Counted from the first letter of the stretch, positions 1 to 64,000 are shown. The stretch: 64,000 bases of DNA from Schizochytrium sp. TIO01 (GCA_004764695.1 SMSO01000033.1:930001-994000); one strand, 5' to 3'. The notes: generated from the sequence alone by a model not told the origin. Numbers and translations: made by a program.

Positions 1-3000
1 ACACAATCACGTGCTGCACCTCGGAAACAACACCAGCGATACCGTTTACAAGGGCTGATCCAGTTGCTGTTGTCATCACTGGGCTAGCACCTGCCCGAGC
101 AACAACGGTCGGGCTTGCAAGAGACAGTAAGCCTTGTCCTGCAGCACTCAACGTGGCAACTTTAAAAGCGTACGTGTTCTCTACTTGAAGATTTTCAGAG
201 GTAAAAGTCTTCAAAGAAGGGTCAACAAATCCATCATAGACCAACAGCGCAGGTGTACCTGCCTGTACCTCAGAGCAAACTACGGAAGCCGCGTTATTAT
301 CATTAGCTCCAGGTACAAAATCATAGCGTACACCAAATAGCCGACCAGATGTCCCTTGGAGGAGTGGAAGATCACCAGCCTCGGTTAAGAAGGTGACATC
401 CCATTGATATCCGGGGCGTGGCGATGATACAACTGAGCGCAAAATCTCAACCTGGCCAATTGTAGAGAGACGCTCAAGGGCACGGCGCATTGTTGCAGCA
501 GACGCATCATGTGGTAGTTCGCCGGTAGTTGCTCCGCGGAAACTTAGAGTAAAGGTACCAGCTAACGGCGCCACACCGTGTTGGAAAACACCAACACTAG
601 CACCCAAATTGCTTCCACCCTGAAGAAGTTGGGAATCTACGTGGAGCAACTCTACGTCACCGTGAAGAGCATCGAACGTGATACTATAAGTATACACAGA
701 GCTACTGACTGTGCGCTCGACAGACACGCCCTTGGCAGCATCGGCAGCATCAGAGACAGCTGCAAGATCATTCAAGGCACCCTCGACGACGCTTGCCTCT
801 GCATTGTAAGTGATAGACTCAGTGGTTTCTCCAGCAATACTGAGACGGAATGTCCCCCCAGTCGCGTCAGTAATTTGAACAGTTTGAATCTCGGGTAAAG
901 ATAGATCAGCAGAGACCACAATCCGTTGCACTTCGACCTTGACAGGCTCAGGATCTGCAACAGTGTTTTCTGCAACAGAGTCAAATCTGTACACCTGGAA
1001 ACCAGTGGCGGGTGATCCATGCATATCAGAGGAACGTGTCCAACCGATCGAGATTGAGGTGGCCTCAACATCAGTAATTGTAGGTGCACTGGGTACACCT
1101 GGCAATCCAGCTGTCAGAACGGCATACATAGGAGAGCGTTGTGATTTACCAATTTCATTGATTGCGCGAACGTAAAAACGATAGGGCCTACCTTCAGTAA
1201 GGCTTCCTGCGACATGAGAGAGAGATCCAGGCGTAAGCGCTGAAACTTCAACTCTTGGTGAAGCACTATTTGTACAGCTCAACCCGCTAGCAATAGGCTT
1301 AAACAGAGGAATTGTTTCGTAGTCCCCAGCAGCACCTGGTACCAAACCAGATGTAAACGCAACAGCATATTGGTATTGACCAGTGCTGGCGTCAACTGTA
1401 ATTCGGTGGACTTCAACAGTAATATTACCTCCGGTAGCTCCATTGAAAGCGGTTTCAATGGTGCTTTTCATAGTTGTAATATCAGCATTATAATCAATGG
1501 AAGCCGTAGAAATAACTTGAGGCACTACACCATCATCACTTGTGGACGAGGAAAGTTCGCCATGGATATACTCCAGCACGAAACTTCCAGAAATCACCTC
1601 CCCATCACAGGAGGGTTGGATCAATTGAACAGATGGATCACCACCGCCAGATTGAGTAATTGATATAGATGTCAGTCCAGCCCCAGCACTGATGCCACCA
1701 GTATTAGGAGTAAGCTTTTCAATCTCACCATGAAGTTCGAAAAATGTGATTGCCCACTCAAAAGCGTTAACAGACGGGTTTGTCTGAGTGACTTTGACCA
1801 CTCCAACCGCAGATTCGAGTGCAGTTTGTACATCTTCCTCGGAAGGCGCACTAGATCCATCGAAAGTAATCGCACCGGTTTCCAAACCTTGGTAAATGAA
1901 AGAAAGGTTGCCTTGAATAGCAGTAATATCACTAACAGAAAATGTTTGTACTGGAAGCTGTCCAAAGCTGATGGAGGAACCAAACGTTCCACTACCATCG
2001 TCACGGAAGATGTCGTATCCAGTGATTCGACTGCCGCCATTATCTGTTGGAGATTTCCAAAAGATACCAGCCATAGCGTCACCTGATCCGCTGGTTCCAT
2101 CGTGGGTCATAAAAGGGTCACGGCGAGGCTGTGTGGGGGCCGCTGGTGCTTTAGGAGCATCCTTTGCGATGAATATGGATTCAGCAGAGAAGGCACCAAT
2201 GCCAATTGCATTTAATGCGCGGACCTTTGCACGGTAGCGACGGCCAGGTATCAAAACAAACTTCGAGGAAGTATCAAAGGCCGTCACGTGGTCGAGACCA
2301 GTTCCGTCAAAAACCATCGCGAAATCGCCACCGGCCCACTCGTCCATCCATAGTTCGTAACCTGTGATTGGAGAGCCTCCTGTATTTGGTGGATGAGACC
2401 AAGCAATTACAAGAGATGTGGATGTAGCAGACCGCAAAACAGGTGCAGAAGGTTGGCCCGGAGTGGCGTGCTGAGGAGCTGCAACGGCAGGTGAAGTATC
2501 AGTAGGACTTCCGTAGGAGCAGCATTCTGGGCAGGTTTCCAAGCACGTTGTTCTTGCCGAGACGCGAACATAGTAACGCTGTCCGAGCGTGAGACCTGTA
2601 ATATCATAAACGTAAGGTTCCCCAGTGCTCAAGTCAGTAATCTCGCCGGTTTGATAGTCAGCAGACTGTGTACCTGGAGTTGTTTCAGAGATAGTGATAG
2701 TTGGAAGGTTGCTTGAGTAGCCTCCAACTAGACTAGAGTCTGTAGCCGTGAGGGGTCGAACATTTCCAATGTTGCAAACCGGAGAGGACTCTCCCCTACA
2801 CGAGGCAAATGTTACATCCCAGCGAATAAAAGCGCCATCAACAGCATCTACAATCTTTTCGACGTTCACTGTGCCAACCAAACTCAGAGATTCAAGAGCT
2901 TCCTTAACTATAGCTGCTGAGGCTGTGGCAGGAATTTCTGTAGTCGTTTCGGTTGCGCCAAGATCATCCTCGAATGTGAGCTGGAAAGTACCTCCAAGGG

Positions 3001-6000
3001 AGTCGGATCCTTCCTGCAGCGTTGCAACAGATACAACTGCAGTCTCGCCTGCATTCGTGGTGATGAGCTCATCATACGATGGCTCAAGCTCGGCGATGTT
3101 ATAGCTTGCGAAAGGGAATGCTCCCGGGTTAGAAGAAAACGTAATCGTCCAGACGTATGCACCTCCTGGAACTTCAGGACCAGAACGAAGAACATCCACA
3201 GTACCTACATTAGGGAGCTCTTCAAGACGACTCTTCATGACGGACTCTTCAGCGTTGTAGTCGATACCCCGCGTTGTATGCCCCCGCAACGTCAACGTGA
3301 ATTCTCCCTGAATTGAGTTACCTCGCACACTTGTGATAGAACTGCATTCACTGGAGCTATCATCGTCAGCACAAATGACAATTGCTGCATTGTTGCCACG
3401 GAGACTTTCGGTACTAGCAACGCGAATGGCAGGTTGGTCTCCATCAAGAGATGATGCAGTAAACGTGACGGAAAAATCATCATTGGCCTTAGATACCTGG
3501 ATGTTGGATGATCCAATCGAAGGTAAGTTCTCAAGAGCCTCAAGCATTGCAGTAGCATCTGCACTCACGTCGATACTTGATGTGGTAAACCCCCCAAAGC
3601 TGAGCTTGAAAGAACCAGAAACATCGGCTTTACCTTGAGTTTCCTCCTCAATATCAATAATGCGGTTTCCTTCGAGAGATTCCACATCAGTAGAAAGGAG
3701 AGGAACGTCCCCAGAGTACGCTTCTACATCAGTAAAGGTAATGTGAATGTATGAAGGGTACACGGGAGTGCCAGCGTTATCGTACAAAGCGCGACAGGCT
3801 TGAGACTGGCCAGCATCAATTGACACTGTTACTGTGTTGATGGAGGGCAACTCTTCAAGAGCTGACTCGATTTCGGTACTAGTTGCATTCCACTGGATTG
3901 GGTCTGTCCAAGCACTATCAAGAGCAAGCCTGAAACTACCGCCCTCAGCATCGCAGCGGAACTTTTGCACCTCTACCACAGTAGTTCCAGCGTTATCACC
4001 CATGATGCGAATGACCTGAATCTCATCTACGTCTGAGGTACTGGTAGAAACTTCTTGAATTTCAGGTTGGAACGGAATATCAAGTTCAACACTTTGGACT
4101 TCAGGGACAAGCTCTACAGTGTCCCATTCGATACGGAAGGCCTCTAAGATCCCGCCGCCTGGAAGAGTTGGAGCACTCATTGTGACGCGAAGCGTTGAGC
4201 CATCCACAACAGAGAGATTTGCGTTCTGTGGTGGCCCAGGTGGAATATCAATAGGTGTTATTTGCGGAGGTGAAGACATTGTGTAACGTCCCCGACCTTG
4301 ATTATTAGCAGCTGCAATGCGCACCCAATAAGTAACGCCCTGCTCTAGATCTGACAGTTCATACTCAAGCGAGGACATGTCAGTAATAGTATGGCTTCCC
4401 AGGGGAAGATCTGAACCAGCGCTGTCAAATGGAGGCGTAACACCCTTTGTCAGCTCCATGACTGAGCTTGCAACACTTGCAAATGTCCCCGTCAGGGCGG
4501 CGGCGTCTAAGACCAGACTTTCAAGATCACCATCTTCTGCGGGGCCAAGAAGCTCGGTCAGGAAGGTGACACTCCATTCGTAGCCACCGTTTTCATCTGC
4601 ATCACTTCGGGTCACTTCAACTTCGCCAATTGTGGTGAGGCGTTCGAGAGCTTCTTGAACAGCAACTGCACTTGCGTCATAAGGCAGGTATCCAGTTACC
4701 TGGCCTTCATAAGCAAGGGTGAAGTATCCCCCCAGCACAGTAGAAGTGCCTGTTTGAGAGTCAGTGACATCCACTGAGGTATCAGTAAGGTTTATATCAT
4801 TTACTGTGAGGGTGAGCCCTGAACCTGCCTTGGTATCAAATGTCACGTACCAAGTGCACTCATTGTAGGAATCAGGTGTTTGAGAATTGGATGCCACTGT
4901 GACGTTTCCGACAGTATTGAGCATCTCAAGCTCTGTAGCGATCAATTCAGCGATATTGTCACAATTACTATCAGATGGAGAGACATCAATAGGGTTGGTG
5001 CTTAAACCACCATGACTAAGACTAAAAAAACCACTAACATTTGCCGATGCTAGAGCAGTTACGGCGACTTCAAATTCTGTCTTGAACGTGCCATTATGCA
5101 CTTCAGAGACGGTCACAGAAGCGCCTGTGCCACCAAGTGAAGATGAATCTGCAATCATGTCAGCAAGATCACCCGCATCGCCAGTGAAGGAGACAAGCCA
5201 GGTGTAGCCTCCGTTGCGGTCAGGCGATGTACTATCCATTGTGACAGAAACTGCAGTGATGGTATTCAGTGCTTGGAGAGCATCCCGCACATCGTCTGCA
5301 GATGCATTAAATGCAATGGCACCGGTAGTCTCACCTTCGTAAGAGAGCGTGAACTCTCCGGAAATCTGGTTTCCAGCTATGCTAGTTCCCGTGCAGGGGG
5401 AAACTGCATCTGCATCTGCACAGACAACTACATTTGCATCCTCCCCACTGAGGCTTGACAGGGGGACCATGGTATTGAGTTTGCCAGCATTGAAGTCAGA
5501 CACAAAAGTCACGGACCAGGCGTAACCCTTTTGACCGTCGGGGCCAGCGCGGTTGACGTCAACAACATCGATTGTCGACAAAGCCTCCAAAGCTTCTTTG
5601 ACCTCATCTTCAGTGGCATCAAACGGCAAGTTGGTGGTCTGTGCGCCTTCGAAGGTAAGCGCAAAAGTTCCAGACAACTCATTGCCGTCTTGGGTGGTGT
5701 CGAACGACACCAGGGCATCGCTGTAGAGCTCGTTTGAGCCTAGCTCTAGCTGAGGGATGTTACCATCCATATCATTGAAGGTGATGGTCCAGGTGTACCC
5801 ACCGTTGCTGTCACTGCTCCGAAGCACAGTGACTGTACCATCAACATTGGGCATTGCCTCAATGATTTCTTGCATGCTAGTGCGTTCGAATGCACCACCA
5901 TCGCCGGCTTCGGCGACTGCGTCATACATGATGTAACCAGAGGTGTGAAAACCACCACCCTGAGCGGTATTGTCAAACACAACTGTGAACCAGCCACCTT

Positions 6001-6376
6001 CGATGGTGCCTGCGCTAGACGTGGTGATGGTTTGCACCTCCGGGACTGATGTTGCAGTTGTACGCACCACCTGGACCTCATCCACGTGGTCTGCAGTAAT
6101 CTTGACCTTTTGTACCTCGTTCGGTCCGAGGTCAACATTGGTCTTGACCACCTGCACTTCGCGTGTTCCGGGCTCCGTGTCCCATTCGATAGTGTAGGAT
6201 GTGACCTCTGAGCCACCATCGTCGAGCGGTGCTGCAAAGTCCACAAACAAGCTTGAGGCGGTGCGCAGGTAAAGTTGTACATCCGTCGGCGCGCCGGGTG
6301 CTTGAGCGCTCTGAGCCTTCACGCCCAGGTTCGCAAGCGAGAACGCTGCAAGAACTTTAAGGATGAACATGAGCAT
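1..6376 (-). CDS. Giant secreted 'titin-like' fibronectin type III / EVQ-repeat surface protein (5' part, >=2125 aa, continues beyond left edge)
   Basis: ATG at 6376. Manual translation gives signal-peptide-like MLMFILKVLAAFSLANLGVKAQ, then FN3 start PGAPTDVQLYLRTASSLFVDFAAPLDDGGSEVTSYTIEWD, repeated EVQ/EIQ strands and ~13 copies of a GxFxLxFxGxxTxxLxxDAxxxxVxxALExLxxIGxVxV...GYxWxVTF module. The same frame reads sensibly at every segment I translated, down to position 2 (...VNGIAGVVSEVQHVIV). Presumably missing from the ORF track because no stop lies in the window. Confidence 0.93.
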   Translation of the reverse strand, partial: MLMFILKVLAAFSLANLGVKAQSAQAPGAPTDVQLYLRTASSLFVDFAAPLDDGGSEVTSYTIEWDTEPGTREVQVVKTNVDLGPNEVQKVKITADHVDEVQVVRTTATSVPEVQTITTSSAGTIEGGWFTVVFDNTAQGGGFHTSGYIMYDAVAEAGDGGAFERTSMQEIIEAMPNVDGTVTVLRSSDSNGGYTWTITFNDMDGNIPQLELGSNELYSDALVSFDTTQDGNELSGTFALTFEGAQTTNLPFDATEDEVKEALEALSTIDVVDVNRAGPDGQKGYAWSVTFVSDFNAGKLNTMVPLSSLSGEDANVVVCADADAVSPCTGTSIAGNQISGEFTLSYEGETTGAIAFNASADDVRDALQALNTITAVSVTMDSTSPDRNGGYTWLVSFTGDAGDLADMIADSSSLGGTGASVTVSEVHNGTFKTEFEVAVTALASANVSGFFSLSHGGLSTNPIDVSPSDSNCDNIAELIATELEMLNTVGNVTVASNSQTPDSYNECTWYVTFDTKAGSGLTLTVNDINLTDTSVDVTDSQTGTSTVLGGYFTLAYEGQVTGYLPYDASAVAVQEALERLTTIGEVEVTRSDADENGGYEWSVTFLTELLGPAEDGDLESLVLDAAALTGTFASVASSVMELTKGVTPPFDSAGSDLPLGSHTITDMSSLEYELSDLEQGVTYWVRIAAANNQGRGRYTMSSPPQITPIDIPPGPPQNANLSVVDGSTLRVTMSAPTLPGGGILEAFRIEWDTVELVPEVQSVELDIPFQPEIQEVSTSTSDVDEIQVIRIMGDNAGTTVVEVQKFRCDAEGGSFRLALDSAWTDPIQWNATSTEIESALEELPSINTVTVSIDAGQSQACRALYDNAGTPVYPSYIHITFTDVEAYSGDVPLLSTDVESLEGNRIIDIEEETQGKADVSGSFKLSFGGFTTSSIDVSADATAMLEALENLPSIGSSNIQVSKANDDFSVTFTASSLDGDQPAIRVASTESLRGNNAAIVICADDDSSSECSSITSVRGNSIQGEFTLTLRGHTTRGIDYNAEESVMKSRLEELPNVGTVDVLRSGPEVPGGAYVWTITFSSNPGAFPFASYNIAELEPSYDELITTNAGETAVVSVATLQEGSDSLGGTFQLTFEDDLGATETTTEIPATASAAIVKEALESLSLVGTVNVEKIVDAVDGAFIRWDVTFASCRGESSPVCNIGNVRPLTATDSSLVGGYSSNLPTITISETTPGTQSADYQTGEITDLSTGEPYVYDITGLTLGQRYYVRVSARTTCLETCPECCSYGSPTDTSPAVAAPQHATPGQPSAPVLRSATSTSLVIAWSHPPNTGGSPITGYELWMDEWAGGDFAMVFDGTGLDHVTAFDTSSKFVLIPGRRYRAKVRALNAIGIGAFSAESIFIAKDAPKAPAAPTQPRRDPFMTHDGTSGSGDAMAGIFWKSPTDNGGSRITGYDIFRDDGSGTFGSSISFGQLPVQTFSVSDITAIQGNLSFIYQGLETGAITFDGSSAPSEEDVQTALESAVGVVKVTQTNPSVNAFEWAITFFELHGEIEKLTPNTGGISAGAGLTSISITQSGGGDPSVQLIQPSCDGEVISGSFVLEYIHGELSSSTSDDGVVPQVISTASIDYNADITTMKSTIETAFNGATGGNITVEVHRITVDASTGQYQYAVAFTSGLVPGAAGDYETIPLFKPIASGLSCTNSASPRVEVSALTPGSLSHVAGSLTEGRPYRFYVRAINEIGKSQRSPMYAVLTAGLPGVPSAPTITDVEATSISIGWTRSSDMHGSPATGFQVYRFDSVAENTVADPEPVKVEVQRIVVSADLSLPEIQTVQITDATGGTFRLSIAGETTESITYNAEASVVEGALNDLAAVSDAADAAKGVSVERTVSSSVYTYSITFDALHGDVELLHVDSQLLQGGSNLGASVGVFQHGVAPLAGTFTLSFRGATTGELPHDASAATMRRALERLSTIGQVEILRSVVSSPRPGYQWDVTFLTEAGDLPLLQGTSGRLFGVRYDFVPGANDNNAASVVCSEVQAGTPALLVYDGFVDPSLKTFTSENLQVENTYAFKVATLSAAGQGLLSLASPTVVARAGASPVMTTATGSALVNGIAGVVSEVQHVIV

Positions 6377-7646
6377 CGTGGTGCCCACGGCTGAGGTTCC
6401 AGAGCTCGCTTGTCCTTGCTCACCCAAGCAGGTTCTTTCCAAGGCCCGCCTTCACCGACGAAGCCAACCAGCAAGCTGCCTGAGCTTGCTCTGCTCGCGC
6501 CCTTGCCTCCGCAAAGACGCCTTTCGCGACACCCAGGTCTCGGGCTTCGCTCCCGCGATGCCCCGCCAAGGTCGCCGCGAGCGACCGTTGATTAGGATTC
6601 TGCGAAAGCTCCACCAGAGCCAATTCTCTCAAGATAGCCCTATCCGACCCCTACCTTTTCCGCTAGCACCCTCCTGTGCTTTGGGACCTCCAAGGCGAGT
6701 GTGAAATCTTGATCAATGAAAGACAGGGCCACTTCACTTTTGAATTCAAAAGATGGTTACTTAGCTACGGTAGTAGTGGTACTAGTATCTAGTGCTCGCC
6801 TAGTAGGATGGATAGCGCCGTTCATTCTTCTGCGAACTGCGTTGGTTTCAAAGAGAATAAGTATTTTTCATTTCACTCGGGAAAAGCAGGCAGGTGGTTA
6901 GGTTAGTCCCTGCCTAAGCGAGGGTAGGCAGGCACAGACTTGAGAAACGGGGCCTCGGCAGGCGAAGGACCTGATCTGGAGCAGGCAGGGGCACGGCCAG
7001 CAGTGCCAAGTGGAGGCGAGAGGGTCGGGAAAGGCGAGAGGCCCGAAGGAAACCAGCCCATGCTGCAGCTCAAGCACGGAATCCTTCGACGCATCTGCTT
7101 TCCAGCCGAGTCTTTTGCTCTGTGTTCGTGTTCGTGTGTGAATGTGAATGTGTTTCCCCTCTTTTGGTTCATAGCGCACTAGCAGAACAAAAAGATTGAA
7201 AGACTCTCTCTCATTGGAAAGAAGCAACGAAAGAGAGAAAGAAAGAGAGAAAGAAAGAGAGAAAGAAAGAGGAAGAAGGGTTAAAAAAACACGAGAAAGC
7301 CATCGCAATCGCGTCTTTCATGCGAGGGTCCTACCAGATGGTTACGATAAACCATAGCACTCGCACGAGTCCTCCCGTAGGCTGGCGGCGGCTGTTGAAA
7401 AGTGAGACCAACAAAGGCGCGCAAGCAGGAGAGGGAAATAATTAACCCGAGCAAGCATGGGCATCCATCCATCCATCCAACCACCCGACCCATGCCTCCA
7501 TCTATCCATCTATCTATCCATCCATCTATCCATCCATCCTCTAATCCGCCCTCCCGCCCGCTGCTCGCGGCCATCACTGCCATCCGCTGCGTCTTCTTCG
7601 CTGCGAATGCAAGAATTACTTCTCCTTCTTAGTCGGTCTTTCTTCG

Positions 7647-7845
7647 TTTATTTGTTTATTTATTTGTTTGTTTATTTGTTTGTTTATTTGTTTCTTTGTT
7701 TGTTTCTTTGTTTATTTGTTTGTTTATTTGTTTGTTTATTTGTTTGTTTATTTGTTTGTTTATTTGTTTCTTTGTTTGTTTCTTTGTTTATTTGTTTGTT
7801 TATTTGTTTGTTTATTTGTTTGTTTATTTGTTTGTATATTTGTTT
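7647..7845. repeat. Compound TTTG/TTTA microsatellite with 12-bp higher-order unit (ttatttgtttgt)
   Basis: Directly visible tandem array. Flanked by (CCAT)n at ~7465-7540, (TTGGC)n at ~7908-7945 and CCAAA-type repeats at ~8075-8185. Confidence 0.9.
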
Positions 7846-7976
7846 TTGGCATTTGGAGATGGTTTGAGGAGAGCCTGCCTCCGAGACACCTCCGAGGTTC
7901 ACAATTGGGCTTGGATTGGCTTGGCTTGGCTTGGCTTGGCTTGGCTTTCTTTCAACGCTGTCGGAGACGGCGGCGT

Positions 7977-8007
<31 letters not shown>

Positions 8008-11000
8008 GCCGAGCATGCTCCAAGCAGACAGAATGTTGTTCGCTCATGCTGCGAATTGCCGGCACGTAAATGAGGCCAAACTAAAGCAAACTAAAACAAA
8101 CCAAAGCAAACTAAAGCAACCCAAAGCAACCCAAAGCAACCCAAACTAACCCAAACTAAACTAAACCAAACTAAACCAAACCAAAGACAAGACAAGACTT
8201 GGCCACCTTTAATGTGTTTTCGATGGCGAGAACCTCAGGACCCAAGGAGCTTGGTTCTATCAAAGGCAGCAAATACGAATCATTGTAAAAACAAGCGAAA
8301 GAGAGTCAGAGAGAAAGAAGAACTCGGACGGTGGATATCGAAAGCCTTCCGTAGGCAGGATGCAATTTGTAGTACTCTCAGCAGGTGACGAGATACCGAA
8401 GGAGATGCATTCTGATCCCATAGGGTATGCATGCACCTAGCCAGCTGGCTAGGCACTCAGCTGGAAGGCACCTGGGGAAAACCAGCGACAGCTTCGCCAT
8501 GGAAATCGTCGCGTGATGGAGGCTCTTCCAGCCCCCATTGGATTTTTCCCTCGTTGACCAGCGGCATCTTCAGGAGGCGGGCGTCCTCTTCGCAGCTAGC
8601 GAGCTAGCCACAGACTCGCAGCCCACGGAGAAGCAGGCGCTTAAATGTCACCGCAGGCACGGGCGCTGATTTCTCTGTATCTTCTTCAAGCTGCTCTTGC
8701 AGGTGTGAGGCAGAAAGCAATGCCACGAGCGGATTCAATCGTGGCGAAAGAAAGACACGGCGGTCTTTCATTCACACTCAAACGTGGTGGGTACCTACTC
8801 GAATGCCAGCCTGGGCTCCAACGTTTGAAGCGCGTCCTTTCAGACCGGATCTGTGAACGTTCGCACCACCTATGTACTTTGTTTTCTAGTGTATAGTACT
8901 GTCTGTTCACTGTTAAGAGAACTCAAAGTTGCGTGCTGGGGTAGGCTTCGCCTGCGTCGGTTGAGTAAGGGCTGCATAGACTAAACGATAGTCCTCCTCA
9001 AACTGCCGTTAGTTCCTAGCGTTCCGGAAGCGTTCTAGCTTTTGTTTTTTTCCCCCTCAGAAGGAGCTCGTGGACGACAGTTGGACCGAACTAAGTGGCA
9101 AAAAGTCCGAAAGGGAGAAGCAACAAAGTCATCGGAGACCTTGAGGTGTGGGCCGTGCTAACGGACGAAAGACCAGCGAAAGACCCGCGAAAGACCAGTG
9201 GTGGCGTTTGTGTCGTTTCGATGCGCTGGATTAAAGAGCTCTGCAGGCACGCACGCACCTCTTGCAGGTTTATCTTGCGATTGCATGAAGTAATAGTTTC
9301 TGGGAAGAGAAAGGCACATGAAGTGAAAGATTGTGGTCAATCTAAGAAAGCCTAGCCGAGTCTTTCATTATGGCGGCTCAATATATCATGGCGCGCGTTT
9401 ATGTGCTGCTGTTGGGTAGAATTCGCTACTGGCATGCTTGCAGCGATCAATTACTATACGATGTGGGAGATGAGGATCCCATTTTGTACGCGTGAAGATG
9501 CCTAAAGTTGAGCAGTTCTGGTAATCATGTGATCCTCTATCTAGATAATATCATTCTGGATGATCACCCAATCAAGTGGACAGCAAAATACGCTTTCCGA
9601 TTCACATGCGAATGTCGTTCATTGCATCGATGGAGTGAGTTCTGCAACCTCCCGGGTACCCAGTACTCAATGTAAAGAACAATCATACAATAAATCGAAA
9701 TGAAATCGAACAGCAATAAATAAAGGTTGAGTATCTTGGGCATCGCATGGGACTTTTTCATCCGCCAGGCACCCCTCCTGTACAGGACCAGTTTGAGGGT
9801 GGCTCAATATGTCGTGTATACTAAAGGAACACTTAAAAGCATATGGCTGCAGTGGCACGGAGTATGTTACCTGTGATGTAACCTGTAACGGATTCTATAT
9901 TTCTTCCTTTCACCTATCTCTCTCAGTCTCGTTACCTCAAAAGCGCGTCCGCATCTGTGAGCTGTGAGTCATCTCTCTCTGGTGGTGTCATCAGTACATT
10001 GGTGTAAAGCGGCATCGAGCACAGCCTGCAATGTGTTAGCAAAGTTTGGTATATACCAAGTTTGTGTCCTCTTCGCTGTGATTAAGAAAATACTGGCGTA
10101 GATTCCAGTATTAAACTGGCTAGCTCGCATCATACTACTACATTGAAGGTAAGTATTTCCTTCGAGCCATCGACGGTGTAGCTGAATCTAAAGTTTGCCT
10201 CTGATCACAATAAATAAATCAACGTCAACCAGTGTGCGCTTTGTCTGGCCTATGCCACAAAGCCTGACAGAAACAGCTTCATGTGATTTTTTGTTTTGTT
10301 TATGTTTTGTTTTTTTCTTGAAGAGCACGGCGAATTTGAGAAGTTTGTAGTTACGTCTCTAAATCAGAGATCTCTTATGCAAATTGTTTCATCCTATTAC
10401 TGCGAATTGGGATATGAAAAAACTTCATGGTATTACCAGTGCCTGGTTCGACTACCGGAGAAGCCCCACTTCTCCTAGCGCCTCTGCAAGTCACAACAAG
10501 AATGTCAGATCCCATTCAATGAACAGAACGATCTTGAGGATAAAAGGCGCAAGTGTTGATTGATTTTCAATTTTGTTGATAAGAGTTCCTCCCTTGTCTT
10601 GGTGGCTCAATCACTTCGCTTTTGACTGGCCGTTGTAAGCACGGCAAGAATTCAAGTGACTATAGCAGGAGTCCAGTCGCAGGATCCAAGGAGGGAACAT
10701 CTCCCAAGAAGGCGCTTGTCCGTGTGGCCGTGAAAACTCATGCTCATAAGCTTTCTCAAAACCATTCTGTCGAACTAGCCACCCATCTTTAGGTTCCTGG
10801 CTTCCAGTCAACCGGTTCTAGCCACTGCATCTGGACGTAGAGCCAGTATTAATTATTTGTTTGTTTATCAAAGGACCCTTATGCATCTACTACAAGTACT
10901 CGAGCGCGCTTCACAAAAAGTGCAGTATGCTCCACGGCTTTTCCAGTTGGGAGAACGAAGTCAAGAAGGGTAGCTAGGGCCAGAGGCCAGGTTCGTGCGG

Positions 11001-12356
11001 CAAAGTCTCATTGAAAGTTGTACTCAATGGGCAAAGTGATATTGTAGCACCGGTTACCAGAAAAGGCAAGGTACACACGCCAAAGATATTAGATTGTTAG
11101 TCGTGGAATTTTTTCTAACTTTTGCCGCTTTTGAAGAGGCAGTACATTTTTTCGTATTCCACAGCGTCACCATTTTAAAATCATTGTGTTAACTATTGAA
11201 AAGTCTCAAGTGTTTAAAAATTATTTTCAAACAGTGAAGACGGATATGGATACAGTCAGATCAGGGAGGGAATGCAACATGGAGCTCGCAGCAGGTCAAC
11301 TCGTAGTCAAGCTTGACTATCCTGGCATCGACCCCTTTTCACTAAGAATTGGATCTAGCAGAGCAGATACACCCCTCTTCACGTGGATCAGCAATTTAAA
11401 TTTGCCAGCACAGAGAGCTTTGACGGGGGCATGGTGCATATGGGCAACAATTTGACTATAAATCAGCCCGTTGCAGATAAGGAGCACCTTTTTTAGCCAA
11501 GACGTACTCATAAAGGATCGTGATTCTTGGCTCACGGAAGTTGTATTGAACCTACCAAAGGGTACGCACGTCGCTGTTGATTAGCAGTATTTTGATGGAA
11601 CATCTCCCACTGCCTGCCAAAGGGCAGCTCAAACAATGCTCAACTCTTTCCTGGTTTCGATCAAATAAACCAGCGGTAGCATTTGCACACCTACAGGAAT
11701 GCGCCAAGAACCAAGAGCCTCCATCACAAGATCAGAAATGTGGCATTTCTTTACACTCAATCTATTCAATCAGAAGTCCGACCATGCAAACTCTACGCTA
11801 TGCATAGACGTTTTGGTGGGTATGGGTGATACTATCGAAGAGGGTTGCACTTTAGAAACCTGCGAGCGAAGTCAAGACAGGAGTTGCGAATATGCCTCGA
11901 ATACACAAGGATGCAAGAGGGAATGCAACGTTGTATAGCCGGTAGACGGTGTTCTCGGTGAAAGTGAGTTAAAGTGCCTCACAAAACGTGATGATGCGAA
12001 GGCATAAGACTGATTCTTATTTTACAAAGTTTATCGCAATAGATAGAACCTGAGTTCACCCTACTTATAAATGCACCTGCACCACTTATCCAATTCTTTG
12101 TTGACTCTTATTTTTTTACTAAAGACTCTGATTTCATGAAGCAGTCCATCAATAAAAGCAAACTAGCTTAAGAAAACAGAGTGAAGGTTTTTCATTTCAC
12201 AACAAACAAAAATGTGGAAATACGGGGAATAGTAATATAGGAGAGGCTGTTAGAAAGGAAGTGTCATAACATAATCATCTTTTTTTTATAATTTTTTTTT
12301 TATAAAAATGTTCTAAAGAAAGGGTAAAGAATATAGGAAGCAAGCTACATAATATT

Positions 12357-15300
12357 TTAGAATGCATCACCATACTCAGCTAGAGCGCGAGGAACATCTT
12401 GAGAGAATACAATCTCCATGAAAGATCTGTACTCCAACGTGCGTTCTTTCGACATGGCAAGTCCGAGAGCGCGGGGCTTGAATACAAAATCCGTTATCTC
12501 ATCGCGCACAGATTCATTAAAGTCTGGGTTTGTAGCGAAGAGAGCAAGAATAAAGTTCTCCCTACTTACCCAACCATGGTGATCAATATCATACGAGTTG
12601 AAGTTTTTGAGAAGCTGGTCCCTCCGCCGTAAAAAAGAGGAGCTAAAAGTTCGCATCATTGTGCGCACACGGTCAGCTACATTTTCTCTTTCTTGTGCTG
12701 CCTTGACAACTGCCTCATACTTCAGAATATTGCTATCAGACGAGTTTGAGTTTTCAAACAGGTCGGGGATCTGACCTGTCGTCACACTGCTCAATACTTC
12801 CTCATAGTTAATCAGCCCATCTCCGTTTCTGTCAAAGAGGCGCATCAAAGTTAACTTGTCACGCTCGTTACTCAGGTAAATATCATATCGGCGTAACATG
12901 TTCCGAAATTCGTCCCATGAAACTGAGCCCGAGCTATTCTCATCCACCTCCTTGAATTTGAGCAAGAGGTTTGTATCGGCTTCGCGTAGAGTCGAGAGCT
13001 TTTGAAATAGAGCAGCAGTTGCGACCTCAAGACTTGCATTCACAGGGGAGGAGGCTGCAGATGGACCCTGATTAGCAGCATTAGCAGTTCCGCTATAGAG
13101 CGGTTTGGCCTTACGTAAGGCAGCAGCGAATTCGTGATAGTAGATCCGTCCGTCACCGTCACGATCGTAGTGACGCACAAGAGTGAGGCGTTCATGCTGG
13201 GTCAATTCTTCACCAATGAGCCCGAAATCCAAGGCCCACTTGGCCACGAGCTCTCCCAATTGATCTGGATGAATATATCCCCTGTTCTCGCGATCGATAA
13301 CGCGAAATGCTTCCGTAACATTTACATGGTTTTCAGCTAGAATCTCCGCAAGCATGCTGGCAATAGCGTCTACGTTGCTTTGAGGAAAGAGCTGTGGGTG
13401 CTCTTCCATAAGATCAAGCGTCTCTTTGTCGGCACTTATGATTTCGAACTCCTGTGTACAAGCGCCGGTCTGAGGAAACATGAACTGAATTCGTGTACCT
13501 ACATAAAAATCTGAAGAACGAATATATCTCGCAGAGAATTTTGACGCATTTGAAGCCACAGCCTTATCCTGCATAACCTGCTCAACAAACTCTGTGAAAT
13601 CAATAGCAGCATCATTTGAATGGTCATACATACTAAAGAGCTCGTTTAGCTCTTCATCAGAAAATGCAGCGTTCAAAACACCAATTGAACGAAGTCCAAT
13701 TCGGAAATTGTCGAATGAAATTCGCCCGTGCTGGTCTGTTCCAAATTTCCTAAAAGCACGCAAAAGTCCATACGGACCACCGACCATGCGCGATTGAATT
13801 TTCTCGAGAATAGCATCCTTTAAAGCTTGCTGTTTAGCTGATTGCTTGTGTTTCTTTTCAAGCACAGGTTTCTTGTACCTGCCGCGTGCAAGAAACTTTC
13901 CACCGACTATACCAGTGTTCGGGATCGGAGGCTCATAGATTGCACAAGTATCATCATCCATGTAGTAGCTGATGAGAAATTTACGGCCGTGGTCTTCTGC
14001 CCTCGGTTCAACAAATCGCGCAGAAAACTTGAGAACCTTGCCTGTATTATTGAGATATCGGTGAAGGTCCTGGGTGACTGCTTTAGGTACAAGATTAATA
14101 CAGTTGGCTAACGAATCTGCTTCAGACCCCCAACCGTTATAGGGAGGAATCACCTTGGTAATCACCTTCGCAGGGGGCTTTTCTACATCAACGGTAGGCT
14201 GTGATATGTCGAGCACGGTTTCGAAATATCTCATCGTAAACTCATCAAGGCACTGAAGGATGAGAAGTTTGCGACCATTGCAAGCTACGTAATGACCACA
14301 TACCAAGTCTTTGGGGCTCACAAACCCACCCTTGGGGTTTTCTTTATCATAAAGCAATTTCCCGCGCTTATACAAGGTACTTGCAACCCCCTTTTCATGA
14401 ATAGCAATTGAATCGTCAACAAGGTAGTAGTTGAGTTGATAAAAGTGCTTTTCACCATAAAGCCTTGTTGTGTCATCCCAGACACAGGAAAGGCGCAGTA
14501 CACCCTTTCGTACTCTATTACCTGTTGTATACTTACCGAACGATACTGTGTTGAGATTGGAACCATGCCCCATACTGGCGCCTTGCAGGGAAGGAATTGA
14601 TGTATTTCTACCTCCTAGACCTGACTTACTCAATTTCATCCGATGTTCGTCCTCCGGATACGGTTTCGGTGCCCCCGCATCAATCCCCTTCTCTGCAAGC
14701 CACTGACGAGTTTTCGGATCTACATCTACAATATAATATAAGATTCCAAAGAGCCTGAAGTTTTGGCCGATGAAAAGCTGAGTTGGATCAAAGCTCTCCC
14801 CATCTTCTCGTGTCAGTATTGCACGCTTCACCAGCACACCTTGAGGCAAACCTGAGTTTCGCTCCCGTGGTTCACGTATAGAGATACTGCCGTCCTCTAA
14901 AAAGAAAAGAAGCGCACATCGACGAACACGAAGGGTTTCTGCAGCACTTTCAAAAACAGGTTCGCAAAAATACAAAAAAAAGCGTAGCACATCTTTGTCA
15001 TGCTTGATCCATGTTGGTGGTACTCGTAAAGAGGGCATCGACTTGCAAATTGAGAGAGAAGATTCCTTTTTCTTGATTGGAGCAATTGCAAGGCTTTGTA
15101 ATTCGCGTTTGAGTGCAAGCTGTTCTTCAATACCTTTGTATTGCTCTAGTAGCGCAGCTTTGTGTTCCTCAAGGGCATCGAGACTCGCATTTAGTGTTGG
15201 TGCGTTCGGCAGCTCAGCAAGTTTAGGTTTATTACTCATTCTTGCAATTTTGGCTTCGTTTTCAGCCTGCTGGATGATGTGACTCTTTCGGGCATGGCCC

Positions 15301-15437
15301 AATGGGTTATTACCTTCTTTATTTGGGGGGCAAAGTCCAGGCACACTCGGCATTTTCCCAAAACTCATTGCGCGTTGAAGTTGCCTAGTCCTATCCACTT
15401 CGACACGTTCATCTTCGCTAGCCATTTGCGAATTCAT
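12357..15437 (-). CDS. EFHC1: EFHC1/EFHC2/Rib72-family axonemal microtubule inner protein: 3 DM10 domains plus multiple EF-hands (~1026 aa)
   Basis: DM10 signatures DKDVLRFFLYF...FFLEDGSISIREPRERNSGLPQG, VLRLSCVWDD...YYLVDDSIAI and VLKFSARF...YYMDDDTCAIYEPPIPNTGIVGGKFL. Family motif IPPYNGWGSEADSLANC. EF loops DRDGDGRIYYHEF, DENSSGSVSWDEF, DRNGDGLINYEEV. First ATG is 15437 (alternative 15425); the ORF track starts at GTG 15452. EFHC1 versus EFHC2 orthology is not resolved. Confidence 0.9.
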   Translation of the reverse strand: MNSQMASEDERVEVDRTRQLQRAMSFGKMPSVPGLCPPNKEGNNPLGHARKSHIIQQAENEAKIARMSNKPKLAELPNAPTLNASLDALEEHKAALLEQYKGIEEQLALKRELQSLAIAPIKKKESSLSICKSMPSLRVPPTWIKHDKDVLRFFLYFCEPVFESAAETLRVRRCALLFFLEDGSISIREPRERNSGLPQGVLVKRAILTREDGESFDPTQLFIGQNFRLFGILYYIVDVDPKTRQWLAEKGIDAGAPKPYPEDEHRMKLSKSGLGGRNTSIPSLQGASMGHGSNLNTVSFGKYTTGNRVRKGVLRLSCVWDDTTRLYGEKHFYQLNYYLVDDSIAIHEKGVASTLYKRGKLLYDKENPKGGFVSPKDLVCGHYVACNGRKLLILQCLDEFTMRYFETVLDISQPTVDVEKPPAKVITKVIPPYNGWGSEADSLANCINLVPKAVTQDLHRYLNNTGKVLKFSARFVEPRAEDHGRKFLISYYMDDDTCAIYEPPIPNTGIVGGKFLARGRYKKPVLEKKHKQSAKQQALKDAILEKIQSRMVGGPYGLLRAFRKFGTDQHGRISFDNFRIGLRSIGVLNAAFSDEELNELFSMYDHSNDAAIDFTEFVEQVMQDKAVASNASKFSARYIRSSDFYVGTRIQFMFPQTGACTQEFEIISADKETLDLMEEHPQLFPQSNVDAIASMLAEILAENHVNVTEAFRVIDRENRGYIHPDQLGELVAKWALDFGLIGEELTQHERLTLVRHYDRDGDGRIYYHEFAAALRKAKPLYSGTANAANQGPSAASSPVNASLEVATAALFQKLSTLREADTNLLLKFKEVDENSSGSVSWDEFRNMLRRYDIYLSNERDKLTLMRLFDRNGDGLINYEEVLSSVTTGQIPDLFENSNSSDSNILKYEAVVKAAQERENVADRVRTMMRTFSSSFLRRRDQLLKNFNSYDIDHHGWVSRENFILALFATNPDFNESVRDEITDFVFKPRALGLAMSKERTLEYRSFMEIVFSQDVPRALAEYGDAF

Positions 15438-16577
15438 GATAAATTTTGACACAATAGATACGGGCTTTTCACTAGCCTAGGGACTCTTTAATCTCGTGAA
15501 GTCGCCAGCACGCCAAAGTCGCGCCGCTCGGCTCGCAGCGATTACAAACGTGGTATGCACCTTAGCAGTGCTGAGTATCAAAATTGAGAAGCGGGTAGCC
15601 AGAATGAGAGATTTATCCACCGTTTATAAATGGGTGCTTGGCGTTGACCCTTGCTAAGCTAAACCCAAGCTAGGTAAGTTAGGCTAGCTCAACCAGCTTT
15701 CCGCAAGCTTGCTCGTTGCGTGCTTGCCTGAAGCCTAACTTGATAGTTTGTTCCTTGGCGACCTTGAACTTATTAAGTACTTGGTGGTCCACAGCAAAAG
15801 AGAACGTTGGAAATGTTTTGGAGTGATGCCGTTTTGTTTCATCCTAATAAGTGCCATTAGATGTTTTATGACTGTGCTATTTCATAAGAGGTAACGTGAC
15901 TTGGTTGGGCTCTCAACGGTCAAATTTTTCCCGGAACATTTGGATCACTGTTACAAGGATTATTAATTATAATCATGAAAGTAATCACAATTGGTAGATA
16001 GTAGGCATAGGTTTGACATTAGTAGTGAACATCAGGCTTGAAGAGTACTACAAAATGAGTGTAATTGGCTTGATGTTTGAACTAGGTTCTGTTTGTTGTC
16101 TCTCTACAGCAGCCGGATCATCAACAAATGATGTTTGTACATGGTAGGTACTACATTATTAGGAACTTTTAATTTTGTGGAAGTATTATATTATGGAAAT
16201 AAGGTAAAGTAGAAATTATTGCAGAAGCTTGGCTTGTTTCGGTGGTGATTAATCTTCTTTACCATAGAGGTGACTAATAGGTACTATTTATTGGTGTTTT
16301 AGTTTCTAACCACATTGCCAGCAGTTGAAAAGAAGAATCAGGTTCTTCTACACAAAATGCAAACACTTGCATAAGCTTTTGCATCTTTTTGTAAGGTTCT
16401 ATTCGACTACTTTTTACGATGAGGCGTCTTTGTGTATAAATATATATATTACTTGTGATGGTTGCCCTTGAAGCTTGCGCGTTTGCTTAAATAGATACAT
16501 GAGTATGTTTATAAGGAAGGGCTAGTTTGCCAGGTCTACGACATGTAAAGTTTTCTGGTTTATAATTAACAAAGACA

Positions 16578-16626
16578 ACTAAATGATATATTTGGTGTGG
16601 ACTAAATGGTATATTTGGTGTGGACT
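16578..16626. repeat. 23-bp tandem duplication (actaaatg[a/g]tatatttggtgtgg x2) downstream of the SH3 gene
   Basis: Two adjacent copies, 16578-16600 and 16601-16623, with one mismatch. Confidence 0.85.
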
Positions 16627-16658
16627 TGGAAAAAAGATAAAATATAAGTACGTAATAA

Positions 16659-17888
16659 CTAGCTCTCGTTGTTGTAAAATTTTGAGACGCGCTCCGACAG
16701 ACTTTTTCGGTCCTCTTCGATTTGGAGGTTCAGTTGTCTTTTCAAGGCCTCGACTTGCGCCTCGATGTCGTGAGCCTTTGCGACCACATCCTCATTTCTT
16801 CCTTGTGCTTCGGCCAAAGCGTGGTGAACTTGATTGAGAGAGGTTTCTATAGCGTCGAATTCCTCTTCCCTCTCCCGAATTACCTTTTCATATAAAGCAT
16901 CGTGATCCGCAAAAATTCTAGTCAAATCAACAGCATCTCCTCCCAGTGAGGTTGAAAGCTGTTGGCCAGGAGAAGGTTGGCGAAACGGTTGGAGCTGGTG
17001 GTGCGACGCCTCGTTTGCCCGAGCTGGCGATGGTTCAGGTGCCTGATCTCCTCGGTAGAAGGCCGGGTTCTGGAAATCAATGGTAGCATCGGTAGCCTCT
17101 AAGGTTTCCAGCAAATGTTGGGGCAACCTTGGGTCTGAAAGTCGACGAATTGGGCCAATTCGCGAGGTACGCGTGGGCGAACTTTCCCGAGGGCTCCCCA
17201 TACGGTTACTGCGCTCGCTAGTGATTCCCCTATCCGATCCTCCAGTGCGCGGCCGGCTTTGGTGTTGAGATGAAGATACCTGTTGGTGCGGGGCACTCTT
17301 TGCTGCAGGCTCTGATCCTGGGTTTTTAATGATGTAGTCTATGAAGGTTTATGATATAAATATAAATATATAGATATGGTAAAAGGTCCATTTCAGACGA
17401 CAAAATGGTATGCATTGGAGATTTAGAATAAGTAATTGGTTAGTCGTTGTCTAGAAATCGCATGTGTTAGCGAATCTCCATTATGGGTTTCATCTCTTCA
17501 TCTACCTTCTCACATAGAAGGTGGTGTGAATTGATTTCCGCATGTATTTCGTGCATTTCAAGCGAATTATACCTAGTGATGTCTGTCCCACAAGAGCTTC
17601 TCATATTCCCTCTTGTAGTTCAAGGCTAGATGCACAGGCTTTTATTGGAGAACCTCTTTAAACCTCAGCAAACTTACTTGTCGGCACGTATCCCTTTTGC
17701 GCAGGTGAGGCAAGGGTCTCAACGAGCGTCCAGCCATCTTTGGAAAGAATTTCTGCCGAAAGACTCGCATGATCAGATGAACTCATGCTAGATGGGACCA
17801 CAAGCTTTACGAGATCGCCTTTTGTAACTGAGAGTTCGCCATCATCTTCCGCGCGAAAGGTGTATCGCACTTTGTACAAGAGCGCCAT
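16659..17888 (-). CDS. SH3-domain protein with C-terminal coiled coil; two exons (17888-17678 and 17338-16659), 296 aa
   Basis: Exon 1 encodes SH3 motifs YTFRAEDDGELSVTKGD...GW...GYVPT. A GTAAGT donor at 17677 and a ttcatAG acceptor at 17340-17339 give a 339-bp intron. Splicing restores the canonical SH3 end GYVPTNYI and joins in frame to the 16659..17201 ORF (211+680=891 nt). Confidence 0.9.
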
Positions 17889-19213
17889 GGTGGTCTTGCA
17901 ATGAGCTCCTCAATACTCCGATCCTGGCACAACGTTGGACAACCTCTGTAAAAAAAAAGGACGTGGAGTGTCCCGCACAAAGAGTTCTCACGTGGGAGCC
18001 AGAACTTGCTTCGCTTCGGCTCGCCAAACGCAGCTCACTTGAAGCCCAAGACTTCTTCGGTTTTGCATCTGCGATTCTAATCATCTTGTTAGCATTCATC
18101 GTTGCACAACGTTCGACGGAGAACCAACCTATTATTGCTATGATATTATTGAAATCATACACAACGCTAGGTAGAACCTAAGTATTCGTACTCGGTAGAA
18201 AGCACCAACGAGAACACTCACTACCTATCATTCATTAGGGGTAGGTAAAATCGCAAGTCAAGACATATCTCTCTGCAATGGGAGGGAAGAGGCAGTTGTA
18301 TTTGTATTCTATAAATTCAGGAAGCCGCGACACAATCAATGATTCCAACGCTGGTCAGGATCTAAGGCTACCATGCCAATTTAAAGTCAGCATTAGTTAG
18401 ATTTTGCCAAATTCTGTAAGAAATACAGAATTTATTTTCTCAAATATAAGACCCTACCTAGGCTGCTGTTTTGTTTGCCAGGTTCCTTTCGCCAGATGGT
18501 ATTGCGGTGTACTGTACATCATGGATGTGCTAAGTCGCAGTAGGCCTTGTAAGTATTTCCAGCGAGTTTTTCAGTTGCTCAAAATGACATATCGACAGAC
18601 GCAAACAGTTCAAAAACGAAAACATATCTCACACCAGCAAAGGTTGCTTTTAATTTGCAAGGATGGTACTTTGAATTGTATCTCGGCAAGAAATAAATCT
18701 TTTTACTTTCATTTATACAATGAAACTATGATGAGGAACATATTTTACTTCATTTTAATTTAGGCAGCCTGTCCATGAAAAGCAAGCCTCGATATATGCA
18801 GATCAAGACATTCTAGAAGAAAAGAAAACCAAGGCGTGGGTGAATGACGTGGACCGTCGTGTGATTTGGCTAATTTGGCTGATTTGAACCTTGTTGAACA
18901 GACCCTTCCTCCATAGTATGTTATTTCCACTCTGACTACCTACTTTTAACTCAAGTCAACAAATGGTAGCTAGCTTCATAATTTCGTAGTATCACAGTGG
19001 TATTTATTTAATTACTTATTATCTTCATCGCAACTCCAATCTTCAATCTTCTTGCGCTAGACCCAACGCCTCTCTCCTGCACTCGCCCCATCGAGATCCG
19101 TGGACAGGCCTGCTAGGGCTATCGTCTCTGTTGTGTTTTTTCCGACGGAGGAAGAGCAACTCAGGGTGTGTGAGAAGCATCTTGCAAAGACTGGCAAGAA
19201 AAGCTTTGCAGGC

Positions 19214-20311
19214 ATGGGCGATGAGGTCTTCGTTCGGGTGGGCTGCGAAGAGCCAAGCGCAGGTGGTTCCCCTCAAGGCTGGCTGGACGCTTGCCACCCT
19301 GTGAGTCCGTACGCTGCAAAATCCGAGCAGATGGAGGCCTTTGGTCTGCAGGAGGCAGTGGCAAAGCCCATCCAGTTCGGGGACTACAAGCTCGACGTAG
19401 CCGCCGGCGCAAGCGTTAACTGTCATGAAGTCACCTTCTGTGCTCACGGGTCGGGTACGCACACTGAATGCATGGGACATATCACAGAACAACGTGTGGA
19501 GATTGGGTCTTGTGCTATTCCTGTTCTTGCTTCCGCGGTTCTGGTCTCTGTGAGCCCAGGCCGCGCTCGAGCGATGGATTTGGAGGATGCCATGGCAGTG
19601 GGCGACCGCATTATAACGCGGGAGGTACTGAAGAAGGCAGTGAAGGGACAGTTAAAACAATTCAGTGGCGAGAGACAACTTGATGCCCTTTGTGTGAGGG
19701 TTATGGGCACCTACAGCCGCGACTTCCATCGAGCACGAAAATTCACCAACACGAACCCACCTTATTTCACACGTGACGCAATGTACTACATGCTGGAACT
19801 CGGCGTCAGACACCTGCTCGTGGACCTTCCGTCGATTGATCGCGAAGAAAGTGGACCTCTCATGCCGAACCATTCTATCTTCTTTGGTCTTGAGCCGGGC
19901 TGCAAAGATGCAGCCTTGGCGATTCGCCCCAAGGCGACGGTCACAGAAAGCTGTAACTTTTATAATGACATCGGGGATGGTGAGTACATTCTATCGTTAC
20001 AGGTTTCACCTATTGAGATGGATGCAGCCCCTTCTCGACCCAAGCTATTGCCCCTTACCTCGGCAACGTGCCAAGTGTCAAATAAGGTGAAGCTTGCCAT
20101 TGGTGCTAGTATTGCCATATTAGGTTTTGCAAGCTTAGCTTACGTTTGTTGGACTTTGTGCTCCTCCTCATCACCCTCAAACCATCAAGCAGAAAAACGT
20201 ACGGTGCGTGGTAGCCAAACATCATCATCTTCGCTCACCTCTTCCACCAGTGGAGCCAATAGCAATGGCCCCTCATCCTCGGGCTATGCTCGCTACTCTG
20301 CTAAACACTAG
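19214..20311 (+). CDS. Cyclase-family metal-dependent hydrolase (KynB-type kynurenine formamidase-like) with C-terminal transmembrane helix, ~365 aa
   Basis: Metal-binding motif HGSGTHTECMGH (HxGTHxD/ExxxH), plus NPPYF, LLVDLPSIDRE and TE...DAAPSRP. Hydrophobic segment LAIGASIAILGFASLAYVCWTL precedes a Ser-rich tail. First in-frame ATG is 19214. Confidence 0.85.
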   Translation: MGDEVFVRVGCEEPSAGGSPQGWLDACHPVSPYAAKSEQMEAFGLQEAVAKPIQFGDYKLDVAAGASVNCHEVTFCAHGSGTHTECMGHITEQRVEIGSCAIPVLASAVLVSVSPGRARAMDLEDAMAVGDRIITREVLKKAVKGQLKQFSGERQLDALCVRVMGTYSRDFHRARKFTNTNPPYFTRDAMYYMLELGVRHLLVDLPSIDREESGPLMPNHSIFFGLEPGCKDAALAIRPKATVTESCNFYNDIGDGEYILSLQVSPIEMDAAPSRPKLLPLTSATCQVSNKVKLAIGASIAILGFASLAYVCWTLCSSSSPSNHQAEKRTVRGSQTSSSSLTSSTSGANSNGPSSSGYARYSAKH

Positions 20312-21002
20312 CGATATACAACATCCCATTTGTTGTGATGAAGTGAATCTATGATGTTAAAGCTCGCTTGAACAGAATAAGCTTATATTTTTTCCACTAC
20401 ACGAGTAGCAGCAACTCAGCAGTATCATTCACCACAGTTATTCAAAAGAAAAATCTCCTTGCCTGTCCAAACTGTGCTGCCACGTAGATTCCGCAAAAGT
20501 TCACAAGTTTTTCAGGGTGTTAATCTTCAAGATTAAAAACTTAATAGTTGTGCTTTATAAAGAAACAAAGCTGGAATTGCAGTTTTGATGCTATTATTAA
20601 ATGCTGATGTTTATCATTTTAAAAAGGAAAGAGAGATGGCATCCTTGTTTTCAACGGTGAAACGTTCGAGTCACTAGGCTGCAAAAAGTCCATAGTGGGC
20701 TTATCTACAGCTAGCTTTGCTTACTCTACGATGCTTGCACCAAGACCTGAAGATTCACCTTGCAGAAGTGGGAAAACTGCGCACATGAACCAAAAGTCTG
20801 AGCTCGCCTTCTTTGCTCGCTCGCCTTGCCGTCGCGCCTGACGCCAGCGCTGTTAAATTTCTTGGGTTGGCAACTTCGTCTTTGCCAAGTCAAAATTATC
20901 TTCTTCTTCACTTGCCTTCACAGACCAGCCCCATGCATTTCGGGCCTTGACCTCAAGGTAATAGTGATTAAATTTGTCACGTTGCTACTCGGTCAGGGAA
21001 AT

Positions 21003-22172
21003 TTACAAGGCAAGGGCAGCCACGGCAGTGGCAAGGAGCATGGGAACTGCCATGCCGGATGCAGAGGATGGGCTGTCAGTGCCGGTAGCCGGTGTGGGCG
21101 CCGGTGTGGGTGCCCCCGTGGTTGCGGGCGCATCCGTGGTTGCAACCGGTGCGGAGGTTGTCTCAGAAGAGGTGCTGGGAGCGGAAGTGGTGACCGGTGC
21201 GGAGGTTGTCTCAGTTGTGGGAGCAGAAGTGGCGGTGGGGGCAGATGTAGACGACGTAGCTTCGGTGGGAGCAGAGGTAGATGTAGCTTCGGTGGGGGCT
21301 GCAGAAGGAGCCGCGGTCGGGGCAGAGGTGTATGGATCGGTTGTGTCCTCGCAGAAGCCCCACTCGTAAGTCTTGGCGGTGTAGCCGCTGGAATCTACCT
21401 GGGTTGGGTTGTAGCCTACAGTGCCGTCGTACTGCTCGAGGAAGCACCAGTACTTCTGCTCGTAGTCAGGCACGTTGGAGAGGTCGAGACCATCAGTGTT
21501 AGGTTTGTAGTCCGCGAAGGGGAGGCAAGAGTGGGACACACCGACAGCAACGCCGCCAGTGTTCTTGTTGCCATTACCGTCGGTTTTGTTGTTGAAGTTC
21601 CAGGTGTTGGCGCAAGGGTATCCAGCTTCATTGTGGGTGGCATTGGTTGTGGAGTAACCTGCGATGCTCACGTATTGATACGTGGTCACACCCTCGGAGC
21701 CCTCGCAGTAGGCCCATTCGTCCCACTTGTCGGAGTTGCCGTCCTTGGCATTGTAAACAGCCAAACCTGCGTTGGCGGAGTTGCTGGAGCCGTCATTTAC
21801 GTCTCCAATGTAGCACCATTGAGAGGTGGACGCGAAGGCCGTAGGGTCAGTGCCGGTGAAGTTGGAGCGCGGGAGAGAGCTCGCCGCAGTACCGTTGTCG
21901 GTAACGTTGTAGCAGCCGCTCGCGGAGATAGTAGAACTATTAGTTTTAATGGTCCACGAGTTTGTCGTGCCGGTGGTAAAGGTGCAGTTGCCAGAGGCAA
22001 GGTTGCTAGGACCACCGCTGGCGACATAGCCGCCGCCGATAGTGATCGTTGGCTGGACCTCGTAGTCCGAGGTAGAGTAAGTGGAGGTTGTTGTCGGGTT
22101 CTCAATGGTGAAGCCCTGGCCGAGGTTGGCAAGGGCCAAGATGGTGGCAGCGACCTGAATTGAGAAGTTCAT
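21003..22172 (-). CDS. Secreted, probably GPI-anchored surface glycoprotein with two divergent FN2-like 4-Cys modules and an S/T/P/A stalk (paralog A, 389 aa)
   Basis: ATG at 22172. Signal peptide MNFSIQVAATILALANLGQG; two C...W...C...WC[YF]...W[AG][YF]C units; SAPT-repeat stalk; hydrophobic C-terminus SSASGMAVPMLLATAVAALAL; strong C-ending codon bias. Confidence 0.9.
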   Translation of the reverse strand: MNFSIQVAATILALANLGQGFTIENPTTTSTYSTSDYEVQPTITIGGGYVASGGPSNLASGNCTFTTGTTNSWTIKTNSSTISASGCYNVTDNGTAASSLPRSNFTGTDPTAFASTSQWCYIGDVNDGSSNSANAGLAVYNAKDGNSDKWDEWAYCEGSEGVTTYQYVSIAGYSTTNATHNEAGYPCANTWNFNNKTDGNGNKNTGGVAVGVSHSCLPFADYKPNTDGLDLSNVPDYEQKYWCFLEQYDGTVGYNPTQVDSSGYTAKTYEWGFCEDTTDPYTSAPTAAPSAAPTEATSTSAPTEATSSTSAPTATSAPTTETTSAPVTTSAPSTSSETTSAPVATTDAPATTGAPTPAPTPATGTDSPSSASGMAVPMLLATAVAALAL

Positions 22173-24109
22173 CTTTCTCAAGCTTGAGGAGGGAGGAGTT
22201 CTTCACTTCTTCGTTCTTTCTCGGCACGTGCGGTCCTTACGCAAGCCTTGCTTCAAGGGCTGTGTAAGGGTACTAAAGCGGAGGAGGCTTGAAGAAGATG
22301 TGGAACCGAGGGAGGCAAGGAGTTGCTGGTGTTGCTTCTTTGCTTTGTCTCGGTGGTTGGTGAGTTGGTTTCGGGTTTGCTGCTGCCGTCTGCTCGCCAT
22401 CCAGCCGCCGCTCCTGTTTTGACTTATACTCAAATATCTCCATATAAATTATAATTGCAGAGAGAGCAGGAAGAAGAGAAACACTAATGTTCCGCACACA
22501 TAATCCTTTTCCCTTAAAGTTTTTATTTAAAAAAAAAGTAAAGTCAAAAAAAGAAGTGGGTTTTAAAACTAACAATTTGCAAAGAATTACAGAATTTGAA
22601 CAAATAATAATAAGAGAAACCTTTCGCACTTCTCGCTCTTTCTTTCTTTCTCTCTCTCTCTCTCTCTCTCTCTTTCACGCGCCTGTCTGCGATTCATGGG
22701 AATTACAAATCAAAACAGCGCTTAGGAGCTAAATCAAAACAACAGGCCGATCGATGCCCAGGTCAGCATGCGCTGATTAGCTTGGCCTCTGGCCTTTTCT
22801 TCTTTCTCTCCACTTCGCTAGCCGGTCTTTGTGATGATGCGTGCGACCTACAAAAGAGCGCGTCTTCACCACTCTCATTCTTTCTTTCTCACCTCATTTA
22901 AATATAAAACCCTTCCTTTTCGCGCATTTGGCGCCCGCCTTGGATCATAATTTATAATTGGCGACGCTGGTCACTTCCAGAGATTCCGCCCCTTCTGCAC
23001 TTAGCATCGACCGAGATCGACTACGCTTGAAGGGGACCCAGAGACCTCCTACTGCTCGAGACAGCCAACAGCCAGGCACCGTTGATGCATACATAGTCCA
23101 CGGCAACGCGAGGCCAAGCTATTTTCATCGCCTCTCCGTTCTTTCGGTGCTGGGTTTTGTTGATTTTTTGGCTGATGCTTCTTTCTTCGTTTCCTAAAAA
23201 GAAGTGAATCTGGCAAATCCATGAAATTCTGCCAAAATCCGCAGAATCATCTTTTCCATATTATTTCAAAATAATAATTTAAATTTTCTTGTTTACTTTT
23301 AAAGCGCAGCAACTTGAAAGCACTAAGAGTGATCTCTCTCCCACTAGCCTGACCTTTGTTACCCATTGCGTTAGGTACTAGGTCCAGCACCTTCGCTGGT
23401 ACACCAACCCGGTTCTTGTATGCGCGCACCACCCATCCACTCACTGATGGAGCGGCGAAAGAACGAAGAAACGATACGCCGCGCACTTTCTCAGCCAAGA
23501 TAGAATCGCTGCTTCGCCTGCGAAGACCAGCGCAACTCTCGCGGAAGCTGCGTATGTCCACAACGTATGCTGCCACAATCCGGCCAAGACCCGGGCCACC
23601 GCGGCGCACTGGCGTCTTCCAAGGCCTCCTTCCCCGGAGGTGCTTTTCGAAAGCCTCCCTGGACCAGGATCAGCGCTGGCGAGGGCTCCATCTTCTTTCT
23701 TTCTTTCTTTCTTTCTTTCTCTCTTTCTTTCTTTCTCTTTGGTAACATGTAGTGGTCTTATTTGTCTATTTGTCTATCTATTGATTTATTGATTCATTCA
23801 TTTATACATTTTTAAATACATTTTTTGATTATCAATTGATTGATTGATTGATTGATTGATTGATACACTAATATGATTGCGAAGACGTGCTGCAGAACAA
23901 ATCGACGCAGCCTAAAGCTCCTGGGCCGGTACCGTCTTCACTATCTACGGCTTGAGCTGCGGCTCTCTCGCTCTGGCGAAGAAGGGCTTAGTTAGTTGAT
24001 TCCCACCAATCGTCGCTGCTTAAACAGTCACCTCCTCAAGTCGGCGCCAATTCGATCGCCAGAAAAAAAGAGAAAAAAGCCAACAACCAAGAATAGACAA
24101 AGCCTTTTC

Positions 24110-24140
<31 letters not shown>

Positions 24141-25519
24141 ATCTTTGCGCACGTTTATTATTCTTTCTCTCGATTTCCAACGAAAGCAGGCACTCTTAGG
24201 CGGCATCTACCAGCATCCCTACCAGGTCAGCATGGCACGGAGAACAGCCTTAGTTATCCTAGGATCTCCAATCTCTCATTCATTCATTCATTCATTCAAT
24301 CCGCTGGAGAACCACGTGCGGCGAACAGGGCTGACTGACTGACGACTGACTGATTCTTCTCTCATGAGCCTTTCTGGCACGAGCACCCGGCTTTCGCTCG
24401 GAAAGAAAGTGGACTTTGCTCTTCTCCCGAAGACCTTTCGAAGCTCCACTGCGCGTCTCTGCGGCGGTTCCCGCGTCAACGTTGCGGCTCCGGTAGCCGG
24501 TCTTGCAGCCAGTCAGTCAGTCTTTTCAGGCAGTCAGGCAGCATTTTCCAGGCAGCCAGCGCCCCCTATGGTTTAGGCTATGTCTTCCCTATGCCAGAGC
24601 GAGGGCACTTTTGTTCAGGTGCGCGGGGTCCTAGGAGAGTACTAGCAGGCGCGTAGAGTATGGCGAGTTTAATTTTAGTTTCACTTTTGTTTTAATTGAA
24701 AATTTCATTGAAAAAAATATGAAATGTATATGTCATCTTTCTTTACGTATCGTTGATGAAGAAGAGGAGCCAAGGGAAAAGAAGGCGAAGAAGAATCATG
24801 AAGAGGTCTATCTATCTATCTATCTATCTATCTTGCTTAGGTGATGCTGGTAAGGGACACACCCCTTGAATGCCATGATGACATGAGCCCGGTACGGTAA
24901 TGAATCAATGAATGAATCATCAATCGGTCAATGGACGAACGAATAATTGATTGAGCGATCGAATACAATCGATTGAGTGATCGAATGCATGGATAAATGG
25001 ATGGCCAAGGGTCGAAGAGTGGCCCCTCGGCTTTGCTAGGGAAGTGTCGGTTCCTGTTGGATTTTCCTTTCGCTCAGTCATTTGAGGACTTCGCCTGTTT
25101 ACTGCAGCTGCTCGCTCTTTTAGTGCTCTCTTCTTTTGGCACTTTTTTTTATTAATTTTTTTTTAATTAAATAATATTAATAAATAAATAAAAAAGGAAA
25201 TATATGTAAATTAAAAATATATATAAGTTACATAGTAGCGAAGCACTAAACAAAAGTTTCCGAAATATGAGAGTACCCGGATATGTTAGCTTCCTAGTCC
25301 TACCTACTCTCAGAAAATACGTCGATTAATCTGTCGGAGACAAAACGAAAGAACTTCGCATCGTACAAGTTTTTGCAGAATAATCAATTTCTGAAGCACC
25401 TCTGGACTCGGGCTGTATGTAAGGCTGTAATGCAGCTCTGATGTTGATGCTGATGCTGACCCTCGTTGTTTCGCTCACGACTGCCAATCGCTCCGCCTTT
25501 GCGATGTCAGCATGCCCTC

Positions 25520-25558
<39 letters not shown>

Positions 25559-28500
25559 ATCGACACGCTCCAGTCAGTGGCGCGATGGCGCTTATAGGCT
25601 GAGTGAGCTGAGGACCGCTACGCCCTTGGTTTTGAGAGGTAGATCGCTGGTTTTCGGGAATCCACGCGGATTGAGAAGTCTCTCGAATGAGGACCCACGG
25701 GCAGCTACCAACAGGAAATAAGGTGCAATGGCAGAGGTGGCGGCGAGTCGTCGAGAGAAAGCAAGTGATTCCTGACAGCTTGAAGCGCTTCGAACTCCTC
25801 TGAAGCGCCAACGGTGACATCTTGACATCAAATTGATTTTAAAGTTAAGTTCATTGTTAGCAGTGGCAGTATTATTTAAAACTTTTTATTTGAAAATATT
25901 TTAAAGAAAGAGGAAGCCATCTTGAAAACTTGATTCTGGGCTCGCGTGATTCAGAGTGAGTCAGTTATATACATTACTGGACCAGGTGAATTAATTTGAG
26001 TCAATATGGAGACATAAAATCTGCGAACACTTTTTTTCTATGTACCGGTGGATGGAGAAAGTAGAATGTAGATTTCTTGGGGGAAAATGCTTTACTCGAG
26101 GCCTCAAAAGGACATGGTAAATGTTATAAAAAGGATCAAGTGCGGAGTTAGGTACCGTTGGTGATATGTAATCAATCAAAAACGGCATGAGGTATGCCTG
26201 CTGCCATTCGATTTTGCAATTCTGCTTGTTGGAACAGAGAAAATTGGGTTCAACTTTACTACATTCCTCGAAGGGTTGAGTGACTAGATTTGATTCTTAT
26301 AGCTTCTATTATTCTGTCAACATAGAGGTTGTATTTGAATATGGAATCAAGTTGAGCTGGCGCCAACCCATCAGAACCGAGTGTTGTCATAGAAATAAAA
26401 AATGTACAAATTTGTAAGCTTGAATATACATGCACATACATTTTAGTCGTGATTCGAGTTGGGCTCGAAAATTAATACGAGTGTCTTAAGTAGTCTTGGA
26501 TCGCTGAGGACAGCGCAAAAATCGAGGAAAATGTCAGTTACACAGCAATAATACAAGTATCAGGTTCCTTTGATGAGTATTATAGACACCAACACCTTTG
26601 TGGACTGCCCGACTGAAGCCAGCGAATGCAAACCTGGCAGTCACTTGTTTCTAGCACTTTCGAGATTGTGTTTGGAGTGATGCAATCCAGGAGCCTTGAT
26701 CTATGCTTCAATATACCCTAGTCTAAGCAGGAAAGCTGATTTGATTTCTTTATAAATGATTGACCAAATAAATGCACATGACGTAACTTGACTTCTGATG
26801 AATGGCTCGTCTCTTAGCGCTGGGATCCTTGAAGATGCTACTGCCGCAACCTCATTAACTATAGCAGCCCAATGAAGGTAGTCTTGAGATAAAGTAGGCA
26901 GTCTAGTCCCCGAGTAATCTTAATCCTGAATTATCTATAACAAAAGTGTTTTCGGCTAGCCAGCTTGCCACCTACCCGATGCGTCGTCTTTATAGATGTT
27001 ACATAGCAATCTCTTTGAAAGGTCATTGCTTGTTTTTCACTCGTATCATATCATCTACTTATTTATTACGTGCATTTTGTACTTGATTTCAGGCGAAAGA
27101 CAACCATATAATTTCCTAACTATGATGATCACCTCAAAGTTCAAGGAGCTGTCTTTGCCATCTCGAGTGGGACATGCTGAGTGGCCCAGACGAATTGAAG
27201 CGAGCCACTGAAGCCAAAGCCCATGACTCGGAACTGGAATGGTTGTATGCTCGGCTTACCGTCGCTTGGGCTAAGGAGAGCTGCCCAGCTCATCACATCG
27301 AGTGGCCGTGCGTGTTTTTTTTGTTTCTTTTTAAAATTGACACAGTGACCCATTGACAGTCTCGTATACCGTACCTCATATCATGGAGCAATCAATTCAC
27401 GATGCTACCTTTCCGTTTCTCATGAGTCACGTCAGATTTCAGACTGAGTAGCCTCCACCTTCTCATTATTTGGCACACTGCCACCTTCTGCTCTCTTGGA
27501 TGAAAATTCATGGATCCCAACTTGCCAACCATCCACAATATTACTGCTGAAGCCAGCATATTCGGAGGGAGTACGCCTTTCCTTTATTATATTGCATTTT
27601 TAAAATAATAAAATTAAAATGAAGTATTACAAAATTAAAAATTAAAAATTGATATCTTTAAAATGCGTTTAAAAGAAGGAAATGTCGATGATCGTACTCA
27701 AAGCATACTCCTCCCCTCATTAAGTCCTCTTGCATTCCAACTCAGGTGAACTTGGACCGTTGTGTCAGTTGTACCCATTGCCTTGATACACATAAAAATC
27801 AAAGACTGCCGCTTCTTCGAGGTCCAGGGCCTGCTTTTACGCATGAACGATCATTCCACAGGCGACCGACCTCTATTTATTTAGTGGTGCCTTATCTCTC
27901 TTTAAACCTATTCTCATGTTTAGTTTCAAAGTAAAAATTAAAGGAGCATATTAGGTAGTTTTTCCTTGCATTCTTCTAATTTTTAAAAATAATTAAAGGA
28001 AATGAACTCGTGCTTTCTTAAACTCCAGGTCTTTTATTTGCACGTGCGCTACATAATCTTCCAAAGACGCGCGACAGATGGAAAAGAGCGAGGACCGTAT
28101 AGAAAGGTAACGCGGGGAATCTTCTTGGTCGGCTTTTGCGTAGGTGTCGATAGGGAAGTTCTAGTCCCTCCCTTATAACAAAAGGGATTATATGGCGAGA
28201 CGAAGAGGCCAGTCAACTTTGAATCCCTTTGCGGAGGCGCCGAGAATCGAGTTGTCTTCGTAGCTAGTGTAAACCTTAGGACTAACTTAGATTCGAGGGC
28301 CTTGGGACCAAGTACGAGTTGATGTAATGTGGAGGGATAAGATGGGACCTGCGCTGTCCCCTGGAAATGGAGAGTTGGAGAGAATATTGATCTGAAAACA
28401 CAGGCTCGAAAACATGTTTATGTCTGACTCCATGAATAAAGTCGAGGCCAGGAAGACTAGAAAAGTTGCAAAGTTAACATTATTGCTGTTCTGAGGAATA

Positions 28501-30319
28501 CTTTAGTTTGTACACTTGTAGTGAAATACATTTATCGTCTTACTTTGTAATACTTACTTTCAATGCTTAACTAGGATCCGGTAATATATGCAGCAAGCGG
28601 TAATACTGAATATAGGATTGTTCAAGGGCGTTTTCCAATTGCCTGTTTTACTTTCTAACCAAAACTTCTCTTCTTCTTAAAATTGAGTCGGACATCCGCA
28701 AATCACAACAGTCATGGCTAGTTCTGCAATCAATTGGCAGAGAATCAATGCCGGTTGAGCTTGGATTTGTGTCCAATTATCAAATAGGTATGGTGAGCTT
28801 CATTTTAAAATATCCAGGATCATTTAACAAACAGGAAAAGTGAGCGAGAAAAAGGGAAATAGGGACCGGGACGTAAATTGGGTACCAAATAACAAAAGAC
28901 AGGAGTCAGCGCGCAAGGGTATTCACTGAGGGCAAGGAGACGGTCACACGCCACGCCACGTCCGAACCTCGGAGGAAAGTCTTGGTCAGGATCATTGGGA
29001 GAGTCTGCAATGCTGCAGTCCCCAATCACGCACGCCAATTCCCGCAAATTTTCTGAGTTGAAGCTTGTGTTTTTGAGTCATTTGCATCCTTTGCATCTCC
29101 AACAATTTGAAAGAAGCTTAGTAGCTTTCGTTAGGAACGTCATTCGCCATATTAAAGCTACTACAATGAGTGCAGACCCGGAGTTCAAGAAGTTTACCAG
29201 TCTGTGTGATGTCATTATATGATGAACGGTGCTTACTGACAGGATTTATGAATGGTTCAACGCTTGATCAACTTGGCAGTGCCTCTTCATGAGTCCTAAA
29301 AGTATTGACTTTGTACGGATATGACACAGAATTGTCTCTTCAGAAGTATGCAATTGCTCTTGTCAATCTTTCTTTCAGGCAATATGTCGTCTCTTTCGTA
29401 TAAGTGACTCAAGAATATCAAATTTGCGGATTGTTTCATTATCTCTGAAGGGTCCCCCCCTCCTCCTCCAGAGGGTGTTAATTTGAAATAATATTTCAAT
29501 TCTACACATACCCCCACCATATATCTAAACTGCAGTTGAGACATGTGAAAGCGTCACATATATTAACAAACCTGCTCATGTTTTCGTAATAACGTTCAAA
29601 GTCCTCTCCAAAATACAAGTGCTCATTCCTTAGACCAACTTCAGAACCAGCTTCTAAGATCTGATGGGCTAGATATCTGTATCGAAATAGAATAACCATA
29701 AATTGTGCTTTTGATGGAAGTGGACAGGATTTATCTACTGTCTTTCACGCGCTCGCGTGTATTTAGCGCCTTTCAAGGTAGAAAGTTTTCCACAAAACGG
29801 TATCCTTCTTCCTTCCTTTAATTTTGCGAAGAATCATCAAGCTTCTCATCTACACGTCCGTAACATCTATTCCAAACGCATAATGATATTGACGAAGATC
29901 TACAAGACGCTCCTCGTCAAATACGATAGCCCAGAAGCAAATATTTCGAAAACTAAATTTTGCTAGGACAAATCGGTGTTCGCACGAGCAATAAATGACG
30001 GTAGACACTTCAAGTGTGTAACTATATATGGATTACATACTCGTATGGAAAGTAGGCCGGAAGCACACTCCTGTATTGCTAGTGGGAAAAGAAGAAACCT
30101 ACTACATCTGACCAGCCAAAAAAAAAAATCATCCAGGCCCTCAAACTGAAAAAAGGATGTACTCTACAGATGCACACGCCAATCTAAATTTTGCGTACAA
30201 TGTAAAGAAAAAAAAAACATTGACCTTGGGCGGAGTAGAATCTGCGGCATGACTTATGAGAGTTGAGAGTTCATCTACTGCTTACAATGAAAGGAAGAAG
30301 AAGAAACCAAAAAGGTGCA

Positions 30320-30800
30320 GCTTGGCACCTCTCATCAAAACAACAAACTAAGGCAAAAGTAATCTATTGCAATGATCGTGGGTTAATACACCAACTGCAT
30401 ATGTGTAAAACTGCACACTGACGATTTCCTGTAATCTCAGCAGCCAACCTCGGATTTCTTCGGGATGGTGGTCAAGGTAGCTTTGTTCAACAGGGAAGCG
30501 AAAGTACTTTGACGACTTGCGTTTCCTCGAATGGGCCATCACGGGAGCTAGGTATCTCTCCTTTGGCAAAAACCTAGTTTGTTCAACTGGGAACCTAGGT
30601 ATCACTCCCTCTTGGAGCTCTCAGAGCTAACTGCTTCGAGAGGGTTCTTGGTCAAAACCGGAGGTGCGCGAGATATCCCACTGTACTCGTTCCCGGTACC
30701 TTGAGGATAGTGAGAAATTTTAGCAGGGTTATGTTTGAGATTTCCTCAGATCCTGTACCAGCTAACCTTGTACCATACAAGCACCCTTTCATGCGTATTC
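30320..30800 (-). pseudogene. Possible decayed non-LTR retrotransposon reverse-transcriptase C-terminal fragment
   Basis: One minus-strand frame with stops reads ERVLV...W...*GNLKHNPAKI...VLTKNPLEAV...*YLGSQLN, matching the ordered LINE RT motifs L.xNP.K, L.G..LE.V and YLG. It is followed by thumb-like LLRLQEIV...TY...LT...RL. Recognised by eye only. Confidence 0.4.
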
Positions 30801-30881
30801 ACTGTATCCCAGGCTAAGCGCAGGTTTCCGATATCTTAAACCAAATTAGCCACGGTATTTTCTATAAAATTGAAATTACGT

Positions 30882-31295
30882 CCAGCCAACAACTCAGCAA
30901 ATGATAAGATCAAGAAAAACTACATTTCTTGATACAATGGAAGGTAGTGTGACAATGGTGAAGAGGATTTAGAGAAGGAGTTACGAAAGCTGTATTTTCC
31001 TCAAATTTAAGTTGGGTCCAGCTCACAACGCAGCAGGCACTAAGATGGAGGAAACCTATACGAGCCAGCTCACAACTTAACAGATGCTAAGATGGAGAGA
31101 ACCTTTACAAGCCAGATCACAACTCAGCAGATGCTAAGATGGAGTGAACCTATACGCGTTGGCAACAACTCAGCATCTGGGACGCTAAGATGGAGGAGAA
31201 CCACCCACATTCCCCGATACGATGGGAGGTGATGCAAGAGATTTAAGTCTAGCTCATAACCCAGCAGGTCCTAGGATAGAAAGAACCTATATTAT
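30882..31295. repeat. Degenerate 47-bp minisatellite (consensus ~ccagctcacaactcagcagatgctaagatggagagaacctatacgag)
   Basis: Units start at 31018, 31065 and 31112 (exact 47-bp spacing), with degenerate copies at ~31159, ~31249 and ~30882. Confidence 0.85.
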
Positions 31296-32406
31296 GCCCC
31301 AGAGCGAGCATATAAAATGCGTCGCGCCGTCGCACAAAGGATCAAATGAAGCAAACCTGCACATATCCCCGTAAGAGGAGTAGAAATATTGCGATTCTCA
31401 AAAATGACGATAAAGCTTTCGTGTTGTGTGCTAAACTCTTTCCAGGATGTTGCGAACTTTGCCAAGTGACAAGCGTCCAAACACAAAAGTTTCGATGAGT
31501 CTTGCTGATAAACACGTTCAGAAATCGCGATACTAATATGGCATGCACATTGATTTCTTCTTAGTCCTTGAAGAAATCTAACACATCATCGACCCAACAC
31601 TACAAAGCAAGAAGAAAGTCAGGGGTTCATAGACTCAAAGTTAGCGACAGTGCCGATGTTTCTCCTCAACACGGTTTCTTGATCTGCTTAATTTCTTGCA
31701 TTCATCAGCCAAATGTGGTTAGTGACCTGGAGAAAATGCTTCACTATTTCGTTACGCGTGTACGTTCAAATCGATTCATGTGTAACGCTTACAATGTTAA
31801 ATTTTCCTGTCGAAAGATGCTAGTCAGGAGCTGATTTTTTAAGTTGTGGCCCCAAGCCCGTGTAGAAATCCCCTGGATCATAACCTGTAGGTGAAAATTG
31901 TCCACTGCATGCAAATCATTGAGCGCGTGTACGCAACAGGAAGGTGCTACAACGCAGAAGTTATTAGTTCACCTGGTCGTATGAAAAAAAACCAAAAAAC
32001 GCATCGGTCAAGAATGATAACACCAACTAAATTCAAGAAAAGGAACGAGCCGAGGGAGAAGGAGGACGAATTCCGCGTAAAGCCAAATCTATCACACATG
32101 AGAGTATTGATATGGGAAGCTCATGCATGTGCGTGCGATTCTGATCAAATTTTCCATCAAAAAGCATGCATACCTGTAAGTCTACTCATCTGGTCAGGAA
32201 GATTGTGTTTTAATTGGCAAAGAGAGTCCCACGGCTAGCACTTGCTTCGCACAACTTCAAGAGAAAGAATCTAAACAACGTCGATGAGCAAGAGGGCAAA
32301 CGAGACTGCGCAACGAAAAGGATGGGTCTGGTTGTATCTAACTATGCAAATTGTTCTTTCTTTTTCTTGTGCAACAAAAATATATCACTCAGCAACTATT
32401 GCGGAT

Positions 32407-33546
32407 TTAAAAGGCCAGAGCAGCCACGGCGGTGGCAAGGAGCATGGGCACACCAAAGTTGGCGGCACCAGAGGGGGAGTCGCTGCTGCCAGCATCATTA
32501 GTGGTGGCGGCAGTGGGGGCGACAGTGGGTGAGCCAGTCTCGCCATCGGCAACGGGGCTGGCAGTGGGGGCAGCAGAGGGGGCGCTAGTGGTCTCAGAGG
32601 TGGGGCTACCAGTCTCACCCTCTTCGGTGGGGGCCTCAGTGGGTGCCTCGGTGGACTCAGTAGATCCGTACGAGTCGTCACCGGGGGAGGCAGTGGGGGC
32701 AGCAGTGTAAGGGTCGGTGGTGTCCTCGCAGAATCCCCACTCGTAGGTCTTGTCGGTGTACTCGCCGTCACTCATCTGGTTCGGGTTGTAGCCGAGAGTG
32801 CCGTCACCCTGCTCGAGGAAGCACCAGTACTTCTGCTCGTAGTCGGGCACGTTGGAGAGGTCGAGGCCTTCAGTGTTAGGCTTGTAGTCCGCAAAGGGAA
32901 GGCATGAAGAGGCCACACCGAAAGCAACACCGCCGTTGCCATTGGTGTTGTTGTTGTAGTTCCAGGTGCCAGCGCAAGGGTAGCCGGCCTCGTTGTGGCT
33001 CTCGTCGGCCTTGGAGTAACCGGCAATGCTGACGTACTGGTAGGTGGTCTCGCCATCGGTTTCCTCGGAGCAGTAAGCCCACTCGTCCCACTTGTCCTCG
33101 TTGGCAGACTTACCGTTGTAGATGGCGAGTCCTGCGCTGGCAGAGTTACTGGAGCCGTCGTTCACCTCACCAATGTAGCACCACATGTCAGTGGAGTCAA
33201 AGGCGGTAGGGTCAGAGTCAGCGTCGAAGGATGCACGGGGCAAAGAGGTGCTCTCAGAGCCAGAGTCGGAAACGTTGTAGCAGCCGTTCACGGTGGTAGT
33301 TCCGTCGTCGGTTTTAATGCTCCATGAGTCGGTAGTGCCAGTGGTGAATGTGCAGTTGCCGGAAGCGATACCGCTGGGGCCACCGCTGGCAACAATGGTG
33401 GTCACACCAGAGCCGCCGACGGTGATCTCCTCCTGGGCGGTGTAAGAGGTCCAGGTGTCGGTGGTCGGGTTCTCGATTTCGAAGGCGTTGGCCTGGGCAG
33501 TGGCGAGGGCCAGCACGGTGGCGGCGATCTGCAAGGAGAACTGCAT
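32407..33546 (-). CDS. Secreted, probably GPI-anchored FN2-like surface glycoprotein (paralog B, 379 aa)
   Basis: ATG at 33546 (MQFSLQIAATVLALATAQANA). Same 8 Cys and blocks as paralog A (SGGPS, WCYIG, DKWDEWAYC, CLPFADYKPNT.GLDLSNVPDYEQKYWCFLEQ, YEWGFCEDTTDPYT). Acidic TEAPT stalk; C-terminus GVPMLLATAVAALAF. Confidence 0.9.
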   Translation of the reverse strand: MQFSLQIAATVLALATAQANAFEIENPTTDTWTSYTAQEEITVGGSGVTTIVASGGPSGIASGNCTFTTGTTDSWSIKTDDGTTTVNGCYNVSDSGSESTSLPRASFDADSDPTAFDSTDMWCYIGEVNDGSSNSASAGLAIYNGKSANEDKWDEWAYCSEETDGETTYQYVSIAGYSKADESHNEAGYPCAGTWNYNNNTNGNGGVAFGVASSCLPFADYKPNTEGLDLSNVPDYEQKYWCFLEQGDGTLGYNPNQMSDGEYTDKTYEWGFCEDTTDPYTAAPTASPGDDSYGSTESTEAPTEAPTEEGETGSPTSETTSAPSAAPTASPVADGETGSPTVAPTAATTNDAGSSDSPSGAANFGVPMLLATAVAALAF

Positions 33547-35803
33547 CTTGTGGACTTTGGTTTGTTGTTGACTGACTGCCGAGGGCAAGCAAGCTTCAAT
33601 CACCAAGGTTTTGCTGTTGCGTAAGCTTGTAGGTTCGAGAAGAGTACAAGCAGACAAGGCTATCCTTGAGCTGCTGTTGGTTGGTTGGTTGGTCGGTTGG
33701 TCGTGTTTGGGTTTTGCTGCTCTTGGCGGCTCACGATTTGAGTTTGCTCTTGTCGCCGACGCCGATCATGGATCGATAGGAGAGCTCTCTTGTTTCCAAT
33801 TGTTATCTTCACAGAAGAGTCTCTTTGCTTCTTCTTTTTATTTAAAAGAATCATATAAATATGTATATATATTTATATATACATTAAAATAGTAATAAAA
33901 ATAAATAAATAAATAACTATAATAAAAAAAATACAAAGAACATTACCAATTATGTATGTGGAGGAGGAATCCTTTCCCCCGCTGTTCTTCTTGTTTCCCT
34001 CACAAACAACAACAAAAACAACAACAAAGCGTCAGCAGACTTTTTTCTTTTCTGGCAGTCGGTGGGATCAGTCACACCATCACAGCATTAAAAAACAAAA
34101 ACAAAACAAAACAAAACATAGTTTTTAAAGTAAAAGCTCTTCTAGTTCATTAAAAAAAAAAAACTTAAAAAAAAACTTGAACATTTTCACTTTACAGACA
34201 AATTCCAAATTTGTGAGCTAGCCATTTACGAAATAGAACGGCACGAGAGAAGAAGTTTAAAAGAACAAGCCAAATCCAAAAGCTCTCCACCAGCTCAAGA
34301 AAGAGGCGCGCACGCCTTAAGCCCCGCACCACCCAGACCAGACACAGACAGCCCAACGACGTCGCTCCCCTCTCTCTCGCCCACGATTCGAGATCGAATC
34401 CCTGTCTCTCTTCCTGCCTGCCTGCCTGCCTGCCAACTAGCAAAACCACCGCCGCTAAGTTCTCTTTTCCGCTCTCTCTCTTCCTTTCCATCCCATTCAT
34501 CTCGCGCGTTCCAAAATCAGCGAAACCAGGGGACGGCTGCCATGCGTCCAATGGTGTTCTCTCCTGGCCGCGCACGCCTCTGATATGATGAGAGGGACTC
34601 CGCAGGAAGTTACTTTATTCGTTTCAATTTTGAAAAGACAGAGAGAACGCAATGCACTGGTGCTCCGTCAGGCTCCTAGTCGCTGCTAGATGGCGCCTAG
34701 GAGCATGAAATCGCCAAGGATCGTGGAGCGAGGAAGGCCTGGAACCCAGCTTTCTCTGTCTTCGCTGACTGACTGGCTAGCGGCTGACTTGTCTGAGTGC
34801 TTGCTTGCTTGCTCGCTGACTGGCTGACTGACTGCCTGGCTGCCTGGCTGACTGCCTAACTGACTGACTGACTGCCTAGCTTACTAAACCACTGACTTAC
34901 TTACTTGCTGACTGGCCGGCTGCTCCCTCAGCTCTGCTCCTTTGTGGCTCCTCTCAGTCTGTAATGAGCTCTGTTCTTCGTTCTTTCTTTCTCGTTTCTC
35001 TTGCCTCTCCTTTTTTTCTTTTCTTTTAATCTTTTCACTTGATGGACTGGAGTTCGGAAAATATTTATTGACTTATAGATTAATTTTTATGTTTAAAAAC
35101 AAATTAAATTAAAAAATAATAAAAGAGAGTAAAAATAGAACGAGACAAAACACAGACGACGAAAAAAGAGAAAGAAAGAAAGAAAGAAAGAAAGAACGTT
35201 GATGTTCGCGTTCTTTCTTTTCCATTTCTTCTTAGAAACCGCCCTTCCTCCCCCACTTCGATTTGAAAAACAGTGCAGACGCTCTCACAGCTAGCTGCCT
35301 TGGCTTCGGGTTTCTTTTCTCTTTCGCTTCAACAAATACTTTCTAAGTCCATTCCGCTCGCATAATAACAGGCGCGAGTCTCCTATCCTGCGCTTCCTCT
35401 CACCACCTTTCTTATTTTTTATATTTGATTTGATTCTTTTTTTTTTTTTTTTAATATTAAAAAAATTACAAATACATATTTTAAAAAGAATAGTTAGATA
35501 TAATATAATCTTCGTAAAGGGGTTACGAAGGAACAGCCTCAAAAGGAAACAAAGAACAGCAATGCACGCCAATAAAACAGAACACCTCGTTTCATGATTC
35601 TCAGACAGAACATTGCAGCGTTCTGAGAGTCTCGTGAAACCATGAAACTCCAGCACCGTCGTCGATACTAATCCTCGAGGCGAAGCGAGTGCTGCCTGCC
35701 TGCCTGCCTGCTTTCTCTGGCATGCATATGCCACGGCGGTCTTTCCGTTATGATGGAGGAACTCGCTTCTCCATCTCAGCAAGCACGCGAGCTCGCTAGC
35801 TAA

Positions 35804-35834
<31 letters not shown>

Positions 35835-38824
35835 GTGAGCCTTTGTGTGGATGGACTCACTCGCGCTTCTCGAGGTCGATGATCGCGAGCGGAAGGGAGT
35901 CAAACTTGAGCGAGCGAGCAGGCAAGAGGCAAGAAGCGTGAGCCGACTATCTCTTCCCCGCCAGGCCGGCTGCTGCCTTCCTTCCCTCGTCGCGCTGTCC
36001 CCTCATCATGCCTCGCATGCATGTCTCCACCGCTACGAAGTCGTTCGTCCTCCGTCATCTCCGCGCTTTCGAGCGAGCGAGACCACGTGCGTGCGTGGGT
36101 GAGTGAGTGAAGACGGACTCCACGTGCAGGCCCTGCTGCTTGGAGCGCAGGGTTCACCTCCTGCCGGAGCGATCGGTTCATCGTCTCAGCTCGCAGGCTC
36201 GGGAACTCATAAGCTCGTGAACTCGTGTCAAGCATATGGCCCAGCTGCAGGATGACCTGATCCCTGCGCTGCGCAGTTCTTCGAGAGCGGGGGTGGGTGA
36301 TGATTGCACTACGCACAAGGACGTCCACCGACAGCTGCCATCGTAAGCCTGGTTCCTGTCCACGAGCCCGCTCTCAACGAGCAACAACGCGGCGGAGACC
36401 TACAGAGAAGCAGCTATAAGCTGGCCTCTTCTCTGTCTGCATGTATGCACGTAGACATCATCGATGTATTCTGTAGTTCCATCGTTCTGGCGTGCGCCAT
36501 CTTTCGGGCTCCAGATACATCCGTGCGATAGCTAGCGTGCGTGCTTGCTTGCGTGCGTGTCTATGCATGAGTGGATGGATCTGTCTGTACATATCGCGGC
36601 GATGGCCTTGCATTCAGTCTTCGAGCAGCCACAGCCCACTTGGTTCTCTTGGTTCGCTGGCGCTCGAGGACATGATCAAGGTCGCTGACTCCAAGGCCCT
36701 CCGAACCAAGAACCAACCCTCAAAGAGTCCTCAAAGAGTCGGGTTCTGCCGCTCGATCGCTCATTTTCGACGCCCTTGGATCAGCAGATTTCAAGCGAGT
36801 GCCGTAGCAATCAATGGTGGATGGAATTCCAAAAGAACGCTTTCGAAATCGTCAGCGCAAGAGAACGCCACTGCGGCTCCATATTACTGACGAGTATCAC
36901 TTATCGCATTCATTTGGCGGCCCCCTCTTCTTCGCTGTTTACAAAAGCCAAGCTTTCACTGTTCTTTGTTGATCGGATGCGAGTTTTGGGGTCGCTCTGG
37001 TGTTCTTTTCAACCACTCTCTCTCTCTCCCTCTCTCTACTTTTATTTTATTTTTAAACAACAGCAAAGAGTTTAAAACTTTAAAATTTACATTTACATTT
37101 AAACTCGAACAAGACTTCCCGCGATACATGCATATTTTTCAAAGTAAGAACTCGCAAAAAGGGGACCGACTGACTGATCATTCATCTGAAGCGAATGAAG
37201 GAAGTGCTGGCTCCTCAAATCGTCAAGTACAGTTCGCGCATCAAAACGAAGTACTATTGCGAGTCAGTCATTCACAGCGCGAAATGAATGAATAGTGGAA
37301 CAGGAACGGGACCCATTGCAGGAGTCCTGTCCTCCGAGGTCCGAGGCCAACTTGAAGAGAACCGATCTCGAGCTTGAGTGCTGAAGGCCCTCTTGAGGGT
37401 TGAGGTATCGAGGAGGACGCTGCAAAAGCTGGAGGTCGGCAGCGCGGAGCGGTGGAGATTTCCTCGCGAGGCTGCCTTTGAAGAGGCGGCATGATCGATC
37501 GTGGGCAGGGCTGACAGATATCTTTATCAAAGACAAAGGCAAAGACAAAAAAACAAACAAAAAGAAACAGCGTTCACAGCGTTCAAAGCGAAGAACATTT
37601 CCTCAAGTTAAAAACAAACTAGCAAACAAACAAACGAACAAACAAACAAATAAAAGTACTTCTCTTTCAAAGGACAGAAAGAACACCTCTCGCGAAACAG
37701 CCATCATGTACAATGCACCTTGGTTGGTAGCTGCTATGTTCTGAGCGGCAGCGCAAGAGAATAAGGGCGTGAGAAAGCGCGGGCCGGCTGCCTCGCTGAG
37801 AAGTGCGCTCGCGGTGCATCACTTGAGCGCTGGCAGTGCCACGATAGATAGATAGATAAATAAATAAATAGATAAATAGATAGACAAATAGACGAGCACT
37901 TTTGCTTGATCGCAGTTTTCGGCGTTGAAGAGGCGCTAAATGTTCTTTTGATTGATTTGCGAACCTTTTCAAGCAAGAGACAAACACTTTTTTTTTTCTT
38001 TTGTTCATAAACTCTGAAAAAAGCTTGCCAAGCTTTGAATGAAAAACATTTATTTTGAAAAAAAGATTTTAAAAAAAGTTTATTCCATCCATCCCACGCG
38101 AGGAAGACTTTGGAACGCTAAAGGGAGTTTTGTGCGAGGAAGAAGAACGGCGCTTGACGGATACACTCTTTATTTATTGTATATAATAAATAATAAATAT
38201 TTTTATTTTTATTTTTCTATTTCCCAGGCTTTCCATTTTTGTCTGTCTGAGCAATCAAAGTAAAAAGAATGTCCCTTGGTGAGAGTGGAAGGACAGGAAG
38301 GCTTCTGACTATCTCGCTGCAGCTGACCGTGCTCTCGGTCCACCTTTCCCACGGGTCTACCTCGATACGCTAGACGCCCTTGCTTGAGCCACTGACCGGC
38401 GCCGTCAACGGAGGCGGTTTCTCGAGCTGCTCGAAACGGCCTTTCTTTGTTCCCCATGAGTGGTTTCCGATGATACTTTTTCCTGCTTTCCTAAAGATTT
38501 CCCATCCCAGGAAAAACCTTTTATTTTTTTAATTAAAAAAATAAATAAAAAATAAAAATAGTGTTACTCAAAGAGTTATCTCTCTCTCTATATATATGTG
38601 TGATTTAAATAATAATGTAGAATTGTTAGCTATTATTCCTTTCAACGGAGAACTACATAACCCTCAGCAGTGAGTAAGAACAGAGTTAAGACTCACTCCG
38701 TCACTCCTTTCCCTCGTTACTCTTGCCGCCTTAGAAAAGGGATGGAAGTGGGAAAAGAGCCCAAAATGCAGGACCTCAGCTTCTCTTTGCTCGCTTTGCT
38801 CTCTTTCCTCCTCTGCTTGACAGG

Positions 38825-38926
38825 GCAGAGCAGAGCAGAGCAGAGCAGAGCAGAGCAGAGCAGAGCAGAGCAGAGCAGAGCAGAGCAGAGCAGAGCAGAG
38901 CAGAGCAGAGCAGAGCAGAGCAGAGC
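38825..38926. repeat. (GCAGA)n pentanucleotide microsatellite, ~20 perfect copies
   Basis: Directly visible perfect array. Confidence 0.95.
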
Positions 38927-40560
38927 CAAGCTGTGTCTCGGAAACCTCAATCTAGCACGTATCAAATCTAGCTAGAGTATGTATCAGTGAGGGGAAAAGA
39001 AAGAAAGAAAGAAAGAAAGCGGATCAGCCTGCGAGGCTTCCCCAGCGCTGTTATCTCCGAGAAGAACGAGGCCGCCCCAAAAAGAACGCGGCCAAGGCAA
39101 GAAGGTGGGCGGCCACAAAAGTACGGAACGCGGGGCGTAACAGCTGATACAGGAAGACGCGGGCGCCTGCCTGGGCCCGTAAAACCGGTGGAGGCAGGCG
39201 GCGCCGCTCACGAGCACAGGAAACGACGTGTCTGCTGCTGACTGGCCACGTAGAGAGTCAGACAGGCAGGTATGCCCTGCTCTCTCAGCCTGCGTCCCGA
39301 TAAGCGAGGAGCGAAAGGCCCGTTCTGAGCCGAGGGAATGAATGAATGAATGAATGAATGAATGAATTGATTGAATCTTGGGCAAAAATATCTTTCGTCT
39401 CTCTGTTCTGTTCACCTCGGCAGCTAAGGAACGTCTGTGGGGGGTGTGTATTCCGCGGCGTCTCGCCATCATGAGGTGGAGACAGACTCCCTTCTCGAGA
39501 ATGGCTGCTGTGAGACGAGACAAGGCCGCGTGAGGGAGGCAGGGAGGGAGGGAGGTCATGGCATGTCTGCTGCATGCACGAGCAGTGTTCAGAACGGGCT
39601 CTTGGTTCTCGCAAGCCCATCGGTGATCGGTTTTATCGCCTCGACAGCCTCGCAGCAGCGGTTAGTTCTGGAGGGGTGTGTGGGTGTGCGAACCTATGAG
39701 CGTACGTACGCACGTACGATATACATTATATATATCCAAAGATACAAACAAACAAACAAACAAACTGACAAACAAACAAACTGACAAATAACTGTATTCT
39801 ATTTACTCGCACATGTTTCGATGCATGTGATGGATAGAAAAGGAGAGAGAGAAAAAAGAAAGAAAGATACAGAATTCCCCCAAAACTTGAGCGAATGACG
39901 GACCACGGCAAAGTCTTCTTGCGCCTGCAGGTTTCAGGGCACAGCGGTCACCAAAAGGGCACGCAAGCAGCTGCCGAGCAGAGGACGTTTCGGCGCCTCC
40001 GCGAGCCTCGCTTGCTCGTCGCCTACGCTGCTTTTGCTGCTGCTGGTGCCTTGAAAAGGCTCGTCTTGAAAACCACCCCAGGCTCGCAGGGCTCCTCCAT
40101 CTTGGGCTCGATCGATTGACTATTGATTTGTTTTCAATTTTGAAAATTTTAATTAAATAGAGCACAATAGAAGCTCATTCATTTCTTCGTTGGTTATCTA
40201 TCACTTATCGCTACTGATGAGTGTTCGAAATTTGTTCCGTTCAAATTTCGATTCTTTCCTCTTATTCGGGCTAAATCCTGTGTGTCCCGCACACCCTGCC
40301 TTCCTTGGAGCTAGTCGCGATGGATTGATTCTTGTTTGACTTTGCTGCCGCTATTCTTGTGCGCCACTCGTTCCGGGCAGAGAGAAGCTGACTGAGCTGC
40401 TGCCAGAGGGTCTCTCAGGCCTCTCACCGCCGCCGCATGTACGTCTTTCTTTGCCTGCGCCATCGAAACAATCACCGTTGACGAATTCATTCATGCATTC
40501 ATTCTCTAGCTAGATCAACTTGCTAGTTCGTGCGTACGAACACAGACTGTCTCCTTTTTC

Positions 40561-40591
<31 letters not shown>

Positions 40592-41627
40592 TTTCTTTGC
40601 AGCGCCAGCCAAAAACCCATCTTCAGGGCACTCCGCGGAGGGTCCAAGCGAACCGCAGACCAAGTTTGAATGGAACAGTCCAAGCCACCAAAGCGAGAGA
40701 AAGGAAGTTGGGCCAAGCAAAAGCCATCGCAAAGCGAAAGCACAAAGCACTCATCTCAGAACTTGCAGCGAGAACAGGAGTGGAGCCATTAAACAGGCGC
40801 CCTCACTCCCTCTCTCCCTCACTCCTTACCTCACAGAAGTTAGAACGTTCAAAAGTGCCTCTTAAAGTGCCTACTACTAGAAGGTCAGCGGTATAGACAT
40901 ATAGACATGATGGCCTTCTAGCCAGGCATAGACTATCTGTCTATGCCAGAACTCCCTGTTCTCGAAGAGAGGCCATGGCAGAAACTGAGTTCTGGTTCAG
41001 CTCCCAAGTTTCCTTCTTTCTCTCTGAACCCACAAATTCAAGGCGTGCTCCTTCCATGAGGCCTTTTAGTCACATCCTCTTTGACAGAAAAGACAAACTA
41101 CTACTTCGACTCCTATCTTGCGAGTAGAGAGGAGGAACACTTTCAGATCTTTTTGAGTTGGTTGCCACACACCGTCGTTCTTCTCTGAGTGTTCTTTCTT
41201 TCTTTCTCTCTCTCTCTCTCTCTCTTTATTTAATTTAATTTAATCTAAAACAAAGAACTTTTTTTAAAATTAAAAAATGTATTTAAATTAAAATAAATCA
41301 TCCTGGTATCCTAACTTTACAATTATATTAAAAAACATAGAAATTGAGGTATCATGAACTCAAGTTGAAAGTGCTTTCTTTCGTCTGTGCAGGCGATGGT
41401 GGTGTGGATGTCGAAGTATATCCATCTCTGGCATCTCCTGCCTCGTGTTCGTTTCACGTTTCACACCGTGCGGATAAGTCGCCGCACGCTCGCGCACGAT
41501 TTTTGCCACTCCTGCAACAAGTAAGTAAGTGACTGCGTTTCCTTTCTTCTTGCCGCTTGAACTCCTCCTCCTTCGCACAAATGGGAATGGACTTTCTTTC
41601 TTCCACCATGAGATCTCGCGGCTCGTT

Positions 41628-41684
41628 GAACAAGAACAACAACAAGAACAACAACAAGAACAACAACAAGAACAACAACAAGAA
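41628..41684. repeat. (GAACAACAACAA)n 12-mer repeat
   Basis: About four tandem copies visible. Confidence 0.85.
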
Positions 41685-44600
41685 ATGGCGCCTCAACTCT
41701 TGAAACTGGTCGGCCATGTTCTCAAAGACGCCTCAATCAGACGAGCCAAGAGAAGAACGAATCAAGGTCTGGCTAGTTCGCTAGAAAGATGAACGGCTGT
41801 GCGTTTGCAACAGTCAGCAAAGCCTTTGAAAGGTGAGCAATCGATCGATCGATCGCACCTCCTCTCCTCGTGGCGTGATCGTCAAGCTTTCATGATTGAT
41901 GCCATGCCATCCTCAAGTTCGAACAGACAGACCTCTTCTACTGCAGTCCACTCCACGCTTTCTCGTGATCTTCAAGACACGAGACCAGATTCTTCGACCG
42001 TAGTCGGCTCCCAGGGCTCTCATACCCTTCAAACGAGCAAAATGAAGAAAACGAAAACAAAAGCTGCTGCACTATCCACTTACAGGACCGCTAGGACCTA
42101 CTCCAGGGGTACTTACTTACTCTGATTTACTTACTTACTTACTTACTTACTTACCTACGCGGCTATTACGCGCTAAGCAGATGTGGGGTTGGCGTGATTA
42201 TGGAGGTCTCCGGAACTCGGCAGGAACGAAGTGTATCTATCTCTCTAAGGAAGGAAGGGAGTAAAGACAAGCAGGGAAGCTGGAGATTGGTTTTCGAAAG
42301 TTGCACGAGAAAGGCCCTCTTCACCGCAAGTGCGGTGGAGCTGCGATCACTCACTCACTGCAGCATCCCTGTGCTGCTTGTTGTGAAAGAGGCGATTCTG
42401 ATTCTTTCCTCGGGGTTCCTCTCAACAAGGTTAGCTTGTCGAGGATATAGGCCGGCTGGAATTACAAGTGAGCAAGCGAAATTGAATACATTTCCTCGTG
42501 AAAGTTGCCAAAAGGTTCCCCGACAGGCACTTACTTACTTAGCTACTACCTACATGCCTGCCATCTCAGGCCTGTAGTCAATTGATCCAAAGTTCCTCCA
42601 AAAATTGATTCGTCGGGCTGTGACTTAAGTACCTTCTCCCAATGATGATGGTTGATCACAGCTGGCCAGCGAGTTTGGCGAAGTCGCGCGGAATTGCAAA
42701 AATTAACATTTAGCCTGCACAACCTACCCTCAGCCATGCCAATTGAAGGGCCGATTCACGCAAAGCGTTCTCGTGCGCGACTGGTTTATCCAGTCCACTT
42801 GCACTCCATTGTTTCCCGCCCTGGCGCTTGCTTGGTTTCTGCATCGACTTCATCGATAGTTTGATTGTTTTCAAGAATCCTGGCTCTAGAGAAGATTTAT
42901 GGCGGGTAATTTGCTTGGTATTATCGCATGCATAGAAGCGCTCGCACTTGCCGCGAGAGATGCTCTCATCCTAGCTAGCTAGAACCTACTCTGCAATTGG
43001 TTCTCTCTTGCTACCCGTGTTCTCACAAGATTCTTTAGATGCACAATGGTCTTAACTGCCATCATGATCGACGACTAATCGCACCTATCTAACTCTTACG
43101 CAGCCAAGATGGAGGGTGGTTTACGATGAGCCTCATTCTTCTCGTGTGCTACACTTTTTTTAATTAAATTAGATTTTAGCCTTTGCTCGCTCATTTTCTT
43201 TCGCCTCTACATCGCTGGAGTAAATGGATACCTGCCAGCTGGCTAGCTAGCGAGCTCACTGGGCCTTTTCTAAAACTGGAGAGGCGCCATCTTGGCTGGC
43301 AAGATAGTGGCGGCCTTTCTTTCCAGCCAGCCCTCTCTCAAGAGTAAACGGCACGGCAGGCAGTGCTTCTTCGCCTGCCCAGGGCCCGCTTCTTGTTTAC
43401 AAAGTCGTGCCGTTCAAGACTCGCACTGAGGCAGCCTGACATCAATCAATAGCAGAATCCCGTCCAACAGGAACGCAGTTCGTACCAAATCTAAGAATAA
43501 TAGTATTATTATTATTAGTTTTTTTATTATAATAGCACGATGGACACATCTATTTCGTCCCTTTAACGGCATGCATGACAAATTGACGCTTCACGCATAG
43601 TCTTTGAAAATGGGAACAGGCCAACACAGTTTCTTACAAGCTTGCAATAGGATACGTCGTCGCTACTGCACGATTCCAGGGCCGCTGCTGCCTGTCAGGA
43701 AAGCTCTTCCTTTCGTGTGCGATACTTCATGTTGTTCCACAGTAGCGTTTACTAGTAGTAGGAAAATGTTCTCCATCACTTTTTCCACCTACCACTGGGT
43801 GCATACATATATTAACTTTGAAACAAGAAGATCTGCTGGGAAAACAAGATGGCAGCCCAGGAGACAGCGCGGCATTGCATTAAAACTCTGACCGACCAGA
43901 GCGGAACTGAATAAGGTCCATGCATTGACTGGCATTTTATAGCAAGCTGCTGTCTTTCGTATTGAGGCAGTGAAGCAAATATCGAGAAGATGTTTACGTT
44001 TACACCAGCATAAAACAATAAAATAAGAATGATCGTGCGGCAGAAATTGGCTTGCAGCAATCCATGAGGAAATCTCGAGTTGCAAGAGCTCTTGCACTTT
44101 TAAAATACAGTTCCTTAGTTTCAAGATGTGGATTTGCGCTTGCGAGATGATTCTTTTCCGATGAAAGTTTAAAAAACTGCGGCATGTCGATTTCGCTACA
44201 GAAAGGACTAATTCCTCACACTATCGTATTCATTGTAACTTTAGGTAGTAGACGCTCAATTGTGGATGACGAGGAATGAATTAACCTGAGAGCGAGCGAC
44301 GGGAATTCTGCATCAGAAACGAAAAAGATTCAATGTAAACATCGTGACAAAAGAAGCAGAATAGAACACCCTTTCATTTAAAACTATTTTTACTATCGTT
44401 TTAATTAACTATTCTAAATATAAATGTTCTTTAGTCTTTTGCTCCTTCTTTCCCAGTTCACGCGAGAGTCTTTTCAAGCTGTTCTTTTCTACTTTTTCTA
44501 ATTTCTTTTTTTTTAATTCAAAATAATTATTCATAATTATTTTCAATTCTAAAAATATCCTTTTAGATGAGCGTTCACTTTGCTGCTGCCATGACTCTCC

Positions 44601-46046
44601 ATGATGCCTTCTTCAGTACACGAAAGAAGAGGGAAAGAAAGAAAGAAAGAAAGAATGAAAGAAAGAAAGAAAGAAAGAATGAATGAATGAATGAATGAAC
44701 ACGAGAAAGAAGGAAGAGGCACACTTTGAAGGATGCAAGCGAGTAAAAGGAAAGAAACCGAACAAAAGTGTTCCGCATCATGGCGCCGTCAGGATGCTGC
44801 TTCTGCCGTCGCCGCCCTAGACAATAAACAGTTTACCAGAACAACTAAGCAAACATGACTGAGCTGAGTCACTCGATTCGATGGCCTTGCTTCACGCTGC
44901 TGCCTCCTGAGCCCTCCCTGTCCTTGTCTGCCTGAGCCCACTCCCTCCTTGAGCAGTTTCGCCGTGGATTCGAGCAGCTTCTTGGCCAAAGTTCTTCCTC
45001 TCCTCTTCCTTTGTTTGGCTATGGTGCATGCATACTCGCAGCGGAGGGGTCTTAGCAGTGGCTACTGCCTGCCTAAGGGCAGGCCCACTCTCGCTCTTTT
45101 CTCTCTTTCTCTCTTTCTCATTGGTACGTGTCGTCCTATTTTACATTGCCCTGCGAAGGCACGGACTTTATTTCAGGTAAACTCGAGGCTCATGGCCGAC
45201 TCGGACTCCTCGATATGTATGCACGTACCTCAGCGGCCGCGCGCCCGAGCTGAGGCAGGCATCGATTCCCTTGCTGGCGGCGAGGCAGTGGCTGCGGCGG
45301 CCTTTGACGAGCTAGCTAGAGCGAGGCGAGTTCAGGTCGATTCCTCTGCCCAAGTCCTCGAAATCGCACACTCACATCTACTCATTCATTCATTCATTCA
45401 TTCATTCATTTATTCTTTCGGCAGAGCCTTTTTCTGCTTTCTTAAGGATCTTTGGAGGATTTCAAAACCAGGGCAGCGCTTGCGTACTTACTCGACCTAC
45501 TGAGTTACTGAGTTACTTTCTGGCGTACTCACTCACTCTCTCACTCACTCGCTCTCTCACTCACTCACTCACTCTCTCACGTACCTACCTTTGACCTTTC
45601 TAAGAAGGAGGGCTACTTCATTCGCATCATTCACGTGTTGCTTGCACTGTTCGTTGTTTGTTCACCGAAGCCATGCAATCAACCACACGATTCGTGATTC
45701 ATGCTCCACGACGCAGGTGGCACTTGATCGAGCCTGAGTGAGGCCCGCCCACCCAGCCTGCCTGCCTGCCTGCCCCTGCCTGCCTGCCTGCCTGCCTGGC
45801 TTGAGACGGGCTCTTCCTTTCATGAGCGTCAGAATGAGCGAGTGCGTGAGTGCGTGAGTGAATGGGTCATCCGACCAAACCAGAACTTCAGCTTGAAACT
45901 GAGCCTCTTTGATGAAACTAAATCAATCGCTAAAGTGCGGCCAGCCAAGCAAAGCAGCAGCTTTAGAAAGAAAGCTAGCTTGAAGGAGGCTATTGTTTGC
46001 ATCGGTTTTTCCCTACAACCATGGGTTGTTTTGGTTACAGTTGTAC

Positions 46047-46144
46047 AATCAATCAGTAAATCAATCAGTAAATCAATCAGTAAATCAATCAGTAAATCAA
46101 TCAGTAAATCAATCAGTAAATCCATAAGTAAATTAATCAATCAG

Positions 46145-46191
<47 letters not shown>

Positions 46192-46238
46192 GTGAATCAA
46201 TCAGTAAATCAATCAGTAAATCAATCAGTAAATCAATA
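46047..46238. repeat. (AATCAATCAGTA)n 12-mer array interrupted by (AATC)n
   Basis: Directly visible tandem array. Confidence 0.9.
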
Positions 46239-49200
46239 AAACTCCGCTGTTTTCAGGCTATCTAAGTTGACACGAGTGACTGTATGATCTATCTAGCTAG
46301 CTAGCTAGTCGATTGATTGTCATGTCCGGGTCTGCTGAAGCAAAAGAAACAGTGCATCAGGTGAAGCTCCTGCTTTTCCCACCGTCTCGGCCTGACTGAA
46401 TCCATGGAGCGGCAAGTTATTCAGAACATCAAGGGATGGAGACCAAAGCTTTCGCTGTGGTCTTCATTAATTTGGATTTTGACAATCAATCATGGCGAAT
46501 CTGCACTCTTCCGCTGCGGGTCCTCACGCCTCTGTATTTATTTACCTGCCATCAAGGAAGGAAAGAAGGAAGGAAAGCAGGAAAGCAGGGTAGAGAGGGC
46601 GTTCTCTTCCCTCTCCTTTCGGTTAAAACCCCTTCCTGCAGGTAGAGTTCTTTTAAACCTCTACTTCCTTAAGTGGCAGGCGCCGAGGCGAGTGAGAACA
46701 TTTTCATTTTCATTTTCATTTTCATTTTCATTTTCAGCTTTCTGGTTTTACTTGGTTTTGGTCCTCTTTCAACCTTTCAACCGGGGTGTTCTTTTCCTTT
46801 CCCGCTTTTTCATTACATAAATAATGTTCTAACGCTCATGACCCATTTTCATATTTCTTCAAAATGATTTTGTCATGATTAGTTGATTAAATTGAGATGA
46901 AAATGGCATGGAAGTAAAGGAAGAAAGACCCAGAAAAGAACGCTAGAATCCCATGTTTTTCAATCGTAGGAACTCCCTCTCCCTTTGCTTGTTTGAATAT
47001 ATATTTATTTTATTTATTTGTTTATTTCAAGACAACCACGTCTGGCATGCGACAGTGACAGACGCCCGCACTCTATTCCTCCTGCGCAGAGATGGCCCGC
47101 TTTCAGCCATGCCAGGAAACAAACGACTCGAAAGCCATCAGAGCTGCTGTCAACATCGCCATAAATCTTGATCGATAAGTTCTCTCTGTACTTCATCGAT
47201 CAAGAAGATAATCAACCATGTCCAAGTTGTCGTGATTCTCTCTCTCCCTCTGGCAATTTTCAAATTAAAATTAAAAAGTTAGTTACTTTTGAAGAAGTTA
47301 GTTACTCTTTTACTCTCTAGGGTTTACAACTTCTGCGACAAGTTGAACTTCAAAGTTCTATTTCTTCTCTCCAAAGGAGTTGGTTAGTCCACAATGGAAA
47401 ACGAGAAGATGTTTCATAATCTATTGCCACCATATATATATAATCTAAGGTCAGTGTTTAGTTTATTCTTTGCTTGCATTCTTTATAATCCAACAGCAAC
47501 TTAATTTAAAATTTTAAAAACAGAAACCAATAATAATAATAAAAATAAAAACTTCATTAAATTTCATTTTTAAGAATGCTGTACAATCTTAACAATAATG
47601 GCGGTGCGGAGATTACTCACGGCGCCGCAATTTCGCTCGTGATTATCACGATGCCGACGAGGACCCATCGTCCGTCATGCATGCGAAGGAGAGTGAGGGC
47701 ACCAACAAACTGCGAGCAGTACTCGCTCTTCGGGCTCTAACCGCCCCATAAAGACCCGCACCGGTCTAAAACGACAGGAAGGCTCGCGATCCGGACCGCA
47801 AGCAGGCAGGCAAGCAAGCAAGCAAGCAATTAAGCAATTAAGCAATTAAGCAATTGATTGCCTTCTTCGAGCTGCGCTTACTAGTAACTGCTAGCGAGGG
47901 AGGATCTTGAGTCTGTCATAATAATAAGCAGGGGAACCGGGCGGTGAAGAAGAACAAGAAGAACAAGAAGAGAACGCAAGGCCTGCGAGATCGTTGGAAA
48001 CATGTGCCAGAAATGAAGATCGAAGATCACTGTCGCGTTGGATACTCTGTCGTGCGGACTCCAAGACGCCAGCCGATCAAATTCATGGCGCAGGCTGTTA
48101 CTACTCGCAGCTCAGGGATTGTGGATAGGCACAGCTGGCTGGGAAACCGATAGCGGCGGAATTGAGCACGTTTCGTGTCTTCTGGGGCAGGTCGGATGCG
48201 GCTTGGGACTGAGAACCAAAGACGCCTGCAGAGGACTGGATAGAGAAGAAGAAGAAGATGATGATGATGAAAGGTTCTGCAAAAGCGTCACAGAGGTCTG
48301 CATCCAGAGCCGCGTGCGCGAGTTTGAATGAGCATGAGCCGACCTCGTGATTCATGTATCGGTTCCCACGCGCTGGTTTCGTTTTGGAATAAATCTTAAC
48401 GCTAATGCAATTCGAGCGCACGCCCTCATCTAGACCGATGTTCGCCTTTTTTGCTATTTTTAAAATTCTCCCTGAGCCGGCAGGTAGTTAGAAAAACCCT
48501 GATGGTATCGCCAGAAATGCGGTCCCGAACTCTCTTAGGAGTTTCTTCCTCGAAGGGCAGAAATCTGGTCGTAACATGATGAGATGTAAAAGGGCTGGGG
48601 GCCAAACGTGCTGGGGCACTACTTGTTTTATATGGGCTTTCCCTGATACAAAGTTTCCAACAATTCTGCGGTTTTAATTTAGTAACTAGCCCGGTCACAT
48701 TTTGACCAAGCACGTCGGAATTTCAATACCAAAATCTACGCGAATCCGAACGATTTATTTCCGAACTTTCCAGAGACGAAGGCGTGCCGATGCTGAGCTC
48801 TTCAAGTTGATGAAATCGCCATCAGCTTGAACAACGTTTCAGGCAGAACGGCGTGCTCTGTGGACTTTACCATTACAACCCGTGGGTACTAATACGAGCT
48901 GGCGCCACTGACAATAACGCAAATTGTTTTCACAGTTTCGGGCCCTCAACCGTGCAATGGTGACTTTCTCTCGTGTTTTTCAGTTGTATTATTATGTTCT
49001 CTCTCTATCTCTCGCTTCTCCTCTCCAATTGAACACGATCCCCTTTAACTTTTCTCCAATCTTCTTTCCCCTTTCCAACATCATCAGCAAGTTCCCTTTT
49101 TTTGAAAATTAAGTCTACGTCGCCTTAGTTCTATGCTGTTCTAAAGGAAAGATAAAACAGCCACAAACGTGGCGAGCCCTTCTTTTAAAATATATTACCC

Positions 49201-50542
49201 CAAAGAAAAAGGAACCATCTTTGGTTCGTATCACAGTTCGCAGAACTTGAATTTGCATATGTGAATAAACGTACGCCCAGCAAAATCTATCCGCCAGATT
49301 TCGAGCGCCCATTGTGAGCTTTTTGCTAGCTAACTTTCCAGAGGGAACTTTGAAAACCTTCAATCCACCGAAGGTCCAGCGCACTTGAGAGAGAACCGGT
49401 ATCGCCTTATCGCCTGCCCTGAGTCCCAGGTCGCCGATCTCGTGCTCTCGAGACCGCGAAACGTCCGTCTCAGAAGCCACCCGAGCGTTTGAGGAGCCCG
49501 ATTCCTTTTGACTTTCGAGTTCCTCGCCTACTTGAAACCATCCCACTCATTAATGCGCCCCTATCTTGTCTCGGCCCCTCTTCGAAGGCAGCAATCTTTG
49601 GTGATCAATTCATTGTCGTTCTCATCATCATCATCATCCATTTATTTGATAACTTCGCATTGCAATGGCGCCCCACCAAAGGACCCGCGACAGAGCGGTT
49701 CTGTCCCCACCCGCCCTGAACTCCATCATGTCGCCCCTCTGTTTGGTGTTCCAACTTGGAAATGCGTTCTCTTCTCCTTCTCAGGGTCTTATCTTATGCT
49801 CTTGATTCGTTGGGTCGAGCGAGGAAACGAAATGAAATGCGATCTGAGTCCAAGCAAGCTTCGACCGACTACAATCACCCACTCGAAACTGAAGCTGCCT
49901 GCGCTGTTCCTGAAGCGCCTGGGCTCGTCCCGTGCCCTTTTCACTAGTAGCCGCTGCTACCGACATGGCCATGCGACGGTAGTACCTTCCTACCCGTGCC
50001 TGCCCACACGGTTAGCGGCCAATGAATGGGCAATGAATGGGCGCCACGATCCCGTTTCCCTCTCTCTTCCCAGAACCTGGAGACCGAAGCGGCAGCCACT
50101 GCGAAGGCTGAGCTGCAGCCTCAGTCAGACAGAGGGCGCAGAAACTGACTCGCGCGCCTCCGCGGAAAACGGCGCGAGCCGGGGGGGCTGAGGCAAGAGC
50201 AACGCAGCTTGCGACGGTTTTTTCAAAGATTGAGCTGATGCGTGTATAGCATAGATAGATAAATAACTCAGAGGGAGAGAGAACACGGGCAGATAAGATA
50301 AGAACTTTTAGAACAGCGATAATCTAGTGCGTTCAGGTGTTCAGCGCATGTACCTGAGAGAGTCAGCTATTGAGCGACGAGGAGACACTTTCCCGCCTCC
50401 TTTTTGTTAGTTTGGTTGCTGAGTTAGTTTTTTGTTCCTGCTCTGGTTCCTTGTTTCTTTCGAAATTCGAAGGTTTGTTTTCTTTTCGAGATGAATTTGT
50501 TTGGCGTGGAAAGTTTTCTCACTAGTCACGGCGCGTTCTTTT

Positions 50543-50578
<36 letters not shown>

Positions 50579-52544
50579 TCATTCTTTAAATTTCATTTTT
50601 AAAGAAAACGACCGAAAAAAATAGATTGATGTTGATAATATTAAACATTTTTATTTTTATTTTTATTTTTATTTTTATTTTTATTTTGAAATAAAAAAGA
50701 GAACCAACAAATCTAACAATCGCTGTTCACTTGTTTAGTAGTTTTGGGTTAGTTGCTCTACATTTCTGTCTTCTTTCTACTTTGTTTGAAAGGGGGATCT
50801 TTGTTCTGACCAAAAACCAAAATAAAAGGTAAAACACCAATAAAACGAAAGGTCCTCGAGAGAGCATCATTTCCCAAAGCTCTGCGCAAGGACCAGTTAG
50901 CCAGCCAGTTAGTTTTCTACTTAGTTCGGAAATCTTCAGAAGTCGGAGTGGCGGCCTCTTTTTGATCTGACCTCGCTTCGTCTCATCTCCCTCTCTTCAC
51001 CTATTCCTCTCCCTGTTCTGCAGCATTATTTTATAATTGTACCTTTCCCAACAGACGCGGGCGTAAAGCGCAATTCATTATGCGTGCCCGCCTCACTTGA
51101 TCATGCACCCATCATCACCGTCGCTCATGATATCCACTCCTGTCTCTCGATCTTGAACTTTAACTCGAACTCGAACTCGAACTCGAACTCGAACTCGAAT
51201 CGAGTTGATCGATCGATTGACTGCACTATGAAAGCTCGTGTGGAGCCGACCGCGCTGGCCTCGTTCCTAATCTTTTTCCTTTTCTTTCTCTCATTCTCTT
51301 CTCCTTTTCATGAAGCGCCGCAGAGGAGACCGCAGAACTGTGTTCATCACCACACGATGACCATGATATGATCATCAAACCCAACTTCAAGATCATGAAG
51401 AGGACACTCCATGCATCATGGCAAAGGGTCCCTGAGCCGACTCCCGCTACTCAGTGCACATCGCTCCCGCCGGAAAGGGCCCGAAAGCAAGCGATCGTAG
51501 CTTCTAAAAGTAGGCACCGACCGCTCTTCAAGTTGAAGTTTCGCTTTCTTGCTTCCTTCCTCCTTCTCTGCGCGTTGTTCAAGAAGTCTATCTGACGGAT
51601 TGTTTATGTGTTCATTTGTTTGTTTGTTTGTTTATTTGTTTATTTGTTTATTTGTTTCAAGTTGTTCATTTATTCATTCATTCATTTATTCATTCGTTTG
51701 TTTCAAGTTGTTTTGTTTTTTTATTTGTTCATTCATTCATTCATTCATTCATTTGTGTCAAGTTGTTTGTTTGTTTGCCAAGATTGAAGCCCCAAAAGCC
51801 AAAAGCATGGGGGAAAGGCGGCGTCTGTCGGGAGGGCTAAGGACGCGGAAGCACGCTTTCAATGGTCTCTAACTCAAAAGTCTCCTGCTCCACTGCAAGT
51901 TCTAAAACAATCAAAGAGCGAGCAGGAAAAGAAAGAAAGAAAGAAAGAAGAAAGAGAAAGAGAAAGAGAGAGCTAGCTATTCCTTTCTTTTCAACTTGGA
52001 AGGCCCTTTGCAAATTCCGAACCAAAGAACCGCCGCACATGCAAACAAAGCATGCAAAGATCTTGGAGACAGAAGCGAAGCGAACGCCCCTTTCTCCGCA
52101 CCGCTATTGTGTCGATGGCTCTGGTGGCCACAGCGACGATAAATACCCATAATGAACGAACTCGCGAGCCTCTCCGTAGAAGATGATGACCTACGTGCGA
52201 CCTCGCGATGAGCTCGGTTCCGAAGCGGCCGTGACCTCGCCACGAGCCCAGAACCTCCGTACCAGTAAGTAGTACCTGTACCCAGGCTGGCTGTCTGTCT
52301 GTCACTCATCTGTCTGCTGGAGACGTACCGTTCAACCCGCAGACGAAGCAAGACGTGGGCAAGATCATGAACGAAGGCGGAGGTCGTCCTCGCAGCCGCG
52401 CATGCCACGCGAGACGGAGGCCGAGCTGGACCTCGAGCAGGACCTCGAGTAGCTGGACGTGAACTTGATTGCTCTTGGCAACTTCTCCAAGTCGAAATCC
52501 GCTTCTCAGGCCCTTATGACCGAACCCCGGCCTCCAGAATGGAC

Positions 52545-52690
52545 CAATTCAAGCTCAAGTTCAAGTTGAGCTTGAACTTGCTTAAACTTGAACTTGAACT
52601 TGAACTTGAACTCGAACTCGAACTTGAACTCGAACTCGAACTTGAACTCGAACTCGAACTCGAACTCGAACTTGATCTTGATCTTGAAGA
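52545..52690. repeat. (CTTGAA/CTCGAA)n hexamer microsatellite; a shorter related array lies at ~51163-51198
   Basis: Directly visible. It generates spurious poly-LE, poly-S and poly-FE ORFs. Confidence 0.9.
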
Positions 52691-52746
52691 GGAGATGGCG
52701 GTCATCTTGAGGGTCAAGGAAATGAGTCTGTTCAAGTATAAATGGA

Positions 52747-52779
<33 letters not shown>

Positions 52780-53733
52780 GAGCGAATAAATGAACACAAT
52801 GCTTTTGTTGTGTCGTCTTGGAACGGTGAAGAGGAAGGATGCCGGGATTTGGTTAGTTAATTAGTTGATTGGTTAGTTCGTTAGTTTGTTAGTTCGTTAG
52901 TTCTTCAGAATTCGCGATTCACAACGTGCGAAAGGTTCGCATTTGGAGATCAGTCGCGGCTTTGCCTGTTTCTTCTATCTTGCCTGTATCTTCGACCCCT
53001 CCCTCCTGTTTCTGAGAGCGATGAACGCAAGGAAGAAATGCCCCAAAGACGGCGTCGCTTCTTTCCAAGGAGGCCACCGATTGGAGAAGTGGCGGCAAGC
53101 GATATCGCGGTCAAGGATTAAGAAGGAGGAGGAGAAGGAGAAGGAGGCAGGTCAGCTAGCTAGCTGTCGGTTTGCTCGCCCACCCGTCCACCCGTCGACC
53201 GTGCGTTGAAAACGAAACTTCTCTGCTCGCGAGCCAGCGGATTTGGTTTATTGGCACGAGAAACCTACCCACTAGGACACTTCAGCTGCGTTGTCTTCAA
53301 GGCCAAGAGCTAATGCGTGGCTGTTCCAACGCCTCGTCCATACATTCATTCATTCACTTGATTCATTGTAGACAAAGTGCTCTTTTCATGCTAGTTTTAT
53401 TTTTTAATAGTTAATTTCTTTACACTTTTATTTTTATTTTAAATATATATGTAGATATTGTTTAGTTAGTTAATGATAATAAATAATAATGAATAAAAGA
53501 ACAGATAGGATGTTTTTCAGATTAAGAACATGATATATGAAGATTAGAAACAATAATTTCAAAAGGACGAGCAGCAGTGTTATGAAGCGTGTTCACCGAG
53601 CGCTTCGTTCTCTTGGAGACAAAGTCTTTCCCAAACAAATAAGATGAACAGAAACCACAGCGATCCTCAATCCCTACGAGTTTAAGAGAGGGAACTTTTT
53701 GAAGATCCAGCCAGTAGTTCGTAGTCATTACTT

Positions 53734-53734
<1 letters not shown>

Positions 53735-53769
<35 letters not shown>

Positions 53770-53837
53770 GCCGAGTATGCGTCTGCTCCATCAATTAATC
53801 AATCAATCAATCAATCAATCAATCCATCAATCAATCA

Positions 53838-53924
<87 letters not shown>

Positions 53925-53950
53925 AATACATCAATCAATCAATCCATCAA
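53735..53950. repeat. Compound (CT)n / (TCAA)n / (TCTA)n microsatellite
   Basis: Directly visible tandem arrays. Confidence 0.9.
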
Positions 53951-56656
53951 TAAATATCATTCTTCCTTCAGCACGACCGACTCGAGCGCTTAAAGGACCG
54001 CAACGGACGCTCGGTCGAAGGAGAGAGAAGCTCTGAGGACCGATCTGTTCCAAGGCGGAGGAAGACGATGCGGAAAACGCGGTTTGCGAAAATGCAGGAG
54101 ATGCCACTAAGTAAGTGCGTATCCACTCACTACCTACGCGTGGCTATCTGTCTATCTATGTACGCATCTATCTATGTATCTATATACGAATGAATGGATG
54201 GATGAATGAATGAATGAATAGATTGCGCTCCATGATGGATGGAAAGATGGAAGGAAGCGAAACGAGACCAATCGCAGCCCAGAAAGAGAGGGTTTCTTGA
54301 AGGGAACGGGCGGCGTCTGCGAAGAAGAGAGAGCGCGATGCAAGGCCTCCGAGGGGGTGGGTGGCCGAGGGAGGCATCGCTGCTCCCAAGCAGGCTCAGA
54401 CTTGAGCTAGCGAAGTAGAGCAGAGCAGACCAGAGCAGAGGGCAGGAGGAATAAAATATCTTGGGATCGAGCTGGGCTCGCGAACGAGAGGTCTGAGAGG
54501 ACTGCGGGACAAAAGAGACCCAGGAGGATTCCTATATAAATAGGTAGCTGGCGACTAGTAGAGGGGAAGCAGGGGGGGCTCCATCTTCGCACGATAATGA
54601 GCGATCATGGACGTCGATGGATCTGGACCAATCGCTATTTCTTGCACGAAATGAGGAGCTCCATAGGCGAAGACCAAACGAAGGAAACGCCAGCGTGCAT
54701 AATGGATGTTTGAATTTGAATTTGAATAATAAGAAGAAGAAGACCTCCCCTCCACAGGGCAGAATCCCGCGTTGCGGTCTTGGCTGCCATGCCAACTCGA
54801 ACGAAAGGAAGGCTGACATTTGCCTCAATGGCCAGGCATGATGATTTCGATTGCTGTTCGTGGGCTTTCCAAAAGAAGGGGGAAATCACGAGAAGTTGAG
54901 AGACGATTCTATGGAGTAGCAGTGATTACAGCAGTAGTAGGATCTCGTCTAACTAAAAATATGCTTTCAAACTGGCTGCCTGACCGCTCGCTTCCTCGCT
55001 CGGCCTTGGTTGTTGCCATATTGAAAACGCCCAACCCAGGCCGGAATACAAAATAAAAGGTCCCGCTCAGCGCTACAGCTCTCGAAAAGGCTTGAGAATT
55101 CGTGGAAGCAGAACTTTGTGCCCTATTTCACATGAATGGCAGACAGTGCGAGATAGCCGGCTGGCTGTACATACATACTACAGCTGTACCAACAATTTTC
55201 ATAATAACCTCCAGAGTACATTATGACTATGCTGTGGGTATGCATGTCTATTATGAGCCCAGAAGTCAAATTCGCTCCGGACTTTTCCCCTAAGAGCAAA
55301 GGCCTCTCAGGCTGATGTAAACCGGGTTTTGGATGCCTCGATCGTTTGGGCAAATTGCAGCCTTTCAATATGCAGACATGCGGCTGTACCCGAGTTCGGA
55401 CAAACCTTAAGCACCCGCCACTGGCGCGAGTAACCAAAGCGACAGGAGATGAAGAAAACGTGCGTGCCTTATGAGTGCTCTGTTTTAGAACACCAAACAG
55501 GGACAAAGTGACCGTGCTGAATTGATGACCGCTCATCACCGGACACCGAGTAGATAGATATATTTGAAAGCGCATCATTTGAATCGAAATGTTCTATTTA
55601 TTTTTGTTGTTTTCCGAACGTCGGCGAGTCTCTTTCTCTTTCTCTTTCTCTTTCTCTTTCCCCTTCTCTATTTTTTTTTTAAATGAAAAATTGAAAAACA
55701 TGTAGGTAGTACCTACTGTGTAAAACAGGATTGTAAGGCTGTTTTCTTTTCTTGGTATCGTTCAGTGACCCTACAATCGTAACGGTGTTCTTTCCCTCAT
55801 TGAAAGATAATTTTATTCGTTTAGATTGAGTCGATTCTATACAGCATTGCGGCGCTACTCTCGATGGTTCCTCTTTACAGAGAAGCAAAGCACCATGAGG
55901 TCGTCCGTCCACCATTCACAAGTCTGATCAACTTATTCTTCTTTATAATTTTTTTATTCTTTGATCTTCTTCTGTAAACAAGGGTTTATCTATGTTGTGC
56001 AACGATCAATACGAAGTGTTTCGCTTTTCAGAAGTACCGGAAACAAAGAAATAGTGCAGATTGTTCCGACAGAACTTCACCTGTAGAAATCATAAGAAAC
56101 CCCGACATAGCGCAGTGCATGCACAGCTGTCGTGATTTGGATAATGCTTTGTTGTTGAGTTTGTACCTACCACCCCTTCCCGCTCAGGGCCACTAAAAAC
56201 CCTACTAGTATCTGGTTGTTTCTGTTCATACAGAGAAAAATGAACGCTCGAATCGAACCAATGAAAGGGCCCCCTTCCAACTCGAGGGGACTGTCTTCCA
56301 CTTTGGCGTCATCGACTAGCCTGGACATTGAATAAATCCTCCATTTGCTCTTGTACTCCCCAAACCTGTTTTTTTGTATTCGTTTCCTCCTGGTAGTCGG
56401 AAACGATAAAGTTCTGCTTCCTCTGTGGGGGTCTCCTTTACTTCTTTAAATACAGTTGACGGGGATCTGCTCCGACAGTTTTGATCTTCGATATTTTCGC
56501 TATAGCACTGGTAGGGCAGTGAATTGGCCGGTTTCTATCTCTGCTGGTGTTGAATTGGTAAGCACTAGCCCTAGTTTCATATTTGTTTGGGGAATCCAGA
56601 ACTCCTTTCATTCTGTGACACTGACCAATTGCGACTTTTTGATACAAACTCGATGA

Positions 56657-57751
56657 TTATGCCGTCTGCACGACCTCCTTGGCCTTTCCTTTCTGAGATG
56701 CGTTTTTGTCTGCTTTGAGCCCTGCATCCTCTGGTTCGAGACCCTCCACGAAGAGGTCCTTCGGTCCCGTCGAAAAAACCTTATCAAAGAATCCCGAGAT
56801 CCGACGAGTATACTCCTTCTCATCGAGGAAGAAAGATTCAATGTGTTCAGCATTCTTCACAACGAAGAACTGTTTCTCCGTGGAGCCTGAGAGTGAGTGT
56901 ATCTCGAAGCCGTGCGACAGCGGCACGACGCTGTCCTTCTCACTGTGCACAATGAGCAGAGGAATCTCAATGTCCTTGAGCTTGAAACGAGGGCCGACAA
57001 ACTTGGGGTCGTAGCCGTAGAAAATCTTAGTGGCGAGGCAAATAGACTCAAGGAAAAGCATATGCAAAGGTACGAACGAGTCCATGCCGAAGAGTCGCGT
57101 CGTTGGGAACATGCGGTCTAAGCGCACACCAACGACCTCCTTGAGCGAAGAGAATGCACAGTCAGTGGCGCATGCGATCACCTCGGGCCGGCGGTCGGCA
57201 GCCAACGTGAGTGCGACAGCGCCACCCATAGATGCACCAACAAGACCAATTCGTCCTCCTTCAGGCATGTTCGCGCACAGCCAGTCTAGAGCAGCATCGC
57301 CGTCACGCTTCTCTAAATAGCCAATGGTCTGTGGAGTCTCCTCCTGAGCGTAGCTACGAAAATCAAAGAGCAGTACAGAGTAGCCTGCATCCCAGAGTCC
57401 ACGTGCCACACCCAGCAAAGAGGACTTGTCCTGGTTGTACGGGTTGCAGCACAGCACAAGATCCTTTGAGGCCTTTCCGCGGATTGTCTGCTCCATGAAC
57501 CAAGCATCGAGATGGATGCCATCCTCGGTCTCCAGAGACACCTTCTTGTATGGAAGTCGAAGCGTCTCGGGCGTCAACACGAAGTGATCCGAGAACCAAC
57601 GCTGCCGAGGCTGGTTGATCGTATACGCGCCGTAAGCACCCACGGCGGAGCATAAGGCGCCAGTGGCCAAGGTGCCGGCAGCCACGCCCTTGCCCAGCAG
57701 CATGAACGCCTCGCGAGCTGTGCGACCACGGAGCATGGCGCGGAAGGCCAT
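56657..57751 (-). CDS. Alpha/beta-hydrolase (YqkD/ABHD-like serine hydrolase) with N-terminal basic leader and hydrophobic segment, 364 aa
   Basis: Nucleophile elbow IGLVGASMGG; GYSVLLFDFR; acid residue in HSEKDSVVP; His in NAEHIES; EDGIHLDAWF N-terminal strand. Single uninterrupted ORF. Confidence 0.9.
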   Translation of the reverse strand: MAFRAMLRGRTAREAFMLLGKGVAAGTLATGALCSAVGAYGAYTINQPRQRWFSDHFVLTPETLRLPYKKVSLETEDGIHLDAWFMEQTIRGKASKDLVLCCNPYNQDKSSLLGVARGLWDAGYSVLLFDFRSYAQEETPQTIGYLEKRDGDAALDWLCANMPEGGRIGLVGASMGGAVALTLAADRRPEVIACATDCAFSSLKEVVGVRLDRMFPTTRLFGMDSFVPLHMLFLESICLATKIFYGYDPKFVGPRFKLKDIEIPLLIVHSEKDSVVPLSHGFEIHSLSGSTEKQFFVVKNAEHIESFFLDEKEYTRRISGFFDKVFSTGPKDLFVEGLEPEDAGLKADKNASQKGKAKEVVQTA

Positions 57752-58673
57752 GGTGACGTGATAGAGTGCAACGCGTCAGTGCTGGCAGCGATTAAATGAG
57801 CTCGTTGCGTCACTTATGCGCGTGTCTGTCTGATAGCCGCTTTGGTGGATGTGTCTCGGGAACATAGACTTTGGGATACTTTGGGAGACAAGACTGTTGG
57901 GGCATAAAGGAAGGTGAGTGCTAGAGAAAAGGCTGAGAGGACATATAGGAAGGCGCAGGGGAGACCTGAGACTCAAGCTTGTTCTTTTCGTAGCTGATGG
58001 CGTAAAAAGAGCAGTGTTAGGGATTGAGGCAACAAATATTGGGGATGTGGCACAGCAAGAGACTTATTGAGAGAGACAAATTTGTTACGGCGTACGTAGT
58101 CAACCAGACCAAGATATGATACGAAGTGATTTCATGCAGGGACTTTCCTGGGAAGCCCACTCCGGAAAGACTAGCATTACTAGTATGGCTATTGCTAAGA
58201 CTGCATGAGAGAAGTCAAGAATCCGCGAAGGTCAAAATGGTGTTCAGATGTCCAAAGTATATGACGGAAACTGAGGAGGCTTGCAGCTGGCAAAGCTGCA
58301 TAGAAAATACAGTTGTGCTGATCAATGGGAACAAAGCTTTATCACCATAACAACCTTCTCTTAAGACCCATCAGGGAGATCTTACCATCATGATGCTGAC
58401 ATAGTAATTCCCCGTGTTCCCTAACAACCTCCAACGGCTACATTTAGTGCACACCCCAACTGCATATATATACTATTTGGTCATACATGATACCTCGTTT
58501 CTCTAAAGGATGAGGCAATTGAATAGAAGTGTTGTGATAGAAAACAATGCAATACACAGGGCAATTTAAGAGGTACTGACCGATATTTAACCTGGTAGAG
58601 CTACTTTGGGTTTATTGATTGGGTTCACCAAAAAAGCATATGCAAACAGCTTGAAGCTCTTCTCTAACTTATC

Positions 58674-61600
58674 ATGGACTGCTCACCTGCGCGCAAGGTT
58701 TGGGAAGAAAAACTTGCCGCAATCCTTGATGATCCTGAAACCTTCACGCTGCAAAGAAAACCTCGTTCAACTACTCCCGAGCGTGAATCCAGACAGGAGT
58801 CTGACAGGAAAGCGTATCAAAGAAAGGTTACTGCAGCCTTTGATGGAGAGGATGAATCAAAAGACGCTGATGACGCAGACTGGTGGGCGACAAGTACCAA
58901 CAACTCAGGATCGCTAGGGGCAGTAGTACAAAGAGTGAAGGCGGAAAGCCAACAACGAAATGAAGCTGTTAAATCTATGAACCAACTATTCCACGACACA
59001 AGGAAAGAGGCAAGAACTTCTTCCAAACTTGTGCAAGAGCTGTATGACAAACTTGAAGAAGTCTCACTGCATTACAACTCTCTACAAGAGGCAAGAGATG
59101 ATGACCATGCATCCATGCTTCCATATCAAAACAGACATTACTGCGCTTGAGCGCTGGAAACGCCAAACCAGTGCCAGTTTGCAAAACAACCGTGCCATCA
59201 CCGATGAACTTGCGTCAGTGTGCGAAACATTACGACAACGCGTTGAACACATTGCCAAGTCATGTTCCGCAAACTTTGCTAGAGATCAGTTACAGAGCAT
59301 TGTAGCTCAAATGCTAGACACCACCCACGTAGAATTTAGCGCTCATCTTCGAGATCAGAGTATGCGCATCTCAAGGGCCGAGGCAGATGCTGCATTCGCA
59401 CGAACATTTATTCAAGACCTTCCATCGCAAAACAGATCCTCTGTTGGTCCAACAGAACATGCAAGCGCAAGCCAGGAATATCGTGAATGGGTACAAAACC
59501 GGCTTGAGCTAATTGAAGCAAAATTACTTCAGCGTATCCACAATGTTGAAACTAATGCAACAGTCAGTCTTATGAAAGAGACTCAACATTTAGACGAGCG
59601 ACTTCACGACTGCCAGAAACAATATGTTTCTTTGATCTCGAAGACCTTTTCTATGCAGCCTCAACAAATGCAGACTCTCTCTTATCATTATCAACATCCG
59701 CAGCAATTCCAAGGTTCTCAGCGTCCAGCCGCAACATATGCAGCAAACGCAAGCGGTGCGCCGCCACCACCGCCTCCGCCGCCTCCCCCTTCCCAGCCCC
59801 TAGTAGTGGCCACAAACCCTGAGCTCATACAACGCATTGACCAAATCGATTTGCAACTCGCGGAGCACAATAGCCTTCTAAATATCTTGAATAAGCCCCA
59901 GGGAAACGTTGATCCTCCATCAACAATAAATGAGCAAATTGAAGGTGCTCGGGAGTCTATATTGAAGGAATGCAAAAGCCATATGGAAGATATGATTAGA
60001 TCAGAGACACAAAACTTATACGCGATAATTTCAGAACAAAAACACCAGATCGAGACACTTCAAGGGCGCCTTGATCAATATGAGGAAAAGAAACAAGACA
60101 ACATTCAGAATGCGCAGAATCTGCACGAAGCACTTGCTACAAGCAATGAGACCTTAGAAGGTCGAATCCATGAAGTCAAGCAAAGCTCAGAGACCAAGAT
60201 TTCAGATCTAAAACAAAGTTTGGAGTGCAAAGTGAGCAGCCTCACAGAGGAAATCAAAGCGATGAGTTTGACCTCCAAGACATCAACCGTGGACCTCCGT
60301 GTTGATCAACTAATGGCTGACGTTGGCAAGCTTGTCAATGATCTAAAACATATTAATGAGCGTATGGGCCGTGTTGAGCGCCAATGTAACACAACACAGA
60401 CCTTACAACGGAAAGCAAACAATGAGCATCAAGAGGCTCTTGCAAGAGCCCAGGAGCGTGCCAGCGGGAAAACTGCGAATAGTGCTGGGCTCATTCCTGA
60501 ACCAATCACAATGCCTGTAAGCCAAGCTAAGCCGGTGACTCCAAGCAACCCACGTACGTACTCTATTCCCCCTACCACAGGCAAACCAATGGCATCCCCT
60601 GTAGGCTCTCGTACACTTTCTCGTGAGAATAGTTCTACCAAGACACCAGAGCAGCTTGAAAGGGAGGCAAGGCGTCAAGAAGAGCTTGCTGCGGTGCGAA
60701 AGCGTCTCGAACAATTTGAGGCAAAATGGAAACAAAGCCAGGGCTCTCTTGGAGCCACTGCTACGGCAAATGCTGCATCACCAAGCCTCCAACAGCAGAA
60801 CCTACAGAAACGATTTCAACCTCCGCCTCCAAAAACACCACCTCCCCCGCATGCCATTAAAGTCCAGAACGTAGAAGGTCAGCGCCCTAGCACTGCGCCC
60901 CACATGAAGAGAACCGGTGCAGAGAGTTCCGCGCAGCTTGACAGAATTGCGCGTGCAAGAAAACAGGACGACGAGGACGGTGACGCACCAAGTGATGCTG
61001 ACTCTGACGAAGACAACGATTTTGCCAGGAATTCTTCTGAACTCGCTTATGGAGGTGCTTCGGATAACGAAGGTGAAGAGGAAGAAGTCAGTGATAGTGA
61101 AGCAAGCTCTGACGAAGCTTTTCGAAAGCCAACAACCTCGATGCTGATAAGCGACGATGACGAAGATGATGACATGAGCCGTTCTAACGACTTCGATGAA
61201 GCATCAGATAAACAGGAAGACGCAAGCAAGGGTGATGATAAAGAAGAAGAAGAAAATGATGACGATGAGGATGAGGAGGAGGATGATGATGATGATGAGG
61301 AGGAGGAGGAGGAGGATGAGTCGGGGACATCTGCTTCCGAAAGCAATAGTGAAGAATCGGATCATGAATTGGAGCAGGAAGATGACCACAAAGAAGAAGA
61401 TGATGGTGATGAAGTGGAGGAAGAGAGCCCGGCAACAAACTCCCCCCCTCCGGTTTCACCTGTGGTCCCTGTAGTAAAAACTTTGCCAAAGCCACCAAAT
61501 GGTACAGTTGCATGCCAATTTTGTAAACGTATTTTACCTGGGAAAAATACCGCTGCACTTCACGAAAAAGTATGTGACCGCCGCCCAGCCCAATGCAAAC

Positions 61601-62232
61601 AGTGCAATAAACTTATGCCAGCACCAGAGCTTCGTATGCATGAAAAGTGGTGCACAGCTACTCCAGCACCCACTTCGTCAGCAGTGGTAAACTCAGAAAG
61701 TGAAAATGGTGTTGATGTTGAAGTTAAATGCGAACACTGCGACGAAATGTTTCCTGCGAATGAAATGAACTCCCACCGACAAAACTGTGACTGGTTACCC
61801 TCAAAATGCCAATTTTGCAGTATGGTCATTATTCAACGAGATGTCCCAAAGCACGAGGCTAGATGCAGTAAAAACACCAACCGCGACGCTTCTTTGGGGG
61901 GGCGAGCAACATCAATGTTGTCACAGTTGAATTCTGGTGGCGCACATTTTGAAAGCTGGTCAACAGATCAGGTGATAGCCTGGTTGCGGTCAATCCCAGG
62001 CCTAGCGCCTGCCACAATCGCTTCTTTCAAAGAGCTACAGGTCGATGGAAATATGCTGGCAGAAGTTACCCCTCTCGACCTGCAAACGACTCTCAAGATT
62101 AATAGTGCACTTGATCGCAAACAAATCACATTTGCTCTAGAGAAGCTACGATCTTCCCACAAGGAGGCTAGAGACGGTGCATCTAATGTTGTCAACCAAC
62201 TCTTGGGTAACATTGTACCATCTTCTTATTAA
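58674..62232 (+). CDS. Coiled-coil / Pro-rich / acidic protein with four TRAF-type CxxC-H-C zinc fingers and a C-terminal SAM domain (~1185 aa if the +1 frameshift at ~59121 is bridged)
   Basis: ORF 58674..59150 (ATG) overlaps ORF 59029..62232; removing one base at ~59121 gives continuous DDDHASML-HIKTDITALERWK. Fingers CQFC..HEKVC, CKQC..HEKWC, CEHC..HRQNC, CQFC..HEARC. SAM motif WSTDQVIAWL...VDGNML...DL. Confidence 0.8.
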
Positions 62233-62470
62233 TATTTCAGTTAAACAATAACACCAAACGAGCAACAATATTTCCAATTTTTGTCAAAAGATGTATAAGC
62301 TGATGCAGTCTAATTTCTTGATTTTCTTCTTGATGAAATCGAATTACTAATTAGCTAACGTTAAAAACTATGGTTGCCTAGCTGGCCTAAAGCTCTCCAA
62401 ATAAATTAGAATAAATGGCTACTCTTCTTTCGTCTGCTGGCTTATGTCTTCCTTGATACTTTGCTCGAGG

Positions 62471-63589
62471 CTAGGAAGCGCTGGTAGCTTCGGTTTCTGT
62501 AGGCTTGCTCTCATTTGCGTCAGAGGCAAGAGATGAGATCTCGGTATTACCAGCACTAGTCGTTTCGGAGGGCAGAGCTTGTTGGCTTGTTACGTTAGAA
62601 GGAGGTACCGGAGCTGCAGGAGCAGATGGAAGCTGAGATTGCTCAGCGGGTGCATCTTGAGTAGCTGCAGCATTAAACGCCATTTGTGCTTCCTCCTGGG
62701 AAACACTAATCGCAAAGCCGCTTTCCTTGGGCATGACAATTGCACGAGCAGTCTTAGGAACAGGGTTTTCTGCTGTTGCTTCATCACCAAGCTTCCACTC
62801 AGGCCACCCTTCAGGTTCTGGGATAAGCTCCCAGTGAGGTTCAGGATATCTGTTGTCACCTTTGTTGAAGTCAAACACATTGCACCAATGGTTATGCTCA
62901 GGAATGAGCTTCGCCTTGGAAAAGTGTGCTGTCTGGTTAGAATATGACGCAGAATAGGGATAAAACCGCATTTTGGAGGAGGTTTCGACTACAGGTTCAG
63001 TCTTGGAATACAAAGAAACAGTACACGATTCACAGTCTCGGCAGCGAAATTGCTTACATGCAATGAAAAAGTGACAGTTCTTTGCATTACGCACAAAAAC
63101 AGACTCACTACTGGGTCCAATGAGGATCTTGCAGCCCGAAATACCGTCCAACAGTACCTGGTCCGAGTGGTCCATGAGCTGGACTTCACATTTGTCAAGC
63201 CCACTAATAGTGAAGGACTGTCCACAAATTTCGCCTTCCTTTTTCACCAAAGTCTCATTCTTACGGTCGCGGAACGAGTAAAATGTATCGCTAACATATT
63301 TACGATACTCACTGCGGTCCTGAAAAGTTTTGCCATCAGGTGCTGTAAATGTTTGCGAGGCCACCAATGGGCGAATGTTGAATCCCTTGACGCCATCCTT
63401 CTTATCACCGTCCTCAAACTCGACGCTGTAGGTGCCGTTGGCAGCATCGTAGCCAGTAATGGTGCCCTTGTAAAAGCTCTTCCAGCCTTTGACCTTGGCT
63501 TCTACCTTGGTTCCTGTGGCATAGGTCTGTGCCTTGTTTGATGTTGAACTCATCATGGGGAGTGGCGAGATCTTCTTGAGCATATTCAT
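62471..63589 (-). CDS. RP2: RP2/XRP2-like TBCC-domain protein (putative Arl3 GAP) with N-terminal Tudor-like domain, 372 aa
   Basis: TBCC beta-helix GQSFTISGLDKC...IGPSSESVFVRNAKNC...ACKQFRCRDC (retains the Q-x-R arginine-finger motif), EPVVETSSKMRF, NHWCNVFDFN. N-terminal GTKVEAKVKGWKSFYKGTITG...YSVEFEDGD is Tudor-like. Confidence 0.88.
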   Translation of the reverse strand: MNMLKKISPLPMMSSTSNKAQTYATGTKVEAKVKGWKSFYKGTITGYDAANGTYSVEFEDGDKKDGVKGFNIRPLVASQTFTAPDGKTFQDRSEYRKYVSDTFYSFRDRKNETLVKKEGEICGQSFTISGLDKCEVQLMDHSDQVLLDGISGCKILIGPSSESVFVRNAKNCHFFIACKQFRCRDCESCTVSLYSKTEPVVETSSKMRFYPYSASYSNQTAHFSKAKLIPEHNHWCNVFDFNKGDNRYPEPHWELIPEPEGWPEWKLGDEATAENPVPKTARAIVMPKESGFAISVSQEEAQMAFNAAATQDAPAEQSQLPSAPAAPVPPSNVTSQQALPSETTSAGNTEISSLASDANESKPTETEATSAS

Positions 63590-64000
63590 AATTTCTTAAA
63601 ATGTAGCGTCAAATTCACTTGCTTGAATGAGGTATCCTGGACTATTTGAGCAAAGCTGAGTCGTAGGTCTAAATTAGTGATTGAGGTTTGCGGATCAGGT
63701 TTGCTTGAGCGCACGCGCCTCGATGACATTGTCTTCTACTCTTCGTTTTTTAAACGTTGAGGTTTTGTTCTCAGAGGGTGTGTACTACTACTACCCAGCG
63801 GTTCTGACGAAATCCATATTACATTGATAGGTAGCTGGCCTGATTGCTCATTAGCTGAAAGTCACGCTTACGATACGTACTACTTCATACATTCTCTTTT
63901 ATTTTGTTTTCTTCAGTGTTTGGCGTGCTACGCCAGACATTGTGCGCTGTACTTTTCTCAAGGCAGCGATCTCAAACTTTTGTGAGATTTCCGTCACCAG

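What the first reader, a model, noticed from the sequence alone, without database searches (positions are those of the whole stretch)
130..6376. Nested 'matryoshka' architecture: split FN3 domains carrying inserts with matched EVQ-strand and module counts
Seen: four FN3 domains are cut in two. The first half (P..P...GGS.IT.Y.IEWD type) is separated from the second half (Y.I.GL..G..Y.VRV.A.N type) by several hundred residues. Insert 1 (~6180-4380) has four back-to-back EVQ strands (REVQVVK, NEVQKVK, DEVQVVR, PEVQTIT) and five GxFxLxF modules, one of which has its own candidate strand (TEFEVAV). Insert 2 (~4120-2640) has four EVQ/EIQ strands and four modules. Insert 3 (~1990-1230) has two modules, each with its own strand (PVQTFSV, PSVQLIQ). 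Insert 4 (~940-200) has two strands and two modules. One FN3 (~2460-2190) is intact. Inference: each clustered EVQ strand completes a module far downstream, so the chain runs out through the strands and back through the modules. This would form double-stranded side arms on an FN3 backbone, a bottle-brush surface fibre built by recursive domain insertion. Similar proteins are commonly labelled only 'titin-like'; I do not know of this counting rule being described.
Basis: partly seen in the sequence, partly recalled or inferred. Interest (0 to 1): 0.85.

Follow-up and report, generated by a model that had tools for sequence, protein, structure and literature searches.

The report
Strand-threaded nested domain arms on FN3
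The window holds the start of a 16,252-residue secreted protein of a marine protist in which rods of up to 13 small domains are inserted into a loop of fibronectin-type domains, apparently by sending the chain out through one beta-strand per domain and back through the domain bodies, a way of building repeat proteins that I found in no paper.

Summary
Window 2-6376 (minus strand) is the N-terminus of one uninterrupted 16,252-codon ORF. It holds five FN3 domains. Four carry an insert in the C-C' loop.

The inserts are built from an unannotated ~108-residue module. This module has no Pfam family and about 18,000 cluster representatives. Its closest solved relatives are decoration domains of mycobacteriophage Bxb1.

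Modules come in two forms. Some have their own N-terminal "EVQ" strand. Others lack it, and the same number of orphan strands then sits clustered upstream.

- AF2 models (pLDDT 80-83) close the split FN3 into one domain.
- In the same models each orphan strand sits in the beta1 position of a downstream body, in last-in-first-out order.
- An alignment-free ESMFold2 test docked strands s1-s3 onto bodies M4-M2 (score 0.75, best control 0.02). Each strand lay between beta5 and beta6.
- Strand and module counts match across 290 inserts (r = 0.93).
- A cysteine pair co-varies between s1 and the last body.

No experiment backs the pairing. No model coordinates were available. Function is inferred as an adhesive or structural surface fibre.

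Other readers of this scan noted the same design elsewhere in this gene and in another gene of this genome.

The parts
2..6376 (-). First 2,125 codons of a single-exon ORF of 16,252 codons. It continues to about 42.4 kb left of the window (G000:C32 about 887620).
   Evidence: no joints or indels in contigs of 4 public runs; 25 synonymous against 15 non-synonymous strain differences
6308..6376 (-). Signal-peptide-like N-terminus (MLMFILKVLAAFSLANLGVKAQS)
   Evidence: read from the sequence; no predictor was run
6170..6298 (-). FN3-1, strands A-C
   Evidence: fn3 Pfam hit; DSSP strands 8-16, 19-25 and 37-43 of model mc7855c0c7deb; FN3 superpositions
6017..6163 (-). Insert 1: cluster of four EVQ strands. 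s1 6137-6163, s2 6095-6121, s3 6056-6082, s4 6017-6043. s4 is the own strand of M1.
   Evidence: PSSM hits; predicted as beta strands with pLDDT 78-90; s2 takes the beta1 place of M3 (9d93 gp23, Z 15.3, model 61..409)
4427..6016 (-). Insert 1: five module bodies. M1 5690-6016, M2 5384-5689, M3 5081-5383, M4 4751-5053 with its own strand TEFEVAV at 5054-5077, M5 4427-4750.
   Evidence: module HMM hits; homolog alignment
4262..4414 (-). FN3-1, strands C'-G
   Evidence: DSSP 637-678; FN3 superpositions spanning model 1..680-689
4118..4243 (-). FN3-2, strands A-C
   Evidence: FN3 N-part HMM
3950..4105 (-). Insert 2: four EVQ/EIQ strands. s1 4079-4105, s2 4037-4066, s3 4001-4027, s4 3950-3976.
   Evidence: pairing s4:M1, s3:M2, s2:M3, s1:M4
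2678..3949 (-). Insert 2: four module bodies. M1 3629-3949, M2 3359-3628, M3 3008-3325, M4 2678-3004.
2507..2659 (-). FN3-2, strands C'-G
   Evidence: FN3 C-part HMM
2192..2479 (-). FN3-3, intact
   Evidence: best fn3 stretch in Pfam, residues 1308-1401; N and C parts adjacent
1979..2119 (-). FN3-4, strands A-C
   Evidence: FN3 N-part HMM
1256..1957 (-). Insert 3: two complete modules in tandem, each with its own degenerate strand (PVQTFSV, SVQLIQP)
   Evidence: the module HMM alignments start at profile positions 5 and 4, so they include the strand
1106..1255 (-). FN3-4, strands C'-G (…RPYRFYVRAINEIG…)
   Evidence: motif read from the sequence; below my HMM threshold; not modelled
968..1105 (-). 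FN3-5, strands A-C
   Evidence: motif read from the sequence; not modelled
869..940 (-). Insert 4: two strands (KVEVQRIVVS, LPEIQTVQIT)
   Evidence: PSSM 11.6 and 17.2
242..868 (-). Insert 4: two module bodies. M1 575-868, M2 242-574 (strandless).
   Evidence: Six homologs with one module here have one strand, or none in P0017, while those with two modules have two. That compares counts across relatives; it does not show which arrangement is the derived one.
77..229 (-). FN3-5, strands C'-G (…YAFKVATLSAAGQG…)
   Evidence: read from the sequence; not modelled
2..28 (-). Own strand (VSEVQHVIV) of the next module, whose body lies beyond the window

Best explanation
The region encodes the N-terminal part of a giant secreted protein of a thraustochytrid-like protist. 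Its backbone is a string of FN3 domains.

Into the C-C' loop of most FN3 domains, arrays of a ~108-residue module are inserted. The module has the order beta1 (EVQxIxT) - beta2 (GxFxLxF) - beta3 - helix - beta4 - beta5 (YxWxVTF) - beta6. Beta1 lies antiparallel between beta5 and beta6, so the ends of a complete module are adjacent.

Arrays come in two forms:
- Tandem (sM sM).
- Nested (s1…sn Mn…M1). Here the beta1 strands of all but the innermost module are moved to the outgoing leg.

In a nested array the chain leaves the FN3 and passes as beta1 through each module in turn. It then folds the innermost body and returns body by body. The last body, paired with the first strand, ends next to the FN3 C' strand.

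This lets a rod of n domains sit in a loop whose ends must stay together, and it explains why orphan strands equal strandless bodies. The arrangement is what recursive insertion of a complete unit into the beta1-beta2 connection of an existing unit would produce.

Shown: the sequence anatomy, the counts and the homology. Predicted: FN3 closure and last-in-first-out pairing. Inferred: rod-like arms on an FN3 backbone and an adhesive or structural role outside the cell.
For: - Anatomy and extent.
- Module homology: a profile of 24 modules hits Bxb1 gp23 at E 4e-45. PHROG major-tail and sheath families match at E 1e-8 to 1e-9.
- FN3 closure: Z 12-14 over model 1..680-689.
- s2:M3 in insert 1: 9d93 gp23, Z 15.3, rmsd 1.7, 103 aligned residues, 31% identity, model 61..409.
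- All four pairs in insert 2, modelled without the FN3. The two high-scoring pairs are s4:M1 at Z 11.9 and s3:M2 at Z 11.0-11.8. The other two are weaker: s2:M3 at Z 3.3-5.3 and s1:M4 at Z 5.0-7.0.
- ESMFold2 without an alignment: strands against bodies scored 0.75, best of 3 controls 0.02. In calibration the mark was reached by 51 of 78 solved complexes and 2 of 108 mismatched pairs. The runs agreed in at least 97% of contacts, and the partner's pLDDT was at least 82.
- Named contacts in that test: s2 with 324-328 and 365-370, s3 with 217 and 219, s1 with 435.
- Counts: 290 inserts in 205 proteins. Strands equal modules in 181, differ by one in 91, r = 0.93, and 178 are balanced words.
- The 13-strand cluster at residues 11634-11804 of the same protein is followed by 13 bodies, 12 of them strandless. 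The body paired with the first strand ends directly before the FN3 C-part.
- A Cys at the end of s1 co-occurs with a third Cys in the M4 tail: both present in 8 homologs, neither in 8, one exception. Fisher p = 4e-4, but the pattern follows clades.
Against: - There is no experimental structure, and I had no model coordinates. The pairings rest on first and last aligned residues plus one contact list.
- The alignments that place s2:M3 and s1:M4 in insert 2 have low Z (3-7).
- Both predictors may generalise from canonical modules that carry their own strand, so they could favour complementation.
- The automatic counts are noisy. Only 62% are exactly equal; weak strands are missed and a helix motif gives false hits.
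- The mirror-order subtype test barely separates last-in-first-out (r = 0.32, P = 0.009) from first-in-first-out (r = 0.24, P = 0.036).
- Expression is not shown. The runs that hold the stretch are only guessed to be RNA.
- Inserts 3 and 4 and FN3-4 and FN3-5 were not modelled.
Confidence: 0.8

Rival explanations
1. The orphan strands complement strandless bodies of other molecules. This would be intermolecular donor-strand exchange or domain swapping, so the protein would polymerise or cross-link into a mesh rather than forming closed arms in cis.
For: The strand cluster docks onto the bodies as a separate chain with high confidence. Equal counts fit trans as well as cis pairing. Giant secreted proteins often form matrices.
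Against: In single-chain models the strands pair in cis and in nested order, with or without the FN3. Cis partners have a very high local concentration. The outermost body ends exactly at the FN3 C' strand, as expected for closed hairpin arms.
Confidence: 0.1
2. The clustered EVQ strands form a separate small beta-sheet or meander at the base of the insert, and the bodies fold without them. The matching counts would then reflect co-duplication only.
For: Strands spaced 13 residues apart could form a meander. DSSP alone cannot tell which partner each strand has.
Against: The alignment ranges start at each successive strand and end at the matching body. Explicit contacts place each strand between beta5 and beta6. 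Strandless bodies would lack a central strand. Their pLDDT drops from 87-88 to 71-72 without the strands. The Cys pair co-varies.
Confidence: 0.05
3. The strands do complete the bodies, but not in nested order. They might pair first-in-first-out, or each body might take the beta6 of its neighbour.
For: The subtype Mantel test also gives a positive value for first-in-first-out order (r = 0.24).
Against: all give last-in-first-out order. First-in-first-out order would need long crossing connections that the 4-6-residue linkers between strands cannot make.
Confidence: 0.03
4. The ORF is not a functional gene. It would be an assembly artefact or a decaying repeat array.
For: Expression is not demonstrated.
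Against: There are 48.8 kb without a stop. Contigs from four studies are colinear and free of indels, and synonymous changes outnumber non-synonymous ones 25 to 15. Homologs with the same domain order occur in oomycetes, diatoms and many metagenomes.
Confidence: 0.02

Closest known systems
Mycobacteriophage Bxb1 virion decoration modules: gp23 'tail tip cage', C-terminal domains of tail tube gp19 and of the major capsid protein (PDB 9d93, 9d94, 9d9w/x; Freeman et al. 2025, cited); Patience gp22 (8giu)
   Same: It is the same fold and a detectable sequence family. The profile E-value is 4e-45. Superposition gives Z 15.3 at 31% identity and Z 11-12. By sequence, gp23 itself has three N-terminal module halves followed by C-terminal halves (N1 N2 N3C3 C2 C1). 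That is also a nested order.
   Different: - These are phage virion proteins of bacteria, not a eukaryotic secreted giant.
- At most three levels are nested.
- The split in gp23 lies after beta4, not after beta1.
- They are not inserted into FN3.
- I could not read the paper or the coordinates, so I do not know whether the nesting in gp23 was described or how its halves pair.
Flagellin, FliD and phage tail-sheath 'out-and-back' domain nesting
   Same: The chain runs outward through N-terminal segments of successive domains and returns through their C-terminal segments. Outer domains are insertions in inner ones. The structural likeness of the module to FliD D2-D3, flagellin outer domains and sheath insertion domains is weak (Z 4.4-7).
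   Different: These have different, heterogeneous domains and few levels, and the axial domains are helical. Here one module family is nested 2-13 deep, and only a single strand per level goes out. The statement on flagellin topology rests on general knowledge and was not tested here.
Insulin-receptor FnIII-2 with its insert domain
   Same: It is an FN3 that carries a long insertion and still superposes on the split FN3-1 of the model (4zxb_E 593..807, 7md5_A 592..808, Z 12.7).
   Different: The insert there is a largely unstructured segment of about 120 residues, not an array of folded modules. Its position in the C-C' loop is from my memory and was not tested.
Donor-strand complementation of chaperone-usher pili
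   Same: An incomplete beta domain is completed by a strand supplied from elsewhere.
   Different: In pili the missing strand is the C-terminal edge strand of an Ig-like fold and comes from the next subunit. Here it is the N-terminal, central strand and is predicted to come from the same chain. This is general knowledge, not tested.
Earlier notes of this scan (s1-833163; s1-848980/986/991, s1-849010)
   Same: They describe the same nesting idea in another gene of this genome (an IPT loop with 13 copies) and in the 13-deep arm of this very gene.
   Different: Those are AI notes on other DNA. Only the arm of this gene was partly re-counted here.

Membership tests
Fibronectin type III (PF00041) | Profile match above Pfam's gathering score | tested here: met
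   115.6 bits against a cut-off of 25, in 5 stretches
Fibronectin type III (PF00041) | Seven-strand sandwich that superposes on solved FN3 domains | tested here: met
   Tested for FN3-1 only, in a predicted model: Z 12-14, rmsd 1.6-3, 90-103 residues aligned over model 1..680-689
Fibronectin type III (PF00041) | Contiguous domain of about 90-100 residues | tested here: not met
   Four of the five FN3 in the window have 240-590 residues inserted between strands C and C'. They are still FN3, but with an insertion.
Bxb1-type phage decoration module (no Pfam family) | Sequence-profile relationship | tested here: met
   E 4e-45 to 9d93 gp23, 3e-7 to the capsid protein and 3e-4 to the tail tube; PHROG 10909 and 2839. 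A single module finds nothing by tblastn.
Bxb1-type phage decoration module (no Pfam family) | Same fold, including beta1 next to beta5 and beta6 | tested here: met
   Z 15.3 and 11-12; contacts of the strands with beta5 and beta6. These are predicted models only.
Bxb1-type phage decoration module (no Pfam family) | Part of a phage virion protein | tested here: not met
   It is a chromosomal 48.8-kb ORF of a 64-Mb eukaryotic genome with a signal-peptide-like start.
Titin-like (the label given to homologs) | Ig I-set/FN3 super-repeats plus a kinase domain in an intracellular sarcomeric protein | tested here: not met
   Pfam finds only fn3 in the window part. Homologs add PA14, filamin and TIG domains but no kinase. 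The start looks like a signal peptide. 'Titin' is a source's name for a Phytophthora homolog.
Donor-strand complementation systems (chaperone-usher pili) | Missing C-terminal strand supplied by another subunit | tested here: not met
   The missing strand is N-terminal and is predicted to be supplied in cis. Trans exchange is not excluded.
Flagellin/FliD-type nested outer domains | Domains made of N- and C-terminal segments around inserted domains | tested here: inconclusive
   The topology is analogous in the models. The fold likeness is weak (Z 4.4-7). No D0/D1 helices were seen.

The most novel reading that the evidence does not exclude
Nested, strand-threaded arrays would be an undescribed class of repeat protein. 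They would follow a balanced-bracket grammar, with one outgoing strand per returning body, and would grow by recursive insertion. They would be widespread in stramenopiles and foreshadowed in phage gp23. In addition, the orphan strands could exchange between molecules, so that these giant fibres cross-link by domain swapping into an extracellular mesh.
Probability: 0.15. Interest if true: 0.9.

Novelty: new variant of a known kind. Interest (0 to 1): 0.78.

Why it matters
Repeat proteins are normally linear strings of domains. Domain insertion is normally limited to domains whose two ends lie together.

If the predicted threading is real, it shows a simple rule that lets evolution put a rod of any length into a loop. 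That would build branched, single-chain fibres, here up to 13 levels deep.

It would also do three further things:
- Give a structural reading to a very large unannotated domain family, with about 18,000 cluster representatives and no Pfam entry.
- Link surface proteins of stramenopiles (thraustochytrids, oomycetes, diatoms) to decoration domains of actinobacteriophage virions.
- Offer a design principle for engineered branched or mechanically clamped proteins.

The counting rule can be checked in any genome from sequence alone.

Tried and rejected
I could not cut homologs by DNA reference, so full-length homologs were aligned to the query pieces. I checked locally that MAFFT placed them correctly.
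- Model coordinates are not exposed. Contact maps could not be computed, and pairing was read from alignment ranges and from the contact list of the complex test.
- The subtype mirror test (Mantel) favours last-in-first-out order but does not clearly beat first-in-first-out order. I count it as weak evidence.
- The first automatic count of orphan strands against strandless bodies was noisy: only 56 of 200 were exactly equal and r = 0.85. It improved after removing false hits inside module bodies and admitting weak strands that lie in register. That refinement uses the expected spacing, so it is not fully blind.
- Pfam gives no family for the module.
- tblastn of one module against phage genomes finds nothing.
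- ESM Atlas gives only sub-threshold leads to oomycete EGF proteins.
- Hits to tubular mastigoneme proteins (9ufe) are weak, E 0.01-0.09, and were not pursued.
- Five literature searches found no description of the architecture. The Bxb1 paper is not held.
- RNA evidence is missing. No holder is on record as RNA, so expression is not claimed.


Full report
**What is there**

The finding lies in one minus-strand open frame. It starts at the Met at window 6376 and runs off the left end of the window. The window is G000:C32:930001-994000 of a 64-Mb, 37-contig genome. With the flanking DNA the frame stays open for 16,252 codons, down to about C32:887620, without an intron.

Earlier notes of this scan call the organism an Aurantiochytrium-like thraustochytrid. 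I did not test that.

The start reads like a signal peptide. Pfam recognises only fn3 in the first 2,125 residues.

Contigs from four public runs of four studies lie colinear on window 400-6376 without joints or indels. Their differences are 25 synonymous against 15 non-synonymous. The frame is therefore under coding constraint. Whether the runs are RNA is only guessed, so I do not claim expression.

A 10-residue scoring matrix for the EVQ strand finds 66 sites of 9 bits or more in the protein, against 1.6 in shuffles.

A profile of 24 canonical modules (A1) defines a unit of about 108 residues: beta1 EVQxIxT, beta2 GxFxLxF, beta3, a helix (DASAxxLxxALExL), beta4 (VxVxR), beta5 (YxWxVTF), a GDxPxL loop and beta6 (AxVxVxE).

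Modules fall into two classes. Some have their own strand directly upstream; others have none.

In the window:
- Insert 1 reads s s s s M M M sM M.
- Insert 2 reads s s s s M M M M.
- Insert 3 reads sM sM.
- Insert 4 reads s s M M.

TEFEVAV, the candidate strand of the fourth module of insert 1, aligns with KEVQKVT or KEIQTVR in homologs.

The FN3 domains are interrupted between strands C and C', not halved.

**What the module is**

It has no Pfam family. It is a very large family: 17,962 representatives of 50%-identity clusters at E of 1e-3 or better, and 7,301 at 1e-10 or better. Many are giant proteins with up to 55 copies.

The profile hits solved chains of mycobacteriophage Bxb1. These are gp23 'tail tip cage' (E 4e-45), the major capsid protein and the tail tube protein. 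The entry is identified as Bxb1. PHROG families of major tail and sheath proteins also match.

By sequence, gp23 has three N-terminal module halves followed by the C-terminal halves. A nested order of this module therefore already exists in a solved structure, with the split after beta4. I could not read the paper or the coordinates.

**Do the FN3 parts close, and where do the strands go?**

I folded residues 24-712 (FN3-1 with insert 1) with 13 homologs. Mean pLDDT was 80.5, and the strands scored 78-90.

About 50 solved FN3 domains superpose with Z 12-14 on a domain made of model residues 1 to about 50 plus about 630-689. The best match of all is gp23: Z 15.3, rmsd 1.7 Å, 103 aligned residues, 31% identity. 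It spans model 61..409 against chain 388..526. The orphan strand s2 (PNEVQKVKI) thus takes the place of gp23's own strand (INEVQVVEL) beside the third body.

I then folded insert 2 alone, residues 752-1238, without any FN3, with 19 homologs. Mean pLDDT was 83.1 and pTM 0.60. With the FN3 hits gone, the list shows all four pairs:

| Pair | Matching chains | Z | Model range |
|---|---|---|---|
| s4 + M1 | Bxb1 capsid domain | 11.9 | 48..164 |
| s3 + M2 | Bxb1 tail tube, Bxb1 capsid, Patience gp22 | 11.0-11.8 | 31-33..252-267 |
| s2 + M3 | RRM/ferredoxin-like chains | 3.3-5.3 | 18-22..369-375 |
| s1 + M4 | phage Mu, Bas63 and flagellin chains | 5.0-7.0 | 1-9..482-485 |

**An independent test**

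ESMFold2, used without my alignment, was given the three orphan strands (43 residues) as one chain and the bodies M2-M4 as another.

- The score was 0.75 (runs 0.78, 0.75 and 0.73), against 0.02 for the best of three controls.
- In calibration this mark was reached by 51 of 78 solved complexes and 2 of 108 mismatched pairs.
- The runs agree in at least 97% of contacts, and the partner's pLDDT is at least 82.

The named contacts are:
- s2 residues 22-25 with 324-328 and 365-370 (beta5 and beta6 of M3).
- s3 residues 36 and 38 with 217 and 219 (beta5 of M2).
- s1 residue 12 with 435 (beta5 of M4).

The index pairs run in opposite directions, so beta1 is antiparallel to both neighbours. The ends of a complete module therefore lie together.

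The pLDDT of the bodies is 87-88 with the strands and 71-72 when an unrelated peptide replaces them. This supports binding in the model; it does not show it. The predictor may also be generalising from canonical modules.

**Counts**

In 290 FN3 inserts with content, from 205 proteins, the numbers of strands and modules are equal in 181 and differ by one in 91 (r = 0.93). 178 inserts are balanced bracket words. The common patterns are sMsM (63), ssMM (25), ssssMMMM (15) and ssssMMMsMM (7).

A blinder version of the count gave r = 0.85. Detector noise explains many of the off-by-one cases I inspected. These include weak strands such as QEQKVVV or RQEVRVS, and a false hit in the helix.

At the position of insert 4, six homologs (P0009, P0010, P0012, P0013, P0017 and P0021) have a single module. 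All but one of them (P0017) have a single strand. Relatives with two modules have two strands.

Further along the same protein, 13 strands spaced 13-14 residues apart (residues 11634-11804) are followed by 13 bodies, 12 of them strandless. The body that pairs with the first strand is itself split by a further insert. Its C-terminal part lies directly before the FN3 C-part. Other first readers of this scan noted the same arm.

**Covariation**

In insert 2, a Cys at the end of s1 co-occurs with a third Cys in the tail of M4: both are present in 8 homologs and neither in 8, with one exception. Fisher p is 4e-4, but the pattern follows clades.

The two TQ-type strands of the long arm (s10, s12) pair, in mirror order, with the two bodies of one subtype (M4, M2). 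A Mantel test only weakly prefers this order: r = 0.32 against 0.24 for forward order.

**How it most likely works**

The steps are marked as shown, predicted or inferred.

- Shown: the anatomy, the counts and the homology.
- Predicted: the chain leaves FN3 strand C and runs outward as beta1 of the outermost body, then of the next, and so on. It folds the innermost body and returns body by body, and the last beta6 leads into FN3 strand C'.
- Inferred: nested arrays are rods and tandem arrays are clusters at the base. The whole protein has about 34 FN3 N-parts by my profile, 19 of them with inserts. It also has a PA14/filamin-like middle part. It would be a long backbone with side arms, probably an adhesive or structural fibre outside the cell.
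- Inferred: the arrays grew by inserting complete units into the beta1-beta2 connection.

**Comparison and novelty**

The nearest relatives by family are the Bxb1 decoration modules. The nearest by principle are the out-and-back nesting of flagellin and FliD and the strand complementation of pili. An FN3 with a long insert is known from the insulin receptor.

What I did not find in five literature searches is one module nested in itself many levels deep, with a single strand per level and a counting rule.

The scan itself found this design before: on other DNA of this genome (s1-833163) and in neighbouring windows of this gene.

I class it as a new variant of a known kind. It is well supported in silico and untested at the bench.

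Noticed in passing
L003, L002, L004, L005, L006 (G000:C32:887620-930000), minus strand: The gene is a single exon of 16,252 codons. By my profiles it has about 34 FN3 N-parts, 77 module hits and 72 strand hits.
   Followed up: partly
L003, protein residues about 2750-5450: The middle part has PA14-like units (…YFDNQWL…DFNWG…) alternating with filamin/Ig-like repeats and further modules. Homologs carry PF07691 (PA14) and PF00630 (filamin). This hints at carbohydrate binding.
   Followed up: no
L004/L005, protein residues 11512-13990: One FN3 is split by about 2,450 residues. A cluster of 13 strands spaced 13-14 residues apart is followed by 13 bodies. Strands of TQ type (s10, s12) mirror bodies of one subtype (M4, M2), as expected if a two-level cassette had been duplicated by insertion.
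   Followed up: partly
L002/L004/L005, protein residues 8316-8475, 9433-9640, 13262-13981; also oomycete homologs P0002-P0007 in insert 1: Modules are themselves hosts of insertions. SH3-like 'GDxIRI/GDxVxI' units or whole modules sit between beta3 and the helix or after beta4. This gives FN3 > module > other domain > module nesting.
   Followed up: no
alignment A1 against the PDB and the ESM Atlas: There are weak profile hits to tubular mastigoneme proteins of a stramenopile (9ufe, E 0.01-0.09). There are also sub-threshold Atlas leads to small oomycete EGF-domain proteins. Together they suggest a possible link between the module and flagellar hair proteins.
   Followed up: no
window 2678-4105 and homologs P0009-P0013, P0017-P0019: A candidate disulfide links the end of orphan strand s1 to the tail of the last body M4. 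Both Cys are present or both absent in 16 of 17 homologs.
   Followed up: partly
window 400-6376: Strain-level differences among four public runs amount to 40 substitutions, no indels and no stops, with 25 of them synonymous.
   Followed up: yes
   Followed up: no
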